Program-made: the position numbers and the translations under genes
The notes under the pieces: model-generated
What the model was told of the DNA's origin: nothing
What the model saw: only the letters and a program-made list of their open reading frames with translations
Databases searched by the model: none
Part shown: in pieces, positions 1-5,905 of the stretch
Layout of the letters: each line of letters opens with the position of its first letter
How positions within the stretch are numbered: position 1 is the stretch's first letter
NCBI RefSeq assembly: GCF_004376175.1
Contig: NZ_SNUY01000110.1
Coordinates: 1 to 5,905, forward strand
Direction of reading: 5' to 3'
Length of the DNA: 5,905 nucleotides
Origin: Halalkalibacterium halodurans
GTDB lineage: Bacteria; Bacillota; Bacilli; Bacillales; Bacillaceae_D

Positions 1-947
1 AGACTCGTTACAAAAAATGAATGGGTAAACAACAATTCGCCTGCAGGGCGAACCGATTGGATGATGACCTTTCTCGGCTTAGACCATGATTTCGCTTGAT
101 AGTCGATTTCCTCATAATAACATTCAGACTTTGTCACATCTGACGGTACTGTGGCTGGATGACATTCATCTGCCATTCGCTGTAAAATGGCGTTAGATTT
201 CAAACGAATGACATAATAAACCGATTCACGTTCACATAAATCGTATAGAGCTGGAACGGCAAAACCACTATCGCCGCGTAAGAATGGTGTCGTTGCCGGA
301 AATTTTTCATTGTAATGTTTGATAAGTGGTTCCACAAAATCCACAACACCATTGGACGTATACACATTTCCAGGGCGTAGCTGGGCTTTTAGGAAATCGC
401 CTGTTATCCCATCGAAGGCAACCAATGGATGAAAGCCAACAGTCCCGTAATGGGTATTATAAGCTGTAAATTCTTGTTGGCCGTATGTGTCAGCATGTGT
501 TGAATCTAAATCAATGATGAGTGCTTTTGACTCTCTCAGTTCATGTACTTTATCTAAAAGTTCTTGGTTAGCGTGATGTAATTGTTCAATGGACTCATGA
601 TCAAATCGTGTATAAAAGCGAGATAAACTAGGTTGAGAACCTAACGCATTTGTTCCAATGACTTGTGTAAAAACGGGGTCATTTGTTAATTGATCGGCCG
701 CATCATCCTCGGCATAACCAGCGATGACTTGATAAAGCTTTTGACGAAGTAGATTTTCATTTGAATGAACATGGTATTTTCTCTCGTCGTTCAGATGCAG
801 GTGTTGAACAAGAGTATCAGAGAATCCGATTTTTTCATCAAACTCTCGAAAAACGAATTCACCTGTATCAGAAGAAAGAGAGCCTCCATCAGTTGATAAT
901 TTAATTCGACGATTGAAATCTAGTGTTAGTTGCGGTAAAGTAGCCAT
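1..947 (-). CDS. IS1380-family DDE transposase, N-terminal ~315 codons (3' end runs off the left edge of the window)
   Basis: Absent from the ORF track because there is no in-window stop. Hand translation of the minus strand from ATG 947..945 stays open to position 3: MATLPQLTLDFNRRIKLSTDGGSLSSDTGEFVFREFDEKIGFSDTLVQHL...LYQVIAGYAEDDAADQLTNDPVFTQVIG...LGSQPSLSRF...ALIIDLDSTHADTYGQQEFTAYNTHYGTVGFHPLVAFDGITGDFLKAQLRPGNVYTSNG...FLRGDSGFAVPALYDLCE...YYVIRLKSN...KVIIQSVRPAGELLFTHSFFVTS. The blocks GY-x-D-x-x-D, SQP(S/T)LSRF, D-x-DST..G.QE..YN.HYG..HPL, LRPGN and RGDSGFA are the conserved blocks I recall for IS1380 / DDE_Tnp_1_4 (PF13701) transposases. An SD-like AAGGA lies 8 nt upstream of the ATG. 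Confidence 0.85.
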   Translation of the reverse strand, partial: MATLPQLTLDFNRRIKLSTDGGSLSSDTGEFVFREFDEKIGFSDTLVQHLHLNDERKYHVHSNENLLRQKLYQVIAGYAEDDAADQLTNDPVFTQVIGTNALGSQPSLSRFYTRFDHESIEQLHHANQELLDKVHELRESKALIIDLDSTHADTYGQQEFTAYNTHYGTVGFHPLVAFDGITGDFLKAQLRPGNVYTSNGVVDFVEPLIKHYNEKFPATTPFLRGDSGFAVPALYDLCERESVYYVIRLKSNAILQRMADECHPATVPSDVTKSECYYEEIDYQAKSWSKPRKVIIQSVRPAGELLFTHSFFVTS

Positions 948-1008
948 TATAAGAATCCTTTCTGTGGTTATTTCGTAGCTGTTTTAACCTTATCAGAAAT
1001 GGATTCTT
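1..1008 (-). mobile_element. Partial IS1380-family insertion sequence (transposase-start end); the outer boundary is unresolved and lies somewhere between ~1008 and ~1100
   Basis: It contains the transposase CDS plus its upstream leader. G+C drops markedly to the right of about 1010. The terminal inverted repeat cannot be identified because the other IS end is outside the window. 1008 is a minimal extent that includes the 8-bp inverted repeat 951..958 / 1001..1008. Confidence 0.5.
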
Positions 1009-1118
1009 TTTTCATTTATTTGATGCATGGACCATTTAGCTCAATACCTTGATAGATAAGCATTATTTGGTTATCAAAGATTTTTTATGAATAATTCAGG
1101 ATGAATAATAAGTTATAC

Positions 1119-2132
1119 TTATTTTAAGCAACTTACTAAAAATATAATTATATAGTGAAATGCCTGATCCAATTCCATCATGGTAGGTTGAACGGACTCA
1201 TTTTCTGTATTAGTCATTTTTTTAACATTTTTAGCCCACCATATCAAAATAATTCTCCGATCAATAATTACATGACTCACAAAGATTATAAAAATAGCTA
1301 TCCAACTAAAATATCCTGCAAAGATGTAGCCCATTGCCGTTAAAACTAACGTATAAATAAAACTATGTGATAATAACGCCTTCCAGCTAGTTGTTTTTTT
1401 TACTGCTTGTCGATCTGTTTGAAGTAAATAATCAGCAATCTTATGTCCAATATAAAGTATAATAAATAATTTAATATTAAAATTTACACCGGGAACAAAA
1501 TTATTTATCTCTATAAAGCCAAATATTTTAGAACCAAATAAATAAGTAAACAAAAGCATTATTGTTATTAAAAAGTAAATTACAGCGGTAATTGCTGAAC
1601 TAGCACGAGCAATTTTAACATTCCTTATCAAAGAAATCTTTTGCAACTCAAGCACTAATTCTTTCTCAATAGATATGTTGTCAAGCATTGAAATTTTATC
1701 ATGGTAATCTTTGGCACTTTCCCTTATCTGAAGTTTTTTATAATTTCCATATAAATATTTACCTTTTATTTCAGGTGTTGTTTCGGCTAGAAAAAATAAA
1801 CCTTGAGCATCAAAATCTTTGGTATTAATTTGATTATTAGGATTAATTCGAGGAACCAGAGTCAAATACGACAACCATACACTTTTCAAAAAGAAAAAAA
1901 TCAAAGCTATAATAAAAATTGCAATCAGAAATTGTTCTGATTTATTCTCTAAACCAAACAAAAAATTATACCATTCATTTTTTGTTCGGATAAGAATATT
2001 CATAACTAGTGTCCAAAAAGCAATTACAACTCCTGCTTTCGTATCCGTAAAGCGAATTGTATTTTGCGTATCGTCAATAGCCTTATATAGAAATTCCAAT
2101 TTATTCTTGTCATCTTTTTTTTCATCTGACAA
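1119..2132 (-). CDS. Polytopic membrane protein, candidate effector: N-terminal Pycsar-TM-effector-like domain (3 TM) fused to a DUF3307-like 4-TM C-terminal domain
   Basis: 337-aa ORF from the track. The start is TTG (2132..2130), preceded by GAGGG (2144..2140) with a 7-nt spacer; the next in-frame Met is codon 44, inside the first TM segment. Hydrophobic segments: AGVVIAFWTLVMNILI, FLIAIFIIALIFFFL..VWLSYL, AITAVIYFLITIMLLFTYLF, IKLFIILYIG, LLSHSFIYTLVLTAMGYIFAG, FSWIAIFIIFVSHVII, FHYIIIFLVSCL. The N-terminal pattern (helix ending in RFTDTKAG, two TMs, a ~85-aa soluble loop, a third TM) matches my recollection of PF18967 (Pycsar effector domain, formerly DUF5706). The C-terminal GHKIADYLLQTDRQAVKK ... 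SH ... SHVIIDR matches the H-x3-D-[FY]-x2-Q ... K ... H-x3-D pattern I recall for DUF3307 (PF11750). No Crp-type cNMP-binding barrel or SAVED domain is recognisable. Both domain calls are from memory. Confidence 0.6.
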   Translation of the reverse strand: MSDEKKDDKNKLEFLYKAIDDTQNTIRFTDTKAGVVIAFWTLVMNILIRTKNEWYNFLFGLENKSEQFLIAIFIIALIFFFLKSVWLSYLTLVPRINPNNQINTKDFDAQGLFFLAETTPEIKGKYLYGNYKKLQIRESAKDYHDKISMLDNISIEKELVLELQKISLIRNVKIARASSAITAVIYFLITIMLLFTYLFGSKIFGFIEINNFVPGVNFNIKLFIILYIGHKIADYLLQTDRQAVKKTTSWKALLSHSFIYTLVLTAMGYIFAGYFSWIAIFIIFVSHVIIDRRIILIWWAKNVKKMTNTENESVQPTMMELDQAFHYIIIFLVSCLK

Positions 2133-2135
2133 ACG

Positions 2136-2603
2136 TTATCCCTCACAATCGATAATTTCGTAATTCATGTCCTTTATAACTTCTCCGAATTTATTAATCT
2201 TGTATATAGAAAATTTAACGTTACCATCATGAATTCCAGTAATGATAAAAATAGGAGCATGAGTACTATCGAAATAATTATTAATATTTATCATTGTAGA
2301 CTGATCTAACTTAGAAGGGATTAAGCTGTAATTTCTTGGATGGGAATGCCAAGTACCAATCAAAAATTGGTTTATTTGAAGTTTTTCTTTTACATATTCT
2401 AAAAGGCTATCGTTATCGAATTCAACTTTTGAAAAAGTTCTTTTAGCATTACGCCCTGCATCAGAAACATCTAGAACTCGTACCCATTCTGGATTCATCT
2501 TTCCAAAAATATATCCACCATTTTCAGTATCATTATATTTTACCGTGAGTTTTTCCATTTTTTTAATTACTTTTTTTGAAATATATATTTTCCTTTTTTT
2601 CAT
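2136..2603 (-). CDS. JAB/JAMM (MPN+) metalloisopeptidase, Cap3-like
   Basis: 155-aa ORF. JAMM elements are present in order: the Glu in TENGGYIFG, then GTWHSHPRNYSLIPSKLD (H-x-H ... P-S-x-x-D). Its size is typical of stand-alone prokaryotic JAB proteins. ATG 2603..2601 overlaps the upstream TGA (2602..2600) as ATGA, and an AAGGGAAAG SD-like stretch lies upstream. Confidence 0.88.
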   Translation of the reverse strand: MKKRKIYISKKVIKKMEKLTVKYNDTENGGYIFGKMNPEWVRVLDVSDAGRNAKRTFSKVEFDNDSLLEYVKEKLQINQFLIGTWHSHPRNYSLIPSKLDQSTMININNYFDSTHAPIFIITGIHDGNVKFSIYKINKFGEVIKDMNYEIIDCEG

Positions 2604-4270
2604 ATACTTTCCCTTTCACAAAAACACAAGTGACTTTTATCTAAATAACCGATTAGAGGTGTAGGAATTATATCGTCCATTCCCCAATAATAATTAACAT
2701 AGTCAAATTTAAATTTCCCATGCTTATTATAAAAGGAAAGAATTGACACAATCTGTGTTGCTAAAAAGACCATTCGTTCCATTTGTGATACCGTATGTGG
2801 GTTCCCGCAAATATCAATTTCATTCGAATCGTATTTTTCTATTTCCTTTTGTGATAATTCCTGTATTTGTTTTAAATCTTTATTTTCCTTTGCTTCATGA
2901 TAGTAGCAATTTAAGCATCCTGTAGAGGGAGTAGTTATTACTATCTCTTGTAAGATATTGTTAGCTGATGTCCACGCCCAAATAACAGGCTTTTTATAAT
3001 TTATTAATTTATTAAATGCAAAATAATCAAATTTAGCCGAATCCCCCACAGTTACAATAAGAACATCAGCTAATTCAATTACCTCGTCATCATTAGCCGT
3101 TGCAAAAATATTCTCATGCAAATAATAATTAGATAAAAGTTGTTTTAATGCAAGTGATTTATATTCACCTACATGAATTGAACCTAGTACATGCCTACCA
3201 ATATTTTCAAGAGCCATTTTATCGTAATCCGCCATTAACAAAGCTTTCACATCTTTTTCAGCTAATAATCTCGCAATTTGACTTCCTAAAGAACCTACTC
3301 CTATCATCCCTACTGTCATATCAATTCCATTAGGGCGTTCAGGGATACCTTCTATTTTAATATTAGTTACGTTAAATTCCGCATCTCGCTCAAATGATTC
3401 TCTTCCTGTAATGAAAGAAGTAACCTCTGTCTTTCCTCGATCACCTTTGTACATGATCAAAAAGATTAGGCTTTTTATATCCTTATCTATAGAACTTATA
3501 GGAAAGTTGTTCCTTAGAGTTTGAATCAATTGGTAAAGAGTTTTAAATGAAAAGCCTCTTGGAAGTCGTACAAGAAAAAGAGTCGATTTAGAATGTTTAT
3601 TTGGCAGTCGAAATTGTTTTAGAATATTAAAACCTCTATCTTCACTAAAATCAGGAAAGAAAGAATATGGTTTGTTTGAATCTATGCTTTCATATTCATA
3701 AGTTTCTCCCCTCTTTTTGGTAGAGGCCTCTTTCCCATTTTTAAATAAAAATGGTGTATGATCAACAGTCGTTTTATAAAACTTTTTAAGTTCAATACTT
3801 TCAAATTGATTTATAAATCCTTTAGGTAGATACATTACTAATTGGGTAAATTGAGGTAATATTCTCCACGATATTAAATCTTCCTCTTTCTTCCAGTCTT
3901 GGTTGACATTAGACTGTAACCAGTCTAAAATTCTTTGATAAATAAAATTACCATTGTATTCAACTTTTGCTGCCCAATTATGTAAACAACAAATATAGAA
4001 CTGTGAATTTTTGGGGTTATCAATCAATAATTCATCAATATGTCGCCAATTAGCTGGTATTACTTTATGCAAGTTACTTTCACCATTTATACTAATTAAT
4101 TTTATTGACGGCTGCTTCAAAGGATAATCTTTTATTGAAACCTCTACATTAATATAATAACCATTTTCCTCACCATTTTGAGGGATCCTACCCACACCAA
4201 TAGTTTCTTCAGAAAAGCAGAAACCGAGTTCTTGTAACTCGGCTTTTACTTCTATTAATTGACTACCCAT
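2600..4270 (-). CDS. E2-E1 fusion protein, Cap2-like (N-terminal UBC/E2-like domain, C-terminal ThiF/MoeB-type E1 adenylation domain)
   Basis: The E2-like N-terminus has DYPLKQPSIKLIS...WRHID...FYICCLHNW, i.e. YP-x3-P, a His, then a candidate catalytic Cys. The E1 domain has VGMIGVGSLGSQIARLLAEKDVKALLMADYDKMALENIGRH (Rossmann GxGxxG followed by a D-x-D...N..R nucleotide-binding block). It also has a candidate crossover-loop Cys (IDICGNP) and a CxxC...CxC cysteine set (TGCLNC ... HLCFC) like the ThiF/MoeB zinc site. The start is placed at the internal ATG 4270..4268 (MGSQLIEV...), not the track start at 4363. That ATG has GAGAAGG 6 nt upstream and overlaps the cyclase stop by only 8 nt (ATGGGTAG), whereas the 4363 start would overlap the cyclase gene by 101 nt. 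Confidence 0.85.
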   Translation of the reverse strand: MGSQLIEVKAELQELGFCFSEETIGVGRIPQNGEENGYYINVEVSIKDYPLKQPSIKLISINGESNLHKVIPANWRHIDELLIDNPKNSQFYICCLHNWAAKVEYNGNFIYQRILDWLQSNVNQDWKKEEDLISWRILPQFTQLVMYLPKGFINQFESIELKKFYKTTVDHTPFLFKNGKEASTKKRGETYEYESIDSNKPYSFFPDFSEDRGFNILKQFRLPNKHSKSTLFLVRLPRGFSFKTLYQLIQTLRNNFPISSIDKDIKSLIFLIMYKGDRGKTEVTSFITGRESFERDAEFNVTNIKIEGIPERPNGIDMTVGMIGVGSLGSQIARLLAEKDVKALLMADYDKMALENIGRHVLGSIHVGEYKSLALKQLLSNYYLHENIFATANDDEVIELADVLIVTVGDSAKFDYFAFNKLINYKKPVIWAWTSANNILQEIVITTPSTGCLNCYYHEAKENKDLKQIQELSQKEIEKYDSNEIDICGNPHTVSQMERMVFLATQIVSILSFYNKHGKFKFDYVNYYWGMDDIIPTPLIGYLDKSHLCFCERESI

Positions 4271-5351
4271 GTTGTACCTTCTCTTGTCTTGCAATATGAA
4301 TACTTGCAGCCTTGGCCATTTCAGATGCATCATAAACATTACAATATCCTGCGACTTCTTCAATTGTTATTATTTCATCCTTATATGGCTTACAATCTAA
4401 ATAATATACTTTTCTATTCTGTTTTTGCCCGAACATTTGCCTTTCATAATTAGTATAAAAACATATAGGAACTTCCTCTTTAAAATCCATTAATTCCTTA
4501 TATTTCTCTCCTAGAATTAAAATTCTTCCGTACTTTGGTGAACCTTCTATTTTTTCTTCTTTGATGTCATTATAATAACTTAACAACTTCGCAGAAAAGT
4601 CAATTTCAAATGAAGTAGCCTTTACTTCACCAACAGCTTTCTTTATACCGTTATCATTAACAATAACACCTTGAGGATTCATAAGAGTATTATTGGAGAA
4701 TTCAATTCCTACTTTTATATCAAGTAAATTGTTGGAGCTATTTGCAAACGTTTCTTGACCTTTGTCAATTAAATTTTGCCTTAATTCTTCATTTAATAAA
4801 TCTGTACTTTCAAGTATTCTTAACGCTATAAGAAAAGCCCTAGCACCAATAGTCCAATCATCTGCATCTTCTGGTTGTGTTCCACCAATTAAAATCATCA
4901 AACCATCACCCGTAATGGAGTGAATATGTGCTTGATAATATCTTGCTAACCTAATCCAAGTTGATATTGCTTTTTGCTTTAATTCAGCAATCTCCTGAAT
5001 TGTTTCAATCCCCGGTTCATCTACAAATAATGCTCTTCTAGTAAAATTTCGTAAATCAACAAAAAGTGAACACATTTTAACATCAGCTTTTTGGTTGATT
5101 TCATTATAAAAATCATTTTCCTCTCTAACATTCTCTAATAGATAATCAAAATCTATATGTCCGCCTATTTTAAAACCCTTTTCTAATTCCTGCTTTATAA
5201 TAGTTTCTATTTCTCTTTCTTGCTGCTGATCCTCTGCACTTTTAAATAAATTTTTTTGCTCATTTAATAGTACGGAGAGAGGATTTTTACTTATTTTATA
5301 GCGAGTATTATTCGATATAACTGAGCGATACATTGAACCCTTATTAACCAA
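4263..5351 (-). CDS. Class III nucleotidyl cyclase-like protein (Pycsar PycC-like / adenylate-guanylate cyclase fold) with N- and C-terminal extensions and a C-terminal Gly
   Basis: 362-aa ORF. The order of CHD elements is recognisable. MCSLFVDLRNFTRRA matches the F-x-D-[ILV]-x-[GN]-F-T first metal Asp block (D99, nt 5057..5055). HSITGDGLMILIGG gives the second metal Asp in the GD block (D149, nt 4907..4905). IKVGIEFSN matches the R/K-[IV]-G-[IV]-h-x-G block. SFEIDFSAKLLS aligns by eye to the G..VN.A.R block. GRILILGEKYKEL matches the G.I.vS...y..l block. The track start is TTG 5351..5349, with GGGGG (5363..5359) and a 7-nt spacer. An alternative ATG at 5333 (MYRS...) has a weaker AAGGG SD-like element 4 nt upstream, so the start is uncertain by 6 codons. 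The protein ends ...ARQEKVQHG-stop. Confidence 0.75.
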   Translation of the reverse strand: MVNKGSMYRSVISNNTRYKISKNPLSVLLNEQKNLFKSAEDQQQEREIETIIKQELEKGFKIGGHIDFDYLLENVREENDFYNEINQKADVKMCSLFVDLRNFTRRALFVDEPGIETIQEIAELKQKAISTWIRLARYYQAHIHSITGDGLMILIGGTQPEDADDWTIGARAFLIALRILESTDLLNEELRQNLIDKGQETFANSSNNLLDIKVGIEFSNNTLMNPQGVIVNDNGIKKAVGEVKATSFEIDFSAKLLSYYNDIKEEKIEGSPKYGRILILGEKYKELMDFKEEVPICFYTNYERQMFGQKQNRKVYYLDCKPYKDEIITIEEVAGYCNVYDASEMAKAASIHIARQEKVQHG

Positions 5352-5404
5352 TATTATTCCCCCATTCCTTTATTGTTTAGCTCCATTCTAAATTAGCAAT
5401 CATA

Positions 5405-5440
5405 TAAATAAATTGTAAGATATTTTTGTCAAATCCACAA
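5405..5440 (-). promoter_or_regulatory. Candidate sigma-A-type promoter for the operon
   Basis: Minus strand: TTGTGG (5440..5435), 17 nt, TACAAT (5417..5412). A perfect TTGACA (5432..5427) overlaps this but has only poor -10 hexamers at 16-19 nt. Either element would give a leader of about 50-60 nt to the cyclase start. Such matches are common in AT-rich DNA, so confidence is low. Confidence 0.3.
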
Positions 5441-5470
5441 GATTCATGTCCCTTAAAACCATTACCTTTG

Positions 5471-5520
5471 AACTATAAATCCATTTAACTATAAATCCTT
5501 CACAAAACTTTAACTATAGA
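5471..5520. repeat. Short direct repeat: AACTATAAATCC x2 (5471..5482, 5487..5498) plus a partial third copy AACTATAGA (5512..5520), each preceded by TT(T/G)
   Basis: Read directly from the sequence. The two exact 12-mers are 16 bp apart and the third, degenerate copy is 25 bp further on. The repeats lie about 30-90 bp upstream of the candidate operon promoter. Confidence 0.6.
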
Positions 5521-5796
5521 GAAAGAAAATATCCGTATATTTGGTACATTCGATTATCAGCTGCTCTGAATAATTAAAGTAAGGAATAACTACTGAGGAA
5601 ACAATATATTTTTACTCACAATTTAAGATTAGTTTAAAAATTAAAAAGAGGATTACTAAAATTAGAGTGCGGCATAATTACTACAATTTATTAACAAAGT
5701 TTTATACATTATTTAGTGACTAAAATGAAAAAAACGATCCAAAAAGGAAAGATTTATTAAAATTGAACCATAAAATTTGGTTCTTAGTCAAATGTT

Positions 5797-5835
5797 GGGG
5801 TGGCATAGGAGGGCGAGCCCCTCTTATCCTACCCC
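5797..5835. repeat. Imperfect palindrome GGGGTGGCATAGGAGGG-cgagc-CCCTCTTATCCTACCCC at the AT-rich/GC-richer boundary; possible terminal or subterminal structure of the right-hand IS
   Basis: 14 of 17 positions pair around a 5-nt loop (counted by hand). The palindrome overlaps the stop codon (5826..5824) of the minus-strand partial ORF and coincides with the composition shift. Confidence 0.5.
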
Positions 5836-5905
5836 GAATGTCTGATGTTTGAATTGATGATGCAAGAGAATACGGTTTCGCAAGCGATCATAACGCCGAA
5901 AACCA
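5824..5905 (-). CDS. Probable 3' end (last 26 codons plus stop) of an ISL3-family transposase gene
   Basis: Minus-strand translation from 5904 gives GFRRYDRLRNRILLHHQFKHQTFGVG-stop (TAA 5826..5824). G-F-R-x-[FY]-x-x-[FL]-R-x-R-I-L is the C-terminal motif I recall for ISL3-family transposases (...AYGFRNFxNFRxRIL...). Only 26 residues are visible, so the call is tentative. Confidence 0.4.
   Translation of the reverse strand, partial: GFRRYDRLRNRILLHHQFKHQTFGVG

Follow-up and report, generated by a model that had tools for sequence, protein, structure and literature searches.

A probable Type II Pycsar cassette in Halalkalibacterium halodurans, with Cap2- and Cap3-like genes and a PycTM-DUF3307 membrane protein

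The window considered here is a stretch of 5,905 nucleotides from Halalkalibacterium halodurans (contig NZ_SNUY01000110.1). The four co-directional genes proposed in the initial annotation are confirmed by the ORF listing, which places them tightly packed on the minus strand at 1119-5351. They encode a nucleotide cyclase, a Cap2-like protein, a Cap3-like protein and a membrane effector (Table 1). The first two genes overlap by 8 nt (ATGGGTAG) and the next two by 4 nt (ATGA), while a spacer of 3 nt separates cap3 from the effector gene, with a GAGGGA ribosome-binding site within the end of cap3. The cyclase gene starts with TTG, preceded by the ribosome-binding site GGGGGA. For the second gene, the mechanical reading frame begins at TTG 4363, but the conserved start, used by all orthologs, is ATG 4270, with which the C94/C95 numbering of the initial annotation agrees. 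At all loci this ATG sits inside the terminal His-Gly codons of the cyclase. The leader holds no regulator gene, and a terminator-like hairpin (5783-5765) lies at its boundary near 5778.

Table 1. Features of the cassette (positions in the window)
Feature	Position	Strand	Remarks
Cyclase	4263-5351	-	362 aa, PycC-type class III nucleotide cyclase; identical to WP_134230467.1
Cyclase metal-binding Asp D99	5055-5057	-	invariant in 20 homologs
Cyclase metal-binding Asp D149	4905-4907	-	invariant in 20 homologs
Cyclase disordered C-terminal tail	4266-4298	-	residues 352-362, ...ARQEKVQHG
Cap2-like E2-linker-E1 fusion	2600-4270	-	556 aa
Cap2 candidate E2 Cys94	3989-3991	-	invariant in 11 orthologs
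Cap2 E1 nucleotide loop G324-S330	3281-3301	-	
Cap2 candidate E1 crossover-loop Cys488	2807-2809	-	
Cap2 zinc ligands			C452/C455/C549/C551
Cap3-like JAB/JAMM isopeptidase	2136-2603	-	155 aa
Cap3 JAMM motif	2304-2348	-	H86-S-H88...S97-x-x-D100; together with E27
Membrane effector, whole gene	1119-2132	-	337 aa
Effector N-terminal half, PycTM domain (PF18967)	1518-2132	-	residues 1 to ~205
Effector C-terminal half, DUF3307 module (PF11750)	1119-1493	-	residues ~214-337
Cassette leader/promoter region, non-coding	5352-5778	-	427 nt, AT-rich, upstream

The first gene encodes a class III cyclase of the dimer type that belongs to the PycC lineage and has both metal-binding aspartates intact. The assignment is based on the PADLOC PycC profiles (6.7e-16), on a family profile, which matches the cytidylate cyclase 8jsf in the PDB at 3e-18 and also class III cyclases, and on the predicted fold. 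For the AF2 model (pLDDT 89.7), the top Foldseek match is 8jsf (1.5e-11); class III adenylyl/guanylyl cyclases come next, and CD-NTases are absent among the 50 best matches listed. Profile, model and Foldseek search thus refute a Pol-beta CD-NTase identity at the fold level and uphold the class III fold proposed initially. In the profile comparison suggested initially, no CD-NTase or SMODS match was obtained in Pfam, PADLOC or NCBIfam; the match to Pfam PF00211 is below significance.

The FVDLRNFT and TGDG blocks pointed out in the initial annotation are real; their invariant aspartates D99 and D149 align with the metal-binding D102 and D146 of EaPycC, and H142, H144, G148, K244, D251 and K255 are likewise invariant across ~30-100% identity. 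The EaPycC CTP-specificity residues F100/R142/Q144, on the other hand, correspond to F97/S145/T147 here. Because of this difference, there is no support for a pyrimidine product, by which Pycsar is defined. For the E2-linked subclade, Chakravarti et al. 2026 (10.64898/2026.08.12.744502) predict ATP, from AF3 ligand scores only. As stated initially, the signalling nucleotide cannot be read from the sequence.

The last residues of the cyclase (352-362) have pLDDT values below 50 in the model. At least 90% of the 20 homologs compared keep G362, some homologs carry 1-3 residues beyond the tail glycine (QHGN, QHGL, QHGE, QHGTTK), and the tails of distant cyclase clades read ...MYA, ...IFG, ...VFG, ...KHA or ...PLA. 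Tail-less relatives with an AGS-C domain are without Cap2/Cap3 and belong to plain two-gene Pycsar; the presence of Cap2/Cap3 hence correlates with a Gly/Ala tail, and their absence with no tail. The tail is a candidate site of adenylation and conjugation by Cap2.

In the second gene, the E2-linker-E1 architecture of CBASS Cap2 is complete, with the E2 cysteine, the ATP-binding loop, the crossover-loop cysteine and the zinc site. The protein matches Pfam ThiF (8.6e-14) and PADLOC E1-E2 (3.2e-23), and the top Foldseek match of its AF2 model (pLDDT 89.2) is E. cloacae Cap2 (7to3_A; E 5.9e-20, TM 0.57/0.56, 643 columns). This match covers the whole length and bears out the E2-E1 fusion recognized initially. 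UBA5, ThiF and MccB, the non-Cap2 relatives that fit compactly, cover ~250 columns, which is the E1 domain, and BubCD aligns over ~480 columns with a TM of 0.3 and an rmsd of 18-19. Structural alignment with CBASS Cap2 gives a sequence identity of ~12%, and the profile matches extend over the E1 core only. Sequence profiles do not detect the E2 domain, which was assigned from the AF2 model and the conserved cysteine. Invariant residues were computed over 11 orthologs; adding true CBASS Cap2 proteins leaves C94, H77 and the E1/zinc residues invariant. Outside the family, the closest relative is P0120, a genuine CBASS Cap2 located beside a DncV-like NTase and a JAB gene.

The third gene encodes a JAMM peptidase with a complete and, by its sequence, active-looking site, in line with the JAB isopeptidase first proposed. 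It matches Pfam Prok-JAB (3.4e-7) and PADLOC JAB (1.7e-17) and, weakly, the NCBIfam models 6A-MBL cap2_3 (2.2e-14) and CBASS Cap3 (1.3e-6), and its E-x-GG ... HxH-x9-S-xx-D motif is complete in 12/12 orthologs.

The fourth gene encodes the TM effector domain of Pycsar joined to DUF3307. The initial description, a 7-TM protein with no enzymatic motif, holds for the ~7 hydrophobic helices, of which ~3 fall in the PycTM half and ~4 in the DUF3307 half, but the protein is not motif-free. The N-terminal half matches PADLOC PycTM at 1.8e-13, and PF18967 is precomputed on all members of the effector family, whose conserved motifs FLYKAIDDTQNTIRFTDTKAG and ELQKxSxIRNxKxxR are common to the standalone 207-aa PycTM proteins of canonical two-gene cassettes. 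The C-terminal half matches Pfam DUF3307 at 9.8e-12. Since this module has conserved polar residues (the near-invariant H230, D234, Q238, Q242, H256, H287, D291, D322, Q323 and H326), the absence of an enzymatic motif is doubtful. DUF3307 is a separate intact gene of 124 aa at two loci (L002, L012) and a standalone gene at L024, and is a separable module that recurs in these systems. It has phage homologs (phrog_2470, 1.2e-17), including a phage 'moron' membrane protein, while relatives are absent from the PDB and from other Pfam families.

We now consider the distribution of the genes. The four genes are linked in 12/12 Bacillota loci, in two of which (L010, L011) the effector gene is relocated upstream with the linkage kept. 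In three distant clades (L018, L019, L022), where the cyclase identity is ~30%, the four genes recur in full or in part: a Cap2-like gene is linked to the cyclase in all three, and JAB and PycTM in two. L019 has the order cyclase-ThiF-JAB-PycTM and adjoins a restriction-modification system. L024 carries the cyclase, PycTM and DUF3307, its Cap2 assignment being a motif read by eye only. The gene set recurs far beyond chance, and E2-E1/JAB genes are indeed conserved neighbours of the cyclase homologues, as had been suggested.

The cassette is also mobile in appearance. Its GC content is 29.6%, compared to 40% in the flanks, and a 4678-nt block including the leader shares 99.96% identity with C. 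hisashii N-11 (L001), the match ending at window position 5778. The same cassette is thus found in two unrelated contexts, namely beside an IS1380 relic in the window and, in L001, at an ssrA island hotspot, where it lies 88 nt after ssrA amid secG, rnr, smpB and a two-component system, the immediate flanks there being housekeeping genes with no other defence genes. Members of the family are few and scattered (7 representatives at E<=1e-30 in a set of 1.8 billion proteins), and related loci adjoin restriction-modification systems, TniQ genes or helicase-nuclease genes.

The architecture was initially taken to be undescribed, which does not stand. It is already known, and the cassette is a further member. 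The name 'Type II Pycsar' appears in Ye, Gong, Chambers & Corbett 2024 (bioRxiv 10.1101/2024.11.21.623953), who refer to van den Berg et al. 2024 (Cell Host Microbe), and Chakravarti et al. define a 'Pycsar-like-4' cyclase subclade by neighbouring E2, E1 and JAB genes; both propose conjugation of the signalling enzyme. As far as the accessible text of these sources goes, they describe a class III cyclase of the Pycsar lineage with E2/E1 and JAB, exactly what the window has. Relative to that text, the window has a clean E2-E1 fusion, a separate JAB predicted to be active, no regulator gene, and an effector with DUF3307, which is not mentioned there. In the accessible parts of the literature on Type II Pycsar we found no phage, conjugation or nucleotide experiment.

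Four other systems share components with the cassette. Type II CBASS (E. cloacae CdnD02-Cap2, PDB 7TO3; V. cholerae DncV operon) has the same order enzyme-Cap2-Cap3, the same Cap2 architecture with its E2 and crossover-loop cysteines and zinc site, a JAMM motif in Cap3, and a substrate enzyme whose disordered tail ends in Gly or Ala; the window differs in that its enzyme is a class III cyclase and its effector PycTM, with no CBASS effector. With canonical Pycsar (PycC with PycTM or PycTIR; Tal et al. 2021; EaPycC, PDB 8JSF) it shares the cyclase fold and metal-binding aspartates, the effector N-terminal domain and its motifs, and related loci in defence islands. Here, however, Cap2, Cap3, the glycine tail and DUF3307 are added, the cyclase has no AGS-C domain, and its base-specificity residues are not those of the PycC enzymes that form cCMP and cUMP. 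6A-MBL (van den Berg et al. 2024; NCBIfam NF058523) combines a fused Cap2_3 with an MBL-fold protein. Its cap2_3 model is the best NCBIfam match (E1 part 1.6e-11 and the JAB match given above), at 43-53 bits against a cut-off of 320 bits, but in the window Cap2 and Cap3 are separate proteins and an MBL-fold gene is absent. In Thoeris operons carrying Cap2/Cap3 (bioRxiv 10.64898/2025.12.03.692087), the module is recruited to a non-CD-NTase signalling enzyme; this is a TIR protein instead of a cyclase, and the C-terminal glycine tail is its only common feature.

We consider it likely that the cassette is a horizontally acquired anti-phage signalling system of the kind called Type II Pycsar. An ordinary type II CBASS, with a very divergent Pol-beta CD-NTase as its first gene, would account for the gene order, for the PADLOC E1-E2 and JAB matches, whose profiles are derived from CBASS, and for the failure of PF00211. 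However, it has next to no probability given the lack of CD-NTase/SMODS matches, the profile match to PycC, the restriction of the listed Foldseek matches to class III cyclases, and the PycTM domain. Defence genes do cluster and shuffle, and Cap2/Cap3-like pairs have several partners (CBASS, 6A-MBL, Thoeris), so that a two-gene Pycsar could have been interrupted by an unrelated E2-E1/JAB module with another substrate. Such chance adjacency is very unlikely in view of the linkage in every Bacillota locus, the Cap2-like gene following the cyclase in the three distant clades despite changes in gene order, the overlapping start and stop codons, the correlation with the tail, and the absence from the window of a ubiquitin-like or MBL gene as alternative substrate.

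Another option is a non-immune housekeeping or stress cNMP module, with the cyclase under ubiquitin-like conjugation and the membrane protein acting as a channel or sensor, not as a suicide effector. The surroundings in L001 and the uncharacterised DUF3307, with its occurrence in a phage 'moron' protein, would fit this, but the low-GC cassette in two unrelated contexts, the rare and patchy family, the neighbours of related loci and the homology of all components to parts of validated defence systems make it improbable. The conjugation-type tail and the miss by the Pfam cyclase model could also be taken to mean that a dead cyclase-like protein is itself a ubiquitin-like tag, ligated by Cap2 to phage or host targets in a Bil-like manner. 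This is less likely even than chance adjacency, as the invariant residues are those expected of an active site and a PycTM effector responsive to cNMP is linked in every case.

For the Type II Pycsar reading, type II CBASS (Ledvina 2023, Jenson 2023) serves as the model for a proposed mechanism. The C-terminal glycine of the cyclase would be adenylated by Cap2, passed via the E1 and E2 cysteines and ligated to a target, which would prime or raise the cyclase activity. Cap3 would take the conjugate off, and in homologs with residues beyond the glycine it may first trim a pro-form. Upon infection, a 3',5'-cNMP made by the cyclase would switch on the PycTM-DUF3307 membrane protein, which would then compromise the membrane, such that the infection is aborted.

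The four genes that the initial annotation had described as co-directional and translationally coupled were all found at its coordinates, on the minus strand, with junctions that either overlap or are 3 nt apart (see the table). When the conserved ATG is taken as the start of gene 2, the cyclase and Cap2 genes overlap by 8 nt (window 4263-4270), with this ATG inside the final codons of the cyclase (...CAA CATG GGT AG). The same placement of the Cap2 start within the terminal His-Gly codons (CA-ATG-G) is seen in the window and in all 12 loci found by a genome scan, which means that the conserved ...HG tail is constrained by the downstream start and vice versa. The Cap2 and Cap3 genes overlap by ATGA, and the effector has a TTG start 3 nt after the cap3 stop, with a GAGGGA ribosome-binding site within cap3. 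Given these overlaps, the 3-nt gap and the internal ribosome-binding site, translational coupling is a fair description. In the draft genome of Mesobacillus boroniphilus JCM 21738 (L007), the cap2-like gene (8067-9721) and the effector gene (10223-11202) are both frame-split, owing either to errors in the sequence or to decay of this copy.

Coordinates of the cassette genes, the DUF3307 modules and the surrounding features
Feature	Locus	Coordinates	Strand	Length	Remark
Gene 1, cyclase	window	4263-5351	minus	362 aa	ORF call
Gene 2, E2-E1	window	2600-4363	minus		mechanical TTG-start ORF; ORF call
Gene 2, conserved start	window	ATG at 4270	minus	556 aa	start common to all related loci
Gene 3, JAB	window	2136-2603	minus	155 aa	ORF call
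Gene 4, effector	window	1119-2132	minus	337 aa	ORF call
DUF3307 module	window	1119-1493			fused to PycTM
DUF3307 gene	L002 (B. mycoides)	10855-11229		124 aa	intact, adjacent to PycTM
DUF3307 gene	L012 (Brevibacillus)	10837-11211		124 aa	intact, adjacent to PycTM
DUF3307 gene	L024 (distant clade)	308-679			standalone, PycTM on other strand
Shared block	window	1101-5778		4678 nt	29.6% GC
Shared block	L001 (C. hisashii N-11)	6574-11251			counterpart of the window block
tmRNA gene ssrA	L001	6125-6486			
IS1380-family relic, left flank	window	7-1028			GC ~39-43%
Right flank	window	5779-5905			48% GC
Terminator-like hairpin	window	5783-5765			at cassette boundary

The product of gene 1 was assigned by means of PADLOC, a family profile and a fold search. 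PADLOC PycC profiles give four significant matches to it (best 6.7e-16), and a profile of 20 family members run against the PDB finds EaPycC, a cytidylate cyclase of known structure (8jsf), at 3e-18, with classical class III adenylyl cyclases weaker. An AlphaFold2 model calculated on the family alignment (pLDDT 89.7, pTM 0.89) likewise has 8jsf as its first Foldseek match in the PDB (1.5e-11), followed by guanylyl and adenylyl cyclases; the best 50 matches listed include no Pol-beta or CD-NTase entry, and no CD-NTase/SMODS match was obtained in the Pfam, PADLOC and NCBIfam scans. The NCBIfam scan gave nothing useful and Pfam returned noise only. Two checks suggested in the initial annotation thus came out differently: the search against PF00211 is not significant, whereas the structure comparison returns the PycC/class III fold. 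Across 20 homologs, D99 (FVDLRNFT) and D149 (TGDG) do not vary, and in the alignment with EaPycC they fall on its metal-binding D102 and D146. On the basis of the profiles and the predicted fold, gene 1 is assigned as a PycC-type class III cyclase and not a CD-NTase, in agreement with the initial annotation.

As to the product, the position four residues before the second Asp, which is Lys in adenylyl cyclases and Glu in guanylyl cyclases, is Ser in this protein. The residues of EaPycC that specify CTP are F100, R142 and Q144 (PMC11224242), and their counterparts in the alignment are F97, S145 and T147. A pyrimidine product (cCMP or cUMP), which is one of the marks of Pycsar, does not appear to be suggested by the cyclase sequence. 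With these residues at the CTP positions and neither Lys nor Glu at -4, the earlier view that the signalling nucleotide cannot be read from the sequence is borne out.

For gene 2, the sequence profiles reach the E1 half only (Pfam ThiF, 8.6e-14; PADLOC E1-E2, 3.2e-23, spanning residues 289-499 of the TTG-start ORF). Searches of the PDB with the single sequence and with a profile picked up the E1 Rossmann core and not the E2 domain, the nearest relatives by sequence being the Cap2 structures 7tsq, 7tsx and 7to3, over ~70 residues. The structure was predicted for this reason. The model, based on 27 homologs, has a pLDDT of 89.2, and its top Foldseek match is 7to3_A, the E. cloacae Cap2 with its CD-NTase (E 5.9e-20, TM 0.57/0.56, 643 alignment columns); a second Cap2 complex, 7tqd_B, is also aligned over the full length. 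UBA5, ThiF and MccB, the relatives outside Cap2 that fit compactly, cover only ~250 columns, corresponding to the E1 domain, and BubCD covers ~480 columns, but with a TM of 0.3 and an rmsd of 18-19. Invariant in 11 Cap2 orthologs are Cys94 in ICC(L)HNW, the GVGSLGS nucleotide loop (G324-S330), D348, N356, H360, the CxxC...CxC zinc site, and Cys488 in D-x-C-G-N-P-H. Cys94 is still invariant after the addition of canonical Cap2 proteins to the alignment; one of these, P0120, is flanked by a DncV-like NTase and Prok-JAB and is therefore a genuine type II CBASS Cap2. Gene 2 is thus predicted to be a Cap2-type E2-linker-E1 fusion, in which the E2 part is seen only by structure prediction and Foldseek.

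Gene 3 matches Prok-JAB (3.4e-7) and PADLOC JAB (1.7e-17), and its full JAMM motif (E27 ... H86-S-H88 ... S97-x-x-D100) is kept in all 12 orthologs; judged by these matches, it is a JAB peptidase. The E2-E1 fusion and the JAB isopeptidase of the initial annotation are thus both upheld.

A partner of Cap2 would be expected to have a conjugation tail that is disordered and ends in Gly or Ala, and the model of the cyclase points to such a tail. Residues 352-362 have a pLDDT below 50 and are predicted to be disordered, and the ...QHG ending is conserved among homologs. Of the best matches in the profile search, the short cyclases (300-360 aa) end in ...QHG(L), ...MYA, ...IFG, ...VFG, ...KHA or ...PLA, and the long ones with an AGS-C domain have no Gly/Ala ending. 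Wherever the context of a tailed cyclase is readable, a Cap2-like gene follows, together with JAB and PycTM where the contig is long enough. The tail-less AGS-C cyclases are without Cap2/Cap3, and plain two-gene Pycsar cassettes with tail-less cyclases are found at four loci (L015, L017, L021 and L025). In some homologs the conserved Gly is followed by 1-3 further residues (QHGN, QHGL, QHGE, QHGTTK), namely in the proteins P0026, P0029, P0037, P0044 and P0046 and in the cyclases of loci L004, L006, L010 and L011. By analogy with pro-ubiquitin, such residues would require proteolytic trimming, perhaps by Cap3, before adenylation can take place.

The linkage of the four genes was examined in a genome scan, which gave 12 loci, all in Bacillota (Caldifermentibacillus, Bacillus, Parageobacillus, Paenibacillus, Planococcus, Mesobacillus, Shouchella, Aliibacillus, Geobacillus, Brevibacillus and two MAGs). 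All four genes are present in each of them, the effector gene being relocated upstream of the cyclase, still linked, in two. The full set of cyclase, Cap2-like, JAB and PycTM genes is also found in the distant clades L019 and L022, so the conserved E2-E1/JAB linkage that the initial annotation had proposed to look for is indeed there. In L018, another distant clade, the Cap2-like gene after the cyclase is cut by the contig end, and in L024 the Cap2 assignment is an E2 motif read by eye only. When 1.84 billion representative proteins were searched exhaustively with a profile, 7 representatives were retrieved at E<=1e-30 and a total of 96 at E<=1e-10, so the cyclase family is small. Its loci are likely missed or split by defence-system finders, since the proteins are now annotated as 'hypothetical', 'ThiF family' or 'DUF3307'.

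Several other readings of the cassette were considered. The presence of both Cap2 and Cap3 is what one expects of type II CBASS, and a CBASS with a cryptic CD-NTase would account for it; gene 1, however, has the class III fold in its model and gives no CD-NTase match in the Pfam, PADLOC and NCBIfam scans or among the best 50 Foldseek matches listed, and this option was rejected. The 6A-MBL systems combine a fused Cap2_3 with an MBL-fold protein, whereas here Cap2 and Cap3 are separate genes and there is no MBL gene; the matches to NCBIfam NF058523 (6A-MBL) reach 43-53 bits, against a cut-off of 320 bits. Another option was that the cyclase is inactive and serves as a tag for the conjugation machinery, which is at odds with the invariance of the two metal-binding Asp residues and was likewise discarded. 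Finally, two systems could be adjacent by chance, but the linkage of the four genes in 12/12 loci speaks against this, and the reading of the cassette as a single system of PycC-type cyclase, Cap2, Cap3 and effector is retained.

We now consider gene 4, which the initial annotation had described as a 7-TM effector with no enzymatic motif. That it is a membrane effector stands, but it is not featureless, as it consists of two modules, PycTM and DUF3307. The N-terminal half (~205 aa) has three hydrophobic helices and matches PADLOC PycTM at 1.8e-13, and the family carries PF18967 and the UniRef name 'Pycsar effector protein'. Two motifs of this half, FLYKAIDDTQNTIRFTDTKAG and ELQKxSxIRNxKxxR, recur in standalone PycTM proteins of 207 aa, which sit in two-gene Pycsar cassettes beside restriction-modification genes. 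The C-terminal half is DUF3307 (Pfam 9.8e-12), with ten near-invariant polar residues (H230, D234, Q238, Q242, H256, H287, D291, D322, Q323 and H326), lost in one degenerate member only. In addition to the arrangements listed in the table, DUF3307 is fused to PycTM in L018, and it is absent from L019 and L022. Phage homologs exist (phrog_2470, 1.2e-17), annotated merely as membrane protein. Only chance-level matches came from a profile search of the PDB with DUF3307 and from relaxed Pfam scans, with no relative of known structure or function, and a literature search on the domain returned a mention in an unrelated paper only.

The cassette lies in a low-GC block that is 99.96% identical between the window and C. 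hisashii N-11 (L001), while both flanks differ; it is thus a mobile unit, seen here in at least two settings. In L001, the cassette begins 88 nt past ssrA, downstream of secG-rnr-smpB, and the flanks have 40% GC. The tmRNA gene is a classic hotspot for island integration, and the decamer TTTATGGTTC, which occurs twice near the left junction of L001, could be an att-like repeat. The left flank of the window is a decayed IS1380-family transposase gene with no intact ORF, which abuts the 3' end of the cassette and has 76.7% DNA identity to a Priestia megaterium plasmid copy. The right flank is unrelated to L001 and had no match in a search against plasmids. The window gave no matches in Rfam and tRNA scans, the result of a promoter scan fell short of the shuffled expectation and contained no usable promoter, and a plasmid search for the cyclase found no copy. 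In phage records, the sole cyclase match is L025 (OR846597.1 42469-54945), an Enterococcus phage entry marked 'UNVERIFIED_ORG'; it holds a canonical two-gene Pycsar beside the defence gene HEC-05, made up of a 164-aa PycTM and a 426-aa PycC whose C-terminus is AGS-C-like, and may represent host DNA or else a defence locus carried by a prophage. Restriction-modification neighbours occur in related loci, and upstream of the cassette we found two TniQ genes in Paenibacillus (L004 2365-6462), a 1462-aa helicase with an MTES_1575 nuclease domain in Parageobacillus (L003 115-4503), and a DEAD/ResIII helicase (L008 3525-6107). The TniQ and helicase/nuclease neighbours suggest mobile-element or defence-island settings.

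Compared with Pycsar as defined by Tal et al. 2021, the locus has a class III cyclase of the PycC lineage, both metal-binding Asp residues and an in-operon PycTM effector, whose PycTM domain has its homologs in the effectors of canonical two-gene Pycsar. The initial annotation had regarded the combination with Cap2 and Cap3 as an undescribed 'type II Pycsar', and this can no longer be maintained. Ye et al. 2024 (10.1101/2024.11.21.623953) use the name "Type II Pycsar", citing van den Berg et al. 2024, and Chakravarti et al. 2026 (10.64898/2026.08.12.744502) define a cyclase subclade 'Pycsar-like-4' by its E2, E1 and JAB neighbours, suggest ligation-based regulation, and predict a possible ATP preference for the E2-linked subclade. 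A cyclase kept beside an E2-E1 fusion and a JAB gene is the arrangement found here in 12/12 loci. The locus thus agrees with Pycsar and Type II Pycsar in all points tested, the pyrimidine product apart. The earlier interpretation is right in substance and not novel, and the locus is a currently unannotated member of a named, little-studied kind. Experimental work on Type II Pycsar was not found in the searchable literature, whose coverage of the key papers was incomplete.

In type II CBASS, Cap2 adenylates the C-terminus of the CD-NTase and ligates it to targets, which primes signalling, and Cap3 reverses this (Ledvina et al. preprint; Jenson et al.). While the set of parts and its co-inheritance are shown for the present cassette, its mechanism is inferred by analogy. 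Cap2 would conjugate the cyclase via Gly362 and Cap3 would deconjugate it, and Cap3 might additionally trim those homologs that have post-Gly extensions. Upon infection, the primed cyclase would make a cNMP, and the next step would be disruption of the membrane by PycTM-DUF3307.

The DUF3307 module and the post-Gly extensions are the only potentially new details of the locus. One can speculate, although we consider it rather unlikely, that DUF3307 is an unrecognised required part of many Type II Pycsar systems and that the post-Gly cyclases are pro-forms needing trimming by Cap3 before Cap2 can act. In that reading, DUF3307 would be a four-helix membrane module whose conserved His/Asp/Gln cluster is possibly a metal or ligand site, and it would alter effector killing or signal sensing, whether fused to PycTM, adjacent to it or on the other strand. 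Neither this role of DUF3307 nor Cap3-trimmed pro-forms were found in the literature passages searched.

The locus is a clean and compact case of a Cap2/Cap3 module that is portable between unrelated signal-generating enzymes. According to a 2025 preprint (10.64898/2025.12.03.692087), the module has also been recruited to Gly-tailed Thoeris TIR proteins, so that its partners so far are Pol-beta CD-NTases, TIR proteins and, here, class III cyclases. The sole requirement that these appear to have in common is a disordered tail with Gly or Ala at its end. Since those parts of the literature that were searched name Type II Pycsar without dissecting it, this four-gene cassette of thermophilic Bacillaceae is a practical study system, suited to asking how C-terminal conjugation activates a dimeric cyclase, which nucleotide is made, and what DUF3307 contributes to PycTM.

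Follow-up and report, generated by a model that had tools for sequence, protein, structure and literature searches.

The closest described counterparts of the locus analysed here are Pycsar operons in which a cyclase is accompanied by Cap2-like and Cap3-like genes. This arrangement has been named "Type II Pycsar" (bioRxiv 10.1101/2024.11.21.623953), and loci carrying E2, E1 and JAB genes appear elsewhere as "Pycsar-like-4" (bioRxiv 10.64898/2026.08.12.744502). Cyclases of the Pycsar-like-4 branch are predicted to prefer ATP. In the same work, the membrane effector PycTM is counted among the three-helix proteins of pJV1-SpdB3 type, and EcPucTM is described as a hexamer with a channel lined by TM2 (bioRxiv 10.64898/2026.08.12.744502), while a membrane leak has been described as the output of PycTM (PMC11224242). 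DUF3307, the second protein family that will concern us, was mentioned in a single paper of the literature we searched, as nothing more than a BLAST label.

A four-gene operon with Type II Pycsar gene content

The window, that is, the whole analysed stretch of 5,905 nucleotides, contains a four-gene operon on the minus strand, and the putative effector is encoded by its last gene. The first gene (4263..5351) codes for a Pycsar-type nucleotide cyclase of 362 aa, which matched the PADLOC PycC profiles (E = 6.7e-16 and 4.6e-14) and gave no match to Pfam Guanylate_cyc or to any NCBIfam family. It is followed by a gene for a Cap2-like E2-E1 fusion protein (2600..4270; ThiF, E = 8.6e-14; PADLOC E1-E2, E = 3.2e-23), the open reading frame of which extends mechanically to 4363, with the ATG at 4270 being the likely start as judged from homologues. 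The third gene (2136..2603) encodes a Cap3-like JAB isopeptidase of 155 aa (Pfam Prok-JAB, E = 3.4e-07; PADLOC JAB, E = 1.7e-17), and the effector gene (1119..2132) closes the operon. Rfam and tRNA scans across the window returned no matches.

The cyclase terminates in ...QHG in the window, in B. cereus and in Exiguobacterium, and in QHGL in a metagenome contig (L005). Such a terminus, conserved among homologues, fits the C-terminal glycine of a Cap2-type conjugation substrate. The earlier note had raised the question of whether the effector fusion described below occurs in other defence loci, and indeed the same operon was found in Exiguobacterium, in B. cereus and in two contigs from metagenomes, one represented by a Bacillota MAG protein and the other being L089; the loci that have this operon with its Pycsar-type cyclase include L001, L004, L005, L089 and L103.

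Judging from its gene content (cyclase, E2-E1 with ThiF, JAB and membrane effector) and from the QHG end of the cyclase, the operon appears to have the arrangement for which the names Type II Pycsar and Pycsar-like-4 are in use. Two differences should be pointed out. Here, the effector is encoded last, after Cap3, whereas the distant Type II loci L093 and L094 have a plain PycTM that lacks DUF3307, its gene being located upstream of the cyclase. Furthermore, neither the seven helices nor the DUF3307 of the effector described here is mentioned in the published accounts of these systems that we searched.

The effector is built of two modules

The effector gene has a TTG start preceded by a GAGGG ribosome-binding site located 8 nt 5' of it. 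Its 337-aa product differs from a protein of Caldifermentibacillus hisashii in a single residue (L69Q). Hydropathy and the secondary structure of the AlphaFold2 model agree on seven membrane helices (residues 34-50, 66-92, 177-206, 220-237, 250-272, 277-300 and 318-335), matching the approximately seven hydrophobic segments noticed previously. Lysine and arginine counts in the successive loops, averaged over 38 homologues (5.7, 1.3, 12.9, 0.4, 2.1, 0.1, 3.9 and 0.1), alternate cleanly, placing the N-terminus inside and the C-terminus outside. All of the motifs that the earlier note had listed are present in the protein: RFTDTKAG at residues 27-34, HKIADYLLQTDRQAVKK at 230-246, SH at 255-256 and SHVIIDR at 286-292. 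We are highly confident that this gene encodes a two-module effector, in which a PycTM module is joined to a DUF3307 module.

The PycTM module (residues 1-206; 1515..2132, minus strand) consists of an N-terminal cytoplasmic helix, TM1, TM2, a cytoplasmic insert and TM3. Thus, the layout proposed for this half from the sequence alone, namely two transmembrane segments, a soluble loop and a third transmembrane segment, corresponds to helices 34-50, 66-92 and 177-206 with the insert at 93-176. The proposed likeness to PF18967 fared less evenly. The PADLOC PycTM profile PDLC02364 covered the module almost entirely (E = 1.8e-13; residues 9-201 on profile positions 3-154 of 160), and a second PADLOC profile, PDLC02363, also matched (E = 4.8e-11), while Pfam PF18967.5 itself stayed below its threshold (E = 0.092; 13.6 bits, with the cut-off at 27.2). 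Because of this last result, our PycTM assignment rests on the PADLOC profiles and on direct alignment: stand-alone PycTM proteins encoded in two-gene Pycsar loci (P0042-P0046) can be aligned with the module over its whole length, and the EFLYKAIDDTQNTIRFTDTKAG helix is near-identical between the effector and these proteins. In addition, homologues of the effector carry PF18967 (PF18967.6) in precomputed annotation, and one of them is already annotated in databases as "Pycsar effector protein".

The best-conserved stretch within the PycTM half is the N-terminal helix comprising residues 9-34 and including RFTDTKAG (2031..2108, minus strand), with a mean pairwise identity of 75%. The cytoplasmic insert that separates TM2 from TM3 (residues 93-176; 1605..1856, minus strand) ends in a conserved ELQKxSxIRxxKxxR helix; in the AlphaFold2 model it is chiefly helical, with two tiny strand bridges and no beta-barrel. 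This insert is likely to be the region that senses the signal or mediates oligomerisation. As had been noted before, no nucleotide sensor is recognisable in the effector, given that searches against Pfam (to E ≤ 10), NCBIfam and PADLOC yielded no match to cNMP-binding, SAVED, TIR, patatin or nuclease families. The lack of a recognisable sensor domain is, however, the usual state for PycTM proteins and not a peculiarity of this effector.

Overall, the effector resembles PycTM and PucTM in the full-length match of its 206 N-terminal residues, including the conserved basic helix and TM3, in its association with a Pycsar-type cyclase and in having no classical cNMP-binding domain. By analogy with them, it would be expected to oligomerise into a membrane channel in response to the product of the cyclase. 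Unlike them, it continues after TM3 with an additional four-helix DUF3307 module of 118 residues, bringing the total to seven helices. The two modules are connected by a variable extracytoplasmic linker (residues 207-219; 1476..1514, minus strand), which is the segment with both the lowest confidence in the full-length model (pLDDT < 50) and the lowest conservation in the fusion family (mean identity 21%).

Invariant polar residues in DUF3307

The C-terminal module (residues 220-337; 1122..1475, minus strand) was correctly recognised in the earlier note as resembling DUF3307: the whole effector matched PF11750 with E = 9.8e-12 and 45.4 bits, and the domain alone scored 50 bits, both above the Pfam cut-off of 23. 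All eleven polar residues invariant in this family are found in the effector (H230, D234, Q238, K246, H256, Y260, H287, D291, D322, Q323 and H326). In 114 stand-alone DUF3307 proteins they are 85-100% conserved, and in another set (n = 80) they are invariant or nearly so. They comprise two HxxxD motifs, one in TM1 and the other in TM3 of the domain, together with two more histidines and one more aspartate, and they are distributed over all four helices with i, i+4, i+8 spacing in the cytoplasmic half of the bilayer. Such family-wide invariance, along with the better conservation of the DUF3307 half as compared to the PycTM half, reinforces the previous hint that the intramembrane His and Asp residues point to something more than passive pore formation. 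The identity and helical spacing of these residues induce us to suppose that DUF3307 probably houses a buried, cytoplasm-facing His/Asp divalent-metal centre. Two HxxxD motifs placed on different membrane helices at a similar depth are a feature that we take, as an analogy, to be common to DUF3307 and the metal sites of CDF/ZnT proteins. Unlike the latter, DUF3307 has four helices instead of six, no cytoplasmic metal-binding domain and seven more invariant polar residues. We also considered bis-His heme binding and set it aside by reasoning on positions, since all four histidines are found at about the same depth, with Asp partners at i+4.

The DUF3307 domain was modelled with high confidence (pLDDT 95.9, pTM 0.86), while for the full-length effector pTM was 0.57, making the relative placement of the two halves uncertain. 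Structural comparison with the PDB gave no significant match, whether it started from the full-length model (best E = 0.42) or from the high-confidence DUF3307 model (best E = 1.2, TM-score about 0.33), and a profile search of PDB sequences with DUF3307 gave nothing at E ≤ 10. No other Pfam family rose above noise for DUF3307 proteins. Taken together, these PDB, profile and Pfam comparisons revealed no fold or sequence kinship of DUF3307 to known phosphodiesterases, hydrolases or transporters. DUF3307 is a widespread family with a confidently predicted fold and no solved relative.

Kinship to the YdjM/DUF457 membrane hydrolases was rejected, as just 4 of the 80 DUF3307 proteins touched PF04307, all with E ≥ 2, and when the DUF3307 profile was compared with a YdjM protein by hhalign, the probability was 0.07%. 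As a separate observation, there is a weak signal of internal duplication within DUF3307, with TM1-TM2 resembling TM3-TM4 and the HxxxD motifs in register (hhalign P = 0.002, probability 13%), which we do not claim as such.

Fused and split forms of the effector

The earlier note had called the architecture unusual. The fusion is real, but it is not a one-off: PycTM-DUF3307 proteins form a conserved family in databases, recurring in ~40 protein clusters, the named sources of which all belong to Bacillota. A search of 5.8 billion proteins with the C-terminal 121 aa alone was uninformative (2 matches from 12 candidates), and an exhaustive representative search and a profile search took its place. 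In B. cereus, the two modules are encoded by separate adjoining genes, for PycTM (206 aa) and DUF3307 (124 aa), split where the fused proteins carry the linker 207-219; the DUF3307 gene there possesses its own ribosome-binding site, AAGGAGGAGG. Relative to the literature searched, the recurrent fusion, its split in B. cereus, the cyclase link of stand-alone copies (see below) and the confident DUF3307 model with no solved match are new.

Within the fusions, the DUF3307 half shows a mean identity of 51-54% versus 44% for the PycTM half, and the eleven polar residues are intact in 35 of 38 proteins, which keep all twelve scored positions. Two fusions, P0014 and P0041, have lost most of the polar centre while keeping the four hydrophobic helices; the P0041 operon appears intact and contains no second DUF3307 copy. 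Along with the Type II loci that carry a plain PycTM, these two cases suggest that the polar centre may be dispensable in some systems. One could argue from them that DUF3307 is a structural membrane extension only, for instance one that stabilises or spaces the PycTM oligomer, with its polar residues having no role in defence, and the uncertain geometry between the halves would leave room for such a spacer. We regard this as the least probable of the readings considered here, for it accounts neither for the retention of all scored positions in the great majority of fusions and the better conservation of this half nor for the polar residues kept by the split DUF3307 of B. cereus.

Many stand-alone DUF3307 genes are neighbours of unrelated cyclases

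Stand-alone DUF3307 proteins (PF11750, about 110-130 aa) share with the effector module the four helices, the eleven invariant residues and the genetic coupling to a nucleotide cyclase, which in their case is of class III. In 56 of 80 stand-alone loci, a class III cyclase gene lies within 2.5 kb of the DUF3307 gene, mostly directly adjacent to it, and these are not defence loci; the 80 loci are those closest to one Bacillota sequence, and the locus scan used 20 closer sequences, so that the sample is skewed to Bacillota-like members of DUF3307. The cyclases are of CHASE2-cyclase or SRPBCC-DUF5939-cyclase type, unrelated to the Pycsar cyclase, and a GAF-HD-GYP protein is also present in 39 of the loci. 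Found in Bacillota, Actinomycetota and one Zixibacteria MAG in several gene orders, and also containing FecR and NHL proteins, the DUF3307-cyclase loci are conserved chromosomal signalling loci. No PycTM, Cap2, JAB or Pycsar-like-4 cyclase was found near the stand-alone DUF3307 genes in the loci scanned; therefore, these loci are not cryptic Pycsar systems. In this they differ from the effector module, which sits in a defence operon together with PycTM. The nearest stand-alone relatives of the DUF3307 domain in the window (about 35-46% identity) are almost all cyclase-adjacent. Distant DUF3307 proteins from Saccharibacteria, Chloroflexi, Streptomyces plasmids and phages are without such a link, and a profile search detected no SpdB3/PycTM-like neighbour of the Streptomyces plasmid genes.

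Overall, the genomic link of DUF3307 spans three unrelated types of cyclase (Pycsar, CHASE2-cyclase and SRPBCC-DUF5939-cyclase), which makes the domain a concrete, testable candidate for a part in bacterial cAMP/cGMP-type signalling and gives the first functional lead for this family. Such consistent coupling would also be expected if DUF3307 were the missing cyclic-nucleotide sensor or co-receptor, gating the attached PycTM in the effector and acting as the receptor of the neighbouring cyclase in stand-alone form. The putative pocket does face the cytoplasm, an invariant lysine lies on the cytoplasmic interface helix, and the effector has no other recognisable sensor domain. Nevertheless, in two-gene systems stand-alone PycTM needs only the cyclase and has the same conserved cytoplasmic elements. 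Known cyclic-nucleotide binding sites use Arg, Ser, Thr and backbone contacts, and the His/Asp-rich pocket of DUF3307 is unlike them; moreover, two fusions have lost the pocket residues. A sensor role thus seems to us decidedly unlikely.

Somewhat less remote, though still rather unlikely in our opinion, is that DUF3307 conducts ions or metals, with its two HxxxD motifs forming a transport site comparable to the tetrahedral one of CDF/ZnT transporters, or else a proton wire of His and Asp. DUF3307 would then either open a second leak in the effector or control one (H+, Mn2+, Zn2+ or Fe2+), while stand-alone copies would supply or sense metal for the neighbouring cyclase and HD-GYP enzymes. The motifs are positioned between the middle of the membrane and its inner leaflet; class III cyclases and HD-GYP proteins, the two conserved neighbours, come from metal-dependent enzyme families; the small four-helix size is typical for oligomeric small transporters; and a leak would match the output described for PycTM (PMC11224242). 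On the other hand, transport sites usually make do with fewer invariant polar residues than the eleven found here within about 115 aa, a number more suggestive of an active site; the fold search matched neither CDF and SMR proteins nor other transporters; and the site has been lost in two fusions, one with an otherwise intact operon. An ungated leak, besides, would kill the hosts of the core-genome stand-alone loci.

The same core-genome copies bear on whether DUF3307 might be an intramembrane hydrolase of an inner-leaflet lipid or lipid-linked substrate, bringing a second, enzymatic killing activity to the effector. The familiar membrane enzymes of this small four-helix size (DgkA, MAPEG and LspA) all act on lipidic substrates, the putative site of DUF3307 is within the inner leaflet, and its K...SH...SHxxxD pattern loosely recalls what we take to be PAP2 lipid phosphatase motifs. 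However, an identical invariant site in vertically inherited copies next to signalling genes argues against a lethal enzyme, and there was no fold match to PAP2 or lipid enzymes, with other Pfam families at noise level. We therefore consider a lipid hydrolase very improbable.

Proposed role of the effector and its DUF3307 module

The explanation towards which we lean, with some reserve, is that the protein is a Type II Pycsar-like membrane effector composed of PycTM and a separable, cyclase-linked DUF3307 accessory. It would act as the membrane arm of a Cap2/Cap3-regulated Type II Pycsar-like anti-phage operon. By analogy with PycTM and PucTM, the cytoplasmic parts of the PycTM module, the N-terminal helix and the insert 93-176, would receive the cyclic mononucleotide made by the cyclase, upon which the module would oligomerise into a channel, compromise the membrane and abort the infection. 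DUF3307, a compact four-helix membrane bundle with a putative metal centre open to the cytoplasm, may have been recruited from a cyclase/cyclic-nucleotide pathway to adjoin PycTM in the membrane or fuse with it. Given that the stand-alone proteins nearest to it are small, belong to the core genome and have genes next to those of unrelated class III cyclases, we believe that DUF3307 is probably an accessory and not the primary killer. Still, an essential role in the effector would also account for the strong conservation of this half in 35 of 38 fusions.

As to the chemistry of this accessory, our guess is that it relies on metal to process the nucleotide signal at the membrane, most likely by hydrolysis, so that DUF3307 might serve as a built-in eraser setting the threshold of the Cap2-primed cyclase. 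Accessory proteins that degrade the signal are known from other nucleotide-based defences, such as the ring nucleases of type III CRISPR systems, one of which is membrane-associated. The concept would be the same, with an eraser encoded together with the effector or fused to it limiting self-toxicity and resetting the system; unlike the case of ring nucleases, to which DUF3307 has no homology, hydrolysis here is hypothetical. It would be odd for a soluble nucleotide to be hydrolysed at a site embedded between membrane helices, and the GAF-HD-GYP protein of many stand-alone loci could be the eraser instead. Thus, we propose a specifically phosphodiesterase-like eraser tentatively, as one possibility.

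These considerations bear on how PycTM senses nucleotides and on how self-killing is controlled in Type II (Cap2/Cap3) Pycsar systems, and the existence of fused and split forms of the effector makes the contribution of the extra module directly testable by deletion or point mutation. It is tempting to go further, as a possible but speculative extension, and regard DUF3307 as a previously unrecognised class of small membrane metallo-proteins for cyclic-mononucleotide signalling: a new cNMP phosphodiesterase or cNMP-controlled membrane device that is a wide partner of class III cyclases and was co-opted as a fused regulator of an abortive-infection pore.

Finally, we would like to comment on DUF3307 copies encoded by phages, which are represented by PHROG 2470 and by proteins resembling Orf197 of phiKZ. 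The cyclase link of the family is a reason to examine them, and if the extended reading above is true, they could serve the phage in counter-defence or in taking over the host, by way of these same signals.

A Known Operon Type with a Variant Effector

The minus strand of the window carries a single operon (G+C about 27-32%), composed of genes for a 362-aa Pycsar-type cyclase (4263-5351; PADLOC PycC, E=6.7e-16), a Cap2-like E2-E1 protein (2600-4270, mechanical ORF to 4363; PADLOC E1-E2, 3.2e-23; Pfam ThiF), a 155-aa JAB peptidase (2136-2603; PADLOC JAB, 1.7e-17; Pfam Prok-JAB) and a 337-aa effector (1119-2132; PADLOC PycTM, 1.8e-13; Pfam DUF3307). Operons of this type have been published as 'Type II Pycsar' (bioRxiv 10.1101/2024.11.21.623953), and a 'Pycsar-like-4' subclade is described with E2/E1/JAB neighbours and a modelled ATP preference (bioRxiv 10.64898/2026.08.12.744502). 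Since both domains of the effector are already annotated in databases, we are dealing with a variant of a known effector kind and not with a new kind of system; the novelty lies in this variant and in a lead on the uncharacterised DUF3307 family. The searched literature contained no description of the seven-helix PycTM-DUF3307 effector, of its split form or of a general DUF3307-cyclase association.

The window cyclase was recognised by PADLOC PycC profiles only, with no match in Pfam (Guanylate_cyc) or NCBIfam, which points to a very divergent class III-type cyclase. Cyclases of the operon family end in QHG (the window; loci L001, 2776-3864, and L004, 3839-4903) or, in one metagenome contig (L005, cyclase 3710-4795), in QHGL; judging from sequence, such a conserved C-terminal Gly would suit the cyclase as a target of Cap2-type conjugation. 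The ATG at 4270 is the probable start of the Cap2-like gene, which would then overlap the cyclase stop by 8 nt. The effector starts with TTG, preceded by a GAGGG ribosome-binding site, and a Caldifermentibacillus hisashii protein is identical to it except at one residue. Flanking the operon is a decayed insertion sequence (7-1028), a degraded IS1380-family transposase that spans about 1 kb, is richer in G+C, lacks any ORF above 55 aa and shares 76% DNA identity with the IS1380-family transposase gene of a Priestia megaterium plasmid.

The PycTM Half

The earlier note had described a protein with about seven hydrophobic segments and no recognisable cNMP-binding, SAVED, TIR, patatin or nuclease domain. 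Every motif quoted there was found in the effector; hydropathy and AlphaFold2 secondary structure placed seven membrane helices (34-50, 66-92, 177-206, 220-237, 250-272, 277-300 and 318-335), and scans of Pfam (to E<=10), NCBIfam and PADLOC returned none of the named families. The K+R content of successive loops alternates (5.7, 1.3, 12.9, 0.4, 2.1, 0.1, 3.9 and 0.1; mean of 38 homologues), so the N-terminus, the 93-176 insert and both DUF3307 loops should be cytoplasmic and the C-terminus outside.

The proposed likeness of the N-terminal half to PF18967 held in part: PADLOC PycTM matched residues 9-201 over nearly the entire 160-position profile, whereas Pfam PF18967 reached 13.6 bits, under the 27.2 cut-off of the library copy scanned. 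In alignment, the N-terminal helix EFLYKAIDDTQNTIRFTDTKAG is near-identical in the effector and in stand-alone PycTM proteins of 205-207 aa, one of them from a classical two-gene Guanylate_cyc + PycTM locus of Alicyclobacillus, and D30, K32, F113, I169 and K173 are invariant even in 18-20%-identical PycTM members of distant loci. On the PADLOC match and these alignments, we regard the N-terminal half as a genuine PycTM. PycTM has been described as a pJV1-SpdB3-type three-helix protein, and Escherichia coli PucTM as a hexamer with a central channel lined by TM2 and a mainly helical cytoplasmic part bearing a small beta appendage (bioRxiv 10.64898/2026.08.12.744502). The PycTM/PucTM elements recur in the predicted effector model (AlphaFold2), in which helices make up most of the 93-176 insert and strands are limited to two tiny bridges. 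As the PycTM family is devoid of a classical sensor, its absence is a family-wide trait and not a peculiarity of this effector.

The Conserved Site of the DUF3307 Half

The suggested kinship of the C-terminal half with DUF3307 stands, given the Pfam match and the intact family-wide conserved residues. Among 114 stand-alone representatives, H230, D234, Q238, A243, K246, H256, Y260, H287, D291, D322, Q323 and H326 are 85-100% conserved, and an 80-sequence DUF3307 alignment gave an identical set. All four helices carry invariants at i, i+4 and i+8 positions (H-x3-D-x3-Q, H-x3-Y, H-x3-D and DQ-x2-H), and the loop-charge topology places them between mid-membrane and the cytoplasmic interface. With its four His, three Asp, two Gln, one Lys and one Tyr, and two HxxxD motifs among them, the polar set resembles a putative divalent-metal centre that is buried but accessible from the cytoplasm. 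The domain-only AlphaFold2 model (87 sequences; pLDDT 95.9, pTM 0.86) had no significant match among PDB structures (best E=1.2), nor did DUF3307 match any PDB sequence significantly; the searched literature offered nothing on it beyond one BLAST label (jumbo-phage annotation table).

Fused and Split Effectors

A survey for the fusion elsewhere, proposed in the earlier note, yielded about 40 clusters (90% identity clustering) with the full architecture at 35-85% identity, their named sources being almost all Bacillota (Metabacillus, Peribacillus, Saccharococcus, Paenibacillus, Rossellomorea and Exiguobacterium). The same four-gene operon was present in all long-enough contexts examined, namely Exiguobacterium, contig L103 and two contigs from metagenomes, L089 and L005, the latter with a Bacillota MAG protein. 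In Bacillus cereus, the same operon encodes PycTM (206 aa) and DUF3307 (124 aa) as separate neighbouring genes, the latter with its own ribosome-binding site, AAGGAGGAGG, and all invariants kept; the assembly collection has 43 blocks with this form, and the split falls exactly at the variable, low-confidence extracytoplasmic linker (207-219). In B. cereus group loci L001-L003 (2776-7010 and flanks), the split-effector operon lies within a defence island that also includes AbiH, a DUF8371 protein, a giant AEP-TOTE/reverse-transcriptase gene or Tn7-like genes; smpB adjoins it in one genome of the group.

Among the fusions, mean identity is 51-54% in the DUF3307 half versus 44% in the PycTM half, and all twelve scored positions are kept in 35 of 38; such conservation speaks against DUF3307 being a pure scaffold. 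One fusion (P0035) has a single change at these positions, K246T. Two others, P0014 (L101, 234-1247) and P0041 (L103, 2662-3672), lost most invariants but still have the PycTM half and, C-terminal to it, four hydrophobic helices. The cyclase, Cap2 and JAB of the P0041 operon are apparently intact, and no second DUF3307 was found nearby. In distant loci of the Type II Pycsar kind, where the cyclase is about 25% identical, a plain PycTM of 185-188 aa lies upstream of the cyclase and DUF3307 is absent.

Stand-Alone DUF3307 as a Cyclase Neighbour

We called ORFs in the 80 genome loci of stand-alone DUF3307 most similar to one Bacillota sequence, clustered the neighbours and checked the clusters against Pfam. 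Proteins with GAF + HD_5 (HD-GYP) occurred near DUF3307 in 39 of the 80 loci, SRPBCC + DUF5939 + Guanylate_cyc proteins in 35 and CHASE2 + Guanylate_cyc proteins in 16; NHL lipoproteins and giant FecR-domain proteins were further dominant clusters. An iterative cyclase-domain profile search placed a cyclase within 2.5 kb in 56/80 loci, usually on the same strand at a distance of 3-100 nt, or with only the GAF-HD-GYP gene between; the chance of a random gene adjoining a class III cyclase is well under 1%, an estimate and not a computed control. The loci show at least four gene orders and come from Bacilli, Clostridia, Desulfotomaculia, Solirubrobacterales and a Zixibacteria MAG. In Brevibacillus, DUF3307 adjoins a CHASE2-Guanylate_cyc gene, and in Salisediminibacterium, FecR and NHL proteins. 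Nearly all of the stand-alone proteins closest to the window domain, at about 35-46% identity, are cyclase-adjacent, and distant ones (Saccharibacteria, Chloroflexi, Streptomyces plasmids, phages) mostly lack this link.

PycTM, Cap2, JAB and the Pycsar-like-4 cyclase were absent from all 80 loci. Flanking genes are also conserved within genera (e.g., Planococcus and Sporosarcina), as expected for vertically inherited signalling loci, not defence islands. This core-genome location speaks against DUF3307 being a lethal enzyme.

Two modules recur. One, a conserved set of three genes (GAF-HD-GYP, DUF3307 and SRPBCC-DUF5939-cyclase), occurs in Planococcaceae and Bacillaceae; the other (DUF3307, CHASE2-cyclase, FecR-giant and NHL) occurs in Brevibacillus and Clostridia. 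Examples come from loci L013-L059 and others (GAF-HD-GYP, L052 5859-7004; cyclases, L036 3934-5766 and L025 7314-9158). Neither module was described in the searched literature, where DUF5939 was not mentioned at all.

A Possible Role of DUF3307

Three cyclase architectures that are unrelated to one another (CHASE2-cyclase, SRPBCC-DUF5939-cyclase and Pycsar-like cyclase) are coupled to DUF3307, and its invariant site is the same in all of them, which suggests that its activity belongs to the cyclic-nucleotide pathway generally and is compatible with normal growth. Together with the stand-alone PycTM proteins acting as effectors in two-gene systems, the distant Type II Pycsar loci without DUF3307 and the loss of the polar site in two fusions, this leads us to read DUF3307 as a separable accessory beside PycTM in the membrane and not as the primary killing device. 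As a low-confidence guess, it might handle the nucleotide signal in a metal-dependent manner, most likely by hydrolysis; an ion or metal conduction module, a co-receptor, a lipid-directed hydrolase and a pure scaffold are rival readings. Hydrolysis of the signal would provide a threshold for the cyclase, which Cap2 would prime and Cap3 would restrain.

Phage Copies and Other Architectures

DUF3307 proteins of phages, among them a phiKZ Orf197-like one (TM-score 0.80), were the sole structural relatives of the DUF3307 domain model. PHROG 2470, labelled 'membrane protein', matches DUF3307 at 1.2e-17. Should DUF3307 act on cyclic nucleotides, these phage copies could be relevant. The PHROG category is 'membrane protein, moron/host takeover'; the domain occurs in phages of Arthrobacter and Mycobacterium, in a Vibrio jumbo phage and in the phiKZ Orf197-like protein (PQ362661.1, MN586029.1, PV740454.1; BFVD A0A8S5PQC1, A0A6J5RHJ6).

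In the representative search, a second architecture (P0177, P0126, P0120, P0133 and P0170; 240-298 aa) had DUF3307 at the N-terminus and a conserved hydrophobic module at the C-terminus; this module contains G-x-(L/F)-ER and AKS-x-x-R(F/Y) motifs and had no Pfam match. Finally, two shorter proteins, P0052 (192 aa) and P0065 (197 aa), begin with the conserved ELxKxSxIRxxKxxR helix, after which come a single membrane helix and DUF3307; either their gene calls are truncated at the N-terminus, or they represent a minimal form made up of the last PycTM helix and DUF3307.

Follow-up and report, generated by a model that had tools for sequence, protein, structure and literature searches.

A type II Pycsar operon in which the C-terminal glycine of a class III nucleotide cyclase is a probable conjugation site for the neighbouring Cap2-like enzyme

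A nucleotide cyclase that ends in an encoded glycine, and whose stop codon overlaps the start of a gene for an E2-E1 fusion protein, raises the question of whether its neighbour uses the cyclase itself as a ubiquitin-like substrate, with an adjoining JAB peptidase as deconjugase. The window, which is the whole stretch of 5,905 nucleotides that was analysed, carries on its minus strand a four-gene operon encoding a PycC-like cyclase, a Cap2-like E2-E1 protein, a Cap3-like JAB peptidase and a PycTM/DUF3307 membrane effector. The operon is kept at 12 loci in genomes and 5 in metagenomes. Its genes abut or overlap, and no ubiquitin-like gene is present among them; no candidate modifier gene was found in the operon or beside it. 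The operon adjoins ssrA. No copy of the tmRNA 3' end was found as an att-type direct repeat on the flanks of the operon, and no Rfam family matched the window at gathering thresholds.

The cyclase (362 aa; 4263..5351, minus strand) was identified by PADLOC, by PDB profile search and by AlphaFold2 modelling followed by Foldseek. By direct reading, the open reading frame runs from 5351 to 4263 with a TTG start and an ATG six codons in. A Pfam search with the cyclase gave no match, and no NCBIfam model was found for either the cyclase or the effector. Four PADLOC PycC models match the protein (best E 6.7e-16), the family profile matches the cytidylate cyclase PDB 8jsf (7.7e-13), and the AlphaFold2 model (pLDDT 91.9) returned 8jsf as the top Foldseek hit, followed by other class III cyclases. 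The metal-binding aspartates D99 (5055-5057) and D149 (4905-4907) are both nearly invariant in the alignment. CD-NTase identity was ruled out, as both profile and fold indicate a class III cyclase and no PADLOC CD-NTase model matched. The family is rare, with only 215 representatives (E <= 0.001) found by its profile among 1.84 billion proteins. A sister clade makes cGMP (bioRxiv 10.64898/2026.08.12.744502), and the present cyclase may make cCMP, cUMP or cGMP.

The second gene encodes the Cap2-like E2-E1 fusion (556 aa; 2600..4270, minus strand; Pfam ThiF 7.8e-14, PADLOC E1-E2 2.9e-23). A single-sequence PDB search with this protein gave weak UBA5 matches only; profiles were needed to recover Cap2, and the Cap2 structures 7tsq, 7to3 and 7tsx were then the best PDB matches. 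Because these profile alignments cover the adenylation motif only, the full-length relationship to Cap2 rests on the fold search, in which the AlphaFold2 model (pLDDT 91.4) had 7to3_A, from the Cap2-CdnD complex, as its top Foldseek hit over the full length (E 1.7e-20). The GxGxxG adenylation motif is kept as GVGSLGS at residues 324-330, the candidate catalytic cysteines E2 C94 (3989-3991) and E1 C488 (2807-2809) are invariant, and Zn-type residues are present as CxxC at 452/455 and CxC at 549/551. The third gene, which overlaps cap2 by 4 nt (ATGA), encodes a Cap3-like JAB/JAMM isopeptidase (155 aa; 2136..2603, minus strand; Pfam Prok-JAB 3.4e-7, PADLOC JAB 1.7e-17, NCBIfam Cap3 1.3e-6). Its E...HxH...S..D motif is intact, and E27, H86, H88, S97 and D100 are invariant in 18 loci. 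The NCBIfam 6A-MBL cap2_3 model also gave partial matches, one with the Cap2-like protein and one with the JAB protein. The fourth gene encodes the membrane effector (337 aa; 1119..2132, minus strand), which is PycTM-like at the N-terminus (PADLOC PycTM 1.8e-13) and carries a C-terminal DUF3307 domain (Pfam 9.8e-12). Pfam PycTM is recorded on effector orthologues, and the gene is kept in the operon across all loci.

This gene content makes the locus a type II Pycsar operon, a category of anti-phage system already named by Ye et al. 2024, who stated that such systems conjugate their signalling enzyme (10.1101/2024.11.21.623953); the same group is also called the 'Pycsar-like-4' subclade (bioRxiv 10.64898/2026.08.12.744502). 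The present operon shares with it the Pycsar-type class III cyclase, the E2-E1 fusion, the JAB peptidase and the Pycsar effector, and does not differ in kind. The details that set this member apart are an effector fused to DUF3307 and membership of a Bacillota clade with a QHG end. The idea of cyclase conjugation is likewise not new, having been proposed for type II Pycsar/Pycsar-like-4, and with a known category and a published logic the locus opens no new kind of system. The type II Pycsar literature examined contained no analysis of terminal motifs, no pro-peptide variants, no description of junction architecture and no Pycsar experiments. An account of type II CBASS (Ledvina 2023; PDB 7to3/7tqd) is also said to have noted Pycsar operons with Cap2/Cap3. 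Pycsar is not mentioned in the Ledvina preprint.

Direct reading of the minus strand confirmed that the cyclase has an encoded terminal glycine and that its stop overlaps the start of the Cap2-like gene. The protein ends ...QEKVQHG-TAG, the last codons being caa (Q360), cat (H361, 4271-4269), ggg (G362, 4268-4266) and tag (4265-4263). The Cap2-like reading frame starts with the ATG at 4270-4268, within the His-Gly codons, and runs over the cyclase stop, giving an 8-nt overlap (ATGGGTAG; 4263..4270, minus strand) and a product that begins M-G-S-Q-L-I-E-V. A Shine-Dalgarno-like GAGAAGG, already seen upstream of this ATG in the earlier note, lies 6 nt before it at 4283-4277 (4277..4283, minus strand), inside codons E357-K358-V359; other loci have purine-rich equivalents at variable spacing. 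The range 4263-4301 given in that note for the cyclase end holds the stop and the last 12 codons, with the Ser of 'SIHIARQEKVQHG' falling one codon outside it.

A terminal glycine alone, or an 8-nt overlap alone, is unremarkable; the conservation of both exceeds chance. The C-terminal motif K358-V-Q-H-G362 (4266..4280, minus strand), the proposed adenylation and conjugation site, stands out by homologue conservation and by a drop in pLDDT. The pattern (I/V)(Q/K)HG is kept in 46/47 close homologues, at the C-terminus or no more than 6 residues from it, and G362 is among the nearly invariant alignment columns, while the roughly 15 residues before the motif vary. Mean pLDDT exceeds 90 up to the tail and falls to 71 over residues 341-350, 52 over 351-360 and 42 over 361-362. 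The earlier note had envisaged a flexible tail of about 60 residues; the AlphaFold model is instead ordered to about residue 340, with low confidence confined to the last ~10-20 residues. A tail of this modelled length may nonetheless be flexible enough to reach an E1 active site. That no Cap3 trimming would be needed holds for the present gene but not throughout the family: 37 of the 46 homologues that keep HG stop at the glycine and nine carry 1-6 further residues, with ...QHGN and ...QHGQHYYSS among the natural extended ends, so trimming, judged from these sequences, is probably part of the biology of this cyclase family.

Conservation of the motif is open to a second explanation within this clade, where it is confounded because the His and Gly codons double as the cap2 start and the tail codons carry the ribosome binding site. 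On that explanation His-Gly would be kept only as a start codon (CAT GGN) with its preceding binding site, and Cap2 and JAB would have a different substrate. Consistent with this, CATGG holds the cap2 ATG inside the His-Gly codons in all 19 clade loci for which DNA was read, His is always CAT, and at locus L022 the start codon likewise falls within the final two codons (tATGca TGA), forcing a last codon that begins with G. Against it, Gln360 is kept through synonymous CAA/CAG changes, the extended variants retain HG despite a moved stop, and the compact operon described above leaves no ubiquitin-like gene to serve as the alternative substrate.

Cyclases with and without E2-E1/JAB neighbours bear on both explanations. 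Twenty-five context-checked cyclases adjoin an E2-E1 gene, with a JAB gene seen unless the contig ends, and they span at least seven divergent lineages. The homologue comparison proposed in the earlier note came out clearly: every one of the 25 terminates in Gly, in Ala, or in HG followed by 1-6 residues; ends vary in the unlinked cyclases. The ends of the divergent linked lineages include ...VIFG, ...TMYA, ...IIFG, ...QGQA, ...MIFG and ...APLA. Several lineages lack a start-codon overlap at the terminal codon. The cyclase and cap2 genes of L045 are separated by a 16-nt gap and those of L044 are adjacent, with no gene overlap in either, and in L023 and L043 cap2 begins 20-23 nt before the cyclase stop; all four end in Gly or Ala, and overlap cannot explain the terminal residue there. 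Dual coding as the sole reason for the conserved motif is considered highly improbable.

An AGS_C domain is present in the cyclases without E2-E1/JAB neighbours, whose last residue is K, D, I, N, S, R or G. Terminal glycine occurs in 5 of 22 such cyclases, as part of the last AGS_C strand, (Y/F)IG, so a terminal glycine alone is not diagnostic. A terminal Gly or Ala is found in 17/25 linked against 5/20 unlinked loci (Fisher p = 0.007, uncorrected for phylogeny, a test that overstates independence because the loci are related), and the remaining 8 linked loci have the HG motif with an extension. When the 1.84 billion proteins were reduced to 50%-identity representatives, a Gly/Ala end (followed by no more than 1 residue) was seen in each of the six nearest short-form lineages, compared with only 12/96 long-form representatives. 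A hidden Cap2 or JAB gene was also sought around the gammaproteobacterial PycC genes with ...YIG ends; Pfam scans of the neighbours gave only PycTM, TniQ and Csy. In these proteins the ...YIG glycine closes the AGS_C domain; other lineages have Lys, Arg or Gln in its place. By these sequence comparisons the Gly/Ala end appears to be tied specifically to Cap2+Cap3-type neighbours, a statement qualified by the kinship of the loci and by the start-codon overlap in the main clade.

The reading favoured here, by analogy, is that the cyclase is probably conjugated through Gly362 much as in type II CBASS, a class III cyclase taking the role that the CD-NTase has there; we hold this with good though not complete confidence. 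The gene content, the folds, the conserved catalytic-type residues and the terminal motif with its association with E2-E1/JAB neighbours are observed, and from them we infer what chemistry takes place, which targets are modified, how cyclase activity is affected and which nucleotide is made. The disordered tail (...K-V-Q-H-G362) would enter the adenylation site in the E1 part of the Cap2-like protein, where the Gly362 carboxylate would be adenylated. The cyclase C-terminus would then pass as a thioester to E1 C488 and on to E2 C94, and the cyclase would be ligated to an amine on some target. Conjugation may prime or boost cyclic-nucleotide synthesis upon infection, and the cyclic nucleotide would open or activate the membrane effector. 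The JAB peptidase would take conjugates off and, in relatives with 1-6 residues after the glycine, would probably also expose it. The core of the earlier proposal, in which the cyclase serves the neighbouring E2-E1 as substrate and JAB deconjugates it, came through all the comparative tests run; its tail length did not. No biochemical evidence bearing on this mechanism was found for any Pycsar cyclase in the literature examined.

The E1 domain might alternatively modify or hold the cyclase C-terminus, by MccB-like chemistry or by sequestration, and so regulate the cyclase with no ligation to a target. In the PDB profile search Cap2 is followed closely by MccB and ThiF/MoeB-type adenylyltransferases, and the conjugation targets in CBASS are themselves still unknown (PMC10097602). 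This alternative is nevertheless judged highly improbable, since the E2-like N-terminal domain, with invariant Cys94 and His77, is kept even when distant Cap2 proteins are aligned, the full-length fold matches that of the Cap2-CdnD complex, and a conserved JAB isopeptidase that is predicted to be active implies isopeptide products. Gene adjacency alone cannot separate modifier from target, and the cyclase could in principle be the target, with Cap2 loading another moiety on its lysines, or Cap2 and JAB could serve the effector. The absence of a candidate modifier gene argues against the former. The effector type differs among E2-E1-linked loci (PycTM, PycTM+DUF3307 or cNMP-binding-TIR), and the cyclase C-terminus is the only feature that co-varies with E2-E1/JAB presence, leaving these assignments the least probable of those considered.

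Conjugation of the cyclase itself may be accompanied by control at the gene junction. A terminator scan identified a terminator-like RNA hairpin (4221..4245, minus strand) with a 10-bp stem and a 5-nt loop, followed by CUGCUUUUCU. The hairpin lies within cap2 codons 9-17, 18 nt past the cyclase stop; RNAfold gave -18.6 kcal/mol (z = -5.1), and the stem uses rare CTC and GAG codons. It is present in 14/17 clade loci, and in their alignment 85% of cells are paired, compared with 29-57% when the alignment is slid, with 3 pairs showing compensatory change. No such hairpin was found in the divergent type II Pycsar clades, and it is therefore specific to the present clade. One tentative proposal, which we regard as more doubtful than not when its two parts are taken jointly, is that in this Bacillota clade the junction is a compact multi-purpose control element and JAB is a true maturation protease of an enzyme-type 'ubiquitin'. 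The His-Gly codons would serve as conjugation site and cap2 start codon at once, and the hairpin would attenuate transcription or translation, such that the cyclase would be made in excess over the ligase, the protease and the toxic effector. The variants with 1-6 residues past the glycine would make JAB a true maturation protease.

Among known systems, type II CBASS is the one that the proposed conjugation follows. A terminal Gly or Ala is needed there for Cap2-dependent conjugation (PMC10097602) and is conserved only where full Cap2 and Cap3 are present (Jenson 2023, PMC10097602). The present operon resembles type II CBASS in its full-length Cap2 fold, its Cap3-type JAB, its terminal Gly/Ala and its short disordered C-terminal tail. 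It differs in its signalling enzyme, a class III/PycC cyclase rather than a Pol-beta-fold CD-NTase, and in its Cap2-like protein, whose identity to CBASS Cap2, over part of the protein, is only about 20-30%. In the present cyclases conservation extends over the last four residues, whereas the penultimate residues vary in CBASS (PMC10097602). Canonical (type I) Pycsar, consisting of PycC with PycTM or PycTIR, shares the cyclase family and the PycTM-type effector. The canonical PycC proteins found here are about 410-470 aa long, with a C-terminal AGS_C domain, no E2-E1/JAB neighbours and variable ends; the present cyclase, by comparison, lacks AGS_C and has the QHG tail. Thoeris with Cap2/Cap3 and 6A-MBL Cap2/3 carry the same accessory module on different signalling enzymes, and a conserved Gly also terminates those Thoeris TIR proteins that are linked to Cap2/Cap3. 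Cap2 and Cap3 are fused in one protein in 6A-MBL, in contrast to the separate genes here.

To our knowledge, experimental proof of Cap2/Cap3-type conjugation of a signalling enzyme exists for CBASS CD-NTases only. The locus and its relatives provide a clean comparative case for an accessory module transplanted onto an unrelated fold, the class III cyclase, which in each case evolved a short C-terminal tail ending in Gly or Ala. Such recurrence supports a model in which a flexible tail and a small final residue are nearly all that Cap2 recognises, and the family offers natural variants of this tail in the form of Gly ends, Ala ends and pro-peptide forms.

Every gene of the window was found by direct reading to lie on the minus strand. 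The cyclase ORF (5351..4263, minus strand; 362 aa, TTG start) ends in caa-cat-ggg-tag, encoding Q360-H361-G362-stop, and the start codon of cap2, the Cap2-like E2-E1 gene (minus strand, ATG at 4270-4268, end at 2600; 556 aa), falls within the His-Gly codons, giving an 8-nt overlap, ATGGGTAG. A GAGAAGG element (4283-4277, minus strand) is positioned 6 nt upstream of this ATG. The JAB peptidase gene (2136..2603, minus strand; 155 aa) shares an ATGA overlap with cap2 and is followed by the effector gene (1119..2132, minus strand; 337 aa). As this reading gives the terminal G362, the 8-nt overlap and the GAGAAGG, the junction had been described accurately in the earlier note. Caldifermentibacillus hisashii N-11 is 100% identical to the window.

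The cyclase had no match in Pfam; in PADLOC, four PycC models matched it (E as low as 6.7e-16), and its family profile retrieved cytidylate cyclase 8jsf from the PDB (7.7e-13). Its AlphaFold2 model (pLDDT 91.9, pTM 0.90) gave 8jsf as the top structural match, followed by classical class III cyclases. The Cap2-like protein contains a ThiF domain (7.8e-14) and had many PADLOC “E1-E2” matches (best 2.9e-23); its family profiles ranked the Cap2 structures 7tsq, 7to3 and 7tsx above MccB, UBA5 and ThiF, and the full-length match of its model (pLDDT 91.4) was 7to3_A, E. cloacae Cap2 in the Cap2-CdnD complex (E 1.7e-20, TM ~0.55). Domain and profile matches identified the third protein as a Prok-JAB/Cap3-type peptidase, with E27, H86, H88, S97 and D100 invariant across 18 loci, and the fourth as a membrane protein in which a PycTM-like part is joined to DUF3307. 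From these four identities, the locus is therefore a Pycsar system with a Cap2/Cap3 accessory module. In alignments including distant Cap2 proteins, H77 and C94 of the N-terminal E2-like domain are retained together with GxGxxG, D348 and C488 (in DxCGNPH), and the CxxC and CxC pairs nearly always so; that such a protein would adenylate the cyclase without transferring it is the less likely reading.

Several variations in these genes were observed at other loci. Different ORFs encode the PycTM-like and DUF3307 parts of the effector in L002 (10220-11229), L007 (10193-11208) and L012 (10183-11211), and the two are separate genes in L044 (1177-2218); because of this separation, DUF3307 may be an independent module. 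The cap2 gene of L007 (8067-9742), a possible pseudogene, is broken and reads as two ORFs. Next to its effector, L022 has an additional 240-aa ORF (887-1609) with a weak cyclase match (E 3.7e-6). A metagenomic protein, P0112 (493 aa), is a PycC-like cyclase with a C-terminal E2-like domain (weak UQ_con match, motif ...KHVYSDGSLCLDE...), another route of joining cyclase and E2.

Genes for the cyclase, Cap2-like protein, JAB peptidase and membrane effector were present at all 12 genome and 5 metagenome loci of the main clade. The motif (I/V)(Q/K)HG was kept in 46 of 47 close homologues (50-91% identity), while the preceding ~15 residues were variable. The motif Gly is exactly the last residue in 37 of them; nine others (P0020, P0021, P0024, P0025, P0026, P0029, P0037, P0044 and P0046) carry N, K, L, E, AE, TTK or QHYYSS after it. 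These extensions, 1-6 residues in about one fifth of close homologues, occur at loci L004, L006, L010, L011, L029, L030, L047 and L048, leave the cap2 ATG inside the HG codons, and at two of the loci were also seen with all four genes.

Dual coding confounds the conservation of H and G within this clade: the cap2 ATG lies within the His-Gly codons in 19/19 loci read, the His codon is always CAT, and the ribosome-binding site of cap2 falls in the tail codons. An artefact of this overlap is nonetheless the less likely explanation. Judging from their junctions, other lineages break the confound, with a 16-nt gap in L045, no overlap in L044 and the ATG 20-23 nt upstream in L023 and L043; all still end in Gly or Ala.

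Divergent short-form cyclases (~30% identity) were traced for their neighbours. Downstream of a cyclase ending ...VIFG lie ThiF (608 aa), JAB and PycTM; one ending ...IIFG is succeeded by a ThiF + Prok-E2_B protein, and one ending ...TMYA by an overlapping E2-domain ORF interrupted by the contig end. For the ends ...QGQA, ...MIFG and ...APLA, the next genes in each case are ThiF and JAB, with PycTM or cNMP-binding-TIR effectors. In contrast, the unlinked cyclases are longer, AGS_C-containing PycC proteins with PycTM as sole partner, ending in K, D, I, N, S, R or G. A Gly/Ala end was found in 17/25 linked versus 5/20 unlinked loci (Fisher p = 0.007, which overstates independence since the loci are related by descent); in the remaining 8/25 linked loci the HG motif is followed by extra residues, and two further unlinked, Lys-ending loci came after this count. 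An exhaustive profile search of 1.84 billion representatives returned only 215 relatives, among which a Gly/Ala end (followed by no more than one residue) is seen in all six closest short-form lineages versus 12/96 long-form representatives. A terminal Gly by itself proves nothing: in the five Gly-ending unlinked cyclases it closes an AGS_C strand, (Y/F)IG, and sister lineages extend past it or replace it with K, R or Q. The pattern is the same as that reported for CD-NTases by Jenson et al. (PMC10097602). This comparison bears out the proposal that the Gly/Ala end accompanies E2-E1/JAB neighbours, and supports its core reading of the cyclase as the E2-E1 substrate; that the cyclase is instead the target of ligation is less likely.

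The proposed 60-residue flexible tail was not upheld. The AlphaFold2 model consists of strands and helices with pLDDT >90 to about residue 340, followed by a lower-confidence helix (344-356); apparent disorder is limited to the final ~10 residues. The accompanying view that no trimming is needed holds for the window cyclase, where Gly is already last, but probably not family-wide. The extended cyclases look like ubiquitin-type precursors requiring JAB trimming or tolerated read-through after stop loss; given these nine natural variants, JAB probably also matures precursors.

A terminator-like RNA hairpin (4245-4221, minus strand), trailed by a U-rich tract, lies within cap2 codons 9-17, 18 nt past the cyclase stop (-18.6 kcal/mol, z = -5.1). 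It was found again in 14/17 clade loci and was absent from the divergent type II Pycsar clades searched. By eye, a matching stem-plus-U-tract sequence was also seen immediately downstream of the L047 cyclase stop, and the beginning of one in L048. In the alignment, 85% of cells were paired versus 29-57% in slid controls, with compensatory change in three pairs. The stem uses CTC, a rare codon that accounts for 7.9% of Leu in these genes, in 10/12 loci, and GAG, not GAA, for Glu. The hairpin may act as an attenuator between cyclase and cap2/JAB/effector, setting the cyclase : ligase/protease/effector ratio.

The window ends in the last 40 nt of ssrA (tmRNA; 5866-5905, minus strand; L001 6125-6486), and the operon starts ~515 nt downstream, preceded by secG, alpha/beta hydrolase, RNase R, smpB and ssrA and followed by a two-component system. 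Genomic islands typically insert at such a site; a search for an att repeat flanking the operon found none. In L047 (2086-3105) a phage-type integrase gene directly adjoins the operon. Upstream of the cyclase start are short adjacent direct repeats, GGATTTATAGTTAAAT / GGATTTATAGTTCAAA (5467-5498; L001 6854-6885), and two 24-nt copies with 27 nt spacing (5760-5810; L001 6542-6592), both of which could be operator sites. In Pseudoalteromonas (L014, L018, L021), canonical PycTM and PycC(AGS_C) genes lie directly upstream of TniQ and Csy2/Csy3/Csy4, an arrangement resembling a type I-F CRISPR-associated Tn7-like transposon, of which this Pycsar may be cargo or a neighbour.

The system belongs to a known category, type II Pycsar, and the idea of conjugation has appeared in print before: according to Ye et al. 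2024, the E2-E1 fusion of type II Pycsar conjugates the signalling enzyme as in type II CBASS, and a 2026 preprint defined a “Pycsar-like-4” subclade by E2/E1/JAB neighbours and suggested ligation to targets. Thoeris operons with Cap2/Cap3 have the same terminal Gly. No Pycsar conjugation experiments were found in the literature searched. With good confidence, the most likely mechanism is that the G362 carboxylate would be adenylated by the E1 domain and the cyclase carried as a thioester on C488 and then C94. Ligation to targets would prime cyclic-nucleotide synthesis, JAB would undo the ligation and trim extended precursors, and the nucleotide would switch on the PycTM/DUF3307 effector.
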